Part shown: piece by piece, positions 1-64,000 of the stretch | Layout: each line of letters opens with the position of its first letter | Position numbering within the stretch: the stretch's first letter is position 1 | NCBI GenBank assembly: GCA_918797485.1 | Contig: CAKKNE010000001.1 | Coordinates: 3,782,001-3,846,000, forward strand | Direction of reading: 5' to 3' | Length of the DNA: 64,000 nt | From: Pelagomonas calceolata | Lineage: Eukaryota | Program-made: the position numbers and the translations under genes | The notes under the pieces: generated by a model | Told to the model about the DNA's origin: nothing | The model's input: the letters and a program-made list of their open reading frames with translations, nothing else | Databases searched by the model: none

Positions 1-323
1 TGATCCAGATCACTATATTAAAAAGACTGTCGGCGTTGACGTACATGTTCGCGGGCTACGCGAAGGGTTTCTTGACGGTCGCCATCTCCGTGCTCTTTTA
101 TCATGAAGAGGTCGATGGTCTGGAGATCTTCGGGTACGTCGTGATGTTAATAGGTCAGTTCATCTGGTCGTTGCGGAAGATTCGGCTGCGGGGGCCGCCG
201 TTGCCGGAAATCGATCATGGTCTTCGTATCAAGCTCGGCTTGGTCGGGGTTTTGGGATTGGTGGTCTTGGTGCTTTCTTTGACGGTGTCCGGGTGTATAT
301 TCTTCCCGTGCCAGGCGGGGTAA
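1..323 (+). CDS. Triose-phosphate/nucleotide-sugar transporter family protein, 3' part (5' end outside window)
   Basis: Frame open from the window edge: IQITILKRLSALTYMFAGYAKGFLTVAISVLFYHEEV plus TM helices, typical TPT/DMT C-terminus. A GTAAGT donor at 320 overlaps the stop, so a further exon is possible. Confidence 0.7.
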   Translation, partial: IQITILKRLSALTYMFAGYAKGFLTVAISVLFYHEEVDGLEIFGYVVMLIGQFIWSLRKIRLRGPPLPEIDHGLRIKLGLVGVLGLVVLVLSLTVSGCIFFPCQAG

Positions 324-675
324 GTTATGTTTTGTAGTTCTGCCTTTTCCCATGCCCCGTCGACGGTGCGTCGGTGGCGTGCTGGCTCGGAGAGATACGT
401 CGATTTCCACTGGATTTTCCAGTCTCGGGCTGCACCGACTACAACCGACTACATACACATCCGAGGCATCGCACGAGCCGAAGAATGGAGATCGGCGTAT
501 CTTCCCGGGCTGTATCCACCCCGAGAGTCCCTACGAACTATCCATCCGCCAGCACGCCGCCGACGGCCCGACGCGACGCACACACACAATCTATAGCATA
601 TATTTTGTAGTTAGTCTTACACAAGTCGCCGAACTGCGTCGACGGCGTCCCGCCCCTACGCCATCGCCGCGTGGC

Positions 676-1155
676 TCAGTGCTCGACGTCGCCCTGTTCC
701 CGCCTAGCCGCCGCCTCCGCCGCCTGCCTCTCAGCCAAAGCCCGCTCCGCGAGCATGCGCCGTTGCGAATCTTCCAGTTTACGTTGCTTCTCGCGCCGCT
801 CCTCGTCCCGCTGCGCGTCGATGACCCACTGGTACTTCGACTCGGTAAGGCCAAACAAATTCGCGACGACCTCCCCCACAAATTCCGCACCCCGCAAGTT
901 CTTCTCGTAGAGCCACCAGAAGCGCTGTCGACACCGCTCCTTCAAGGAATCGGGCCTTTCCTGCCCCTCCTCCCAGTAGTAGGGCCCGAACTCCCAGTCC
1001 GTGGCCATCCACTCTTCGAATCGTTCGAGGCGGTTCGGCTCCCTCGCCGGTTCTTCGGGTTCCTTAATGAGGAAGGGGTCGGGCTCGCCGCGGGCGATGG
1101 CCTCCCGCCGCTCCTGCTCCTGGCGCTGGACCATGGCGAAGACGGTCTCGGCCAT
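676..1155 (-). CDS. FAM177 family protein
   Basis: ATG at 1155 (MAETVF); motif AEFVGEVVANLFGLTESKYQWVID resembles the FAM177 core. Confidence 0.7.
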   Translation of the reverse strand: MAETVFAMVQRQEQERREAIARGEPDPFLIKEPEEPAREPNRLERFEEWMATDWEFGPYYWEEGQERPDSLKERCRQRFWWLYEKNLRGAEFVGEVVANLFGLTESKYQWVIDAQRDEERREKQRKLEDSQRRMLAERALAERQAAEAAARREQGDVEH

Positions 1156-1620
1156 GGTTTTTATAGTGTTGTGCTTTGCTGGTTGGGCAGCTAGGGGCTG
1201 CCGACGGCGTGGTGCGGGCTGCCTGCTGAGTGGTTGCCGCGCGTGTTTTGGCTTCTTGGCTGCCCGATGGCGTTTCGGTGCACGGATTTTGATCTTTGCC
1301 GGACAGCCGCGGACGCCGGCAGACGCGGGGCGGTGGCGAGCCAAATTCCACAGAAAGGGAAACGTCCTTGTTTGTACGTGTGCAGCCACGTCTCTCAGCG
1401 CTGGAAAATGAGCCTTGTGGTCTTGGCGAGCTCTTTTATGTGTCGCAGTCAGCGCGCTCTGTCCTGCAATTACTGTGAGCGACGCCTCTCGTATGCGCCG
1501 CATACTAGTTGCGCACCAACGCAGCCTCGCGCAGCCTCACCTACGGGTCCAGCGCAAGGACAAGAGCAACTTTCCCGGCGAAAAACGGTGCCGCGGCGCC
1601 CGTTTGGACCGAACGTCAGC

Positions 1621-3015
1621 ATGATGCTGAAGAGGGTAATTGCACTCGCCGGCGCGGCCACCGCGCTAGCCCCCCACGCCCTAACAAGAGGCCCGGCCCG
1701 CGCAAGACGGCGGCCCACCTGCGCGTCCTCGACCATCGACGACCTGGCGCGCGGCAAGGTCGTCACCGGCGACGGCACGAAGAGACCGCCGGTCTTCACG
1801 GTAGAACAGCTGCGACGCCTCGCGCGCACAAGAGAGACCATCGAGCGACGCTTCGAGGCGCCTGCGGTAGAAAGACCGGCCGAAGCCCAGCCCAAGGACG
1901 ATGCCGCGCCTCTCAGTAACGAGGAGCTCGCGGCCTGGTTCGCCCCGCCCGTCGACGGCGTCGACACGAAGCGCGAGGAGATCAATGGAGCAGCTTCGTA
2001 CAGAGATCGAGACGAAGGTTTGCACTGGCAGATCCGGAACATGGGTCGGACAAAATTGTTAACTCCCGATGAAGAAAAAGCGTTAGCAAGGAAGGTCCAG
2101 CGCCTCGTGAAGTGGGAAGGGCTACGAGCTAATTTGACCGAGTCGCTGGGCAGGGAGCCGTCCGAGCTCGAGTGGGGCACGGCGTGTAAAATAGCACCGG
2201 AAGCTGTATCAGCTGGTTCCTTCGCGAAGGCGCGGCGGGCCTGCCAGCGCGCCAAAGCGACGATGATCAACGCCAATTTGAGATTGGTCGTTTCCATCTC
2301 GAAAAGGTACCAACATAGAGGCCTCCACTTCCAAGACGTGATCCAAGAAGGGACCTTCGGTTTAACTAGAGCGGTAGAAAAGTTCGACCCCGAGAAAGGT
2401 TTTAAATTTTCTACTTACGCGACGTGGTGGGTGAAGCAGGCCGTCATGCGGGCGATTGCGGACCAATCTCGTACTATAAGGTTACCAGTACATGTGCACG
2501 ACCAGTTGCAGTCACTCAAGAAGGCGGCGCGCGACATTAACTCGGAAGCCGGTCGGGACGCGAAGGAAGAGGAGCTGGCCGGGCGGTTGGATCTGACGTC
2601 GCAGAAGCTCGCCTTTCTGCGAGGGTGTGAAAGCATGACGACTTCCATGGACGCGACCGTTCGCGTTTCGGGAAAAGGGTCTAGCGCGGGCACCGGTGGG
2701 TCTGGCAGTGAGACGAAGGTGGCCGACGGCATCTCCGATCCTGCCGCTTTGCCCGATGAAAGGGCTGAGGCATCTAGCTTGCAATCGGACATCCACGGGC
2801 TGCTGCGGACGTCGCTGTCCGACCGGGAGTGCGACGTGGTTCGACTGCGTTTTGGATTGGACGACGGGCGCGCGCGGACGCTGGAGGAGATCGGGACCGT
2901 CTTCCGCATCACGCGGGAGCGCGTCCGCCAGATCGAAGCCAGGGCGCTCCACAAGCTGCGCCAGCCGTACCGCAACCACCTCCTCGAGGCGTACACGACG
3001 GGCGGCCAGCCGTGA
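1621..3015 (+). CDS. Nucleus-encoded plastid RNA polymerase sigma-70 factor
   Basis: Regions 2-4 (ANLRLVVSISKRY, FDPEKGFKFSTYATWW, RTIRLPVH, TLEEIG..ITRERVRQIE); signal peptide plus ATA-LAP bipartite-type leader. Confidence 0.93.
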   Translation: MMLKRVIALAGAATALAPHALTRGPARARRRPTCASSTIDDLARGKVVTGDGTKRPPVFTVEQLRRLARTRETIERRFEAPAVERPAEAQPKDDAAPLSNEELAAWFAPPVDGVDTKREEINGAASYRDRDEGLHWQIRNMGRTKLLTPDEEKALARKVQRLVKWEGLRANLTESLGREPSELEWGTACKIAPEAVSAGSFAKARRACQRAKATMINANLRLVVSISKRYQHRGLHFQDVIQEGTFGLTRAVEKFDPEKGFKFSTYATWWVKQAVMRAIADQSRTIRLPVHVHDQLQSLKKAARDINSEAGRDAKEEELAGRLDLTSQKLAFLRGCESMTTSMDATVRVSGKGSSAGTGGSGSETKVADGISDPAALPDERAEASSLQSDIHGLLRTSLSDRECDVVRLRFGLDDGRARTLEEIGTVFRITRERVRQIEARALHKLRQPYRNHLLEAYTTGGQP

Positions 3016-3440
3016 ATTCACTATCTTAATAAGTACTCCCCTTTAGTTCATCTCTCGCGGGGCGCCGCGGCTAGCGGGCGCGGCGGCGGCGTAAAGGGCT
3101 CGGCGCCATCACCTTTTTGCACCTTCCCCCGGGCAGTCGTCGCAACGCCATCGTATCTATAGCAAGAGCTCGCGCCGTCAATCTCGCCGTCGCGACCGAC
3201 GCCACTGACAATTTCTACGAAGGTCGCCTCCGAGCTAACACTCGGGGCGACGGCGTACGAGGGCCGGGGGCGGGGCGGGCTATCGTATCCCTAGCAAGAG
3301 CGCCGTCGCGACCTGGACCAGTGTACGGGCGCGGCACGTGGCGCGGCCCCTTCTACACTGCTCCTGATGCCAGTGATGGCGCAACACGCACGCCGTCGCC
3401 GCGGTGGCGTCGAGGGTGCCCGGAAGATTAGAATCAAACC

Positions 3441-5678
3441 TTACCCCTGGGCCTCGTCCGGCGCGAGCGCCGCCTCGAGCGCGGACAGTTGCAGCTTTTT
3501 GGTTGGAGGCGCCGCCGGTAAATTGACGCACTTGTAGCACGTGACACTTCCAGAAGCGTCGCCGACCACTAAAACGGGCGCGTTGTCGGCGAAGAGGCAC
3601 GCCGTCGCCGCGACGCTGATCGGCGCGGGCGGCTCCGGTGGTTTATCCATGGGTGTCCCTGGTGGCGGCGGCGCCTCATCAGCTGACGGAGGCGGCTCCA
3701 CCAAAGGCTGCTCCCTTACCACAGGATCTAAGAGAGAGTGGGCGACGTCCCAAATTTCCACACGACCGTCCCCCCCAACAAGTGCAAACTGCGTCGACGC
3801 CCGCGGCGACCAACACACATCGTTGACCACATCATTTAGTGGAGACGACCCTTCGCTCCGGAACGATGCTGATGGAGACGAAGAAGACTGCGTCCAGAGC
3901 TTGACGGTCCAGTCCGCACTGCAACTCAGAAACACCTTGGGGTCGTAGGGCGACGATCGGACCTTGTAGACCGGACCCGTGTGTCCGGTATAGGATTCGA
4001 GGTACTGCTCGGCGTAGGCATCTGAGCACTTATGGATCGTCCCGTCCTCACAAGCTGTCAAATAGAGAGCCGGGTCGTCCCCCGGAATGTCGAGACACAG
4101 GCCCGACGCCGTGCGCGAGATGACGCCCTCGGCGTCGCCTAACTGTTTCAAAACCATCAGACACGACGCCTCCAGGCCCTTGGACAGAGTCCATTCCAAA
4201 ACCCTGCCATCCGTCGAGGCCGTAACCAACACCTCACCCTTGTCCTCGCCCTTGTCGACCCAGGCCACGCTCCAGACCGGCTCGGCGTGCGCATTCTTTA
4301 GTGATCTACTATCAAATACGGGAGTAGGCTGCAGCGTCTTTTGGCGCACGTCGTAAATATACACGGCGCCGTCCATGAGACCCACCGCCAACAGATGCGG
4401 GTTCTTCGCGCTAAAAGCTATCGATGAACAGCCCGCTTCCAATGAAGCGACTCTTTCAGGGTAGCCCGGATTCCTTAAGGACCAGAACAACACCAGGCCC
4501 CCGTCTTGCGGTAGCGAACCATCGATGACCACACCGTTGTACCCCACCGCGAGCACATCTTCCCTATGCTTGTTCCAGGCCATGCACGTCACCCTCCTGT
4601 TTTTGGTCATGGGCGCCTGCCAGCTCCACAGCGCTTCGACAGACGAACCCCGCTCCGTAGGTTCTACTTCCACCTCATCAACTTCCTCGGCGGCCTCCAG
4701 CTCCTGTTGTACCGAAGGCTTCTCCGCGAACGCGCGATAGTTCATCTGGCGCTCATGATATAAATTCTGTTGAACGCAGCGCTCCATGGCCGCGCAGGAG
4801 AACCCCATCGATACGCCTCGCATGTTCTTCGCGAATTTTTCTTTCAACAAAGCTCGTTCGGGGCCCTGGATCTCTCGTTGTATCGGCACCTCCCTTACGG
4901 ACGGTTTTATTTTCTCGGCCTTGGACTCGACACGATCTTCCGAAACATCTAAGAGGAAGTCGGGCGACGCCTTGGAGGCCGCGACGACTTTCGACGTGTT
5001 CTGGTAGACGTTCCGGTTGATTCGTTGTTGTTTAGACGCCGTGCCCGGCCGCCTCGAGGCCAATTCGGCCTCCTCCTCGGCAACGGCTTGGGCGATGCAA
5101 TCTTGGATATCATAGCTCGTGGCCTGCGTTCCAGCTGACGAAGAAGAAGGCGGCGCCGTCACGCTACCCCGATCCTTCAAGGGAGCATTTAGTGTTTGCG
5201 CGTGCCGCGTCACGTACTTGTCCGGGTTGTTCTTTTTCAAATCCAACGAAGCTTCATACGCCACATTCGCCTGCTCCACTTGTTTAACCTCCTTGGCGTC
5301 GACGGCGACGCACCGGCCCCGGATGCAGAGTAGCGTCTCCGTCGGCGACTCCGTGAGCAGCGTCACGACGGGCGGCACGACGACCTTCTCTTCTTCATCG
5401 GAGTCGCTCCCGGACTCGGAGTAGTAGGACGAGGACCACAGCGTCCCCGTCTCCTCCTCGTCGTCGTGCTGCGTCGTCTCGGCTTCGCGCTCGGCCACAA
5501 CCTCCTCCACCTCGTCCGGCGGCGCCTCGTCCACCAACAACGGTAAAGGCGTCAGGTCAAACCCGTTCTCGACGAGCCGCACCTCGCCCTTGTCATTAAG
5601 GAAGGAGGGGCGCCGGCCCTTTTGGCTGCTGCGCCCGGCGCTGCTCATGGAGATGCTGCGCGGCCGGCTGACGGACAT
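3441..5678 (-). CDS. WDR78: Axonemal dynein intermediate chain, WDR78/DNAI4 (IC138)-like WD40 protein
   Basis: MERCVQQNLYHERQMNYR, GLVLFWSLRNPGYPER, HKCSDAYAEQYLESYTGHTGPVYKV, FLSCSADWTVKLW. Confidence 0.85.
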   Translation of the reverse strand: MSVSRPRSISMSSAGRSSQKGRRPSFLNDKGEVRLVENGFDLTPLPLLVDEAPPDEVEEVVAEREAETTQHDDEEETGTLWSSSYYSESGSDSDEEEKVVVPPVVTLLTESPTETLLCIRGRCVAVDAKEVKQVEQANVAYEASLDLKKNNPDKYVTRHAQTLNAPLKDRGSVTAPPSSSSAGTQATSYDIQDCIAQAVAEEEAELASRRPGTASKQQRINRNVYQNTSKVVAASKASPDFLLDVSEDRVESKAEKIKPSVREVPIQREIQGPERALLKEKFAKNMRGVSMGFSCAAMERCVQQNLYHERQMNYRAFAEKPSVQQELEAAEEVDEVEVEPTERGSSVEALWSWQAPMTKNRRVTCMAWNKHREDVLAVGYNGVVIDGSLPQDGGLVLFWSLRNPGYPERVASLEAGCSSIAFSAKNPHLLAVGLMDGAVYIYDVRQKTLQPTPVFDSRSLKNAHAEPVWSVAWVDKGEDKGEVLVTASTDGRVLEWTLSKGLEASCLMVLKQLGDAEGVISRTASGLCLDIPGDDPALYLTACEDGTIHKCSDAYAEQYLESYTGHTGPVYKVRSSPYDPKVFLSCSADWTVKLWTQSSSSPSASFRSEGSSPLNDVVNDVCWSPRASTQFALVGGDGRVEIWDVAHSLLDPVVREQPLVEPPPSADEAPPPPGTPMDKPPEPPAPISVAATACLFADNAPVLVVGDASGSVTCYKCVNLPAAPPTKKLQLSALEAALAPDEAQG

Positions 5679-5933
5679 TTTTGATACTCGTACGCTTCTC
5701 CTGCCGCGGTCCGTCGCCGCGGGCAGCGTCCCGACGCCTTTTGTCCGGCGCTGTCCTCCGACTTGGCTGCTGCCCCCGTTCCTAGTAGGGAGGCGTCCGG
5801 GCTCCTTCCGAGGCTTCCTCCCCGCGGAGGACGTTTCGGACGGCGGGTCCTGCCAACTCCAACCCGAACTTTGCAGCTTTGCGCGCGCGCGCGCGCGGCC
5901 GCCGCCGCGTGATACGGCTGCCCCTGCGCGACG

Positions 5934-6857
5934 ATGATGGGGCCCGCAGCGCTTCTGTGCGTGGCGAGTTTAGTACCAGCCGTAGCTGGCAGCGCGCTGG
6001 ACAATGACAGCATTAAAACGGCCGTGGCCCTCTGGCTCTCGGACAGCGCCGCCGCCGAGGCGGCGTACGGCCACATTTCTACGTGGGAGACTGGGGGGGT
6101 GACGGACATGTATGCTTTGTTTTGCGGGCATTCCAGTCTGAGTTGGTGCAACTCGGCCGCGGCGTCTTTCAACGAGGACATCGGCGCGTGGGACACCTCC
6201 GGCGTCACAACGATGGACCGGATGTTCTTCTACGCCTCGTCTTTTAACCGAGACATCGGTGCGTGGGCGGTCCACAACGTCAAGTACATGAGCCAGATGT
6301 TCGCCTTAGCCTCGGCCTTTAACCAGGACATCGGTGGTTGGGCGGTTCACAACGTCATGAGCATGTACTACATGTTCCGCGACGCCTCGGCCTTCGACCA
6401 GGACCTCGGCTGGTGCGTGGACGACGGCGTGAACATGGATTCGGCGTTCGGAGGCACCCTTTGCGAATCGACGTCGTGCGGCGTCGTACAAATGGACAAC
6501 TGCCCGACGCCTGCGCCGACGCCCGCGCCGACAGTCACGCCCGCCGGCTGGTTCGGCTCCTCGTCCCAGAAGTCCAACGAAGACGACGACAAGATGATGA
6601 CCCTCGTCGTCCTCGCTGCCTTGCTCGGGCTATCGTTGGCCGCTGGGCTGCTGCTCTTCGCGCTGCGCCAGCAGCAGCTTGCGGCGAAGAAATCGAGCGC
6701 CCCACGCACGTCTACGGTCACTGCCGTGGAACCGAGAGCCCCACGCAAGTTTACGGTCACGGCCGTGGAACCGAGAGCCCCACACACGTTTAAGGTCACG
6801 GCCGTCCAGCCGAGCGCCCCACGCAAGTTTACGGTCACGGCCGTCCAGAGCGTCTAG
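5934..6857 (+). CDS. DUF285/BspA-like repeat surface protein with signal peptide and TM helix
   Basis: Repeats FNEDIGAWDTSGVTTMDRMF / FNQDIGGW; PTPAPT linker; TM segment; 13-aa C-terminal repeats. Confidence 0.85.
   Translation: MMGPAALLCVASLVPAVAGSALDNDSIKTAVALWLSDSAAAEAAYGHISTWETGGVTDMYALFCGHSSLSWCNSAAASFNEDIGAWDTSGVTTMDRMFFYASSFNRDIGAWAVHNVKYMSQMFALASAFNQDIGGWAVHNVMSMYYMFRDASAFDQDLGWCVDDGVNMDSAFGGTLCESTSCGVVQMDNCPTPAPTPAPTVTPAGWFGSSSQKSNEDDDKMMTLVVLAALLGLSLAAGLLLFALRQQQLAAKKSSAPRTSTVTAVEPRAPRKFTVTAVEPRAPHTFKVTAVQPSAPRKFTVTAVQSV
6696..6848 (+). repeat. 39-bp coding tandem repeat, about 4 units (SAPRKFTVTAVEP-like)
   Basis: Four near-identical units such as agagccccacgcaagtttacggtcacggccgtggaaccg. 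Confidence 0.9.
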
Positions 6858-7139
6858 CCGCGCCAATTCGATAAACGCCAAGGCCCGCTCCTCGTCTGCT
6901 CAGAGTCGCGTTCTGAGCACCGTCCCCCGCATCGCCCCTCCCCATCGTACCAAGTAACCAATCGTCACACGAGCACAAGTTATAACCAGACCCCGGCCCC
7001 CAACCCCTCCGCGGCGGTCTCGTCGTCGGCCAGGTCGTCCGGCGCCCTCCTCGGCGCGGCGGCGCTCACTTCGGCGCTCCTCATGCTATGAGTTATTAGA
7101 ACACCACTGGCAGGCTAATCAGTAGTCTTACACAACTTT

Positions 7140-8303
7140 TTAGTCCCCGACGAGCCCCCCAAAATACCGGGGCTCGCGTTTCGCGAGGTCCCGGAACACG
7201 CGCCGCAGCGCGCCCCGCTCGTCGGGCGACAGGTTCCGCGACGGCGCGCGGCAGAGCGGCGAGTCGAGGACGCCGCGGTCGACGAGCGCGAGCTTGACGG
7301 CCTGCGTCCAGCCGAACGGCGTCACCGCGCGGAAGAAGCCGCGCGACGTCGCCTGGAGGGCGTGCGCCTCGGCGCCGCGTTGTCCATAAAAAGCGTCGGC
7401 CACGTCGCGGTGCAGGGGCGCTAACACCGAGAACGAGAGCGAGATGGCGCCGTACGCGTCCTGGGGGTGGTAGGGCAGGTGCGCGAGCGTCTGGGCCTCG
7501 AAGCCCGGCAGGAACGCCAGCCGACCGGCCGCGTCCGCGTCGCAGCACTCGCCGTACTCCCACATGTCCGCGTCGCTGTACTTCATGCCCGCGAACGTCG
7601 GGATCCGCGCCAAGGCCGCGCGCACGAGCTGCGACGGCTTCGTGGCGACGCCCGTGGCCAGCGGGAAGTGGTAGTAGAAGAACGGCGTCGCCGGGGCCGC
7701 GCGTGCCACGGCGGCGCAGTACGCCGCCAGGGCGTCGGCGTTCTCACATTTCACGAAGCGCGGCGCCATTGCACTCACGCCATCTACGCCCACCGAGGCA
7801 GCATGTCGCGCCAGCCGTTCCGCGTCGAGCAACGCGTCGCAGCCGACGTGGACGATGACGCGCAGCCCGTGGCGCGCGCCGCTCGCCGCCCAGGCCTCCG
7901 CGAGCCGCTCGCGCTCGCCGACGCTCAGCGACATGCTCTCGCCCGACGTGCCGCAGACGAAGACGCCGACGCAGCCCTCGCGCCGCAGGTGCGCCGCGTA
8001 CCTATCGACGTTCTTCGTCGACGCCGCGCCGGAGGCGTCGAATTCGGTCACGACGGCGGCCCACTGGCCCGCGAAGGTTTGGGCGTCGCAGTGTGCATCT
8101 GCGGCGTCGTCGCGCAGCAGTAGCGCGGCGGCGGCCGCTGCGCATGCGGTCGCGGCCGCGACGCCGGCGCCGTCCGTCGTCGTCGTGACGGAAAATGCCG
8201 CACCGGAACGCGTGCCGCGCCGCGTGAGGTGCCCTGGGTGCCTGGCGTGAGCGCTGCGGTGTGCGGAGCGCATCGCGCGTCGCACTGCCCGGGCGCTCTG
8301 CAT
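7140..8303 (-). CDS. N-acetylneuraminate lyase / DHDPS-family aldolase with probable organellar presequence
   Basis: GTSGE, VIVHVG, YYHFP and Schiff-base Lys in GMKYS; Arg/Ser/Ala-rich N-terminus from ATG 8303 (start uncertain). Confidence 0.82.
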   Translation of the reverse strand: MQSARAVRRAMRSAHRSAHARHPGHLTRRGTRSGAAFSVTTTTDGAGVAAATACAAAAAALLLRDDAADAHCDAQTFAGQWAAVVTEFDASGAASTKNVDRYAAHLRREGCVGVFVCGTSGESMSLSVGERERLAEAWAASGARHGLRVIVHVGCDALLDAERLARHAASVGVDGVSAMAPRFVKCENADALAAYCAAVARAAPATPFFYYHFPLATGVATKPSQLVRAALARIPTFAGMKYSDADMWEYGECCDADAAGRLAFLPGFEAQTLAHLPYHPQDAYGAISLSFSVLAPLHRDVADAFYGQRGAEAHALQATSRGFFRAVTPFGWTQAVKLALVDRGVLDSPLCRAPSRNLSPDERGALRRVFRDLAKREPRYFGGLVGD

Positions 8304-8554
8304 GCTGTGCGCAGCGTTTTTGCCGCCGGGCGCTATCCAAGATCGCCAAGCGGTACTCGAGCTTTCGTATACACCCAGTGGCAATCTCCAGCACCGCCGG
8401 GTTCTTCCCAGATTAATGTCTGTGGGGCGTTTTGGGCGAGCACTCCGCGTCTCAGGCCGCTGTGCTCTCCGAGCTGCTGGCCAAATCAAGGCCGCCACAC
8501 GAGCCCGCTGCGGCCTCTAGAACGCACAAAAGTGGATCGGATTACGCAAGCAGC

Positions 8555-9517
8555 ATGCGGCTCTCCCTCCTACTCATCTCTCTGACGGCGCCGCGGGCGG
8601 CGGCCTTCCAGAGCCCCCAAGCGCCGCGCCCCATCATCGTGAGGCACAGCACGCCGCCCGACGACGGCACCTTCGGCAGCGACGGCCCGATGATGGCGGC
8701 CGACCCCGAGGCCGAGTTCGCGGCGCTCGAGGCGATGGCGCAGGCGAACGCGGCGCCCGCGGCGCCCGCCGCGGCGCCCGCCGCCGCCGCCGCCGCCCCG
8801 GAGCCGCAGTCCTACGCCGAGGCCGAGGCGCTGGCGCTCGAGCTGTGCGCCGTCGCGGCGGCGGCCGGCGGCGTCGTGGGGAGCCCCGGCGACGAGGGCG
8901 AGGCGCGCCGCCTCTATGGCGAGGCCGTGGCCCTCTTCGAGCAGGCGCTGAAACTGCCGGGCGACGACTATGATGTCAGGCGCGTGTCGGCGCAGAACTC
9001 GCCCGTCGGCGGCGCGCCCGTGCTGCGCGATCTGGAGCGCGTCACGTTTCCTTCAGTATTACAGCGCCAGACGGCGCACTACAACATCGCCTGCTGCCGC
9101 GCGAAGCTCGGACAGGGCGTGGAGGCGTTGGACGCGCTCGAGACGGCTTTATCTTTAGGATTTGACGACTTCCAGTTGGTCCAACGCGAGGGCGACTTCT
9201 CGGCCATCCGAGGCGACGTCGACCGGTTGGTGGCGCGGTTCAAGCCCAAGGGCCTGTTCAAGGACGTGTCCTTTCCCGAACCGCGGGGCGCGCCCGGCGG
9301 GTTGGACCAGGCCGACGCGCCGTCACTCTTCGGCGTCGGGCTGCCCACGCTCCCGAACCCGTTTGGTGGTGGTGAGAAGAAGGAGAAGTCCGCGCCGTCG
9401 CTGCCGTCTCTCCCAAACCCCTTCGGCGGGCTGATGGACGGCATCAAGAAGGGCATCGACCAGCTCGACGACATCGTCGACCTGAAGGACGACGGCCAGA
9501 AGAAGCGGCGGCGGTAG
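8555..9517 (+). CDS. Plastid-targeted TPR-containing protein (MET1-like TPR C-terminal region)
   Basis: Leader MRLSLLLISLTAPRAAA-FQ; YNIACCRAKLGQGVEALDALETALSLGFDDF..EGDF motif. Confidence 0.65.
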   Translation: MRLSLLLISLTAPRAAAFQSPQAPRPIIVRHSTPPDDGTFGSDGPMMAADPEAEFAALEAMAQANAAPAAPAAAPAAAAAAPEPQSYAEAEALALELCAVAAAAGGVVGSPGDEGEARRLYGEAVALFEQALKLPGDDYDVRRVSAQNSPVGGAPVLRDLERVTFPSVLQRQTAHYNIACCRAKLGQGVEALDALETALSLGFDDFQLVQREGDFSAIRGDVDRLVARFKPKGLFKDVSFPEPRGAPGGLDQADAPSLFGVGLPTLPNPFGGGEKKEKSAPSLPSLPNPFGGLMDGIKKGIDQLDDIVDLKDDGQKKRRR

Positions 9518-9578
9518 TGGGTAATTCACGCTTGTTTCGGACATAGAGAAGAAGGTAAACACACGCTTATAGGGGAAT

Positions 9579-11012
9579 CTAGAGGATGTACTTGGACACG
9601 TCCGAGGCCACGAGCATGTCGTCGACTTTTGATCTGACGTACTCTTCGTCAATCGTCACGAGGTCGCCCGGCGGGTAGTCGCACGCGTCGAAGGAAATTT
9701 CGTCGATGATGCGCTCGATGCAGGTATGTAAACGTCTAGCGCCGATGTTCTCGATCGTTCGGTTGGCCAAAGCTGCTACTCGGGCAATCTCCCGGATCGC
9801 CTCCTCGGTGAATTCGAGCATGACGTTCTCCGTCGCTAATAACGCCCTTTGTTGCGCGATGAGATTATGCTTGGGCTCCGTGAGGATCTTGTACAACTGT
9901 TCTTCCGTGAGCGCTTCGAGCTCGACCCTGATGGGTAGTCTACCTTGTAGCTCCGCCAACAAGTCAGAAGGCTTCGCTTGATGGAAAGCCCCCGACGCGA
10001 TAAATAACACGTAATCCGTATTGACATTGCCGTACTTCGTCGCTATGGTACTACCCTCAATCAACGGCAGGAGATCCCGCTGCACGCCTTCCGCAGAGGC
10101 ATCGGCCCCTCGATAGTCGGACGCATTGACAATCTTATCAATTTCATCAATAAAGACAATCCCCGACTCCTCGACGGCCTGGACGGCTTCTCTATTAACA
10201 TCGATGTTCTCCAGGAGCTTCTCGAGCTCTTGTTCCTCGATGATGGGCCTTGCATCGCGGATAGCTAATCTTTTTCTCTCACTTCTACCTTTGCTGGAAG
10301 CCATCTGCGAGAACCTCCCTAGAAAGTCGTTGATACTCACCGGATTCGACTGGTCGAGCTGGATGACGCCGCTCTGCTGCGGCGGCTGGCTGTGCGGGAC
10401 GTCGACGTCGATCTGGCGATCATCAAGCACGCCCTTCCGCAGCATCTCTCTGAATGAGCTCTGTGTCGCTTGGGCCGCATTTAAACCGGTTAGCGTGTCC
10501 AGGATGCGCGTCTCGGCCGCTCGGGCCGCCTCCGCGCGAAACGCCTCGGCCTTTCGTTTTCTTGTTAACGCGATCGACGCCTCGACCAGATCCCGGATGA
10601 TTTGATCCACGTCTCTGCCATGAAAGCCGACCTCCGTGAACTTCGTAGCTTCGACCTTCACAAAAGGAGCGTTCGCGAGCTTCGAGAGCCTTCGAGCTAT
10701 TTCCGTCTTGCCGCATCCCGTCGGCCCGATCATCAGGATGTTTTTGGGCACCACCTCAGCTCTCAATTCCTCGCCCAGCAACTGGCGGCGCCACCGGTTC
10801 CTCAGAGCGATGGCGACGGCGCGCTTCGCCGCATCTTGCCCGACAATATGCGTGTCGAGCTCATCACAAATCTTCCGCGGCGTGAGCGCCGCGTCGTCGT
10901 CGGGCGGCGGGACGGGCGGCTGGGGGACCTTTGGAGGTGCGGACACGGCGGCGGCCTCGCTCAGCGGTCTTCCTTTGATCCGCGCGGCGCCGCGCAGGGC
11001 GTGGCGCAACAT
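9579..11012 (-). CDS. hslU: ATP-dependent protease ATPase subunit HslU/ClpY, mitochondrial
   Basis: IVGQDAAKRAVAIALRNRWRR, GPTGCGKTEIARRL, VFIDEIDKI, GVQRDLLPLIEG, ENIGARRLHT; mitochondrial-type presequence. Confidence 0.95.
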   Translation of the reverse strand: MLRHALRGAARIKGRPLSEAAAVSAPPKVPQPPVPPPDDDAALTPRKICDELDTHIVGQDAAKRAVAIALRNRWRRQLLGEELRAEVVPKNILMIGPTGCGKTEIARRLSKLANAPFVKVEATKFTEVGFHGRDVDQIIRDLVEASIALTRKRKAEAFRAEAARAAETRILDTLTGLNAAQATQSSFREMLRKGVLDDRQIDVDVPHSQPPQQSGVIQLDQSNPVSINDFLGRFSQMASSKGRSERKRLAIRDARPIIEEQELEKLLENIDVNREAVQAVEESGIVFIDEIDKIVNASDYRGADASAEGVQRDLLPLIEGSTIATKYGNVNTDYVLFIASGAFHQAKPSDLLAELQGRLPIRVELEALTEEQLYKILTEPKHNLIAQQRALLATENVMLEFTEEAIREIARVAALANRTIENIGARRLHTCIERIIDEISFDACDYPPGDLVTIDEEYVRSKVDDMLVASDVSKYIL

Positions 11013-11444
11013 TGCTCTTGTTCTAAGGTGGCCAACCGGCCTGAGCTGTCAGCGCGAGGCTGTACCTCTTGAGTCCTTCGAACGATGGGTATCCCTAGGT
11101 GCTGTGCGGTACCCTTCAGACTACGCAAGCGCGTCTCAGAGCCACCACCTACGGCTGCACGGCCGCGGCGCTTGCTTGCTTGTGCTAGTGCCTTACACCG
11201 CTAGCTCGCGAAGCCACCGAAGAAGCTTGCGACGGTGCGCGACCGGGTCCCCGCGACGCTTCCTGCGGCGGAGGGATGCGATGCCTCTGGCAAGAGGGCT
11301 TGGCGCCCAAAACAAACACATTCGGACGACGAGCAGCGTGCGCGCGCATCGAACGGCACGACCGCGCCATCAAGAGCACCGCAAAGAGCTCGTCCAGGCA
11401 GCCCCCGGTGCGCAAACGCGTGCCCAATTCAAACACAAGAGACC

Positions 11445-12194
11445 ATGGCAGCAGTCCTCGACAGCACGGACGCGCCGGACTCGCCCTACGACCCCGCCGC
11501 GCTGGACGCCGTGTCGTCGTACGAAGAGGAACTAAGAGTATCAAGAGAGGACCTACTAAGGAAGATCGAGGCCTCGAGCCGAGACATCGCGGGCCGGTGC
11601 CGGACGGCCGTCGAACAGTCGAACGAGCAGGAGCACGCCGCTCTCTTCGATGATGAAGAGCGAGAACGCGTCGTGGAAGCCTACGCGGCGAAGCTCAAAG
11701 CCAGTCGAGAAGAGATGATCCGCAAGATTATCGACCAGCAGGCCGTGGAACGCACAAAATGTCTGGAAGAACTGAAAAAAGACGTGCAGAACGTCCTGCA
11801 AGAAGTGGTGCAAGAGTGCCGCAACGAGTTCGCCGAGCAGCGCCAGAAGGACGAGGAAGACGACGCGAAAAGACGAGATGCGCACGCGCAGGAGGTGTTG
11901 AAGGCGCATGCACTAGATCTCCAGAAGTTCAACGAGCAGCAGCTCGACGGTCTCAGGGAGTCCATGGCCAAGCACCGCGACGACGCCATGCGGCGGTACC
12001 AGGCGGAGATGGCTCAGTTCAGAGACGAGCAGCTGGCCGAGATTTCGAAGCTCACGTTGGATGGCTTTGACGACGGGGAGGACACGGAGGATGAAGATCT
12101 GGGGGACTGGACGGATATAGCTAGACGAGCCAGGGAGCACGCGGGGTTGCCGCCGGATCCGGACGAGCGGTTGGGGCCCGCGCACGGGGCGTAA
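11445..12194 (+). CDS. Hypothetical coiled-coil protein
   Basis: E/K/Q/R-rich helical ORF with host-like codon usage, ATG at 11445. Confidence 0.65.
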   Translation: MAAVLDSTDAPDSPYDPAALDAVSSYEEELRVSREDLLRKIEASSRDIAGRCRTAVEQSNEQEHAALFDDEERERVVEAYAAKLKASREEMIRKIIDQQAVERTKCLEELKKDVQNVLQEVVQECRNEFAEQRQKDEEDDAKRRDAHAQEVLKAHALDLQKFNEQQLDGLRESMAKHRDDAMRRYQAEMAQFRDEQLAEISKLTLDGFDDGEDTEDEDLGDWTDIARRAREHAGLPPDPDERLGPAHGA

Positions 12195-12564
12195 GTGGTC
12201 TTTTGATTAGTAATTGTTTTCCGGTCGCGTTGATGGCGTCTTCGCGGACGTCCCTCCGCGCGGTCGCGCCGGTGGAGGCCCCTGAGTCGTCGCGCGGATA
12301 GGCTAGCGCAGTAAGACACTAGCAATCTGCTCGGCAGCCACGCGGAGGCATGTGAAACAGCCTCATACGCCAAGGCTGGACGAGACACAAGCTTTTCAAG
12401 AAGCACTAGCGATCAGCCCTTTTGTTGTAAACGTACTGGGCACGCCGGGTGAGCGAAAAAACCCTCAAAGTGCTCCTCAGAGTGAGAGGCAGCCGAGGGG
12501 CTTCTCGCGCACAGCTGAGCGACGTTTCAAGAGAGCTACCAGCTAGAAAAACGCCGTCGAACCA

Positions 12565-15500
12565 ATGTTCGCCGCACCACCACCAACGCAAGAACACCAG
12601 CCCCAGTCCTGGACCTACGAGCACCGCCACCGCCTCACGGAACGAGTCGCGCGATTGGACGCCGGGAGTTTACGGAGAGTCCTCGTGTTGGTGTTTGGGG
12701 ACGCGAACGGCTTCCGACCGCGAGACGAGTTTACGATCGACTTTGAGGGACTAGATAGAGCTGTTTGTGAGACGCTCGACGCGTTCCTCGACGACGTGAC
12801 CAGCGACGCGGCGTATAAACGAGCAAGAAGGGCCGTCGGGCTACCGGAAGCGGAGCCGCCGGCGCCCGAGTTACCCCCGAGACCGCTCCCACCTCGACCT
12901 CGAGGCCTCGACCCGCCCGTCGTCGTGAGGGTGCCGCGGCCGCCCGGCTTCCGACCTGCGTCATCAAGGCGCTACTCGGACCCGCCGGCACCCTTGCCCG
13001 GCCAGAGTCCCGTACAACGACCGACGGCGCCGGCCGTCGCGTCGTTGTCGCCGCCGTCGCGGACGGGCAGCTACTCGCGCGAGGGCGGCCTCGCCTCGGA
13101 GAAGCCGCGACACCCGGCGCGGCCCGCGTCCGACGACGAGGCGCCGCCGCCGCCGCCCATCATGGAAGAAGAGTCTGAGGAAGACGACAACGAGAGCGAC
13201 GGCGGCGCCTGGGAGGCGCCGCGCCCGAAGCCTCGCGTCAGACCTCCACCAAAAATATCGTATTCCGGGAGGTTCCCGTGCCCCGCGGGCTGTGGGCGGG
13301 CCTTTGACCATGCGCCGGCGGCGATAGCGCACGGCAAGACTTGTAAGGACGGTAACGGGACGCCTCCTTTACCCCCGAAACCGGCGCCCCACAAACCGGG
13401 CCGCGCGCCGCGCTGGACGGACAAAGAGGACGCCGAACTCGTACAACTGATGGATGAATTGGGCGAGGACTGGGAGAAGATCGCGGAACGGCTGAAGACG
13501 AATCGAACAGCATCCGCGGTCGAGCAGCGCTACACCAAAATTAAGGAGGAAGAGCCCGTCGTCGTAGAAGCGGCACAACGCACCCCAATGACCTGGAGGT
13601 GTGCTTGGTGCGCTTGTTCCGACACGGGGCCGGGCTTCCGGAGGAAACCGGGGCCCGACGGTCCCGCTACGCTGTGTGATAAATGCTACCAGCGCATGCG
13701 GCGGGGCGAGACGAAAGAGTCGTGGGGTGATAGGGGAGAGTACGATCGGCGGTGGCCCGTTGACAGAAAACGATCTAATAGAGCTAAAAGAAGGAACCCG
13801 TTGCCTACGGACTCGCCCTTGCATTCCTCTGAAGAAGACGAGCCGCCACCCCCAAAACCGCCGAAAGTTGACGACGGTCGCGGCGTGGAGCTGCGGGAGA
13901 AGTCCGGTGAATGGAAGTTCTATAAATCGCAAAAGGACGCGGCCGAGGCGTTTCCCGGATTAATCCAGGGAGATATATCGAGACTGATCAACAACCCTCG
14001 GGAGGTGTCGCGCCACATCCGGGAGCGCTTCGAAGCGCGGAACGTCGGCCCCAAGACTACAAGGCAGCTGAACCACCCTTCTCAGCCGAAGCCGGTTCCT
14101 ACCTGCGCGGAAATCAACCAGTGAATTGCGTGGACCTTCGTGAGCCTCCACGCCATCGAGCCGACGCCGATGGCGTGGAATCGCCACACCATCGCGCGGA
14201 CGCAGCTACGGAAGCACGTCGCGTCGATGGCATGGGGCGCCCGAAATTCGATTTCCACACAGGTTCCTAAGCCGCGCGGCGCCAAAGTTGTCAAGCGCGA
14301 CCGGTCGCCCTCACCTGATCAGAATGAGAGCGCCGCCTACGCGCCGGACCCGGCGCTAGCCAAGGCCCTGTCGGCTCTGAGCCCGAAGGACACCGACGGC
14401 AAGCGCGAAGTGCTAGAAAGGCATGGCTTCTCGTGCACGAAGAAGGGCGACCGCTGGACTTATCAAAGAGGTTCTGGGCGTCCGGTACGCTGTCTCGCGA
14501 CCTTACAGGCCGAACTCGCGGCTCCACCCTCAAAAAAGATCCGCGTGAAGGAGGACACTGACGTCGTTGTCGTCGAGGGGTCCATCCGCGACATCGCTTC
14601 AGCTGTGGATTTAGGTGCCTTACCGGCGAGGTGTAGGGTCCAAGCACCGGAAGCGACAAAATACAGAAGTTGTTCGGTCTTAGCGCAGGAACGAGGATTA
14701 GCTTCGAGTGTAGGAGGGTGGCACCGGCACCTGGTCTTGTACGACGACAAGCTGTCGCTGCAGTGGGTCGAGTCGACGGGCTCGAGGCCGTGCAAGTGGC
14801 GGCGCGGCGACGCTACGAAAAGTGAGCGAGAGCGCGAAGCCGACGTTGCGAGAAAGCTCGGCCCAAAGGCCTGCGACGACATGATGGCCTGGTTATGCTC
14901 GCTCGACGTGTCGGACCCGTTGTTGCATGCGGATCCGCTCGTACGAAACCTCCTCCCGAAGAAATGCGAACGGCTGCGAGACTACGGTGTCACTCTGAGG
15001 AGAGTCAAGGAACGGCTAGCGGAGCGGGATTATGATGATGCCTTTGAGTTTTCCGAGGATATTAGGAGGGTGCACGAGACTGTATTGTCGGTGTGTAGCG
15101 GTAAGTTACCTCGATCATGGGACGAAGATGCCACTATATCAAAAAATACGGATAGGGAAACGATTCTACATGCGGCGCAGGTCTTCCGGAGCGCCTTTGA
15201 GTCGCGATGGTCTTCCCTCCTCAAGCGGATTTCCGCAGAATCATTATCAGAAAAAAGAGCCATAAATGCTTGGAGGCAGAAACCGAAGCGGGGCAAAGAC
15301 GCGGCGAACTACGACAAAGGAGCAGGGGCGGTCGGGAAAGTTGTCGAAGTGTACTGGGAGGGCGAGGGCGAGTGGTTCCGAGGACGATTAACGAGGTATC
15401 GCGACGCCGACGGCAAGCACCGGTGCGACTACGAGGACGGCGAGTCCGAGTGGCTCACGTTATCCGAGAACTCTGTTAGATTTCCCGATGGTGATGTTGT

Positions 15501-15876
15501 GTTATCACCTACACAACAACCAAGGAAGGTCTGCGAGCCTATTAATGGTTTTTCCTGCCAGAAGCTCGGGGTGCTCGTCTGGGCGAAGACGGGCAAGTAC
15601 CCCTGGTGGCCGGCAGAGACCTGTCTTTTGAGTGTAGATGAATTAACAAAGCACTTCCCGCCGAATCCCTTAGGACAGCAGCGCGGCGACGCGAAGGAGA
15701 CGACGATGGTTTTGTATTTCGGAGATGTCCAAATGGACGCGGTGGACGCGGACCACGTCGCGCCCTACTCCATTGCGAATCCGAGGGAGCGGGAGGTCCC
15801 CGCTCCCGGTCTCGGGCCGGCCGTGGACCACTGCCACAAGCGGGCCGAGGAGCTCGAGATCGAAATTGACCCCTAG
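12565..15876 (+). CDS. Multi-domain chromatin protein (ET-like, Myb/SANT, GATA finger, bromodomain-like, Tudor, PWWP); intron 14095-14262
   Basis: EFTIDFEGLD (ET-like), WTDKEDAELV..GEDWEKIA (Myb), CAWC..RKPGPDGPATLCDKC (GATA), VEVYWEGEGEWFRG..YEDGESEW (Tudor), LVWAKTGKYPWWPA (PWWP); two ORFs join in frame after a GT-AG intron. Confidence 0.85.
14095..14262 (+). mobile_element. Introner-type TIR element forming a 168-nt phase-0 GT-AG intron
   Basis: TSD GTTCCTAC/GTTCCTAA (14095-14102 / 14263-14270); TIR CTGCGCGGAAATC...GATTTCCACACAG; contains an in-frame stop at 14122-14124. Confidence 0.88.
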
Positions 15877-15980
15877 GCGCTCTGGGGGGCCGCTTAACTA
15901 CTACCACTGACTACTCACAAATAGCCACCAGAGTTCGCGCTGCGTGTATCTGCGCGTGCTGTAGGTATACACATCAAAAC

Positions 15981-18521
15981 TTACAATGCGAACCGCTCGG
16001 GCGCCGGCGGCGACTGCGACGCGCTCCAGGCCCGCGCCGCGGCGCGCTCGGCCCTCTTTAACGTCACGCCGAAGCCGCCTCCCTCGAGCGAGGGCGTCGC
16101 GGGCGCGGGCGGCGGGGCCTCGGCCTTCGCCTCGGGGACGCCCTCGTCGAACGCGAAGTCGTCGTCGTAGGCCTCCGGTTTCGGCCGCGCCGGCGGCGGC
16201 GGCGGTACAGCCGGGCTCCAAGTTACCTCCTCGGCCACCAAACCGTCCCGCAGGTCGCACACCAACAACGACAGGTCGTCCTTCGACCCTCTAGCTCGAG
16301 CCTCATCCAACGTCGCCTTCGCCGCCTTATCCAGATCGCCCAATTTACGAACCTGCCTCCTGATGTACAAAGCGGCCTTGCGCTCGTCGCCGAAGCCGTC
16401 GACGACGCCGTCCGTCATGACAATTATTAAAGCGTCGCTCGGAGACCGCTTCCTCACGCTGATGGAGGGCATCGCGATGACGGGATCGCTCGCAAATGGG
16501 GTCTTCCACGCCTTCACGGCTTGTCTACCTTTGAAATCACCATCGCCAAAGCTACGAGACACCCGCAGCACGCCGTTGACGCGGCCGCCGTTCGCCCAGT
16601 GCGCGCCCGACTGCTCTACTCGTTTCCGTTCTTCGTCATTCGATTTACAATGCTTCGTCGTGAGTACTTCTATTGAACCACTACTCTGTATAAGTACGAC
16701 CGCCACGTCGCCCACGTTCGCACAAGTAATAGCATCGTTATCGACGATGACGACCGCGGCACAAGCCCCGACGGTGCCGGGCTGCGTCCCGACTACAATA
16801 TTGTCCGCGTAGGAGAACGCCGACTCCAGCGCACTGGTAGGCGTCCCAAATGTTAAAGCCGACGACAGGAACGCCGGCAGCGTGTGCCTTAATGCATCGA
16901 CGACTTGGGAACCTCCGTGGCCGTCGTAGGCTGCCAGGACTGCTCTTGACTCGGACAGAGTAACGGCGTCGACGCGATCTTCGTCCGTAGAACCGGGCTG
17001 CTGACAATGTGCTAACCTCCACGCCGCGCAGGGCACGCCGCCCGTCGTCTCACCTAATTCATTATCATCATCACTCTCCGACTCTTGAACCTTCAGCACG
17101 TCCGCGAAGGCGCTATCCAAATCAGTAGTGGTCGCCTCGTCATCAGAACTTTCTAGAGTGTTGATGGCTCTGTCGACGTCATGTTGCGTCAGCGAAAACC
17201 CGACGTACGTCGTCCGCGGCAGCGGCTGGTTACCACTATCCGTGACCCAGCCGTGGCCCATGGCCGTTGCTACGTCACATCTCTTAGTCACATCTCTTTC
17301 AAGCAACCCGTGCAACAGATCACCTAACATACCTGTAGCCTGCACATTTAACTCGCCGCTCTCGACTTTCACCAACGTTTGCGCAGCCGTCTTCTCCAGC
17401 ACGACGGGCGGACTCCCGGTCGAGGCAGCATGGATGGTCGCCCCGAGGCTCCAGCAGTCTACTGCTGCCGTGACGTCTTTGTCCCCAAAAAGCTCGGGCG
17501 CGGCCCACGCGGGCGTCAGGCGCAGCTTCGACGACCGTCGCACGGGCGCGACCGACGACACGACCCTAGACACGCCGAAATCACAAAGCTTCGCAGTACC
17601 TTTCCCATCTAATACAATATTTTCGGGTTTAAGGTCGCGGTGGACCACGTTCACCGAGTGTAGGTACTCCAGGCCTCTCAATACATCTCGTGTCGCTCTC
17701 CTGTTATTATCTTCTGATATGGGCTCGTAGGGCGTGTCTTTCCCTGCTTTGAGCAAGGGACCCCGTTCACAGTACTCCAGTACCAAGTATAAGGTATGGT
17801 GTGAGGGGTCGTCTATCACCTCATACAGAGTAACTAAGTTCCGGTGCTTCAGGTGCTTCGTGATGGCCACCTATGTGCTTACTGTGAGATGGGTCTTATT
17901 CATCACGAGATAGTGTGTGTAGAGAGAGTCTCAAGCATTCAAATGTCGGCACGGGCCCGTTTTGGAGCCTTGGGCGACTTAAATATGGTTTATAGCGTTG
18001 CATCACCGACTCTCTCATGTCTCAAGGACACCGTAGCAACGAACCTCCCGCCGCACGTCATCCAAGGACCCTCTTCTTAGTACTTTTATAGCTCTTGCTT
18101 TCCCATCTTTCACACAGAGCTCGACCCGCCCAGCAGCGCCCCTTCCTAATTCCCCGAGCATCTCGTAGTCGTTCACGAGTCGCTTGCTACCTTCCGTCCT
18201 TGCTCTTACTTTATTTTGCGTCCCGACACTCTTCCGAGGTCTTACAATAACCTCTTCATCTTGGGTAGGAGTGGACGGCTGGTCGAGGGACGGCGCTCTC
18301 CTCAATCGAGGCGCCGGCGGCGGGCTCCGCGCCTTGAACTTCTCCACATAATCATCAGCAAGAAAATCCTGCAGTTCCGAAACGTCGGAGAACTGGCTCG
18401 CGACGGACTGGCGGTCGTTGCGCTGCGGGCTCAGTACTGCTGCTGGTGGGGGCGGCGGTAACGGGCGCGCACTGTCGCCTTCTTCCGTGACGTCGCTGAG
18501 GGCGCCTAGGGAGCGGCGCAT
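15981..18521 (-). CDS. CAMKK-like Ser/Thr kinase fused to PP2C phosphatase; intron 17871-18044
   Basis: GRGAAG, LYEVIDDPSHHTLYLVLEY, HRDLKPEN, DFG, APE; then EDR, YDGHGG, ANVGD, SRSFGD, TDG, DD; GT-AG intron restores RREVAITKHLKH. Confidence 0.88.
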
Positions 18522-18835
18522 TTTGCCTCTGCAGGCTGTGGGGCTTGTTACGGCTCGTTTCCAGCGCTTTTTTGCTCTGATTCGTAGCTCGTTGCTATGT
18601 GTTCAACAAATCGACGTCTTGTAGCGTGAATGGCGACGCTCGCGCCGCGCTGTGAGCAATTTTGCGCAGAGGCTAGTGTCTTAGTGCCGCTAGCAGCGTT
18701 TTTGCTTCCTGGCAGCCATTTTAGCCAACAACAGCGTACGTCGCTGTCAAAACACCCTTCGAGGCTTCATTTTGGTGCGGGCGCTGCGACGGCGAGAGAT
18801 AACTGGTGTCTGAGCTTCTGGGCAGCAAGCCTCTC

Positions 18836-19675
18836 ATGGAGAGCAGTGCTGCCGAGCCCAGCGCTGCGAGCGAGCTGTCGTCGAACGTCGTCTTTGATAG
18901 CGAGGCCATGAGACAGCATGGAGACGGCAGTGCCGTAGTATCAAATTCTATTGACACCGTGGACGGTGAGCCCATTGACTGGTCGAAGCACACGTACGGT
19001 GGGCGGGGCACGCTCCACGACGGCGAGCGCGTCCTCTACGACCCGAGGGGTCGCGCCGAAGCCTGCACGTTTGCAACGATGCAGCGGCGCGCGGAGGAAC
19101 AACGCCTGTGGGCGCCCGGCGGCGACGCGGCCCGAGGCCTCTTGGAACAACTGCGCGTCGAGCCCCAGGCCGCGGCCCTCGCCACCGTCCTGCCTCTTGG
19201 AAATAGCGACCGCCGGACGAGGAATCGGGTGGTCACCGCCTACCTGGACACGTCGTATACCCTCGTCTGTTTTTCTGCGAATCCGTCCCAGGAGAGGAAC
19301 GACCTGAGCATCATCTGTCTCGCCAGAGGCGCTACCGTAGATCTGAAACACACTCACATGGCGTGCCTCTCCCCGGGCGAGTATGCCTTCGCCCTCCACG
19401 ACGACGTGCAAAAGGCCATGATGATTCGCTGGCCGGAACTCAGGAGCCACCCCGACCCCCAGTTGCGTGCATACGCGGCCGCGAGCCGCAAACAACGCAC
19501 GTGCGCCGCCTGCGGCCAGGTCTGGCACCAGACGATGCGGCGGTGCGCCGCGTGCAACGAGGTGGCCTACTGCTCCCCGGTCTGCCAGCGCCACCACTGG
19601 TCCCGCCACAAGGCGGCCTGCAAGCGGGCGCGCGAGCGCGAGCGACTGAAATACGACCCGACGGTCATAGGATAA
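18836..19675 (+). CDS. MYND zinc-finger protein
   Basis: CAACG..RCAACNEVAYCSPVCQRHHWSRHKAAC. Confidence 0.85.
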   Translation: MESSAAEPSAASELSSNVVFDSEAMRQHGDGSAVVSNSIDTVDGEPIDWSKHTYGGRGTLHDGERVLYDPRGRAEACTFATMQRRAEEQRLWAPGGDAARGLLEQLRVEPQAAALATVLPLGNSDRRTRNRVVTAYLDTSYTLVCFSANPSQERNDLSIICLARGATVDLKHTHMACLSPGEYAFALHDDVQKAMMIRWPELRSHPDPQLRAYAAASRKQRTCAACGQVWHQTMRRCAACNEVAYCSPVCQRHHWSRHKAACKRARERERLKYDPTVIG

Positions 19676-19714
19676 CAGGAGAAAACGTAAGCAAACAAAG
19701 GGAGGGGAGGGGGA

Positions 19715-20623
19715 TCACGTCGAGAGCTTGGCGCCGCCGCCCGCGCGGCCGCCGCTCCGCGCCCGCGCCACGCGGCGCCGCGGCACGTCGCGGCTCAGCG
19801 AGCAGCGCGCGAAGAGCGGCCGGCGGTCGCGCTTGCGCCCGTAGACCGCCGCGCGGAGGCCGACGCACTCAATCGCGCCCGACGCGCCGACGACGCGGTC
19901 GACGCCGTCGAGCGTCACGGTGATCGCCGGGCCGTCGAAGGGCCGGACGGCGGCGTCCCAGCGCTGGGCGTCGGCGCGCGCGCCGGCGATCGTCCGCGCG
20001 GCGAGCCGCGCCACGCGGCGCGCGCGGCGGCGGCGGCGCGCGGCGGCGAGCCGGCGGCGCACCCAGCCGCCGGAGGGGGCGTCGACGCCGTCGAGCGCGT
20101 AGAGCGCCGCCGCCGCCTCCGGCGCGGCCTGCTCGGCGCGCGCGAGCGCCCGCTCGCACGTTCTCCTCCTCTCGCGCGCGGCGCGGACGCCCTCCGCGGC
20201 CATCATGGGCGCCTCGCACGCGACGCGGACGCCGAGGACGCCGCTCGCCGCGAGCAGGACCGTCCTGTCGGACGCGCGCCACGACCCCTCGAGGTCGAGC
20301 GTCGCGCCGCCGGCCGCGACCTTCGCCTTCAGCGCGCCGGCGTCGTCGAGCGCCCAGCGCACCTCGACGGCGCCTGCTTTTGCCACGAGGACCGGCTGCG
20401 GCGGTGTCGTGTCCGCGGGTTTCGGATTTTCGAGCTCTCGGAGCGCCTCGAGTGCTTTTCTTTCCTTGATGAGCTCCGTTTCCAGAATCGCGGCTTCCTT
20501 GCGCAGCTGCGAGGCTTGCGCGCGGTAGCTGGCAGCCTCCTTGCTATGCGTTCTCTGAGAATGGTACGCCGAGAGAGCTCTGGCTGCCGAAGCCAAAGAT
20601 AGCAATGCCAGAGCTGTTCTCAT
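19715..20623 (-). CDS. Hypothetical protein with signal peptide (probably plastid-targeted)
   Basis: MRTALALLSLASAARALS leader, short coiled coil, very GC-rich body. Confidence 0.55.
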   Translation of the reverse strand: MRTALALLSLASAARALSAYHSQRTHSKEAASYRAQASQLRKEAAILETELIKERKALEALRELENPKPADTTPPQPVLVAKAGAVEVRWALDDAGALKAKVAAGGATLDLEGSWRASDRTVLLAASGVLGVRVACEAPMMAAEGVRAARERRRTCERALARAEQAAPEAAAALYALDGVDAPSGGWVRRRLAAARRRRRARRVARLAARTIAGARADAQRWDAAVRPFDGPAITVTLDGVDRVVGASGAIECVGLRAAVYGRKRDRRPLFARCSLSRDVPRRRVARARSGGRAGGGAKLST

Positions 20624-20900
20624 GACGAAAATCTGTCCGTTGGAATTGCGAGGGCTGTCAGACGGTGCTGTCTGCCCGCCCAAATTCTTCGGGGATCCAT
20701 AATACCTAGCGTTATGTAAGGCACTAGCAAAGCACGAGTCGACGATTACGCTGCGATACCGGCTGTATCGTGCACGTACCGGACACACTGGACACACCAG
20801 AGACGTACCACAGCCGCCCGCCATGCCTAACGCACCAGCGATGCGCTGCCGACGGCACCCAAGGCCATAAACCCCCTGCAGCCTAAGCAAAACCGCAGCG

Positions 20901-21878
20901 ATGCAGGACGAGTTCAAAGCCGCGGCGAGAAAGACGGCGATAAGCGTCGCAGCAGCGGCGTGCTTCGGGTTAATCCTAAATTATGCGAGAGGTTCTACCG
21001 CAGCCCTCGAGTTCGCGAGTGGCTACCTAGTAGAACAATCCCTGAGTGTGGACAACCTATTTGTGTTCATCATGCTCTTCGACTACTTTCGGGTGCCGCG
21101 GGAGTTCCAGGGCCGCGTATTAAACTGGGGCATCCTCGGCGCGGTCGCGATGCGGGGCGTGATGATCATCGCGGGCGTGGCTGCCGTACAAAAGTTCAGG
21201 TGGATGACGTTGTTATTTGCCGGTATTTTATTTTTATCCGCGATCAAGTTGCTCTTGGAGGGCGACGACGACGACGAAGATGAGATCAATGACAGACTAG
21301 TGATGCGGATCGCGCGACGAGTGGTGGGTGCGACGGCCGAGTATGATGGAGACCGGTTTTTTACCACACAACATAAAGATGGGAAGAGTATGAGAGCGGC
21401 GACGCCGTTATTGCTATGTCTGGTCTGCGTCGAGCTGAGTGACGTCGTCTTCGCGGTGGACTCCATACCCGCCGTGCTCGGGATTAGTACGGATCCGTTG
21501 GTGGTCTACTCGTCGAACATCTTCGCGATTATTGGGTTGCGAGCATTGTACACACTCGTAGCTCGCGCGGTGGACTCGCTCACATACCTCAAGCACGCCG
21601 TCTGCGCCGTTTTAGTGTTCATCGCGTTGAAGATGATCGGCGAGTACTTCGACTACCACCTGTCGACCGGCTTTTCGCTCTGTGTCGTCGGGTCTTTATT
21701 GGCGCTCGGCGTCCTGGTCTCTTGTGTTATTAGACCTAGGAAGAAGCGGAAGGACGACAAGGATCTTGACGGGCTTCATCAGTACCCGCACGGCTTCGAG
21801 CCGCCGTCTCCGTTATTCCAGCGGGGGCACCGGAACGGCTACTCGGCGCGCGACGATTTGTCGCGCGTGATGGTGTAA
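20901..21878 (+). CDS. TerC/Alx family integral membrane protein
   Basis: GYLVEQSLSVDNLFVF, RVLNWGILGAVAMRG, ELSDVVFAVDSIPAV, YSSNIFAIIGLRALY. Confidence 0.93.
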   Translation: MQDEFKAAARKTAISVAAAACFGLILNYARGSTAALEFASGYLVEQSLSVDNLFVFIMLFDYFRVPREFQGRVLNWGILGAVAMRGVMIIAGVAAVQKFRWMTLLFAGILFLSAIKLLLEGDDDDEDEINDRLVMRIARRVVGATAEYDGDRFFTTQHKDGKSMRAATPLLLCLVCVELSDVVFAVDSIPAVLGISTDPLVVYSSNIFAIIGLRALYTLVARAVDSLTYLKHAVCAVLVFIALKMIGEYFDYHLSTGFSLCVVGSLLALGVLVSCVIRPRKKRKDDKDLDGLHQYPHGFEPPSPLFQRGHRNGYSARDDLSRVMV

Positions 21879-22233
21879 TCCTTATTGTGGTTTTTTCGGT
21901 ATTACTCGCGGCGGCGAGGCGTCCGGCGTGCGCATTCTTCATCCACGCGAGGAATTGCCGCGCCCGGCGGTACAATGTCCCGCTAGTGTCTATAGGCCGC
22001 TAGCTGATTATACTTTTGCGCCCATTTCGCGTGGAGCTCGTTAGTTCAGCCCATACGCGTGCGCAACACCCAACGTACCGACTGCCGGGACTACTCGGAC
22101 ATTGCTACTGCGCGCGCGCTCGAAGCGGTAAATCCGCGGCGTACTACAGACCTCAAAAAGCCGGATCCCCAACCGGCGGCCCCAGCACGCCATCGACGCG
22201 ACGCACAATCGTCTCTCTCCGCACACATCAAAG

Positions 22234-23001
22234 ATGTCTAGCCACGTGACCGGCAGAGAGAAGACCGCGCGCTGCGCCCACCTCCTCGTCAAGCACACTG
22301 AGAGTAGGAACCCCGTCAGCCGAAGGACGGGCGAACAGATCACGATGTCCAAGGACCACGCCCGTAGATATTTAGAGGGCTTGCTGGAGGGCATCAAGGC
22401 GGCGCCCGACAGTGAAACGGCCTTCCGCGAGCTGTGCTCTTCTAGAAGCGACTGCGGGAGTTATCGGGAGGCCGGGGACCTCGGAGATTTCGGAAGGGGC
22501 CAGATGCAGCGGCCCTTCGAGGAGGCGACGTTCGCGCTGAAGATCGGGGAATTAAGTGGTGTGGTGGACACGGATTCCGGTTTACATGTCATCTTGCGAT
22601 TACCATTACGGTCTCAAAGAGAGTCGGAGCCGCCGGCGAAGAAACAACGAGCGTCCCAGGTGCGTGCGGCTCATTTGCTGCTGAAGACGACCTCATCAAG
22701 GAACCCCGTGTCTCGTCGTACGAACGCGTCCATCAAGCTGGCGCCGTCCGACGCGCGGCGCGAGTTGGAAGGTTATAGGAAGGAGATCTTGAGCAGTGAG
22801 GACCCGCACAAGGCCTTCGCCGCCAAGGCGAAAGCTCGATCAGACTGCTCGTCCTATGCGCGAGGCGGCGACCTGGGCCACTTCGGTCCCGGCCAGATGC
22901 AGAAGCCGTTCGAGGACGCGTCCTTCTCCCTAGAAGTGGGCGAGATCTCGGGCATCGTCGAGAGCGACTCGGGGCTGCACATCATCCTGCGGCTGGCTTG
23001 A
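22234..23001 (+). CDS. Pin1-type parvulin peptidyl-prolyl isomerase with two tandem rotamase domains
   Basis: Two copies of HLL.K..SRNP.SRR, SDC.S..GDLG.FG.GQMQ.PFE, DSGLH.ILR. Confidence 0.92.
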   Translation: MSSHVTGREKTARCAHLLVKHTESRNPVSRRTGEQITMSKDHARRYLEGLLEGIKAAPDSETAFRELCSSRSDCGSYREAGDLGDFGRGQMQRPFEEATFALKIGELSGVVDTDSGLHVILRLPLRSQRESEPPAKKQRASQVRAAHLLLKTTSSRNPVSRRTNASIKLAPSDARRELEGYRKEILSSEDPHKAFAAKAKARSDCSSYARGGDLGHFGPGQMQKPFEDASFSLEVGEISGIVESDSGLHIILRLA

Positions 23002-23026
23002 TTCTTTGCGGGGGGACTAAGCTATA

Positions 23027-23780
23027 CTAGCTGTTATATGCGCCGACGCGGTTCGCCAGCGCCGTGCACATGTGGTTCATGCCGCGGAGCGTCGCGAGCG
23101 CTCCCTCCAGGTGGTCCGCTCGCGCGCGCTCGGCCGCGAGGGCTGTCCGCAGGCGAGCGACCTCGCGGACATTGAAGAACCGATCGTATAAATCACTCGC
23201 GCTCTGGCGAATTGCGTGCCGCGCGTCGAATACTCTCTCGCACAGTGCCACTATGCTCCATAACAACGCCTGGCTGAGACACAAAACGGACAGCACCCAA
23301 ATAATAAATTTTGCGCTGACATCGACTCTCCAGTACTCTCCACTCCCAGAGTTTCCATAAGAGAATAGGGGGCGCGAGCACTGCCACGACATCCAGTTCC
23401 AGGCGCGGCGCATCGCATTGCGATATCCAGGGCCGCACAGGTCCTCGTCGACGCACTCGACGGTAACGTTATAATTCACGTCAGAATTTGTCTCGTTCAG
23501 AAAAGCTTCTTTCCATTTACTACAAAACAAATCATTCCCGCAGTAAGACTCTAAAATGTAATATATTGAGTTGCAGCCCGCCTTGTCCTCATTAATGACC
23601 CAACTAGTCAAAACAATGTGAGTCGGATTACCGTAACAGTGACCACACATGTAATCCTTATGCTCCTCCTTTAACCACAAGTGTCGGGCCGAACGGGGGG
23701 TAAAGATACAATTCGAGCACTCGTAGTGGTTGGCTCCGTTGCAGAATTCGCCCGTCTTTACGTACAACCCATTGCTTTCC
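23027..23780 (-). pseudogene. 5'-less Cys-rich membrane protein fragment (AT-richer)
   Basis: Open frame with Cys-rich region, TM helix and coiled-coil tail; no credible start codon, and its upstream end abuts an opposite-strand fragment. Confidence 0.4.
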
Positions 23781-24220
23781 CACTGCTGGCGCGCCCCGGA
23801 GACGCGGACGTGGGCCACATGGTCGACCGCGTCGCGCGGGACTGGACGCTCCGAGCCTACGACGGTGTCGGTGCAATATGGGACACCTACCCCCGCCGCT
23901 GCCCCGTGACGTCGCAGTTGCTCGCCGGCGCCAACACGAAGTGGATCCTGGTGCCGAAAGCGATCGACGGCGTCCCGGTCCGGTGGCTCAACTCGCACTA
24001 CCTGAACGTGGAGCCGCTCGTCGCGAGGACGTATGGGGACGTGCCGCCATCACTCCCCTTCTCGCATTACCGATTCGCGGAGCGCGCGAGACGATTTGGG
24101 AGGTCCGATCGCCTCGCGAAGCACCTGCACAAGGTCATCGACACTTCCGGCCCGGTCCCACGGCTGGCAGACGCTGCCGTGTCCCACTTGGAATGCGGGG
24201 CGGCGTGTCCGAGCTCATAG
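23760..24220 (+). pseudogene. 3' fragment of an unknown protein gene
   Basis: Host-like codon usage (VQPIAFPLLARP...LECGAACPSS*) starting abruptly at a GC shift; no promoter space. Confidence 0.35.
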
Positions 24221-24233
24221 TACTATTAAATTA

Positions 24234-25145
24234 TTAGGAAAAGATACTCGGCGGGTCCGTCGCCGCGGACTCGTAGGTGTATTTCCCCGGAGAGGTAAAA
24301 ACAGATGACGCGTCCTTCGTCGGCGTCCCGTCGCCCGCCTTCTTCGAGACCAGGTCCAGCGCCACGCCCGTCGCCGACGCGCTGCCGAGCGCCGCCTTGC
24401 ATACGCGTGCGACGTCGGCACGAGCGACGGACCTTGTGCCGCCCGAGGAGAACTCCGGGTTCTTCATAATTTCGTCGTTCACGCCCACGACCAGCTCCCG
24501 CTTCGAACCGTCCTCATCAACTAAGCCACCTGGATGGATGATCGTATACGGGACGCCGCTCTCGACGAGGTACCGTTCTGCTTTGCGCTTCCAGAGCAGG
24601 ATGTCGCCGCCCGACCCGTCCTTGCGTCTCCCGATGCTATTCAGGAAATTGTCCGGGTTCGTGCCGCCCATCGACGACACGAAGACGAACTGCTTCACAC
24701 CTGCCGTTTTTGCTGCATCGATCTGCTTTTTAGCGCCAAACCAATCGACCTCCTCCGGCGTGCCGTTTTTAGGAAACTTGAAAGCCGGCCGGCTCGTCTT
24801 GACGAACGGCAGGACCTTCGTGGCCATCGTCTTCATCAACGACAGCGGCTTGATCGCCGGGACGGCGCTGGTACAAAGAACAACAGCGTCGCAGCCCGCC
24901 ATCGCCGCCGCCAGGGACTTTTCGTCGGCGATGTCCGCGACGCACACTTCGTCATCGCTCGCACCGACCGCCTTGAGAGCTTTTTGCGCCTTGCCGCTCC
25001 GTGCAAGTCCGACGGGTTTGTAATTTGAGTCGGCCTTCAGCTGTTCGAACACGAGCTTGCCCGTGCGGCCGCCAGCGCCCGTGACCAGGACCTTTTTCAA
25101 TGCGTGCGCCTGCACAAACAGCAAGAGGCTGAGGAAGCGATGCAT
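24234..25145 (-). CDS. NAD(P)-binding Rossmann-fold protein (atypical SDR) with signal peptide
   Basis: KVLVTGAGGRTG, VDWFGAKKQIDAAK, FVSSMGGT, WKRKAERYL, YTIIHPGGL. Confidence 0.9.
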   Translation of the reverse strand: MHRFLSLLLFVQAHALKKVLVTGAGGRTGKLVFEQLKADSNYKPVGLARSGKAQKALKAVGASDDEVCVADIADEKSLAAAMAGCDAVVLCTSAVPAIKPLSLMKTMATKVLPFVKTSRPAFKFPKNGTPEEVDWFGAKKQIDAAKTAGVKQFVFVSSMGGTNPDNFLNSIGRRKDGSGGDILLWKRKAERYLVESGVPYTIIHPGGLVDEDGSKRELVVGVNDEIMKNPEFSSGGTRSVARADVARVCKAALGSASATGVALDLVSKKAGDGTPTKDASSVFTSPGKYTYESAATDPPSIFS

Positions 25146-25433
25146 GATGTGTCAGAGAGCTGGAGCTTGTTGGAGCCTTTGCCGGGAGTTACGACTCCTG
25201 GCTTCGAATGTCGTGCGCTGCGCGCAGTCGAAGGACTCCTGTGAGCAACTGCAGGCGCACGGCGTGCAGTAGAGACTCAGCCACGGGTGGCCCAAGCTTG
25301 CCCAAGAAAGGCTAGCAAGTAAGTGCCTAGCTCCGGTCGGCGCGCGCGCGTTTTTGAGGCAGAATTGCGTCCCCGCTGCCCGTCGTCGCCGAAACGCATA
25401 ACGCTTGCAACCCAAGGGCAGCCCCTCGCACCG

Positions 25434-25997
25434 ATGGAGGAACCCGCCTACCAGGAGGCCCTTCACCAAGTCAATTCCATGCTCCGGGGCTTCGACGACC
25501 TGGACGCCCCGAGCCGGCGCCTCGATGTCCTACGGACGCCGGGTCCCGCCGACGCCTTCCCGGCGGCGGCGCTCGACTCGCCGCCGCGGCCGCCGCCCTC
25601 GGCCGTCGCCGCCGCGCAGGCGCCGGCGACCGAGGATACGGTCAGGCGGAAGAAGCCGCCGTCGCCTCCACTCTATGCGTGGGAGAGCCGCACCGCGCCG
25701 GGCGCGCCGCGCGTCGAGTCAATAGAAACGCACGCGGGCGTTTTCGAGGCGACGGCGACGCCGGGCCTCTACGCGGCGGCCGACATCGACGACGACGACG
25801 CGGCGCGGGCCTACGTCGACGTGCAGGTCGTGCTGACGCGGACCGAGGCGGCCGAGGTCCGCGCGCTGCAGCGCCGCGCGGCGAAGGCGTCCCCGCCGCG
25901 CGACACGGCCTTCATGCACTCGTCGACGCCCTACGTCGCGCCGCGGCCCGTGTCTTATAGACCCGAGGCGAAGGGCCTGCCGCGGTGGAACGTCTAA
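25434..25997 (+). CDS. Hypothetical protein
   Basis: ATG at 25434 (MEEPAYQEALHQV), host codon usage. Confidence 0.5.
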   Translation: MEEPAYQEALHQVNSMLRGFDDLDAPSRRLDVLRTPGPADAFPAAALDSPPRPPPSAVAAAQAPATEDTVRRKKPPSPPLYAWESRTAPGAPRVESIETHAGVFEATATPGLYAAADIDDDDAARAYVDVQVVLTRTEAAEVRALQRRAAKASPPRDTAFMHSSTPYVAPRPVSYRPEAKGLPRWNV

Positions 25998-26274
25998 ATC
26001 TTGTGTTACTTTTGGCTCCTGGGCCGCGGTGGCGTAACCCTAGCCACTCTAGGTGCGACGCTTTGGCGCGTTTTACGTGACAAAACCCGCGCGCGCAACT
26101 CTTTGATATATTGTCACGGTGCTAGGACTAGTGGGCCGCAAACTCTCGGGCTAGCGGCCTGTACGGGTAAGACACTAGCCCCAGCTCACGACATTGAGAG
26201 AGCTACAAATTCGTTAACTGCAATTCGTCGACTGCAGCTGCTGCTGACCTGGTAACGTCCCGTGCCCTTTAGGC

Positions 26275-27657
26275 ATGCGTGCCTACATCCTCGGGGCTGC
26301 AGTGTCAGTGGCATTGGGGCTGAACTATGTAGGTGCGAAGGAGCAGCCGCGGGCCAGGCGCCCGCGCCGCCTCCAAGGGTATCCAGCGTGCTGCGTCGAG
26401 CACTCGTACTGGGCCAACGGCGAGGTAATGGCGACGACGTGCTACGGCGGCCGCTCGCCGTGGGACGCCGCCACGATGACCGACCTGTGCACGGCGGGCT
26501 ATTCGGAAGCCGGCGAGGTGGCGCCGCCCTTCCGCGATTGCAGGCAGGAGGCGGTCGACGCGGGGAACTGCGAACAAAACTGCGCGGAGTGTGATCATAA
26601 CGTTGGGAGGTACTTCGCGAACGTCGGCTACGCGTCGTGCCCCGACTGGGTGGTCGACGCCATGAACGCGGAGGGGGCCGCCGGCGGCCAGTGCGCGGCT
26701 TGGACCCTCGGCTACGAGAACGCCTGCCGCGAGTGGGGCTACCCCACGGAGGGCGAATGGAATGTGGACGAGGACTGCTGCGCGGGCCTGAAACAGATGG
26801 CGTGCGCCGACGGCTACCGGCTCGAGAACACGGGGAATGTTTGCCACGAGGACGACTGCACCACTGCGTACGAGTACCACTGCATCGCGTGTGACCCGGC
26901 CTCGGATTGCATGGGGAACCTCGATGAGGACGGCGAGGACTACGGCTGCGAGGAGAACGCCTGCCGCGAGTGGGGCTACCCCAAGGAGGGCGAATGGAAT
27001 GTGGACGAGGACTGCTGCGCGGGCAAGAAACAGATGGCGTGCGCCGACGGCTACCGGCTCGAGAACACAGGGAATGTTTGCTACGACGAGGATTGCACTG
27101 CGTACGACTACCACTGCATCGCGTGCGACCCGGCGTCGGCTTGCATGGGGAACCTCGATGAGGACGGCGAGGACTACGACTGCGATAACGTCGGCCTCCT
27201 CATCCTCATCATCTGTTTGCCCATTGGCGTCGTCCTCATTTGCATCGGCGTCGGCTGCTGCATATGCCATCGCCGACGGCAGGCACAACAAAGGCAGGCG
27301 CAGGCGGCCGCGAACGCCCAGATGGCGCACGTCCAAATGGCCCCGGCGGCCGCGAACGCCCAGATGGCGCACGTCCAAATGGCCCCGGTGCCGAAGAGCT
27401 ATGCGTATAATACGCAACAGCCGGTCGTGCAGGGCGCCATTGTCGGGCAGGGCGCCATTGTCGGGGAGCAGCAGCCCGTCCTCGAGGGCGTCGTCGTTCC
27501 GAGCGCGCCGCCTATTGAGGCGCCGGAGGAGATGCCGCCGCCATGGGCGCCGCCGGCGGAGGAGATGCCGCCGCCGGCGCCGCCTCGCATCTTCTGCAGT
27601 GCTTGCGGTGCCCCGGTCCAGGGCCCGTTCTGCGGGCAGTGCGGCACGCGCGCGTAG
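26275..27657 (+). CDS. Cys-rich type I membrane protein with duplicated extracellular module and C-terminal zinc ribbon
   Basis: Signal peptide; two ~79-aa Cys-rich repeats; TM helix followed by CCIC; FCSACG..FCGQCG ending. Confidence 0.8.
   Translation: MRAYILGAAVSVALGLNYVGAKEQPRARRPRRLQGYPACCVEHSYWANGEVMATTCYGGRSPWDAATMTDLCTAGYSEAGEVAPPFRDCRQEAVDAGNCEQNCAECDHNVGRYFANVGYASCPDWVVDAMNAEGAAGGQCAAWTLGYENACREWGYPTEGEWNVDEDCCAGLKQMACADGYRLENTGNVCHEDDCTTAYEYHCIACDPASDCMGNLDEDGEDYGCEENACREWGYPKEGEWNVDEDCCAGKKQMACADGYRLENTGNVCYDEDCTAYDYHCIACDPASACMGNLDEDGEDYDCDNVGLLILIICLPIGVVLICIGVGCCICHRRRQAQQRQAQAAANAQMAHVQMAPAAANAQMAHVQMAPVPKSYAYNTQQPVVQGAIVGQGAIVGEQQPVLEGVVVPSAPPIEAPEEMPPPWAPPAEEMPPPAPPRIFCSACGAPVQGPFCGQCGTRA
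26716..27183 (+). repeat. Intragenic tandem duplication, period 237 bp, 2 units
   Basis: gagaacgcctgccgcgagtggggctacccc at 26716 and 26953 with near-identical continuation. Confidence 0.92.
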
Positions 27658-27803
27658 CAATGTTGCTTTGCTTAGAGCTAGGCCGCCTAGCCGCCGGCCG
27701 CCCGCCGCGGGGAACGCTGTTCTCTCTACAATTTTGTAAATAAGATACATATGCAAGGCGACTTATCCAAACGAAGGCGAATTCCGCATTCGCCCAGATG
27801 CAT

Positions 27804-28808
27804 CTAGATGCTGTACCCGTCATAGGTATCCACTTCGTACTGCCACGTCTCCGTGCGCTTCTTGACGACCTTCTCGCGCTTCGCGTCGATGTGCGGATCT
27901 AATAACTTGTTGAGGCCGACGACGGTCATGCCCGGCGGCACGTCCTTGGTCACGACGGCCTGCGAGCCGACCGTCGCGCCGTCGCCGACCTTGATGTTAC
28001 CTAAGATGGTCGCACCGGCACCCAGAACACAAGCGTGGCCGATCTTCGGGTGCCGGTCGCCCCGTTCTTTGCCCGTGCCTCCTAATGTCACCGCGTGCAA
28101 TATCGTGCAGTTGTCCCCGATCACGGCCGTCTCGCCGACGACGATGCCAGTGGCGTGGTCCATCAATAACCCTCCCCCGATCTCCGCGGCCGGGTGGACG
28201 TCGACCGCCCACAGCTCCGAAATTCGGTTCTGGATGGCCAACGCCGCGTGCCTATCCGCTCGATCCCCGCTCTTCCAGAAGGTCGAGGACACGCGCTGCG
28301 CCTGCGTCGCGTGGAAGCCCTTGAAGAACATGATGCATTGTAAATAGGAGATGGCCGCCGGGTCCCTGGCTAATATAGCGGAAATATCAGCGCCGACGCG
28401 AGCGTCTCCCCGCAACGCGTCGGTGCAGGCCCGCCGCAGCTCGTCCCTAGGCAGAAAGGAGTCGTTCGACCGCGCGAGTCGGCAGCTCAGGACCTCGCCT
28501 AAGCAGGAGGCGAGGTCGTCCGTTCCTAGTATTTGTTTTCGGACCGAAGCACCGAGTAACGGGGACGTTTCGAGCCCCTCGGCCTCGTCTCTTAACCTCG
28601 CGAAGATGCGCGCGTCGCGCGCGGCGTCGTCCTCGGTGTACGATGACACGGGAGGCTGCGGCGCGCCGGGCTCGGGCCGGAGCGTTTGGGTCTGTTGTTG
28701 CTGGGGCGCGGCGCTGGCCGAGTACCAGTTGCTGGGCGCGCTCCTCCGTCGCGTGCAGCGCGCGGCGCCGCGGGCCGCGCTCCGCAGGGCGCTCGCGGAT
28801 GTGAGCAT
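27804..28808 (-). CDS. cysE: Serine O-acetyltransferase, probably mitochondrial
   Basis: RDPAA, FKGFHATQ, VDVHPAAEIGGGLLMDHATGIVVGETAVIG, TLGGTGKERGDRHPKIG; Arg-rich presequence. Confidence 0.95.
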   Translation of the reverse strand: MLTSASALRSAARGAARCTRRRSAPSNWYSASAAPQQQQTQTLRPEPGAPQPPVSSYTEDDAARDARIFARLRDEAEGLETSPLLGASVRKQILGTDDLASCLGEVLSCRLARSNDSFLPRDELRRACTDALRGDARVGADISAILARDPAAISYLQCIMFFKGFHATQAQRVSSTFWKSGDRADRHAALAIQNRISELWAVDVHPAAEIGGGLLMDHATGIVVGETAVIGDNCTILHAVTLGGTGKERGDRHPKIGHACVLGAGATILGNIKVGDGATVGSQAVVTKDVPPGMTVVGLNKLLDPHIDAKREKVVKKRTETWQYEVDTYDGYSI

Positions 28809-29795
28809 GAGGCAGGTGTTAAACGGCGCTATCGTTTCGAGCGCGCGCTATGGCGTCTTCTTTGCGAGCGCGCGCTGTTGCCGGCTTCAGGAACTGCAGG
28901 GAGAGCTGCAGGTGTCCTCTGGCCCCCGGGGGCACCGTTTCTCTGCAAGAGCTGGCGGGCAACGACAGATTTAGACCGATCGAAAGCGTTTCTTACGTTT
29001 GATAGCTCTCCTCGCTGTTGCTACAGCAGCGTGAACAACCTGCGTCCAGCTTCGCCCAGCGCGCACGCCGCCCCCATGTTCGTCGACGTCTCCGACGCGA
29101 GAGACGTCCCAACGCCGCCCTAGGAGGTACTAGCCGGTTTTTGACAGGGTGAGGCTCGGTTCGGTCGCCCGCGCGGCGACCGCGCGATGAGCACCGGACG
29201 GTTCGGCCACGAACGGAGAGCCGCGGCGTTGTTGACGAGGAAACGTCGACGAGCGGCGGTGTGCGTGGGGACTACACCTCGTGATGGGCCCGTGCCTGGA
29301 AATTGCCGAGCGTCGCGTGCGCACGTACGTTCGAAGCAGCAAGAGTGCTACGACTGGCTTGACTGGTCTGGATGTGTGTTTTTGGATATGTTTACTGTTT
29401 TGTGGAGTATTGTCGGGCGCCTCTCAACAGCACACTCCTGAAGACCATTGCTTATAGAAGCTCAGAGTCGCAAAGTTAGCACGTCGTTTTCACGCTCGGC
29501 GCCGTGTCTGACAAACCATTCTGTACTTCAGACTCGGATTTACATCAATCCGCGCGCGGACACAGCTTTTATTTTGCTCTACCAACACCACACACTGATG
29601 ATCACTGTGTCGAGGCGCGCTCGCGATAATTAAAAAGGCTGTCGCGTCGTTTCAACCGTCGCCACCGTCGCGATAGCGGCGAATCTCGCGCGACGCCGGC
29701 AGAGCCCCTGCGTGGCGGGCGGCGGGCGCGAGTCGCGCAGGTCTACGTGCGCCTCCCGAGCCAAAAATGCCCACGCAGGCCAACCAAAATTAAAC

Positions 29796-30640
29796 ATGAA
29801 TCAGTACAACGCCATCGAAGACCAGCCCGTCCTGGAGACGCGCAACAAGTCGCCCTCGACATCCATCTCTAAGATTGTCGCCGTAAGTGTCGTTCTGTCC
29901 TTCGCGCTCGGCGCCTGCGCCGCCACGGCCATATCCTACCGCTCGGGCGGCGTGACGAATCTGGCTGTGACAGAAAATTGCAAAACTGCTGCCGCTCTTC
30001 ATGCTTTTCTCGATCCGAATGACCAGCGGGCTGCTACGGCGGAGAGCGCTTGTAGCCCGTTCATCTTACCGGCACCTGCTAGTACGATTGGTAAGTGTCC
30101 GGCGGCCCCCGACGTTCCGGTGTCGCTGCCCTCGCTGGCGGGAGATGTACATCGAGAATCATACAACCCCGAGAAGATCGTCATCGGAGGCGCGATGTGT
30201 GGCGATTCCTCCGTAACTTCAATGTATGGGGTGTGACGCAGAGCCGAAATTAAATTTCTGTGACGTGGGAATCGCGTCGCGCGATCGACGCGATTCGTTC
30301 CACGCAGGTCCAGACGAACGTCTGGGTGAAGGGCCCCATGATGGACACCGCGAAGATCGATATCCACGGAACCGGTATAGGGGGCGATCTCATGGTCCAG
30401 GGTACGATGACCGACGACGCGAGCATCTTCATCGACGCGGGGGGCGGTGTGCGCAACATCATCGTGCAGGCCGAAATGAGTGGAAACGCGAAGATCACCG
30501 TCGTCGGCGAGGTGTCCGGAGGCATCACGGTAGCGTCCTCCATGTCGGGTCACGCTAAGATTGAGGCTGGGAGCTGTGGCAAGCCGACGTCGCCCCCCAT
30601 CCTCACGGGGTCGACGTTCATCACCGGCACCGGCTGCTAA
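29796..30640 (+). CDS. Membrane-anchored protein with beta-solenoid-like C-terminus; intron 30231-30307
   Basis: N-terminal TM anchor; 77-nt GT-AG intron joins two ORFs in frame; repeating I.V.G.M.G.A.I pattern. Confidence 0.6.
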
Positions 30641-30801
30641 ATCTAGACGCTTCCTCTCCCCTTGTATAATAACCCTTTGATTGACTCGTACCATCGATGC
30701 GACACTTGCCCCCGTGACCGCGTCCGCGCGACGGCGGGGAGCGCCCCACGCCATCGACGCGACGTGGACATACTCAACTCTCAAAAATGTTAGAAAAAGA
30801 C

Positions 30802-31674
30802 CTAAATCTTCGCCGCCTCCGCCTCGGAGACCGTAGGAGCCCCCTCGCGGTCGACCGCGTCCATCTGTTCCTGGAGTTTTAGAGCAGCCATCTCTTTCGA
30901 AGCGTCGACGGCGTTCTGCGCCTGGATGCGGGCGTGGGCCCGTTTCTCCGCGTCCGCGACGTCGGCGGAGGGCTTCGCGGCCGCCTCCGCGCGCGCCATC
31001 GCTCCACTCAACTCGTCCGTCATATCATCTTCACTCTCTAATGTTAATTCGATGCACCTCACCAACCCGTCGGACTGCTTCAGGGCGTAGTAGGCGCGCA
31101 CGGCCACCAAACCGAGGAAGTTCGCGTCCTTCAGTCGTTGGCCCTTGACGTGCGAAGCCGTGAAGTGCAAGCCGTTCACCGACACCTTCTCGCCCTCTTT
31201 CAGGGGCTGATCTACTGGTTTTTCATTTCGTACATAGGCTAACAAACCGCCCGCCCGTTGTAACAGTCGGTGCGGCAACCTTGGTATAGCGAGCTCGGGC
31301 GCGTCGTGCTCGTGGAAGCCGATCGTATGTAATTGGATAATGTCGTCATCTTTAAGATCGGCCTTTGACGCTCTCGCCATAATATAACAGCCCCGTTGCT
31401 TGATCTGGCCCTGGACCGCGACGCGCAAATCACTATCCATGGGTGGAGGCGGTTTATCGCCGGGCACGACGCAATTTTTTCGGTGTCTCGGCCAGTCCTT
31501 GCGCTGGCACTCGCGGTTGCAGTACCGCACCTCCTTGCAGCGCGCGCAGGGCCGCAGCCGGATGTAGAGCGGGGCATTGGCGCCGGCGCCCATGTTCAGC
31601 TTCGCTCGTAGGCCACAGGCCTCGCAGCGCTCGTTGGGCCAGCCCTGGTTGTTCATCGTTCTTAGCGTTTGCAA
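30802..31674 (-). CDS. MYND zinc-finger protein with a DUF4262-like central domain
   Basis: CEACG..PCARCKEVRYCNRECQRKDWPRHRKNC; HTIGFHEHDAPELAI resembles DUF4262. Confidence 0.75.
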   Translation of the reverse strand: MQTLRTMNNQGWPNERCEACGLRAKLNMGAGANAPLYIRLRPCARCKEVRYCNRECQRKDWPRHRKNCVVPGDKPPPPMDSDLRVAVQGQIKQRGCYIMARASKADLKDDDIIQLHTIGFHEHDAPELAIPRLPHRLLQRAGGLLAYVRNEKPVDQPLKEGEKVSVNGLHFTASHVKGQRLKDANFLGLVAVRAYYALKQSDGLVRCIELTLESEDDMTDELSGAMARAEAAAKPSADVADAEKRAHARIQAQNAVDASKEMAALKLQEQMDAVDREGAPTVSEAEAAKI

Positions 31675-32131
31675 TGCGTGCGGGCAGTTTCGGCTGGCAG
31701 CTTTTGGAACTCGAAGGCTGTGGCGGCGTACAGGGTTGCTTTGACGGTGCGCTTGCTACCTCGAACGCAAGACTATACCTCGGAGTGTCCCGTGACGAGG
31801 CCTTGGGTGCACTGATGATGGTTGCGGGCAGTTTAGCGCGGACAAAATCCTGCTGTTATCGAGCGCGCTAGCGTGCTGAAAGACACTAGCAAGCGCCCGG
31901 CTTTTTCGCAGCGCGGCCATTTTGCGTCGATTCGTCCGTGTTCACACGGCCAGAGGATTGCTGCAGTCACGCCCAGCCGGCGCTGTCGCGGAGAAGCGCT
32001 CGCCGGCCACCCGCGGATTAGCAAAAGCCACCTTTGGCTGGCTGTCCACAAAACTCTATATTTGGCCCATTGCGCGGCGGGGATACTACTCTGCTCGACA
32101 GACAGCGTAAAAAAAACTAGCCCGACAAAAA

Positions 32132-32659
32132 ATGCCCGCTTATCACAGCAAGATCGACGGCGCCGGCGCCGACGAGGCCTGCGGCTGCGCCTTACTACCG
32201 CTAAAAACCAAGCTGCGGGGCCCCGCGCCGGCGGCGCCTTTTGAGGGCGACGACATCATCGACGAGACGATCAAGTATTTTAGACCGAACTGCCTGTTCC
32301 GCAACTTCGACGTCTCCAAGTCGTCGGACCGCACGCTCGTCTACCTCACGCTAAGCATGCAGCAGTTCCTCAAGGAGTGCGAGCGCCATTCTACGAGACA
32401 GGCGGGCGAGAAGGCCGTCAAGAGTTTGGTCCTCAAACAGTTCCCGATCCCCGGGTCGCCGGGCTGGCCGCTCGGCGGCCTCTTCCCGCCGCCAAAGGAC
32501 ATCCAGGAGGGCGAGGCTTGGAGGCTGTACATGAAGCAAGCTAGAGACGAGCTTTCCACGAGGACGCTCGACGTGCTCTACAAGGACGACGGCGCGAAGG
32601 ACAAGTGGTGGGGCTCGTTCGCGAAGCGCAAGTTCATGCAGAAGGAGCTGCGCGCGTAA
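32132..32659 (+). CDS. ARPC3: Arp2/3 complex subunit 3 (p21-Arc)
   Basis: MPAYHS, LRGPAP, DIIDETIKYFRPNCLFRNF, DRTLVYLT, FPIPG..GWPL, KWWGSFAKRKFM. Confidence 0.95.
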   Translation: MPAYHSKIDGAGADEACGCALLPLKTKLRGPAPAAPFEGDDIIDETIKYFRPNCLFRNFDVSKSSDRTLVYLTLSMQQFLKECERHSTRQAGEKAVKSLVLKQFPIPGSPGWPLGGLFPPPKDIQEGEAWRLYMKQARDELSTRTLDVLYKDDGAKDKWWGSFAKRKFMQKELRA

Positions 32660-32747
32660 GTATGCTATATGTGTGAATCCGAGCGACGGTGGGGCTGCCC
32701 TCGACGCCATCGCCGCGATGGCGACAGGGACTCCTATGGACAAAAAG

Positions 32748-33753
32748 TTACCTCGAGGACTTCTTCTCGGGCTCGTCCTGGACGGCGTGCGGGAAGAGCA
32801 GCGGCACGGTCTGCTGCTTGAACGTGTTCACGAGGAAGAACGTCGTCGATATTAAAGCGACGCGCCAGAAGAGGCCCTTGAAGAGGCCCTGCACGACGCC
32901 GTACTCGGTCGCCAAACTTCTACCCGTCTGCACGATCCCATCGTACTTCTTGCGCCCCAGGTCGCCCTGCATGCAACTTTTGATCGTGTCCAGAGGATGC
33001 GTCGCGACGCCCGCGAGCAGCGCGCCCGTCAACGACCCCGCCGCGAGCGCCGCGTTCTTCTCCATGCCTGAACTCTCTACAAGCTTCTCCTGGATCAAGG
33101 GCGTGACGCCCAACATACTCATGGTGAACATGGCCTCCCTCCCGATGGTCGTCGTGATGCCGCGCCCGATCGCCGCCGCGCCGTACTCCTGGACAATGCG
33201 CGCGGGCGTGCCTAGGGTCGAACCGCCGAACCGCTGCTGCTGGATCATGCAGAGCTCCCAGATGCTACACGGCACTCCAGAAGCAGCACCTCCCAGGAAC
33301 GCGCCGCCCACCTGGACGGCGTCCTTATCATTACTTGACTTGGCGAGCAACTTCTGGAAGAAGCCCGTGCCGACGAACTGCACGGCGTTCGTCCCGCCCA
33401 GGTTCATGCAGGCCATGGGCAATCCTCTGTAAACTTTCAGGGGGCTGAACGCGCCGCCGCTCGTCGTCCACGTCGTATTCAACTTAATGCCCTGCTGGAG
33501 CGTGTTCTTCCACACCAGACAGGGGTAGTTGCAGCACTTACTGAGCACGCCCGTGACCATGCCTGCGTTTTTTGTGTTGTTTGGTCGCGGCGATGCGTCA
33601 GCGAGTGCGCCTGGGACATTTATACGCCATCGACGCGACTCGCTTGCCAGGGTCGCGGCGATGGCGCGGAGGCCGGGATGGGACGCCGCGCCGCGGACCG
33701 AGCACGCAGTTCTCGCCGCCGGAGAGGCGCTGGAGGTCGCTGCCGCCGCCCAT
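32748..33753 (-). CDS. Mitochondrial carrier family protein; intron 33563-33698
   Basis: Carrier signatures (YPCLVWK, THPLDTIKSCMQ); first exon MGGGSDLQRLSGGENCVLG joins in frame via a 136-nt GT-AG intron. Confidence 0.88.
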
Positions 33754-34243
33754 TGTCGTCGCGCTGATTAATTTGTGGTGCGCGCGAGGCTGCGTGTTGT
33801 AGCTTTTTGCTTGCGAATTGCACGCGTTGTTGACAGCCTCCCACTGGATGCAGTGTTCACAGCCTGCAGGCAATCGCAGAGAGCAAAATCTCTTGCTGGT
33901 AACAGCGGTCGTATGCGTTCGTCAACAAGCGCAGTTCGATCTAGCAATCGGTATGTTCGTAGGCGCGTGCGAGCGCCCGCCGAATTGGTCCACAGAGGTA
34001 GAGGTATGACAGCAACGCCACATGCTATGCCAAGCAACAGCACAGCACTAGTCCCGAAGGCTGCTACCTGTCGCAATCCGTCGCTTAACAAACAGAGCGC
34101 TAGCGTTCAACACTCGCGCTAGCGTCCAACACTCACTAGTCCAATTTTGCTGATCGATCGATTGCGATGATGTCGATGCCATAGGGCTGCCCAACGCGAG
34201 CAATTCGGCGGCCAGACGCTGCCGCCGCATGGCTAGAGGAGCC

Positions 34244-35521
34244 ATGCGACGTATTTGGCTCTACTGCATCTATGCGGCAGCTGCACTCCTAGAGAACGAC
34301 ACGCGCCCGCTGTGCCGCGACGTCCGCATCCACGACGACCCGAAGAAACGGGAGGGCTACGGCAACCAGATCCATGCATTAGTGTTTGCGGCGGAGTTCG
34401 CGCGGAGCTGCGGGCTGCGCGTGGCGATACCGCGGACGGGCCGCTTCGGCGTCATCTGCAGTCGCCTGGGCTGCAAGGCCCCTCATGTGGACCGGCGCGA
34501 CTTCGGGCAAGCACCTGAAGCGGACTTCGAGGCGACCTATGTTGGCGGCGCCGGCGCTAGATGTGCGGCGCGACGGACGCGCGACTGTCGACTTGCGGAT
34601 CCTCGGTGCATCCAGAGGGCGAATGAAATCTCACAGATAAAGTCGGAGGCCCTCCGGTCTATACTAGACATCCATCACCCAGCTCGGAACGCGTCGTGCT
34701 CCGACGGTTCCGTGCCTCCAGCGACCTATGACGTCGTGGTCCACAACCGCATGTACACGACTAGGTTTGAGCGGAGAGACGAGTCCATGTTCCGGAACAA
34801 GCACGACGGGCCCCTGAACGCATCTGCAGAGGTTATGCGTATGCCGCCCTTCCAGGAATTGGTTGGACCTATCATACGGTATATCACGGCCAATAACCTG
34901 AGGCGGACGGTGTTTTTAGCCTCCAACGTGGCCGAATCGAAAGCACAAATCGCGCAACGATTTATAGAACAAAACGTAGTAGTGTGCCAGGTCGCGTCCG
35001 TCGACAAGGACCTGAGGCACCCCGACTACATCGAGAACAAAATAAGGCCGCTCTGCGACGACTGTCTGGATGTCGCGTTTTCCGAATGGTCCTATCTCGC
35101 GAGAGCTACTCATTTAATAGCGCAGCTGGGCATGCACTGTCTGGACAAGAACGGGACTTGTTTTTCACCTAGACATCGCATATTAGGAAGGGCGTCTTCC
35201 TTTTCTCATGTTGCCGCTACTTATGCCCACGTGCCGACTACTACGATTACCTCAATGAAGGATTTGGATCCGTCTAGCTTCTACCCGCCGGGCTTCCGCA
35301 CGCTTACACGTGAAAGACCCTTCCCGCACGCGTGCAAGCTCGATTCTGTCAGACACGCGTACATGACGTTCCCCGATCCTAGGGATATACGACGGCGCGG
35401 GGGGGTGAATGAGTTGGCTGCGGTGCCCGCGGATCAGCAGGGAAAGTGGAGGGAGGCCTACAAGAAGCGTGCGTTATATAAGGACGGGCCGTACGTGCAG
35501 GCGCAGCCGCCTCCTAGATGA
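34244..35521 (+). CDS. Putative secreted fucosyltransferase-like glycosyltransferase
   Basis: Signal peptide; GYGNQ, VVVHNR and VFLASN motifs echo GT11/GT23/O-fucosyltransferase motifs. Confidence 0.5.
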   Translation: MRRIWLYCIYAAAALLENDTRPLCRDVRIHDDPKKREGYGNQIHALVFAAEFARSCGLRVAIPRTGRFGVICSRLGCKAPHVDRRDFGQAPEADFEATYVGGAGARCAARRTRDCRLADPRCIQRANEISQIKSEALRSILDIHHPARNASCSDGSVPPATYDVVVHNRMYTTRFERRDESMFRNKHDGPLNASAEVMRMPPFQELVGPIIRYITANNLRRTVFLASNVAESKAQIAQRFIEQNVVVCQVASVDKDLRHPDYIENKIRPLCDDCLDVAFSEWSYLARATHLIAQLGMHCLDKNGTCFSPRHRILGRASSFSHVAATYAHVPTTTITSMKDLDPSSFYPPGFRTLTRERPFPHACKLDSVRHAYMTFPDPRDIRRRGGVNELAAVPADQQGKWREAYKKRALYKDGPYVQAQPPPR

Positions 35522-35686
35522 CTAATGTGAATGAATGTCCTAATGTACTTCAGATTAAGGTTAAAAACGATTGCCGCGATGGCGTCCACCTCGCGGCGAT
35601 CGCGTGACGCCATGCGACGTCGCGTCGAGGGCGCCTCGCGCCACCCAGACGCCATCGCCGCGACCCACCACACATGTCGATGCCAT

Positions 35687-36526
35687 CTACGCGTCGAGGA
35701 AGGCGCCGATGGCCCCGGCCCACTGGACCTTGGGTTGCGTGAGCGCGTGCGCGACGTGGTCGGACCCGTCGATGACCACGAGTTGCTTGGTCGAACTCCC
35801 GAGCGCATCATAGAGAGCCCGCTGCGTTTCTCGAGAAGCGTAGGGGTCCTGGTCGCCGTGAATCACCAAACAGGGGCACGTGACGTCGCCAAGATCCACC
35901 GCGAACTCAGATAAAGCTGTCCAGTCGACGCACTGCGGGTCCGCGGCCAGCGCCGCGCGAGCGAATGCATCGGAGTCTGCCGCGGAGATCGAGTTAGGTA
36001 GGTTAAAGTCCGACGCGCAGTCTTCTAGTGTTTGTGGTCCTCGCGGCACCGAGGCTTTAAACCGGCCTTCATCATCGGCGTAGTCTCCTGTTTCATCCCA
36101 GACGGAGCTGTACAATACTAATCTATCGACGAGATCTGTGGAAGCGGCGACCTTCTGCGCGACCAGACCTCCATACGACCAGCCGAGCAGATGCACTTTC
36201 TCGTGTTTCGTTCGTAAGTCTGCCAGTACATCACATACATCATTCACACACGTAGACGGCCTCAACAAGCCGTCGGCGGCGCGTTTTTGTGTTCTTCCGA
36301 AGCCGCGAAAGTCCATGCCATAGGCGGCCCGGCCCAACGTGTCGATCGCGCCCGTCGTCTGCCACACCGGGCCGCTGCTCCATGTTCGGCCGTGGAGGAG
36401 CAGGACGGCGTCGTCCGTTTTTGTGGTTTTGCTGGTTATTACGGAGAGCTTGTAGCCGTCGCGGGCTGGGACTCTGAACTCTAGGGCGCTGCTGCTGCAT
36501 GCGATGAGGAGCACGCAACGCAGCAT
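35687..36526 (-). CDS. Alpha/beta hydrolase with signal peptide
   Basis: LLLHG, MDFRGFG, GWSYGG nucleophile elbow, IHGDQD, SDH. Confidence 0.9.
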   Translation of the reverse strand: MLRCVLLIACSSSALEFRVPARDGYKLSVITSKTTKTDDAVLLLHGRTWSSGPVWQTTGAIDTLGRAAYGMDFRGFGRTQKRAADGLLRPSTCVNDVCDVLADLRTKHEKVHLLGWSYGGLVAQKVAASTDLVDRLVLYSSVWDETGDYADDEGRFKASVPRGPQTLEDCASDFNLPNSISAADSDAFARAALAADPQCVDWTALSEFAVDLGDVTCPCLVIHGDQDPYASRETQRALYDALGSSTKQLVVIDGSDHVAHALTQPKVQWAGAIGAFLDA

Positions 36527-36732
36527 CGTGCACTGTCAATTATAGGTGGTTGTGCCGTCCAGAGAACGTGATTTGCTTGCTCACGCAGCGCGTGCGACCC
36601 GATTCCAGTCTGGCCGCGATTAATTTTTTGCCTAGCTAGCGTACCTAAACACACTTAGGATTCCCGGAGCGTGGAAAGTGGCTCTTTCATCGCTATTTGC
36701 AGCAAGATTAAGCATCGAATAGCTGCCAGAAC

Positions 36733-38310
36733 ATGACCATCAAGCCGCTTCTTGCACTGGCATGCGCTGCGGCGCCTGTCTCCGCGCTCATCGCTCCGCG
36801 CAGCTCGCCTGTTAAGACAGCTCTCAGCAAGACAGCGCTGAGAGCGTGGGGACCCGATTGGGAGCTCGAACCGGAGTCGACGTGCATCCACGGCGGCTGG
36901 GCGCCCGACCCCGCCACCACCGCGCGCGCCGTGCCCGTCTACCGCACGGGCCCCTACCAGTTCGAGTCCACCGAAAAGGCCGCGAAGCTCTTTGCCCTGG
37001 CCGAGCTCGGCAACATCTACAGTCGCATCATGAACCCGACGACGGACGTCCTGGAAAAGCGCATGGCTTTGCTCGAGGGCGCGCCGGAGTTGGGTGGATT
37101 AGGCGTGGCCTCGGGCACGAACGCGGCTTTTTATTCCATCATCAACCTCGCCCAGGCGGGCGACAACATCGTAAGTGCGAGAAATTTATACGGAGGCACG
37201 TACACGCAATTCAAGGACATCCTGCCGACCTTAGGCATCACGGTGAAGTTCGTGGACTCGAACTCGCCGAGAGCCTTCGCTGAGGCCGCGGACGAGAAGA
37301 CGCGGGCCTTCTTCACGGAGACCGTCAGCAACCCTGCGCTAGATGTTGCAGACATCAAGGCTATCAGTGAAGAGGCCCACAAGATTGGTCTGCCGCTGAT
37401 TGTCGACGACACGTTCACGACGCCCTACTTATGTAGACCCTTCGACCACGGCGCCGACATTATTTGTCATTCCCTCACGAAGTGGACGGGCGGCCACGAC
37501 ACGGCCATTGGGGGAATTGTGATTGACAAGGGCACGTTCGACTGGTCGACGGGCAAGCACCCGCTGTTCACGGAGCCGGACACGTCCTACGGCGGGCTGC
37601 GGTGGGGCATTGATTTACCGGAGATGCTCGCGCCCCTCGCGTATATTCTGCGCATGCGCACGGTGCCCCTCCGTAACCTAGGAGGGTGCATGTCGCCGGA
37701 CAACGCGTGGATGGCGTTACAAGGTATTGAAACCTTGCCCATGCGGATGGAGAAACATTGTGCGCGGCGGCGTCCGTTCCCTTCGAGTCGCGGCGATGGC
37801 GTAGCGGTCGGACGCCGTCTGCGCGCGCGCCTCGACCCCCGCCGTTCGTACGCCATCGAGTCGCGTGGAGGTGTCGGACACCGTCGACGCGCCGCGTCAC
37901 TCGCCGCCCGCGCCGCAGGCGAGAACGCCATGAAGGTGGCCACGCACCTGTCGAAGCACCCCAAAATCGAGTGGGTCCGCTACCCGGGCCTGTCGCGTGA
38001 TCCCATGCACCGGCTCCAGAAGACGTATTTGAAGGGCAAGGGCGGTCCCCTGGTCGTAATCGGCCTCAAGGGCGGCCGCGCCGCCGGCGAGAAGATGATC
38101 AACTCGCTCAAGCTCTTCTCGCACGTGGCCAACGTCGGCGACGCCAAATCGTTAGCGATCCACCCCGCGTCGACGACGCACTCGCAGCTCTCCGACGAGG
38201 AGCAGATCGAGACAGGGCTTCCGCCCGAGCTCGTGCGCCTGTCCGTCGGCATCGAGCACATCGACGACATCATCAAGGACCTGAACCAGGCGCTGGCCCA
38301 GATCGAGTGA
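36733..38310 (+). CDS. metY: O-acetylhomoserine sulfhydrylase (MetY/Met17), plastid-type leader; in-frame intron 37760-37918
   Basis: GNIYSRIMNPT, HSLTKWTGGH (PLP Lys), SHVANVGDAKSLAIHPASTTHSQL; removing a 159-nt GT-AG segment restores MEKHCENA. Confidence 0.95.
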   Translation: MTIKPLLALACAAAPVSALIAPRSSPVKTALSKTALRAWGPDWELEPESTCIHGGWAPDPATTARAVPVYRTGPYQFESTEKAAKLFALAELGNIYSRIMNPTTDVLEKRMALLEGAPELGGLGVASGTNAAFYSIINLAQAGDNIVSARNLYGGTYTQFKDILPTLGITVKFVDSNSPRAFAEAADEKTRAFFTETVSNPALDVADIKAISEEAHKIGLPLIVDDTFTTPYLCRPFDHGADIICHSLTKWTGGHDTAIGGIVIDKGTFDWSTGKHPLFTEPDTSYGGLRWGIDLPEMLAPLAYILRMRTVPLRNLGGCMSPDNAWMALQGIETLPMRMEKHCARRRPFPSSRGDGVAVGRRLRARLDPRRSYAIESRGGVGHRRRAASLAARAAGENAMKVATHLSKHPKIEWVRYPGLSRDPMHRLQKTYLKGKGGPLVVIGLKGGRAAGEKMINSLKLFSHVANVGDAKSLAIHPASTTHSQLSDEEQIETGLPPELVRLSVGIEHIDDIIKDLNQALAQIE

Positions 38311-38399
38311 TCAAGCTCCCCCCTTCGACCCCGACTACCCAATCGACCACTTCGCGTGGCACGCTGGCCAGTTAGAAAATAAGAATTCGAAGACTATTT

Positions 38400-39152
38400 T
38401 TAGTAGTATCCCGCATGGAACGCGAACGCGGCGATCTTGCGGAGAACCTCGGGCGGGACGCGCCGGAGCGGCGACAGGCGGCGGCGCGAGCGGCGGCGAC
38501 CGTCGTTGGGCGTCGGCTTCGGCGTGAGCATCGCGATCAGCCTGTCTAGATGAAGACGCTCGTAGTTCGCCCAGCCTCCGGCGGCAATGACTTTTTGGAG
38601 ATACGGGTGGTCTGTCTCGGCGGGGATTTCGGCTCCGGCGCGCAGGATGATAGGATAGATGCGGTCGACCCCCGGTGGGGGTAATTGAGCAGCGTAATTG
38701 AATGAAAGATGAAGAGGCGTCATCCCATTCACGTCTCGCGCGTTAACATCTGCGCCCGCGCTTAGCAGCAGCGACACCATGTGGGAGTTAGCGCGGGGGA
38801 TTGCTACGTGTAGCGGCACCCTATCACAATAGCCACGCGCATTGACGTCGCACCCAAGCTCGATTAGCTTCCGCACGAGTGGCGCGTTGTCATGTACATA
38901 CGCGAAGTGAAGTGACGAATTACCCCGACTGTCACGCGCAAGTACCGACGCTCCATACTCTATCAGTAGATTTAAGCACTCGGTCTGGCGCACACCGGGC
39001 GCGTGCATGCAAACGAAGTGGAGTGCAACTCTGCCACAACCTTCTTTTACGAGATCGGGCGACACACCAGCAAGCAGTTGTCCTCGCAAGGCGTGGACGT
39101 CGCATCGTTTGGCGGCCCTGTGTATCGCTTGCATCGTAGAGATCATATCCAT
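38400..39152 (-). CDS. Ankyrin-repeat protein
   Basis: GNSSLHFA, RVPLHVA..GADVNARDVNGMTPLH; C-terminal VPPEVLRKIAAFAFHAGYY. Confidence 0.88.
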   Translation of the reverse strand: MDMISTMQAIHRAAKRCDVHALRGQLLAGVSPDLVKEGCGRVALHFVCMHAPGVRQTECLNLLIEYGASVLARDSRGNSSLHFAYVHDNAPLVRKLIELGCDVNARGYCDRVPLHVAIPRANSHMVSLLLSAGADVNARDVNGMTPLHLSFNYAAQLPPPGVDRIYPIILRAGAEIPAETDHPYLQKVIAAGGWANYERLHLDRLIAMLTPKPTPNDGRRRSRRRLSPLRRVPPEVLRKIAAFAFHAGYY

Positions 39153-39412
39153 GGCCAAAACCAGGCTGGGGATCCGCGTCCAGGCGGATCCGCGTTTGAC
39201 CGCTCCAGGCTCAGGTTATATAAGTCGCAGTCCCCCAGTGCCGAGATCACGCCGGTTGGCCAAAACGCACGCCCGCGCGGCCGGTCTAGCCGGTCTCGAG
39301 ACCCCATGGCAAAACAGGTTTTCCCCCTGCCCCAAAAATACGACTCTATCCCTCAGTCGCCCCGGCCGACGCATTCTCTTCCGTATATGATAGGCACTTA
39401 CTCCACGAAACG

Positions 39413-41707
39413 TCACGCCCGCAGCGCCTTCAACTTCCCCCCACTGCTGGACTCGAGCTCCTCGGCCTTGCGCTTCGCGACGGTAACCGTAGCAGGAGGA
39501 AAGCCCGCCAGTTCGGCCACTTTGATGCCGAAGGACTCCGTGCAGGGCCCGTCCGCGACCTCGTACAGAAACGCTAAGGCGCCCGTGTTTTCGTCGACGT
39601 GCGCGGTCACGTGGCGATTCTTCACCGGTTGCCCCTCGCTCAATTGTGTTAATTCATGAAAATGAGTGGCGAACAGACACGTCGCTTTTTGCCTGACTAA
39701 TTGCTCCGAGATGGCCCAGGCTAATCCGAAGCCGTCGTACGTCGACGTGCCTCGTCCAAGTTCATCTATAATGACCAGGGATTGCGACGTGGCGCTCCTC
39801 AAGATCATGGACGCCTCGAGCATCTCGGCCATGAACGTCGAGACGCCTCTTTGTAGGCTATCTCCAGCACCCACCCTTGCCAAGATAGCATCAAACAAAG
39901 GTAAGGTAGCACCGGCGTCCGCAGGTATGAGAGAACCGGCCTGGGCCATGATCGCCAGACAGGCCAAGCCTCTTATATGAGTCGACTTGCCGCCCATGTT
40001 CGGCCCCGTCACTATTACGAGTCGCCCTTGGTCATCTAGGGCGTAGTCGGTAGGTACAAAATGAATACCGTCGCCACACTCGACCACCGGATGTCTCGCG
40101 TTTTTGATGGATACAGTATTATCATCAGAGAAAGTAGGTCGTTCATACGCACCGCCCGGCGCGAAGGCCGCCGCATGGGCAAAAGCTTGCAGGGCGTCCA
40201 ACGAAGCTAAAGCGTCTGCCGCCCTACTAAAAACAGGAGCGTAGGTCGCTGCGGTCCGCACTAGCTCCCCCGTCAGCGTCTTCTGGGCCTTCTTATAGGC
40301 CGACGACGCGCGCTCCAGAGCACTACAAGCTCTTGACAGAGAGGGCGTCGTGAAAAACACCCCAGCCTTCAAATAAGACAACACCTCCAGTTCTTCAGGT
40401 GATCCGCGAGCGCCAGAAACCTCGACGTTCGACAGGGACTTTTCATCATACCTCTTCGGCGAGCGCAACACGAAGCCTCGGTTCGCGTCCGCATCTAGCT
40501 TAATAGGCCATTTCGACCGTTCTGAGTGGGACGCGCCTTTGCCTAGACCCGCATCGGCGAAGGCCTCGTTCACGCGCTCGTGGGCCTCGTCCACGGCGTC
40601 CCGCGCCTGGCGCATCGCTTCTGAATGTTGTACTAATTCTTCGTCGACCGAGGGTTTGAGCAGGACCTCCGGGAGGTAATCTAAGTCCAAAGTAGCTCGC
40701 GCCATGTCGCAGAAGACCCTCAAGTCTCTCGACGCCTTCGCGAGAGGCGGCACGATGTCCTTGATCGCATCAGTGTCGATAGCTTCCGCCGCGGCTAGGA
40801 CCTCGGGGACGACCTTCTGCGCGACGACGTGGAGTCTATGCAGATCGACAAGTGTAGCTTTGCCCTGCCTTAACTTCGCACATAGTTTAGAAACGTCGGG
40901 GATTCTCGCGCCTTTCGTCGTGCCCAGGGCGCTCCTTAGGGCCTCTCGGCCGTCTTGGGCATCTCTCAGCGCTTCTACCGCTTTATGGCGCTTTTCTAGT
41001 ATGGATTTGTCCCGAGATGGTTGCCTTAACCAAGCCTCGACTAGACGAGAACCGGCAATCGTGCGGCAGGGCCCGCCCAGCACGTCTAGCAACGACGTAG
41101 GGGGGCCCGTTTTCTTGGCACCAGGTGGGGGCAACACAGTAGCGGCCTCGACGGCGGCCGAGTCGAGACGGACGTGGCCTACTGTGGCTCCAGGGTTGAG
41201 TTGCACGCAGCGCTCGCTGCTGTCGGTCAATTGAGCTCTTTCTAAAACTAACGCGGCCGCGCGTATCGTCAAACCGCTCATCTCCTGGTCCTTGTCGCCA
41301 CACAAGGTCTGGAGGACGTGCCTCAATTTCGCTTCGAGTTTACCTTTGGCCTTGGGCCAGCCCTTCTGCTCCAGGTTCAGGGCTTGCGCCTCGGCGCGCG
41401 AGTGCTTGGCCACGAGCGCGTCGACTTTAGTTCTATTTTTGGCATCGCCCGCATCAATGGTGATGAAGCCGGGGCCCTCTCTTACTAATAACGCGTCGGC
41501 CGCGGTCAGAAAGCCGTCGTCGGCGAAGGCGTAGACGCACAGTTCCCTCCGCGGCGCATCGTCGTCGTCGTCGTCGTCGCCTTGCGGCGCCAGGGGTCTC
41601 AAAACAGCGGCGCCGACGCTGTAGCCGCCCGTCGCGTCGTCCGCCTCGACGGCGAGCGCCGCTATTGTGGTACTCTCGTCTGGGGCGGGCTGATTATTAT
41701 TCGCCAT
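39413..41707 (-). CDS. MSH2: DNA mismatch repair protein MSH2 (apparently lacking domain I)
   Basis: TGPNMGGKST, ARVGAGDSLQRGVSTFMAEMLE, IIDELGRGTSTYDGFGLAWAISE, FATHFHELT, SFGIKVAELAGFP. Confidence 0.92.
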   Translation of the reverse strand: MANNNQPAPDESTTIAALAVEADDATGGYSVGAAVLRPLAPQGDDDDDDDAPRRELCVYAFADDGFLTAADALLVREGPGFITIDAGDAKNRTKVDALVAKHSRAEAQALNLEQKGWPKAKGKLEAKLRHVLQTLCGDKDQEMSGLTIRAAALVLERAQLTDSSERCVQLNPGATVGHVRLDSAAVEAATVLPPPGAKKTGPPTSLLDVLGGPCRTIAGSRLVEAWLRQPSRDKSILEKRHKAVEALRDAQDGREALRSALGTTKGARIPDVSKLCAKLRQGKATLVDLHRLHVVAQKVVPEVLAAAEAIDTDAIKDIVPPLAKASRDLRVFCDMARATLDLDYLPEVLLKPSVDEELVQHSEAMRQARDAVDEAHERVNEAFADAGLGKGASHSERSKWPIKLDADANRGFVLRSPKRYDEKSLSNVEVSGARGSPEELEVLSYLKAGVFFTTPSLSRACSALERASSAYKKAQKTLTGELVRTAATYAPVFSRAADALASLDALQAFAHAAAFAPGGAYERPTFSDDNTVSIKNARHPVVECGDGIHFVPTDYALDDQGRLVIVTGPNMGGKSTHIRGLACLAIMAQAGSLIPADAGATLPLFDAILARVGAGDSLQRGVSTFMAEMLEASMILRSATSQSLVIIDELGRGTSTYDGFGLAWAISEQLVRQKATCLFATHFHELTQLSEGQPVKNRHVTAHVDENTGALAFLYEVADGPCTESFGIKVAELAGFPPATVTVAKRKAEELESSSGGKLKALRA

Positions 41708-42099
41708 GGCGCGCGCTGCGGACGCTCAAATTCGCTGGGCGCTGTCGTCTGTATATATAATTGCTGCCGGGAGTACCGAGCAGCGGCGCTAGGCCCCAGC
41801 GGCAGCAACAGCCCAGCTGCTCTGCGTGAGTTTGAAAGGCTAGTGCCCGACTGACGCTAGCTCGAAACGCGAGACCGCGGCGCGCGCAGCAAACGCCTGG
41901 ACGTACTTGCTCGTGAGCGACGTGCGCCAAGATACGCCTGCGCTGCGCCGCTGTCGAATTTCTGCGCGCGCGCGACTTCTGCCGCTGCAGAGACCGATCC
42001 CTCATCTCACGCTGTGGCCGCGCGCGCGGCGGAGCTGTAAGCTGTCAGTTTCCTTGCGCGCCGCTTGGAGCGCTGCCAGATAATCCACACCACAGCACC

Positions 42100-42729
42100 A
42101 TGGCAGACGCCGCGACGCGCGCGCGCCACCTGTGCGACTTCCTCGAGGTCGCGACGCATACTATTTTGAAAGAGAGGAACTTGTATCCTGCCGAGATCTT
42201 TAGCGACCGGCGCTGCTTCGGCGTGCCCGTGTCCATGGCGAGACACCCGGACGTCGAGGCCTACGTCAAGAAAACGTTAAAAAGTGTAGAGCCGCTCCTC
42301 GCGGCTGGAAGTGTCGAGGCGGTGGTGATTGCCGTCACGGACGGCACGCACGGAGAACCGGTGGAGAAGTTCGTGTTCCGGGTCGACCCGACCGGCCCGC
42401 CACCGTCGGACGCCGTCGGCGGGCCCCACGACGTCGCGGACGCCGTCGAGTCTACCGAATATTCGTTGAGAGCTTTACTGGCGCGCCTGGCGTTACTGGA
42501 CACGAAGCTGCCCCCGGTCCGAGAGGACGCGGCCTGGCGGCTGTTGCTGTGGATGCGCGACGGCTACGACGCGTCCCAGATCCTCGCGGACCCGGCCGCC
42601 GCGCGCTTGGTGGATGCGACGCGCGACCTTTCGGCTTCGGCTATTAAGGACGCGTCGCTCGTGCCCGTGAAGACCGTGGCCACGCCGCTCGCGCACTTCG
42701 AGCTCTACGTCGAGTGCGAGGGGCCCTAA
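42100..42729 (+). CDS. REV7: HORMA-domain protein REV7/MAD2L2
   Basis: LCDFLEVATHTILKERNLYPAEIF..FGVPVSMARHPDVEAYV..VEKFVF. Confidence 0.88.
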   Translation: MADAATRARHLCDFLEVATHTILKERNLYPAEIFSDRRCFGVPVSMARHPDVEAYVKKTLKSVEPLLAAGSVEAVVIAVTDGTHGEPVEKFVFRVDPTGPPPSDAVGGPHDVADAVESTEYSLRALLARLALLDTKLPPVREDAAWRLLLWMRDGYDASQILADPAAARLVDATRDLSASAIKDASLVPVKTVATPLAHFELYVECEGP

Positions 42730-43098
42730 CTGTCTCTTGTTGTTGACCATGTTTTCGTCTTAGAGATGCCGAGGGTCGCGCCGGAGAGCACTCGCTCCGT
42801 TTTAGCCGGGGCTAGTGTGTCATCATGTCTACATAATCACACACGAGCGCACATGCGTACGCGTGCTCGCACGACGTCGCGCGACGTCGCTAAGGGCCTG
42901 TGCCATTGCTCGTTGCAACAAATAAGCTCGTTTCAGTCGACTCTGGCACCGGTGTCAAACGTGCATTGGTCGTGCGCGGACAAACGAGTCCAAGGACAAG
43001 CTCAGCACGAGGCGCTGGGCACAGGGGTGCATCCGTCAGTGCACGGAGGAGCCGCGAAGTGCTCGTGCAACACTGAGCAAGGCTAGCTAAAGAAAGCT

Positions 43099-44049
43099 AT
43101 GCTGCGCCGCCTCGCTCTCTTCGTCGTCGTGACGGTAGACGCGGTGCTCGAGCGCCCTCCGCGCCGCCTTGTGAAACCAGCGGCCGCCGACCGCGAGGCC
43201 GCGCTCCTCGCCGCGGGCCGCGGCGCGTGCCCGGTGCTCTGCGTCGACGCGCTGCTGCCCTACCAGCGCCTGCCGCTCGCTTTTGATGATGCAACTCTCA
43301 CAGAATTGCTGGAAGATATTGGAGAGGGCGGCCTCGTCGTGGCGACGTCGTGGGACGCGCGGCGGCGGCGCGTGAGACGAAGGGGCACGCTCGCGCGCGT
43401 CGAGGGCGGCGCGCTGCGCGGCCTTGTGAGATGCGCGGTCGCGGGCGCCGACGCGCGCGTCGGCCGCTGGCGCCGCTACGGCGCCACGGTCGTGCCGGGC
43501 GCGGCCGGCGCGTCGCTGCGCTGGGGCCGCGAGCGCCTGGCGGACGCGGCGCGCGGCGCTGGAAGTCAACGCATCGCGCGCGGCGTCGTCGTCGACTGCG
43601 TCGCCGTTGACGCCGCGGCCGCGCCGCCGGAGCCTGATCAGATCTCGCCGCTCGAGTGGTCCTCTTCCAGGATCGACGTCGTGGAACCGGACGGCGACGC
43701 GGCCGCCTGTGTTGAGAGAGCCGAAGACCTGGCGGCGACCTTCGACGCGTACACGGCCGCGGAGACTCCGTGGCGGCTCGCGGCGGCGCTCGACACGGCC
43801 GGGCCGCGGCCGGCGGACCCCGTTGAGTTCGCGATCTGGTGCGCCGCTGTGGCGCGGCCGCCGCCGCCGCTCGGCAGCGGCTTCGACGTGCGGCCGTCTT
43901 TACTGGAAGCGCTCGACGGCGTCTCGCGGCTCGTGATCGCGGAGCACGGCCTGCGAAGAGCGCTGGCGGAGCGCCAGGGCGACGACGTCACGGCTTTTGG
44001 GGAGCCGCCGCGCCTGCCGGAGTACGTCCGCGCGGACCTCTCCTCGTAA
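43099..44049 (+). CDS. Hypothetical protein, possibly Lon N-terminal-domain-like, with signal peptide
   Basis: PVLCVDALLPYQRLPL resembles the start of the Lon substrate-binding domain; hydrophobic leader. Confidence 0.5.
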   Translation: MLRRLALFVVVTVDAVLERPPRRLVKPAAADREAALLAAGRGACPVLCVDALLPYQRLPLAFDDATLTELLEDIGEGGLVVATSWDARRRRVRRRGTLARVEGGALRGLVRCAVAGADARVGRWRRYGATVVPGAAGASLRWGRERLADAARGAGSQRIARGVVVDCVAVDAAAAPPEPDQISPLEWSSSRIDVVEPDGDAAACVERAEDLAATFDAYTAAETPWRLAAALDTAGPRPADPVEFAIWCAAVARPPPPLGSGFDVRPSLLEALDGVSRLVIAEHGLRRALAERQGDDVTAFGEPPRLPEYVRADLSS

Positions 44050-44128
44050 TTGTTTGTTTGACTATATGCGTTGCTCGGTACTTACTAAACGTGGGGGCGG
44101 GGGCACAGGGGGGCGGGCGAGAGGCAGC

Positions 44129-45376
44129 TCAGCCGCCGGCGGGCCGCGGCGACGCGGGCAGCATGGGGAAGAACTTGCGCTGCGGGACCGTAGGCGTCGT
44201 GAGCGCGAGCGTCGGCGACGCCGACGGCGTGACGACGTGTTGCTTCTGGGCCTTGCGCAGGGGCTTCTCCGGCGTCGATGGGGGCGCCTGGATGGGCGGC
44301 GGTCGTTTATGTAATGATGTCGAGAACCAGCCGTGCGTCGATATGGCGGAGGCGTCCGGCCTCGTTTCCGCGTCCGGATTCAAACAAGACAATAGGAAGG
44401 CGACGCCCTCGTCCGAAACACCTCGCTCGGCCAACAATCGAGCAGCAGCGGCAGTAGCTGGCCCGAGCTTCCTTCTCAGTCGATCGACCTTCCCGTCCGA
44501 GTTGTGGTAGTGCTGCAGCCAAAATTCTTCAAACCAGTCCCGCCCCGTAAGTAATTCCAAAGCCACACAACCCAAGGCCCACACGTCCACCTTCCACGGA
44601 TCATAATCGCCCGTCGCGACCTCCGGCGCGTAGAACCCGGGCGAGCCGCAAAACGCTCGTCCTCGTTGGTCGCTTTCATACCTCTCCGACAGCCCAAAGT
44701 CCGTCAATCTTACAACATTATGGGCATCGATCAAGACGTTCTCGCCCTTCAGGTCGTGGTGCACGATATGTTGTGACTGGAGGATACATAAAGCTCGCGT
44801 TATAGGTTCGAGTAAGTTCCTAGCTTGGAGTTCATCTATATCACATCGGTCCGCGTGCCTATATAAGTCGACGCCGCCGTGCTCCAGCACCAAATACAAC
44901 CGATCCGGCGCGTGGATCACATCTAGCAACGACGCGACATGTGATGAGTGGCACATGCGTGTGTGGTCGATCTCGTTCCTCAACCGTTCTAAACCCCTAA
45001 AACGTGTAACGCCGGCCTTCTCCACGACTTTGATAGCCACATTGACACCACTCTCCGTATGCGTACCCGAGCGAACCGTGGCCGACGCTCCTCTCCCACA
45101 AGGCGCGCCCAGCGCATAAACACCAACCCGTTCGCACGTTTCCTCCAGATTCGAATTGACCGGAGGCAGGTCCGTGATGACACTTGACGAGAGCTTGTTC
45201 CAGACCAGGTTCCGGTTCTCTGCCTTGCACGCGTGGTACTTCCGCCGCAGGACGCGGACGGACTCGATGAGCTCGCCCTCCCGGTCTTGTAACGTGCGGA
45301 CGTAGGCCAGGAGCTCTTGGAGGTCCCGGTCGTCCCGCACCTGGAAGGATGAATGCGAGCGGCGGCCGGCGGTCAT
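44129..45376 (-). CDS. Ser/Thr protein kinase with N-terminal coiled coil
   Basis: GRGASATV, VAIK, HHDLKGEN, DFG, CGSPGFYAPE, DVWALG. Confidence 0.9.
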   Translation of the reverse strand: MTAGRRSHSSFQVRDDRDLQELLAYVRTLQDREGELIESVRVLRRKYHACKAENRNLVWNKLSSSVITDLPPVNSNLEETCERVGVYALGAPCGRGASATVRSGTHTESGVNVAIKVVEKAGVTRFRGLERLRNEIDHTRMCHSSHVASLLDVIHAPDRLYLVLEHGGVDLYRHADRCDIDELQARNLLEPITRALCILQSQHIVHHDLKGENVLIDAHNVVRLTDFGLSERYESDQRGRAFCGSPGFYAPEVATGDYDPWKVDVWALGCVALELLTGRDWFEEFWLQHYHNSDGKVDRLRRKLGPATAAAARLLAERGVSDEGVAFLLSCLNPDAETRPDASAISTHGWFSTSLHKRPPPIQAPPSTPEKPLRKAQKQHVVTPSASPTLALTTPTVPQRKFFPMLPASPRPAGG

Positions 45377-45785
45377 CTTTGTGATGGTGGGGCAGCCCTT
45401 GTGTCTGGTTGCGGGCGCGCGCGCGGGCGGCGCGTGGCGCGTCGTCTTAGACGACGCGCGGGGCGCTGCGGGCTCGCTGCGGGCGGCGCTGGGCTCTGGC
45501 GCGTCTCGGGAGAGCGCGGATGTTGTGTGCTGTGCCTTCTCGTTTGCGAAGGCTGCGTGGCGAAAAAAGATCAAGGACGCCGGCCGCGAGGCGTCATGCT
45601 TGTCTCATACGTCTCCGCGACGCGCCGGGGACCGGTCGGCGGTCTGTTTTGGTTTTGTGGTGCACGCCTGCGTTTGGGTCGCGCCGGCCTGAGAGTTTGC
45701 GCCGGTACACTGTCACATTGATCTCTTTCGACCATTAGCGAACCGAACGATACTCAAACAATTGCATGCGCGCGAGAGCTTGCTT

Positions 45786-45809
45786 GCTAGTGTCTTACAT
45801 GCCGCTAGC
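45786..45809. promoter_or_regulatory. Representative copy of the recurrent intergenic motif GCTAGTGTCTTAC-N3-5-CGCTAGC
   Basis: GCTAGTGTCTTACATGCCGCTAGC between divergent kinase and APC5; related copies at 11184, 12302, 18672, 20706, 21982, 26167, 31867, 41839, 52401, 56528, 58238 and ~63974. Confidence 0.7.
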
Positions 45810-45988
45810 TGTGCGGCGCCGCGGCGCGCGGCTAAAAAAGCCCATCTGCACGCTGGTGTTGCGTGCAACGCACTTATTTTGACTTAGCCGTGCCGTGCCA
45901 AACCAGTCGCTGATAAATAGCCGCTCCCGTTGCACAGAAACAAGCCTCCCACCCCAGCCTCTCCGAGACAGCCTCGCGAGCAGCCGCG

Positions 45989-48917
45989 ATGGCCTCGCCC
46001 CAGCATTTAGGAGTAGCCTTGGCGCTGGGCCTGCTCTTACCAAGAGATGAGGACGACATGGACGACGACGACGACCGCGCGCCGCGCCCGCGCGTCGAAG
46101 ACACCGAAGACGACAGCTCAAAACATCAATTGGCGTGCTGGGTGCTCCGCGAGACGCGCTTCGTTGGGAGTGTCGACGAGGCGTCCAAACGCTTACCGTG
46201 GGCGGCAACAAGACAACGCCTCGCATCAAGTTTCGTCGATCCGGCGCTAGGCGAGGAAGTCGCCGTTTACTGCACGCAGCAATTAGTAGCACTAGCGGAG
46301 GCGCCGGATGGTGTCGTCGATCTGTTGGACGACATGCGCTCCTGGCTGCGGCCGGAGAAGAATGAGGACGACGAGGAACCTATGGAGAGGGAGCATTTTC
46401 TCGCGCCCGACTCGCTGTTCGGCGTCTTCGTGCGACGGTCACTCCTGGACGCGACGGAGACGCACTTTGATGGCGTGGCGCGGACCTACGATAGAGTGTG
46501 TGAGTACGTGCGAAGATACCAAGAGAACGATGACTCCGGTGCGTTCTACGCGTCTTTGTTGACAAGAAGAGACTTGGATCTGTTCCTGGAGCGACGTATA
46601 CTGGCCGCAGCGTCGGTCTGTGGTTCTGTGACATTAGAGGAGACCGAACTAGAATGTTCGAAGATTGAGGCCCTGGAGCCGGATTTACCGCGGAGCAGCT
46701 ACTTACGTTTTGTGGCCTCATTATATGGGAGGGAATATTTAGGCGCCCTAGATCATCTCCATCGCTACTTCGACTATGCGGGAAGTAGGGGCGGACCGGT
46801 CTCACCGAACGACGAGAAAGGAGCGCGAGGTGTGGTCCAGTATGCCGCACTTAACTTAGCTTGTTTACATGCGCGCTTCGGGCATGCTCGGTTGGCGTCG
46901 TGCGCTTTGGATGAAGCTGTTAGGGTAGCCCAGCAGCGCCACGACCACGCGTGCGTGACGTTCGCGTTGGGGTGGCTGCGGTACGTCGACATCCGCGAGG
47001 CCGAGTACGAGGCGGAGACCTACGGACCGCCTCTGCCCGGTGAATCGACGCATACGGTGGATGCGCTATCTCTCCAGAGATGTGCGAAGCGAGCGAAGCA
47101 ATTAGGACTCAGAGAGTTAGAATCTGCTGCATTGTTGTGTTTCGCCCGCGACGCGCTCGACTATGCTCGGACGGACGAATGCTACGAGCAGGAAGTCCTG
47201 ACGCGGGCCTACACCCCGTCGAAAGCTAGTAGAGCAACTCTGGCGGCCTGGAAGCTCGCCGAAGATGCGGCCATGTTCGAGGCTCCGGGGCCGAGAGACG
47301 GTCCCGACACGTCCATGTTGATGCAAACGCCGCAACAAAGGCTAGAGAGAGAACGGAAGGAGCGGCGGGAAGGCCAGCAGGACCCGCAGGGCCTGCCGAA
47401 GGACTGTGAGATTAAGGATCGGAGCACGGTCGCGACGAACCCGACTGAAGGTAGCATCTTCCGAGCACGATGCCGGCGGTTCATGGTCCAGGCGGCGATC
47501 AACGGGCATAACCAGTTTAAAAGGGCGCAGGCGCTGGAAGGGAAGGCTTTATTACAAGCAGAAGAAAGGTACTTGCAGGGGCAGCGACGGCGGCGCGGGC
47601 TCGATGAAAATGATAGCAGTGGCGATCTGCCCGAAGATCGGGCGCCATGTGTACCTAGGGAACTAGCTTGTGTGGATATTGCGTTCGAGTGTTTATTTGG
47701 CGACTTTGACGCTGGGGATATGACTCATGAGCTTGGTGAGGGTCTCAAACCACCATCGGACGTACCTCCTTCTGAACACTTACCAGCGGACCCCGACGGG
47801 TCGCTGCGAGCAGCGTCGGAGGCCGCGACGGCGAAAGCTCTAGGGTTAGATTTGGAAGACATCGAGGTGCGGACGCGGCGTCTGGTGAAGCCCGAGAGCG
47901 CCGTCGAGCCCTCCACGCCATCGCCGCGACGTGTGTGCCACGCAGGTCCCGAAGCGCGAGGAGCACGAAAACCATATCGGTCCCCCCGGTTTGAACGTGG
48001 CCTACGACATAGCTCTTAAAAAATTAGAAGAGAACCGCTGTCCGAATAAGGGAGCGTCGAACATTGTGGAACGGGCCCAGTATCTTTTGAGGTTCGAGTG
48101 GGCCGTGCATAGACACGCCCTGAGGAGAGCGGCGGCACTCCATGAGGCACTACTAGGGGTCTCGCCGCGGCAGTCCGATTACGACGTCGAGTGTCATGTG
48201 GAAGCTTTGAGGTGCGATTTACGTCTGTCGGTCGCGCGGGACGACTATGAAAGAGCAGTGAAGGGTGCTGCCAAATTGGAGCGTATTTGTGGCAACCGAG
48301 GCTTGTGGGCGTTACAAGCGAAATTACTATGTGATAGAAGTAAGTGGCTCCTCGACGGGTGCCCGCAGGAGCCCGTTCCAGCCATGAACCCCGCTTTAAG
48401 GGCTCTGGCGTTGTGCGAGCAGTGGGCCCTGGACGCGTTACATGCGGAGGCGACTTTGCGGTTGGCTCTCGTACAACTAGGTCTGGGTAACATCCCGAAG
48501 GCGCGCGATGCGTTTCAGCAGTGCCAACTGAAAATCTTGGAACAGTCGCACGTCGACGTGCAAGGTGATTTATGGTACGCTCTCGCGCAATGCGAGCTCG
48601 AGGAGAAGGCCTATGCTCTCAGACATCGGCAGGAAGGTCGAAATGATGTTTTTGAAAATGTTGATGTGAAGGATTTTAGAAAAGTTATCTTCTTCTACAA
48701 GCGTGCTTTAGAATGTTATTCCTACGTACAACATAGAAAACGCATGCAGGACTGCCACTACTTCCTGGCGAGGACCTACCATCAACTCGAGGAAGATCCA
48801 GCCATGATGAGGTTAAGAGACCACCACGCGAAACGCGCGTTGGAGCTCCAGGCGGACATGAATAGGGCCGTGGCGGACTTCGAGGATTTGCCATGCATGT
48901 GGATAATTGATGAATAA
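45989..48917 (+). CDS. APC5: Anaphase-promoting complex subunit 5; intron 47867-47945
   Basis: DSLFGVFVRR, EYLGALDHLHRYFDY, QYAALNLACLHARFGH..ALDEAVRVAQQRHDHAC; 79-nt GT-AG intron joins the ORFs. Confidence 0.9.
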
Positions 48918-48922
48918 TACTT

Positions 48923-49783
48923 TTAGAACTTAAAGGTCGTCTCCATGCCGAAGGGGTTTTTTCGTCGCATCACGTTCTCGAGGTCGGGCCGCATGCGAAT
49001 GACGAGCTCCGAGCCGTCCTCCGCGTCTCTCGAGACACAGGCCCGGCAGGTCAGGCGCCAGTAGGGCTCCTTCTTGATCATCTGCGCTTCCTGCGTCGAC
49101 GGCGGCTCGAGGACCGCGGCGCCCTTGCGCACCTGCACGGCGCAGTTGCACAAGCAGTTCATGTCCTCGCAGCACGTCGGCATCTCCACCCTATTCCGTA
49201 ATAATTCAGCGCGCAGCGACGCACCGCGTCTCATTTTAAAAGTGACGTCTTTGCGGTTTTCCTCGCGCGGGAACATGACTCTCATATTCACGAAGGGCAC
49301 CTTCACGAGCCGCTTCACCATCAAACCAGCAGGGGCCGGCGCCGGCGGCAGCGCCATCAGCGCGTCCACCGTCGCGTCGTAGTCGAGGCATTCTACTCGC
49401 GTAGTTCCGGCCTTCACAATAGAGTCACCAGGCAATAAATCGACGCCCGCGTTCGCAGCGTTGCCGCCCTCGACGAGGCCTGCGACTAGCGTCAGGCCGC
49501 CGTTCGCGGCATCCAAAGTTCCGAACTGCTCCAGGAGCACGCCTAAGCCCGGCGACTCGGCCGTCCGCGGGATCTCGACGAAGATCTCCTGGTACTGGTA
49601 CTCGTACGACGCGGGGATCAGCTCGTAGGCGCCCGTCTCGTCCGTCGTCGCCTTCCAGCCGGGCGCCATGCCCTCGGCCGTGCGCGCGTGCAGGCGCGTC
49701 TGTCGTCTCAGCGCTCGCTGCGGCGGCGTGAGCGCGGTGGCGGCTAGCGCGAAAGCTGCGAGGACTGTGGCAGCGCTTTGCAT
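48923..49783 (-). CDS. Plastid-targeted PDZ plus 2Fe-2S ferredoxin-like protein
   Basis: Bipartite leader; GLGVLLE..GGNAA..PGDSI (PDZ); TCCEDMNCLCNCAVQV..RLTC. Confidence 0.75.
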   Translation of the reverse strand: MQSAATVLAAFALAATALTPPQRALRRQTRLHARTAEGMAPGWKATTDETGAYELIPASYEYQYQEIFVEIPRTAESPGLGVLLEQFGTLDAANGGLTLVAGLVEGGNAANAGVDLLPGDSIVKAGTTRVECLDYDATVDALMALPPAPAPAGLMVKRLVKVPFVNMRVMFPREENRKDVTFKMRRGASLRAELLRNRVEMPTCCEDMNCLCNCAVQVRKGAAVLEPPSTQEAQMIKKEPYWRLTCRACVSRDAEDGSELVIRMRPDLENVMRRKNPFGMETTFKF

Positions 49784-50088
49784 CGTGCTACAGTGTGTGC
49801 AGCCTATTGATTGGATAAGTGCACTTCTTCGCTAGGAGGTGGATGGCAGCGATGAAGCGCGCTTGCGGTTGCTTGCGTTTGCAACGATGCGCTGTGTGCG
49901 CTGCGGAAAACGCAGGTGAGGTGGCCGCGAGCTTTTTTGGCTAATTGGTAAAATTTCAAAACGGGTTTTCTCTGCCGCCCCCACACAGAGCCTACCCCCT
50001 AAGGCAAGCGCTACAAGACGCATGATTCTCACGGAGATTGTCTTTAATCCGGAGTAGTACGGTAGCTCGGCAGGCACTGTAGCAGATC

Positions 50089-51010
50089 TCAGTCGCGGCC
50101 GCCCTCGCCGCAGCACGTCGGCCCCTTCGCTTCCGCGCAGTCGCAGTTGTCGCTCTCCTCGCAGTCGACCTGACAATCGCCTGCGCCGCGGAAAACGAGG
50201 GAGAGTCAGATCGCGACGTCGACGGGTCAGTTCAGGACGCCGAGTCGCACAGTAGTCGCCCGGAGCTTGTCCGTCACACTGGACGCAGCGCTCACCTTCT
50301 CCATCATGATCACCAGAAATCACCTCGATAATGCCATCGACGCAAACATCGCCGTACGAGAAGCTGTACGCCGATCCGTCGCAGCACTCCGGGGCCTGGG
50401 CCTCTTCGCATGCGCAGAAAGAAGGATTCGCCTCACAGTCGCCAAGAGGGCCGGACCCGCAATCACAGTAGTTATCTGGCGTCTGTCCATCGCAAACGAT
50501 GTTGGCGTAGAGGTCGTCGTCGAAGAAGTCGTCGTCACCGTACGAGTAGCTTTCAAACTCGTACGAGTACGAGTAACTCCAGTAAAAGTAGCTCCCTCCC
50601 CCGCCCCATGGGAACGAGTTCGTGCCGTCCGTCGGGAGAACCTTGATAGCCTTGCGGTCGTCGCCCCCGTAGCAGTCGAGGTAGGCCGTGCACGCCGACG
50701 TCGACAGATCGGCAAAGCCCATCTCCATGAATGTTCGCACGGACTGGCCCGTTTTGATGCAGAGCCCCGTACAATCTGGGAACATGGGTATAATTTCGAA
50801 GCCCTCTTCGCACGTCAGGCAGTCGTCGATGTAGTGGACCTCGTCCGGGTTATCTTTGAGGCCGCAGGACGTGCACGCGCCGATGAGGAGCCCTTTCTTT
50901 GTGCCGAACATGTCGGGGAAGCAGCAGCCCATGCAGTCGAAGGCCGATTCGAAGTCGGCCGCGATGTTGAAGCAGATCCGGGGGTCGTCGCCCCATGCGG
51001 TTTCAGACGG
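50089..51010 (-). CDS. Cys-rich repeat protein, 5' end not located; intron 50181-50250
   Basis: Two CDGQ.P..YCDC..DCE..C.C.EA..P.CC modules and YSYSY tracts; 70-nt GT-AG intron restores the second module; no clear start. Confidence 0.55.
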
Positions 51011-51500
51011 TGAGGCGAATCTCGCGTTTTGGCGTGTGTGGGGGCGGTTCACAGGCCGGGCGCGCGAGGGGCCTCTGGCGCGTGGTCAGTGATGGCCGCG
51101 TCGGCTCCCCGCGCGGCTTGCGTCCCCCCGCCGCGCGCGCAAAGCCAGCTTTTTCATGTGAAGTAGGTCTTTTCTCATCGCGACACGCCGCGAGGGCGGG
51201 ATTAGAACCAGCGGGGCAAGGGCGAGGCGTCAGCGCGGGGGGGGGCGAATTGAAGTGTGACGCCGCGCCGCGCGGACGCTCTTTGTTTTGCTGATAAGCG
51301 ATTGGTGGCTGGCACGCCCTTCTGAAGTACATCGGACTTCTCAGAACCTCCTACCGTCCTTACCAGCCGCTCCCACCTGTCCGGGCATTACGAAAATCGT
51401 AGTTCCGCCGGGATGTTAAAATTGATTAAAAAGTGCGGGTTTTATTCTCGTAGACATATATGCATATGTTGTAAGTAAAACAAACAAACAACATCCAACA

Positions 51501-51857
51501 CTACCAGATATCCCCCACCCGGAACCCCTCGGGAAACGGGTCGGTCGGGTCGACGACGACCTCGGCGTAGCGCGTGATCCAGGCGCTCCCCGTGATCGCG
51601 GGCACGACGCCCTCGGCCGTCACCCCAACGAGCTCCCCGGTAAAAACCGAACCCACGACGGACTCGTGGACGAAGCGCTCGCCTAGATCGAGCTCGCCGC
51701 GCGCGTGGAGGAGCGCCATGATCGCACACGTCCCGCTCCCGCACGGGCTCCTATCCAGCATGCCCGAGTAGCCGTTGGACATCACAACGGCGTTGCGCGC
51801 GTCCGCGTCTCGGGAGAGTGGCGGCCCGCGAAAAGCCAAGATGTCTGGCCCGGGCTC
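51501..51857 (-). pseudogene. Proline racemase family, C-terminal fragment only
   Basis: DRSPCGSGT, FVHESVVGSVF, PAITGSAWIT, DPTDPFPEGF; N-terminal two-thirds absent with no room before TIM13. Confidence 0.75.
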
Positions 51858-52035
51858 TAGGAAAACTTGTTTTGATCGCGATGCGCGATTCAGCACCAGC
51901 ACAATCTCTAACACATCATGAACTTATCCCTACTTCGCCGCGTCGGGCGGCGGCACCCGGTCCGAAAACCGGTCGGCCGCCGGGCCGTCATCGAGCGGCG
52001 ACTCACGAGCCGCAGTCTCCGCCGGAGCCCGGCGC

Positions 52036-52284
52036 TCACGACCGGTCGCGCTGCCGGGCCACGAGCGCTTCGTTCACGGCGTTCATCACGTCGACGTACC
52101 GGTCGACGCACATGCCGACGCACATCTGCTCCGAGCGCTCGAGGCGGCTCCCGCCCTTGGAGTTCGCGGCGCACTTTGCAAAGCATTTCTCCGTCATTTT
52201 CGTCATGAGGTCGCGCTGCGCCTGCGCCTGCACTTCACTGCGTAGCTGCTGCAGCGCTGCTGCTTGCTGCTCGGCGGCGGACAT
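52036..52284 (-). CDS. TIM13: Mitochondrial small TIM chaperone, Tim13-like
   Basis: Twin CX3C: KMTEKCFAKC..SEQMCVGMCVDRY. Confidence 0.85.
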   Translation of the reverse strand: MSAAEQQAAALQQLRSEVQAQAQRDLMTKMTEKCFAKCAANSKGGSRLERSEQMCVGMCVDRYVDVMNAVNEALVARQRDRS

Positions 52285-52614
52285 GTGACAGCGGTTACTG
52301 GCGGTTCGCAGGAGTGAATTCGCTGCTCGCGATTGCTCGGGACGACCACGTCGTGCTTTCGCTCCAGCGAGTGCTTGTGCTCGACAACCTCGACTGCAAA
52401 GCTAGTGTGTCTCAAACGCTAGCAGCGCATTTTTGGCTGCGGGTTTGGGTAAGCAGCGGGAGGGAGGGCTGTGATCTCGTATGCTGTTACGAGGCCGTAG
52501 TCCTTCGTCGAGCACGCATTCGTCGGGCAGGAGTCGCCACCGTCCACCCCTCCATCGCTGCGGGGCCACCGCGCCATCAAGCAATGCATGCCAGGTATAG
52601 CTAGCCTGTAGAGC

Positions 52615-53984
52615 ATGCGGCTGGGGCCGACGCTGCTCGCGCTGCTCCTCGGAGCAGCCTGGAGCAGACCCTGGCAGCTCGCCCACTGCCGCGGCCCGAA
52701 GCAGGCCAAGTACAGCGCCGCCTGGCTCGCCGCGAGCGACCTGCTCCGAGCATTACCAGAAAGCTACCTGAACACGTCGCGCCTCTTTAAGCGGGGGACC
52801 ATGATGGAGGCCGCGTCGTTTCTATTACTAGAGAAGACGGCTACGTATAAAACGCGGGACTTCCTGGACTTCTACGTCGAGCACCTGTCGTGGTATGAGC
52901 GGCGGCTGATAGTGGCCACGAACCCGCTCGCCGATGGAGCGAAGGTCCTCGGGGACGCGAGGAGAGCGCTCGCGACGAAGCTGAAAGCCATGTCATTTCG
53001 GCAGAAGCAGCGCCCCCTGGACGCCGTCGCCGTGATGCCGTTCTACGGCCAGGGCCAGGGACAGGGCCCGTCGGACGTCGGGCTGCGCGGTATTTACTTA
53101 AATGCGACGCTCGATTCCGTGCGGGCCGCGCTGACGCGAACCGTTGTCGTTGCTGTCCATAACGAACGCGACTTGGAGTTTGTCGAACATTGCTGCGGCC
53201 CGCTGGCCGACGTCCTGTACTGTGCATAAATCAAAATTTCACGGCGCGTTCGTCCTGCTCGATGGCGTGGCGATGCCGGTTCTCTTTTCCTCGACGGAGC
53301 CAGAGCGGCCGCGTCGTCGCCGAGCGCCCGACACACTGGTTGATTTCTACACAGGTCCTGTATTTGCCGAACATCAGACCAGAAAAACTCGGTGCCGCTT
53401 CATTAATTGCGGTGCACCGCCTCGTGGCGGGCCTGCCGCTGCACGACGCTCGGCTCTACTCGCGCGACGAGACGAAGGCGAAGCGCTGGGACCATAAAGC
53501 CGCTTTCGTCGGGTCGCGGCGTCGCCATCAAAACGGCGCGCCGCCGGCCTTCTGGCGCGCGTCAAAATATGTGTACTACACCGAGAGCGACCAGATTCTC
53601 AGAATACGAAGCAGTAAAGCGCTCGCGGCGATGGCGCTGGGCGCGGACCCTACAAATTCCATCCTCGTGCCGCACCGCGGCGTGCCGCTGCCGATGCCCG
53701 AGGACTTCAACGGAGGAGCAATCCTGGCGACGGAGGAGCTGCGCTTCAACGGCGGCTGGAGCTCAACGCCGCTCGACGCCGCGCGGGACGCGTGCTGCTT
53801 CCCGAGCGACTCGCACGCGTGCCTGCACACGCACGTGCAGTCCCGCGAGGCCCTGCGCGCATCCACGAAGCTCCTCCGCGCGGCCGGCGCGCTTTCCTTA
53901 ATCCCGGGCGAAGGGAACTTTCTGCGGATGGAGTACCGGGCCTGCGCCCACGCGCCGGACGGGGGCGGGCGGGCGTGCGCGTGA
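52615..53984 (+). CDS. Secreted hypothetical (glycosyltransferase-like) protein; intron 53212-53354
   Basis: Signal peptide; VMPFYG, YVYYTESDQIL, VPHR; two ORFs join in frame when the introner is removed. Confidence 0.7.
53212..53354 (+). mobile_element. Introner-type TIR element forming a 143-nt phase-0 GT-AG intron
   Basis: Perfect 8-bp TSD GTCCTGTA (53212-53219, 53355-53362); TIR CTGTGCATAAATC...GATTTCTACACAG. Confidence 0.92.
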
Positions 53985-54015
53985 CGTGTAATGTTGTGTT
54001 TACTCTAGTCGTACA

Positions 54016-54348
54016 TTAGGCACCCCCGGCCGATGACTGCGTTTCGCGGGCGCGGAGCGCGGCTCGCGTGTCTCGCAAATCATCCTCAATCGTCCAGGTG
54101 AGCGGGTGCGCGCCGCCGAACACTCGCCGAGCGATCCGTTCTGTTTCCTCGAGCGTCGTCACAGCCTCGCGGAGATCGTCGATCGTGGCGTCGTCGTCTT
54201 TGTAGAGCGCCTGTCCGTAATTCATCCTCATCCTAAGCGTGGTTATATCATCCTCGCCAAGAGCGCGCCGCGCCACGGTTATCATTTTGCGCAACATTGA
54301 CCTGGCTTCTTTGAAGCGCTCTAGAGTCACAAGTGACGCCGAGTAAGG
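54016..54348 (-). pseudogene. C-terminal fragment of a TPR/kinesin-light-chain-like repeat protein
   Basis: ARRALGEDDITTLRMRMNYGQALY, ARRVFGGAHPLT; starts mid-repeat. Confidence 0.65.
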
Positions 54349-54812
54349 TGCCTCCACGGCTATGGCGGCCGCACCAGTGGAATCCTGTCAATCCCTGCCG
54401 GGGAGGTGTCCCTGGGGTCGCTTAGGGTCGGTACTATACACGTGCAATCGCCTACGCCGCAAGCGCGGGCGCTTCGATCGGTGGATGCATATCAGTACAG
54501 GTCCCCAGCCAGCTGTCGGGCTTGAGCACAAGTCCGACAACTTCTCGATCCAGAGCTCTCTAGGGAGCTCCAAGCGCCGGCGCATGCGGCCTAGGCGACT
54601 ACCCGACCTTAGACCTATCCCGGAGAGCGTCCGGGAGCCGATCTACATCCGAAAAAAGTAAATAATTTGGACCCGATGGCGCCCCGTTCCCGACAAAAAC
54701 GTCAATTCCCGAGGCCCCCCAGGAATCATAATAGCGGTCTCGTCGGACCCCATACTACCCCACCGATAGTCAACTACAAGTATATGACATCTACACCACG
54801 AGAAGGGTACTT

Positions 54813-55244
54813 TTGGCTGCCCACGCTCGGGACGTGAACATCTTTATCTGGACCTCGCGTAAGTCCGTCGATCATGGAACAAATGATCGCGTTATAGTCC
54901 ATGGTGATGGTACACGCGCTGATGGTCGCAGGTCCGGGTTTAAAGCCCATCTAATCGAGATCGTGGGGTCGCGAGACCGACGACCCGCACCGAGCATCTT
55001 TGGGTCTTGGAGCAATGTAGTACAGAACCAGGCCGATTATCTGGCCCGTCCCACTACTAAAGCGCCTGAAACGCAATTTTATTTTATAAACCACCGGTCT
55101 GGGGCCAATTCAGTGCCCCGCGTACGCACCGTCGTCGGCAGAGAACGGGCAAGTCGGTCGATTGTGAATAGAACAACGGTGTTATGGTCCATCTGGATGA
55201 TATCGTCGCTGATACTCGCAGGTCTTACTTATTTACCCGTTTAA
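54813..55244 (+). mobile_element. Degenerate reverse-transcriptase relic (possibly DIRS/LTR-type)
   Basis: Collinear RT-like motifs in shifted frames: DGRRSGFKAHLI (~54921), WGQFSAPRT (~55100), VMVHLDDIV (~55181); lower-GC non-genic block 54360-55800. Confidence 0.4.
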
Positions 55245-55811
55245 CATAAAAGGTGGTGTCGCGAAGATGACGAATCGCGAGGCTCTAACGGAATATCTAA
55301 AATAGCTCAGTGGGCGCTGATGCGGGTTAGATGGCCTCTACCACTAACAAACGGAAGGAAACGAACATAAACTCGGGAGTTGTCTAGTAGAATTCTTCTC
55401 CCGCCCTCCGAGCGCGGGCCGTCGGCTCCGGTTCCGTCGAGTGTGCATGAAAACTGGGCTGGAGTTGATATAATGTCCCATCTGGACGGTAGATGGCGGC
55501 GTCAATCGCTGGTGTACTTTGGCAAGCCTTAAGACTCATCCGCGAATGTCGCGGGCGGTGCCTTCCGGGAGGCGCGAGGATATATTCCCGGGCCACTATT
55601 CTGAAATATTTGGTCTCGGCGAACGACTAGGATGTATTCTGAATTTGGGTCATTCTTTTGACGCCATCGAGGCGTATCTTTAAATTTACTAGTGTGTCGA
55701 TATACGCTAGCTCGGTTTGGAGAGAAGGAATCTCGTACCCGGTACATGGGACTACTCCGGGCGCTCGCGCATCACCCAGCGCCGCCGACGCGCCATATAA
55801 GAGAACAGAAT

Positions 55812-56306
55812 TTAGAACCCCTCCTCGGTCCCTTCCACGGGCACGCGGCCGTACGCCTCGCCGACGGCCAACTTGTCGATGATGTTCTGCTGCTCGGCCT
55901 CCACTTGCCGTAACGACTTCACCTGGGCCTCGACGCGCGCCAAATCGGCCTCGCGCTCCGCCACCAAGGCCTGCAAAGCCCTCCTTTTTTGATCGCGGTT
56001 CTCCCGCTCCGTAATCACTCTATTCCGCATGCCGATGGCTCTTAATTTGGCCTGCTCGATCCTTTTGGCGTTGGCGTCGAGGACCTCCACAATCCCATCC
56101 ATGAGGCCGCCGAACTCCTGATTTTTTTTGACGAAGTCGTTCGCGGCACTACCGAGCTCCTCCGTGTGCGCGAACTTGTCCACGTCGAGCACGCGGATGC
56201 GGTTCTGATCATCAAAAGAGACGGTGACCTGCGGGGGTTCGTGTCGGTGGCGTCACGTCGACGGCGTGCGGGGGCAGCCAAGGGAGGGTCTACGCACATC
56301 GTCCAT
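55812..56306 (-). CDS. IFT20: Intraflagellar transport protein 20; intron 56229-56297
   Basis: MDD|VTVSFDDQNRIRVLD, IEQAKLRAIGMRN, SLRQVEAEQQNIIDKL. Confidence 0.92.
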
Positions 56307-56812
56307 GGTGCCCGCCGGGCAGCCACGGCTCTTAGGCTAGGAGAGAGGGCTTCCACTTCCTCGTCTGTCGGGCAGCTGGCACGGCTAAGCCAGTACAGAG
56401 CGCGGTCTCTCGTCCGGTAGCGGCGCCTTAAATTCGTGCGTGCGGGTCTTGCGCACCGAAGGGCACAGCCATGCACTACCGGGAAAACGTCGGCCGATCG
56501 AGCCGTCGGCGCGACGCTTCGATGTTTGCTAGTGTCTTACAGGCCCGCTAGCCCATTATCGATGATCATTGCCCTTGTCCAGACGCCTAAAAAGCCTGCA
56601 ATATACACGTATATTGCACTCACTGAGCAGCATCGCTGCGGCATTTGACGGCTTCACGAAAAGCGCTGTCGTTTTACATCGATACGGCACTGCAGGCCCA
56701 GCTGCCTGCTGCAAGGCGCTGACGCGCAGCCATAAACGCATCGCCATACCTAACAGCTGTGACCTCACTGCAGAGGCGACAGCGACGCCGACGCGCAGCA
56801 AAAAAACGCATC

Positions 56813-57862
56813 ATGGCCGCCCTGGACGAACCGCGTATGGCGCACCTGCCCCTCGAGCCGCCGACGCGGTTCCTGCAAGCGAATGAAGCCGTCGGAGAAC
56901 GCGTCGCGTTGGCGAGCTACCCGCGGTCCGGCAATTCATTACTACGAAAGCTCGTGGAGCAGGCGACGGGCGTCATCACGGGCGCCGACACATTACCCGA
57001 GAGAACACTGTCGCAAGCGCTACAAAGGTGCGGCGCGCGGGGCGAGGGCGTTATTGATGAGCGCGTCTGGCTCGTGAAGACGCACTATCCGGAGCGAAGG
57101 GGCTACGCCGAAATTGGTGTGGACCGAGCCATTTTGTTAGTGAGAAATCCCTGGGACGCGATCGACTCGTATTTTAACATGGCGTTGACCAATGACCACG
57201 CGACGTCGCTGCGGGACGACCAGTATCAGAGATTTGAGGATCTGTGGCGGGAGCTGACGGCGGCGGAGGCCGGCGTCTGGGCGCGGTTTAACCGGTGGTG
57301 GCTGCAGGCGCCCGTGCCTTTACTCGTGGTGCGCTACGAGGACCTCGTAAATCACCGCCACCGCACGTTGAAGAGGGTGGCCTGGTTTTTGAGGGGGGAG
57401 CGCGAACTGGAAGGGACGCCTTGGTCTGATAGAGTCGAGGCCGCATCGAACCTGGACGATGCAAAGGCTTCATACTATGTGCCGCGCGAACCCGGGAAGC
57501 TGCCGGGCGCTTCACTACGCCATTTCGACGACGAGGCGAGACAAAAGGTGGCCGAGGCCGCCGGGAGTCTGTTGAATGATTTTGGCTACGGCGACCGCTT
57601 CCCGGCGGACACGACGGTGGCGCCGCGCGCCGTGCGCCGGCCCGTGCCTCCCGGTGACCCCGCGCGCCACGACGTCGTCGAGGGTAGACTCGTGCTGAAC
57701 GGGGGCCGCGAGGTCCGGCCCACGTCGTCGAAGCACGGGCGCTACATGACGACCTTCCGCAAGGCGCTGCGCGAGCCCGTGATGGCGGCCGACGGGACGT
57801 GCCTGAACATGCACGAGGTCGAGGCGGCGCGGGAGCGGTGGCGGCGGAAGGGCCGCTCGTGA
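56813..57862 (+). CDS. Sulfotransferase family protein
   Basis: 5'-PSB LASYPRSGNSLLR, VKTHYP, 3'-PB LLVRNPWDAIDS, VRYEDL. Confidence 0.88.
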   Translation: MAALDEPRMAHLPLEPPTRFLQANEAVGERVALASYPRSGNSLLRKLVEQATGVITGADTLPERTLSQALQRCGARGEGVIDERVWLVKTHYPERRGYAEIGVDRAILLVRNPWDAIDSYFNMALTNDHATSLRDDQYQRFEDLWRELTAAEAGVWARFNRWWLQAPVPLLVVRYEDLVNHRHRTLKRVAWFLRGERELEGTPWSDRVEAASNLDDAKASYYVPREPGKLPGASLRHFDDEARQKVAEAAGSLLNDFGYGDRFPADTTVAPRAVRRPVPPGDPARHDVVEGRLVLNGGREVRPTSSKHGRYMTTFRKALREPVMAADGTCLNMHEVEAARERWRRKGRS

Positions 57863-57873
57863 TAATACAGTTG

Positions 57874-58219
57874 TTAATGTACACATTCGTCCACGACGTC
57901 CCGCGTCAGCGCGGCCGCGAGCGAGTTCATGGGCAGCAGCTGGAACGGCTGTTCGAGCTCGAGGCCGATCTGGTCGATGCCGACCATGACCTGTGTTTGT
58001 CGCGTCGGTGGCGTGGGGGGCGTGAAGTTTGATTTCCACACAGACCATGACGTAGCTTGTCCCGAGTGTCGCGAGGGCCACTGCCGGGAGGGCGAGACCG
58101 AGGCTCTCCAGGCCCAGGGGGACGCACGCCAACCATGACAGCAACACGCGACTGGTATGTCGCGTTATTGTCGGCGGCACAGGACTCGCCAAGAGCCGCT
58201 CACAAACACCTATCTGGGC
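57874..58219 (-). pseudogene. Second, synonymously recoded copy of the bestrophin 3' end (with introner 57991-58051)
   Basis: Encodes AQIGVCERLL...TRDV identical to the gene at 62608-63874, ending VDECVH*. Confidence 0.85.
57991..58051 (-). mobile_element. Introner-type TIR element (53 bp) forming a 61-nt phase-0 GT-AG intron
   Basis: Perfect TSD ACCATGAC (57983-57990, 58044-58051); one intact TIR (GATTTCCACACAG on +); empty site at 62720-62727. Confidence 0.92.
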
Positions 58220-59123
58220 GGACTAAGCGGGTGGCGGACTAGCGCCTGTAAGACACTAGCCAAGCGCCAGCCACACCGTGCTAGTTGCCGCTGCTCTGCC
58301 ATATCTCGCAGCGTTTTTCGTTCGTTGACCAGCGCATAACTCATTTTCGTCCGGCTCCGCAACGCAGCCGGCCGCGCGGCACGCGTGCACGCACACCTGC
58401 TTAAAACACAACGCTGCTCTCTGGGTCGGACAAATCACTCGCGGCGCGCGCCCCCGCGAGACACCTGCACCGCGCCGCGAAACAACCGCCCAGCAACATA
58501 TCGCTGCCTCGCAGGATTACACAAACGGACGAGCCACACCGCGCCCGCGCCATCTGGTAGCACCGGCCGTCGCCGTGTTACCCCTGGGCGGCGTGCCTCA
58601 CTACCTCCACCACATCTCCATCACCGCCAAGCCCGAGCGTCGGACGATGCCCCGACGGTACACGCACACGGCGCTCCGATCACCACGAAACCCAGGCGCA
58701 TGGGTCTGTGGACCTTTTCTCAGACAGGTGTCGGGGGAAAACCCGGGCGAAAGCCCATCTACTAGTACACAAATTCGAACGAAGAAGTTAAGCGCGTCGG
58801 GCGCCTAAATGCGCGGCCGCCTCGTGCGTCGTCGCGAGCAGGCCTCATCGCTCTGCGTGCACGGCCCGCCTAGGAGCATCAGGTGGGCCGAACTCGTTTG
58901 CGGCGCTTCTCCGCCGCGCCGACTATTCGTCGGCGCGGCGGCGACACGGCTCCCTCGTACGATTCATCGGTGCGGCGGAGGACGCCGCGCGTCCACCGAA
59001 ACCGCCGCGGAACTCGTACTGTGGTCGAGGGGAGGGCATCGATTGTAACGTCTCCCGGCGGCACGGCCGCGCCGGGCTCTTGGATCCACCACGTCGGCGT
59101 TCTCAACGCCGACCGGGTCTTGA

Positions 59124-59359
59124 TGCGACGCCGCCGCGCCTCAGAAGAAAGACGCGACGGCGCCGCGGGTAATGCGACGCCGCCGCGCCTCAAGAAGAGA
59201 CGCGACGGCGCAGCGGGTGCGACGCCGCCGCGCCTCAGAAGAGACGCGACGGCGCCGCGGGTGGTGCGACGCCGCCGCGCCTCAAGAAGAGACGCGACGG
59301 CGCCGCGGGTGGTGCGACGCCGCCGCGCCTCAGAAGAGACGCGACGGCGCCGCGGGTGG
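59124..59359. repeat. Minisatellite, ~46-49 bp unit, about 5 copies
   Basis: Unit tgcgacgccgccgcgcctcagaagagacgcgacggcgccgcgggtgg repeated with small indels. Confidence 0.92.
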
Positions 59360-59501
59360 ATGTGTCGGTCGTAGTTTCCGACTCTATTGCCTCGACATGC
59401 CGAGGTTGTTGTGTGGGCTTCGTGACGAAGGCGCACTTTATGGTCAATTCGCGAAGTAGTATTCCGTTCCGAAATGCGATGTGATATCTATGGGAAACAA
59501 T

Positions 59502-61211
59502 TCAGGGCTCGGGCATGATCTCGGGCTTCCACGGGTTCTGGTCGGTCTCTAACAAAGGCCAGCGCGGCCAGCACCAGCAGTACGCGTAATAGGTTCCTGA
59601 AGTACTAGCTCGTAAATAATTGAGACTATCTCCATTCTGAATCAGGCTCAAATGATGCAAGGTGAACTTCTTCTCGAAGACACAGTTCTTGTCTCGCAAC
59701 TTGTTCATCGCGTTTAGTGATATCACCATCGTGCGAACCATTTTAGTATGATCGTTTGCTTCTACATTTGGCATCTCGAGAGGGCTGCTTGGAAAACATG
59801 TGAGGGCTTCCCTTTTAACAATATTGCGGGCTAACTTGAAAGCAGGCTCATTAACTCGGCCAATGTCAATTGCAGTTTGCACATGTTCTAGTAGTACGTC
59901 TTTCTCGTCCAGGCCATAGACCTTGTCTGATACTTGGCAGAGTGACGTGTGGATGAGCTTAGACCCATCTTTTGGCGACTTGGATTCATCAATAAACAGA
60001 AACACATTACCTTGCTTCAGATACTCTTCGACAGAGAGGGCCGTGGTGGGTGTGTAATTTGCATCGGCAGACGCTGCGGCGTGGGCCTCATCGAGGTATC
60101 TCTGGATCTCACTGCGGCTCGGCTCCCTCACACTAAACCCTATCTCCCCGTCATTTTCGCTCGATCCTCGGCAAGCTGCGACGAAGCTCAACACCAATTG
60201 GGATGCTTCCGCCGCCTCTTTCTCAGAGGTCACTATCTCCTCATTGAGGTAGTCTTCAATGGCTTTCCGCGCCGTTCGACAACAGGTCACTTGTAAAGTG
60301 TTACCGTCATAAAGAGCTACATAACTGGCCGCTGTCTTTTGGATTCTTGCTACCGTTTTAGCATATCTATCTCCAAAGTCGATAATGCCACGCCCCTTGC
60401 GTACTTGCCCCTTGGTGCGCGGAGCACTAGCAAGCATTAAGTTAGCCCATGCGTTCAAGTGGGGTTCGTCGGGACCAAATGGCAGAGTACGGGCTTTAAC
60501 CAATTTTTCTAGACCTTTCGCATACTTTGTCTTGCCAGTATCACTCATGCTCTCAAAACCAGTGGAAATTATAGAACAGGCGTATCGATCAGTTAAAGCC
60601 ATGCACGTTTTTTGCTTGGCTGGATCGAGGTTTGATGAATTAGAATCAAAGTGAGCCTTCCGAAAAGCGTTGAGTTCGTCCAGCCTTCTCATTATATCCG
60701 CGTGTTTGCTTTCGAATTTTGCATGGGGTGAGGTTGACAGACTCTTCATAAGCTGACCGCCCACTTTTGACATGGCGAATAAAGCTCGATTCACGCCATC
60801 GTCGGTGGACGGGCTTGTGAGCGCGAGCTGCCGCTGCGCGGGCGCGTGGACCAGGCGCCGGGCCGCGGGCTGCGGCGGCGCGCGCGGCGTGGGCGCGGCC
60901 CGGCGCGGTGCGGCCGCGGGCCTCGGCGCGGGCCTTGACGCGGGCGGCACGGGCGCCGGCGGCGCGGGCATGGCCGGGCGCCGCGGCGCGGGCGGCGCGG
61001 GCGCCGCGGGCGGCGCGGGCGGCGCGGGCGGCGCGGGCGGCGCGGGCGCGGCCTCAGGCCGCTGCGTGGCCGCGGGCCGCGGGCGCGGCGCCGGCGGCAC
61101 GGGCGCGGGCGGCGCGGCCTTCTTGGCGGACGGCTGCGTCTGCGGCGGCGCCGCGGCGCGCTTCTTCGCGGGCGCCTTCGCGGGCTTCTTGAAGAACTGT
61201 CTGACGTCCAT
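59502..61211 (-). CDS. Orphan protein: Pro/Ala-rich N-terminus plus ~430-aa unknown domain
   Basis: Uninterrupted 569-aa ORF; 3' two-thirds clearly lower in GC than host genes; no family recognised. Confidence 0.65.
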   Translation of the reverse strand: MDVRQFFKKPAKAPAKKRAAAPPQTQPSAKKAAPPAPVPPAPRPRPAATQRPEAAPAPPAPPAPPAPPAAPAPPAPRRPAMPAPPAPVPPASRPAPRPAAAPRRAAPTPRAPPQPAARRLVHAPAQRQLALTSPSTDDGVNRALFAMSKVGGQLMKSLSTSPHAKFESKHADIMRRLDELNAFRKAHFDSNSSNLDPAKQKTCMALTDRYACSIISTGFESMSDTGKTKYAKGLEKLVKARTLPFGPDEPHLNAWANLMLASAPRTKGQVRKGRGIIDFGDRYAKTVARIQKTAASYVALYDGNTLQVTCCRTARKAIEDYLNEEIVTSEKEAAEASQLVLSFVAACRGSSENDGEIGFSVREPSRSEIQRYLDEAHAAASADANYTPTTALSVEEYLKQGNVFLFIDESKSPKDGSKLIHTSLCQVSDKVYGLDEKDVLLEHVQTAIDIGRVNEPAFKLARNIVKREALTCFPSSPLEMPNVEANDHTKMVRTMVISLNAMNKLRDKNCVFEKKFTLHHLSLIQNGDSLNYLRASTSGTYYAYCWCWPRWPLLETDQNPWKPEIMPEP

Positions 61212-62518
61212 CTGATGGCTCTGCGGCGCGGCCTGGAGTAGGTAAGTTAGGGCGCGGCGGCGGCGCGGCGTCCTGCCGGCAAGCCTGCGTGGTCGACGAC
61301 TTCGAGACGCGCCGCGGCGGAGGCGAAGAGTGCCCGATGCGACTTTCGAGCGCGCGCGCCGTCACGACGCGATGCGGCTCGCGTGGGCCGACTGCGCGGC
61401 GGCGCCGCGCGCCCAGCGGCGCGGCATCTCATAAAATGCGACGACTCGCCGGATCGGGTCGAAAATTGCGCGTCTTGACCGCGCCGCGTCTCTCGGCCGC
61501 GCGGCCGCCTCTCGGCCGCCGCGCGAGCGCGCGAGCGCGAATTTGGGGCGGCCGCTGGACCCGCCGATGCCTCGGGGATCGCCCGCGCCGCGCGGCGCTC
61601 TCATGCGCGCCGCGCCGCGCCGCGCCGCGGCCCGCTGGTAACTTGTTTTGTTTGAACATGGTGTCTCTGTTTGTGGTGCCCAAGCGCGATCGCGGCGCGG
61701 GGCGAAGGCGTGAAGGCGCCAGGAAGCGCCCTTAGGACGCAGGAGTGCACCGCTATGCGAGCGGGCGACCACGCGAGCGACGGGCGCTCTACACAGCACG
61801 ACAAAGTGCGAGTCCAATCCAGCTCACCTTCCGGGTTCGCATATTTTTCTTCGGTCTATATCGGCTCGGGGACCAAGGTCAGGACTAGGAGGTCTCCTGC
61901 TAGAGCTGGGGACAGGTAAGGGGCATCTGTCGCGAAATCCCTCAAGTGACACGGCTCTCCGCGGGCGGAGCTTCTCCAAAAGTTCCTTCGCGACACCTAG
62001 CGGGATCCCATGTTACGGAGCGGGGTCATGGCCTCAGATGACGGTCCTCAACGATAGCAGATGCCGCGAACGTGGCGGAGGGCGCCACACGGCTTGAGCG
62101 GTGTCTGACGTCAAGGCGTGGCGTCGAGGCCCGTGCGACTCATCAAGTCAAGCAGTGGACGCGGACGCGCGTGCCCGGGTAGATAGAAGTGACGTAAGAC
62201 CAAAAGCGCTTGAAACGATGGCCCTCAGGCCGCTGCAAATGGACGTTTGGTCCGGGGGTCTCGCGGAAAGTGCTCTGACGGGCCACCGCGAGGCTTCGAT
62301 GCGAAATGGAGGGACGCAGGGCCTCAACAACTTCAATCTACCTGGACCAAACGCTAGAGCGCGAGGATTGACCGCTGAGATGTCTCCGTGGCTAGTTTCG
62401 GAAGCGCGCTTCCGAATATCGAGCCATCGCCTGGAGCGCGCCCGGGACCATTGGGGAGCGCTTGACACGACTCAGTAACACTCCCTAGCGGGTATTTACT
62501 TCATAGACGACGTGCCCG

Positions 62519-62572
62519 GCCGATTTGCGCGTTTAACGAATGGACCTGCGTCAGGAGCGAGAGATGCGCCTG
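62519..62572 (-). repeat. Short duplicated bestrophin exon fragment (QAHLSLLTQVHSLNAQIG) lacking the introner
   Basis: Matches ~63083-63124 plus 62981-62992 with mostly synonymous changes; single ATTTGCGC at 62523-62530. Confidence 0.85.
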
Positions 62573-62607
62573 GGAACGGTGGCGGCGGGCTCGTGATAAT
62601 ACAGTTG

Positions 62608-63874
62608 TTAATGTACACAGAGCTCGTCGCAAACGTCACGCGTCAGCGCCGCCGCGAGGGAGTTCATGGGCAGCAGCTGGAACGGCTGTTCGAGCTCGAG
62701 GCCAATCTGGTCGATGCCGACCATGACGTAGCTCGTCCCGAGCGTCGCCAGCGCCACCGCCGGGAGGGCGAGGCCGAGGGACTCGAGTCCGAGAGGCACG
62801 CACGCGAGCCCTGCGTCGCGTCGATGGCGTAAGGTGGCGTAGATCCGGCGTCACGCCATCGCCGCGACCGTCGAATCGAAGGCATCTCGGAGGACGCCGC
62901 AACGCGCAGGACAACAACACGCGCGACGTGTGTCGAGTGATCGTCGGCGGCACGGGACTCGCCAGCAACCGCTCGCACACGCCGATTTGCGCCTGTGTAG
63001 AAATCAAATTTCGCGGCTGAATCATCGCGTCGACCTCCACGCCATCGACGCAATGTCTGCTCGTTTCTACACAGATTTGCGCATTGAGGCTGTGGAGCTG
63101 CGTCAGGAGCGAGAGGTGCGCCTGCGCATCGAGCCGCCCCGCGGCCACCTCCTCGGCGACGACAGCGTGGGCGCCGCGCAGCAAGGCGACCGGTCGCTTC
63201 CGCGCCGCGAGCACCGTCTCCGCCGTCGCCGGCGGCAGCATCGTGCTCACTACATCTGAATCGTCCTCGCCGGCCCGCAAGCTCGCCTTCAGGCACCACC
63301 CGAGCACTGCTAAATGTCGGCAAATCGCCTCGGCGGGCGCGGCGGCGCAGTACGTCGCCGCTAGACCCGCAGTCTCTCGCGCGTGCAGCACGAGCCGGCC
63401 CCACGCGAGTCTAGATTCCTGGAGGCGCAGGAGAGAAAGATTCATTCGCAGCGTCAGAAGCAGCGCGACGGCCGAGCTGATCAGCGTGAGGGGCGCGAGC
63501 GGCGCAGAAAAGTTTGGGAAATACCGAATGCGCAGCGCGTGCGCCAAGCAGGACCAGAGCGAGAACGCGACGCAGACCGGCAGCACGAGGCGGGCCGTCG
63601 TGCTCCGCGGCCACTTGCGCAAATGTCTCCAGTAGCGGCCGACCTTCTGATGTCGAGCCCACGTCTCGAGATCCCAGAGGCGGCTGATTGTCGACTCTCC
63701 CGGCGACACTAATTCTGAGCGAGAGGTGTCGACGCGTCGTAGGTCGAGCACGGCATCGGCATCGGTGCGGAGCGACGACTTGAGACGCGTCGGCAAGCGT
63801 TGCGGTGTGCGAGGGAGCAGCCCTGCTGCACTTCTCAAGAGCAGTGCTAGAGGTAGCGAACGAGTACTAGGCAT
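62608..63874 (-). CDS. Bestrophin-like (UPF0187) channel, plastid-targeted; introns 62993-63082 and 62811-62907 (both GC-AG)
   Basis: ALLLTLRMN.S..R.QESRLAWG, CERLLASPVPPTITRHTSR, GIDQIGLELEQPF..LPM; bipartite leader; intron positions supported by the intron-less duplicate segments. Confidence 0.9.
62993..63082 (-). mobile_element. Introner-type TIR element (82 bp) forming a 90-nt phase-0 GC-AG intron
   Basis: Perfect TSD ATTTGCGC (62985-62992, 63075-63082); perfect 11-bp TIR CTGTGTAGAAA...TTTCTACACAG. Confidence 0.93.
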
Positions 63875-64000
63875 AATGAAGATCTTTTTTATAGACCTCT
63901 CCACGAGAATTAATGACGCCTAGCGAACCAAGAATGCTTGCATCATCTGACAAAGTGTGTTGCCGTATAATCAACTAGCGTGATCGACACACTAGCACCA

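Follow-up and report, generated by a model that had tools for sequence, protein, structure and literature searches.

The 3' end of a bestrophin gene of Pelagomonas calceolata occurs twice within the window, the whole 64-kb stretch of DNA analysed here. The two tails probably belong to divergent natural alleles, here called A and B, of a gene present in single copy; a one-off recombination would have put them in tandem. Allele A is complete, spliced, and transcribed. Of allele B, a 53-nt piece and the tail remain, and between them, at the AQIG codons, lies a 4.3-kb insert. In this study, the structure, divergence, expression, and wild relatives of the locus were compared in order to weigh this reading against its alternatives.

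Organization of the bestrophin locus

The features of the locus are listed in Table 1. The first-pass annotation had claimed 88 consecutive identical residues with 17 of the first 28 codons synonymously different, a common 3' flank of both copies, a sulfotransferase relic near 62574-62596, and a further bestrophin piece directly after the relic. All four were confirmed. The 88 residues are encoded by 62992-62608 and 58219-57874 (minus strand, introns removed), the flank is identical over 31 nt (62619-62589 and 57885-57855), and the relic lacks 7 nt of the intact gene. The piece at 62572-62520 carries one replacement (L to V), and its last 11 nt have the spelling of tail 1, not that of tail 2. 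Relic and piece meet at a junction with 1 nt of microhomology. Among the 15 sulfotransferase records listed, the C-terminus is ERWRRKGRS, as in the window, in 10 and KGRV in one, and three have an early stop; none of the 15 has the reading of the relic.

Table 1. Coordinates of the features at the duplicated bestrophin tail (window positions)
Feature	Position	Strand	Evidence or remarks
Exon 1 of bestrophin (one copy), start codon at 63874	63083..63874	-	Pfam Bestrophin_2, E 4.6e-20; RNA depth ~5-20; P0041
Intron 1, 90 nt, GC-AG, introner-like	62993..63082	-	8-nt target duplication GCGCAAAT; CTGTG(T)...ACACAG ends
Tail 1 exon 2 (first 28 codons of the duplication)	62908..62992	-	Copy comparison
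Intron 2, 97 nt, GC-AG	62811..62907	-	RNA joint in run X21 (97 nt skipped), 8 reads from 6 starts
Tail 1 last exon, expressed, ends RDVCDELCVH*	62608..62810	-	Copy comparison; RNA; P0041
31-nt repeat identical to 57855-57885	62589..62619	.	Last codons, stop, spacer, sulfotransferase stop
Sulfotransferase 3'-end relic	62574..62596	+	1 synonymous change, 7-nt deletion
Bestrophin piece of allele B (probable), QAHLSLLTQVHSLNAQIG	62520..62572	-	RNA depth 0
Insert of 4,300 nt in the AQIG codons, at the intron 1 position	58220..62519	.	Left junction bridged by X3 and X4 contigs
Orphan ORF in insert, 570 aa from first ATG	59502..61214	-	No Pfam family
Tandem repeat in insert, 5 copies of 47/48 nt	59124..59359	.	
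Tail 2 first exon, codons 1-56, without intron at site 2	58052..58219	-	Copy comparison
Intron 3, 61 nt, GT-AG, introner-like	57991..58051	-	8-nt target duplication GTCATGGT
Tail 2 last exon, ends RDVVDECVH*	57874..57990	-	Copy comparison; same C-terminus in P0046
Intact convergent sulfotransferase gene	56813..57862	+	Pfam Sulfotransfer_1; same neighbour in L001; 116-member cluster

Silent divergence of the two tails

Between tail 1 and tail 2, 35 of 88 codons are recoded (17/28 in codons 1-28, 13/28 in codons 29-56, and 5/32 in codons 57-88). The dN/dS check proposed earlier gave a dS of 0.70 with no residue change over these 88 codons; the first difference between the proteins is residue 89. 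When 40 nucleotide differences were placed at random in 20,000 trials, at least 16 amino-acid changes always resulted (mean 26; observed 0), so the silent-only pattern is not a product of chance. In the piece and tail 2 together, one replacement in ~220 non-synonymous sites bounds neutral decay at ~2%, as against the dS of 0.70. Eleven recoded codons in a row are centred on an introner insertion site (permutation p ~0.001, post hoc). An A/T-biased drift in allele B was proposed from third-position changes (17 vs 8) and dropped, as the test was not significant (p 0.11).

The distance between the tails matches that to another locus. The outgroup, L001 (79% identical), is the one locus, and thus at least one, among the metagenome-scan matches listed (about 8 of 64 parts). 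It has 34 and 29 synonymous codon differences from tails 1 and 2, respectively, and differs at 11 residues as well, as against 0 for the tail pair (Fisher p 0.002 and 0.0006).

Bestrophin alleles in wild relatives

L001 contains a single intronless, uninterrupted bestrophin gene, convergent on the sulfotransferase and with none of introns 1-3. Among wild relatives, the tail-1 and tail-2 architectures each occur at a single uninterrupted locus; this allele evidence consists of predicted proteins, some error-laden or possibly derived from spliced RNA, and not of DNA alignments. Six full-length database proteins have QLHSLN-AQIG unbroken and then read through intron 3 of tail 2. Four continue through both intron 1 and intron 2, the pattern of tail 1, and one of these goes on into the sulfotransferase antisense frame. 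In P0023, the tail-1 architecture runs straight into an intact sulfotransferase end. The first-pass annotation had held that the tails diverged in separate lineages, each under purifying selection, before they came to lie side by side. This view is supported by the single gene of L001, by the single-locus occurrence of each architecture in the wild, and by read depths that fit neither an artefact nor a complete paralog (see below).

The tail protein is nearly invariant. All 11 complete in-frame records, one of them the window-identical P0041, differ at 0-1 positions of the 88-residue tail. In the last exon, wild records differ on average by 3.7 of 27 off-frame residues (11 records, 55 pairs; P0002, which has an indel, and window-identical records excluded), and the window copies differ by 3. 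Of 39 diagnostic positions, 13 have the tail-2 spelling in some wild record, and for 7 of these the record is a clean model. Over codons 29-54 (26 off-frame residues), six clean intron-2-bearing wild records differ by 2-3 from tail 1 and by 11-13 from tail 2, and over codons 1-28 the four informative wild records are mostly tail-1-like; hence the block of codons 1-56 of tail 2 is whole in no wild allele among the readable records. Over this block the tails differ far more than readable wild alleles do. P0015, an error-laden model whose match could come partly from intron 1, hints at piece-type spellings in a wild gene joined to the 5' part.

Tail 2, the piece, and the insert might instead have come from a cryptic sister lineage by hybridization or introgression, and not from the same interbreeding population. 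We regard this as unlikely. The synonymous distance over codons 1-56 (30/56), which is equal to or above the outgroup distance, the incompleteness of the tail-2 block in wild records, and the 65-79% identity of the insert-gene relatives in marine assemblies would fit such an origin. It is opposed by the lack of any amino-acid difference against 11 to the outgroup, by wild records of the same cluster with intron 3 and the VVDECVH end, by the identity of the 31-nt flank where the outgroup spacer is unrelated, and by a last exon inside the allelic range.

The 4.3-kb insert

The insert ORF has a GC-rich Pro/Ala N-terminus, and its C-terminal domain is mostly 42-48% GC. Its protein had no Pfam family and no usable Atlas match; four representatives were related at E<=0.001. 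A fold search with two low-confidence models (mean pLDDT 41 and 57) gave no match that reached E<=0.001 or exceeded Z 5.0, and models of this confidence count neither for nor against a nuclease or recombinase. No recombinase was named by Pfam, the representatives, Atlas, or the fold matches of these models. Searches of viral and prokaryotic collections yielded no relatives of the bestrophin or the insert protein. Rfam matches on the insert were sub-threshold and fell on the tandem repeat. The insert ends lack terminal inverted repeats and significant hairpins, and direct repeats there do not exceed 7 nt; their 11-nt overlap differs at 3 positions. The larger unit of relic, piece, insert, and tail 2 is bounded by the identical 31-nt direct repeats. 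As a guess, the insert may have replaced an excised introner at site 1, which would explain the unequal 11-nt ends; against this, site 1 is empty in all six intron-3 relatives.

An element that brings its own replacement tail, one of the options raised earlier, is not supported. The working tail 1 is an ordinary allele type seen in wild records, including P0023, and no recombinase was found. In a modified form, relic, piece, insert, and tail 2 would be a dedicated mobile element that integrates via carried homology and is shielded by its recoding from its own or an introner nuclease. Such an element could account for the exact repeats at the bounds of the unit, the foreign composition of the orphan ORF, the 11 consecutive recoded codons around the insertion point, and the few records with the exact insert protein (cluster size 2, vs 75 for bestrophin and 116 for sulfotransferase). 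We consider it improbable, given that the family searches and the low-confidence fold models matched no integrase, transposase, or nuclease, the window contains no second insert copy, the left end of the insert has single-copy depth, and tail 1 is found beside an intact sulfotransferase, so that nothing needed replacing.

Expression of the two tails

Tail 1 is expressed and spliced, and the letters of tail 2 were absent from the RNA run tested. In this run, X21, tail-2 letters were seen at four diagnostic places in 0/11, 0/10, 0/10, and 0/15 reads, and the depth on the middle piece was 0; one run of low depth is compatible with tail 2 in up to ~18-26% of transcripts. P0041 is the spliced tail-1 protein and lacks intron 1; the X21 joints listed include none for this intron.

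The mutually exclusive last exons suggested by the first-pass annotation found no support in this run. They would follow from an old tandem duplication in place, with both tails kept by selection, which is a very unlikely history; equally so is its splicing route from a CAG|GC donor at 63121 to a CAG acceptor at 62570 and then across the insert. Tail 2 is undecayed, several near-exact splice pairs exist across the insert, and splicing by one GC-AG pair (donor 62520, acceptor 58210) would yield exactly the same protein. Against this, X21 contained neither such a joint nor any depth on the piece, no read had tail-2 letters at the diagnostic places, wild records carry each tail architecture alone, and the non-coding flank is identical yet the synonymous sites are far apart.

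Read depth and junctions

In three DNA runs from three studies, the depths of the 5' part, tail 1, and tail 2 stand at about 1:1:1 (567:561-580:619 in X3, 4.7-4.8:5.0:6.2 in X4, and 35-49:33:28 in X14). Runs X15-X20, whose shares were small, did not enter this comparison. The succession of relic, piece, and insert was bridged without differences by contigs in X3 and X4 (two studies). An assembly artefact merging two haplotypes, or a tail 2 belonging to a separate complete paralog, the case named earlier as refuting the claim, is largely refuted: short-read contigs end at the 31-nt shared flank, so that the tail preceding the relic is not read from them, and junction contigs are less deep than the 5' part (391 vs 567 in X3; 2.4 vs 4.7 in X4), but a merge would give 2:1:1 and a paralog a second 5' part, neither of which was seen, the X3 contig crosses the 5' exon with 0 differences, and the novel junctions are present in both studies.

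Introner sites

Aureococcus-type introners, as Huff and colleagues are said to have described them in 2016, have an 8-nt target-site duplication and short terminal inverted repeats. Introns 1 and 3 show introner marks, namely 8-nt duplications and CTGTG(T)...ACACAG ends (Table 1). The depth on intron 1 was hundreds of times that of its flanks in all four runs (look-alike copies). An intron-3-like stretch lies at 14218-14262 of the window. Among database proteins, the combinations at sites 1/2/3 were I1/I2/-, I1/-/-, -/I2/-, -/-/I3, and -/-/-; introner introns segregate at three sites in this gene. At the AQIG site, the run of 11 recoded codons coincides with two or more different introners and with the 4.3-kb insert. 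The excess of recoding around intron sites 1 and 2 may well be a local introner-site footprint, left by blocked recombination or repeated break repair. The exon beside intron 3 shows no divergence peak.

Discussion

We favour the joining of two natural alleles. Alleles A and B would have gained their silent differences and different introners at a time when both still functioned, within a population that was large and recombined. They may have been joined in a zygote, where chromosomes carrying A and B exchanged unequally; alternatively, a circle cut from B (piece, insert, tail, and relic) may have re-integrated through the identical 31-nt 3' flank. A circle integrating behind the stop codon would have replaced nothing. 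Since an intact copy of both the bestrophin and the sulfotransferase would remain after either route, the cell would tolerate the product, with tail 2 as a young silent passenger. The insert may have arrived before or after the join, as both orders fit. The rescue of an interrupted gene, as suggested earlier, is one possible order of events; duplication first, or circle integration behind the stop codon, fits equally. As a mechanism, the locus is probably a tolerated recombination accident. Against the allelic reading stand the lack of a whole tail-2 block in the readable wild records, a synonymous distance between the copies as large as that to the outgroup, and the end of the piece, where the AQIG spelling is that of tail 1 and is not accounted for by a simple insertion into B.

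Partial tandem duplications can arise via unequal or microhomology-mediated exchange or re-integration of an extrachromosomal circle, and as outlined there they share with this locus a direct duplication, a near-blunt novel junction, and one complete plus one promoterless copy (PMC9527254). They differ in that the copies here probably come from deeply diverged alleles, not sister chromatids; the duplicate would therefore already have been recoded when it arose.

Phages 21 and e14 carry a replacement icd 3' end. The integration site of these lambdoid phages lies in E. coli icd (PMC10111431). As in those phages, a gene 3' end is present twice, differently spelled, around foreign DNA. Here, in contrast, the order is tail, relic, piece, insert, and tail, and the first tail has the form of an ordinary allele of the host, host introns included. 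The end repeats of the insert itself are non-identical, and no integrase was found.

Presence/absence polymorphism of introners is described in Micromonas, where such polymorphisms are proposed to impede recombination (PMC4540971), and parallel intron gains in Daphnia pulex (PMC4202315). As far as these accounts go, transposon-like spliceosomal introns segregate among wild alleles in both, with different introns at the same site, as here. Unlike in either, a single genome here has two such alleles in tandem, and their exons between intron sites are close to saturation at synonymous positions yet encode the same residues. The available text of neither report mentions a tandem recoded allele pair, and a literature search, with supplements outside it, found no description of this locus.

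In yeast mitochondria, SNP gradients occur at the exon borders of mobile self-splicing introns, and in the account available host-exon divergence is likewise highest beside the mobile-intron site and declines with distance (Repar and Warnecke, PMC5378118). Those are homing group I/II introns with endonucleases, whereas here nuclear spliceosomal introners with no known homing are involved, and one allele pair without a peak at intron 3 is not a population estimate. Tentatively, introner sites of Pelagomonas may be recurrent break hotspots, at which insertion, excision, and repair recode the exon and occasionally capture kilobases of foreign DNA, although we consider this rather unlikely. If so, alleles of the same species would approach saturation at synonymous sites while the protein stayed unchanged, and the locus would be a frozen pair of such alleles. 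This raises the question of whether nuclear introners mark host exons with synonymous divergence in the way that homing introns do in yeast mitochondria.

P. calceolata appears to be haploid (bioRxiv 10.1101/2024.10.30.620910) and has meiosis genes (PMC9481584), as far as these sources report. Two alleles of the same gene within a haploid genome are likely the record of an outcross between haplotypes that had diverged strongly, in a species that is among the most abundant ocean eukaryotes and whose sex has so far been inferred from gene content.

Architecture of the bestrophin locus

The bestrophin gene (Pfam Bestrophin_2) lies on the minus strand, and its 3' part is present twice. The shared flank, the sulfotransferase relic and the third bestrophin piece lie where the first-pass annotation had placed them. 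Introns 1 and 3 are each flanked by an 8-nt target duplication and have the ends CTGTG(T)...ACACAG; they fit the pattern of introners (repeated, transposon-like spliceosomal introns) reportedly described by Huff et al. in 2016. A stretch at 14218-14262 is 84% like intron 3 and is probably a further copy of the same introner family. A direct repeat of ~237 nt (93-94% identity) occupies 26711-27185. In Pelagomonas calceolata ~14% of introns are GC-AG, the organism appears haploid (bioRxiv 10.1101/2024.10.30.620910), and 18 of 23 meiosis genes are present (PMC9481584).

Features of the bestrophin locus, in minus-strand order
Feature	Position	Strand	Description
Exon 1	63874-63083	minus
Intron 1		minus	90 nt, GC-AG, between exons 1 and 2
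Exon 2		minus	followed by intron 2
Intron 2	62811-62907	minus	97 nt, GC-AG
Tail 1 (proposed allele A)	62992-62608	minus	last exon ends at 62608
Shared flank			31 nt common to both copies, across the end of tail 1
Relic	62574-62596		convergent sulfotransferase end
Relic/piece junction			1 nt microhomology
Bestrophin piece	62572-62520		53 nt, ends in AQIG
Insert	58220-62519		4,300 nt
Tail 2 (proposed allele B)	58219-57874	minus	starts at AQIG; own intron 3, 61 nt; then intact sulfotransferase

The insert contains an ORF of 570 aa (59502-61214), for which no Pfam family was found. Its few relatives are fragments from marine assemblies (65-79% identical) and MSP-domain proteins (24-28% identical); fold searches with its low-confidence models returned nothing informative. 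Within the ORF, GC content drops abruptly from 85-89% (Pro/Ala-rich N-terminus) to mostly 42-48%, and the C-terminal domain holds a conserved HxLSxxxxGD...YxWxxPxW motif that a few MSP-domain proteins also have. Downstream of the ORF lies a 47/48-nt tandem repeat in five copies (59124-59359). No terminal repeats or hairpins were found at the insert ends, and no second insert copy was found within the 64-kb window.

Silent recoding of the duplicated tail

The twice-present, recoded, protein-identical 3' end had been read correctly: with introns removed, the two tails encode 88 identical residues, and 35 codons differ (17/28, then 13/28, then 5/32 along the tail). The proposed dN/dS comparison gave an overall dS of 0.70 (Nei-Gojobori); the dN of 0.035 is purely an artefact of pathway counting at multi-base synonymous changes such as TCG/AGT. 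When the 40 differences between the copies were placed at random, each of 20,000 trials produced at least 16 residue changes. Within 102 codons, three serines are spelled from the TCN family in one copy and from the AGY family in the other (62530-62545, 58153-58151 and 58105-58103, versus tail 1), and such switches likewise set the outgroup apart from both copies.

Outgroup and wild alleles

In the outgroup contig L001 (79% identical), a single intronless bestrophin faces the same sulfotransferase; one copy is therefore ancestral. Allele architecture was read from database relatives, many of them translated straight through their introns. Among records with all three intron sites readable, where an empty site could mean a spliced source, four carry introns 1 and 2 (tail-1 type) and six full-length records carry intron 3 only (tail-2 type, QLHSLN-AQIG unbroken). 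Intron 1 alone occurs in five, intron 2 alone in one, and intron 2 with another intron at site 3 in one; five have no intron and three end at site 3. Reading continues into an intact sulfotransferase end in P0023 (introns 1 and 2) and P0005, and P0046 has the C-terminus of tail 2 without intron 3.

All 11 complete in-frame tails, one being the window-identical P0041, vary at 0-1 of the 88 residues, so protein identity between alleles is the norm. Off-frame read-through exposes third codon positions; read thus, the last exons of 11 wild records differ by 3.7/27 on average, and the window's two copies by 3. Tail-2 spellings occur in wild records at 13 of 39 diagnostic positions, seven in clean models and six in error-laden ones only (66 records examined). 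The piece's valine is absent from every bestrophin-like record examined. The core inference, that the tails evolved separately under purifying selection and were juxtaposed later, holds: wild records show each architecture in an unbroken gene, with a nearly invariant protein.

Differing intron sequences occupy the same position at site 1 (63082) and site 3 (58051) in P0008, P0024, P0026, P0037, P0005 and P0039, which suggests parallel introner gains at hotspots.

Recoding near introner sites

Several observations do not sit easily with a simple pair of alleles. Site 1 divides a run of eleven consecutive recoded codons, with five upstream and six downstream of it (permutation p 0.0012; noticed post hoc). 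Intron 1, the 4.3-kb insert and, in wild records, one or more further intron types share this site. AQIG is spelled as in tail 1 at the piece end and in the tail-2 way at the tail-2 start. Over codons 29-54, the step count to tail 2 is 11-13 in the six clean intron-2 alleles, against 2-3 to tail 1; over codons 1-28, the four records that are informative mostly resemble tail 1. Synonymously, the tails are as distant from each other as either is from the outgroup, a sequence with 11 residue differences (p 0.002 and 0.0006).

In yeast mitochondria, SNP gradients are described beside homing introns (PMC5378118), and the recoding clustered beside site 1 is similar. Unlike those gradients, it concerns one allele pair, with no such peak at intron 3. 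It also resembles the proposal that introner polymorphisms impede recombination (PMC4540971). That introner sites drive local synonymous recoding is rather unlikely.

Read support and expression

Reads of three DNA runs from three studies (X3, X4, X14) and one RNA run (X21) were mapped on 62250-63900; 90-94% of the region's sampled words were present in three DNA runs. Depths of the 5' part, tail 1 and tail-2-type contigs were 567:561-580:619 (X3), 4.7-4.8:5.0:6.2 (X4) and 35-49:33:28 (X14). Neither a haplotype-merge artefact nor a complete paralog, the two refutations foreseen, fits these depths: merged haplotypes of a diploid should give 2:1:1, a paralog should come with a second 5' part, and neither was seen in the three runs. 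Contigs of X3 (62250-62618) and X4 (62463-62613) crossed the relic/piece and piece/insert junctions with zero differences, at lower depth (391 and 2.4) than the 5' part. X14 contains tail 1, letters of tail 2 and the left part of the insert, even though several of its 5' sites do not match the window. The X3 tail-2 contig (962 nt) continues 769 nt further without matching the 5' gene. Because contigs end at the 31-nt shared flank, the tail order rests on the window's assembly.

About 6% of X21 was read. The gene was covered at depth 5-20 on the expected strand, and eight reads from six starts spliced intron 2. Mutually exclusive last exons, another suggested reading, found no support: tail-2 letters appeared in 0/11, 0/10, 0/10 and 0/15 reads, and depth was 0 on the piece and at the start of the insert in this sample, with a loose upper bound on tail-2 use of about 18-26%. 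On paper, splicing over the insert between one GC-AG pair could still yield the exact protein; 0 X21 reads supported it. P0041 (UniRef) is exactly the spliced tail-1 protein.

By the RNA joint and P0041, the protein has 359 aa, versus 382 aa in the public gene model P0003, in which intron 2 is retained and the C-terminus consequently frameshifted. P0003 is a Pelagomonas calceolata record, and its spliced 5' part is identical to the window in every letter. P0035 (503 aa, named phosphatidylinositol 4-kinase) starts as this bestrophin and turns into kinase inside intron 2; it is likely a transcript mis-join via repeated intron sequence.

Proposed origin

In the likeliest scenario, A and B are two alleles that diverged while both were working genes; B would have lost function recently (neutral decay at most about 2%), and a single recombination event would have joined them. 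This event may have been an unequal exchange, the A arm joining the B arm at the 1-nt microhomology, or the integration of a B-derived circle through the 31-nt flank. Both routes explain the order tail 1-relic-piece-insert-tail 2-sulfotransferase equally well, and either would leave bestrophin and sulfotransferase each intact once. Replacement or rescue of an interrupted gene is possible only if the insert came first. Since the tail in use belongs to an ordinary type of host allele, an element bringing its own replacement tail, as at icd, is unlikely. The locus combines a partial tandem duplication with introner polymorphism.
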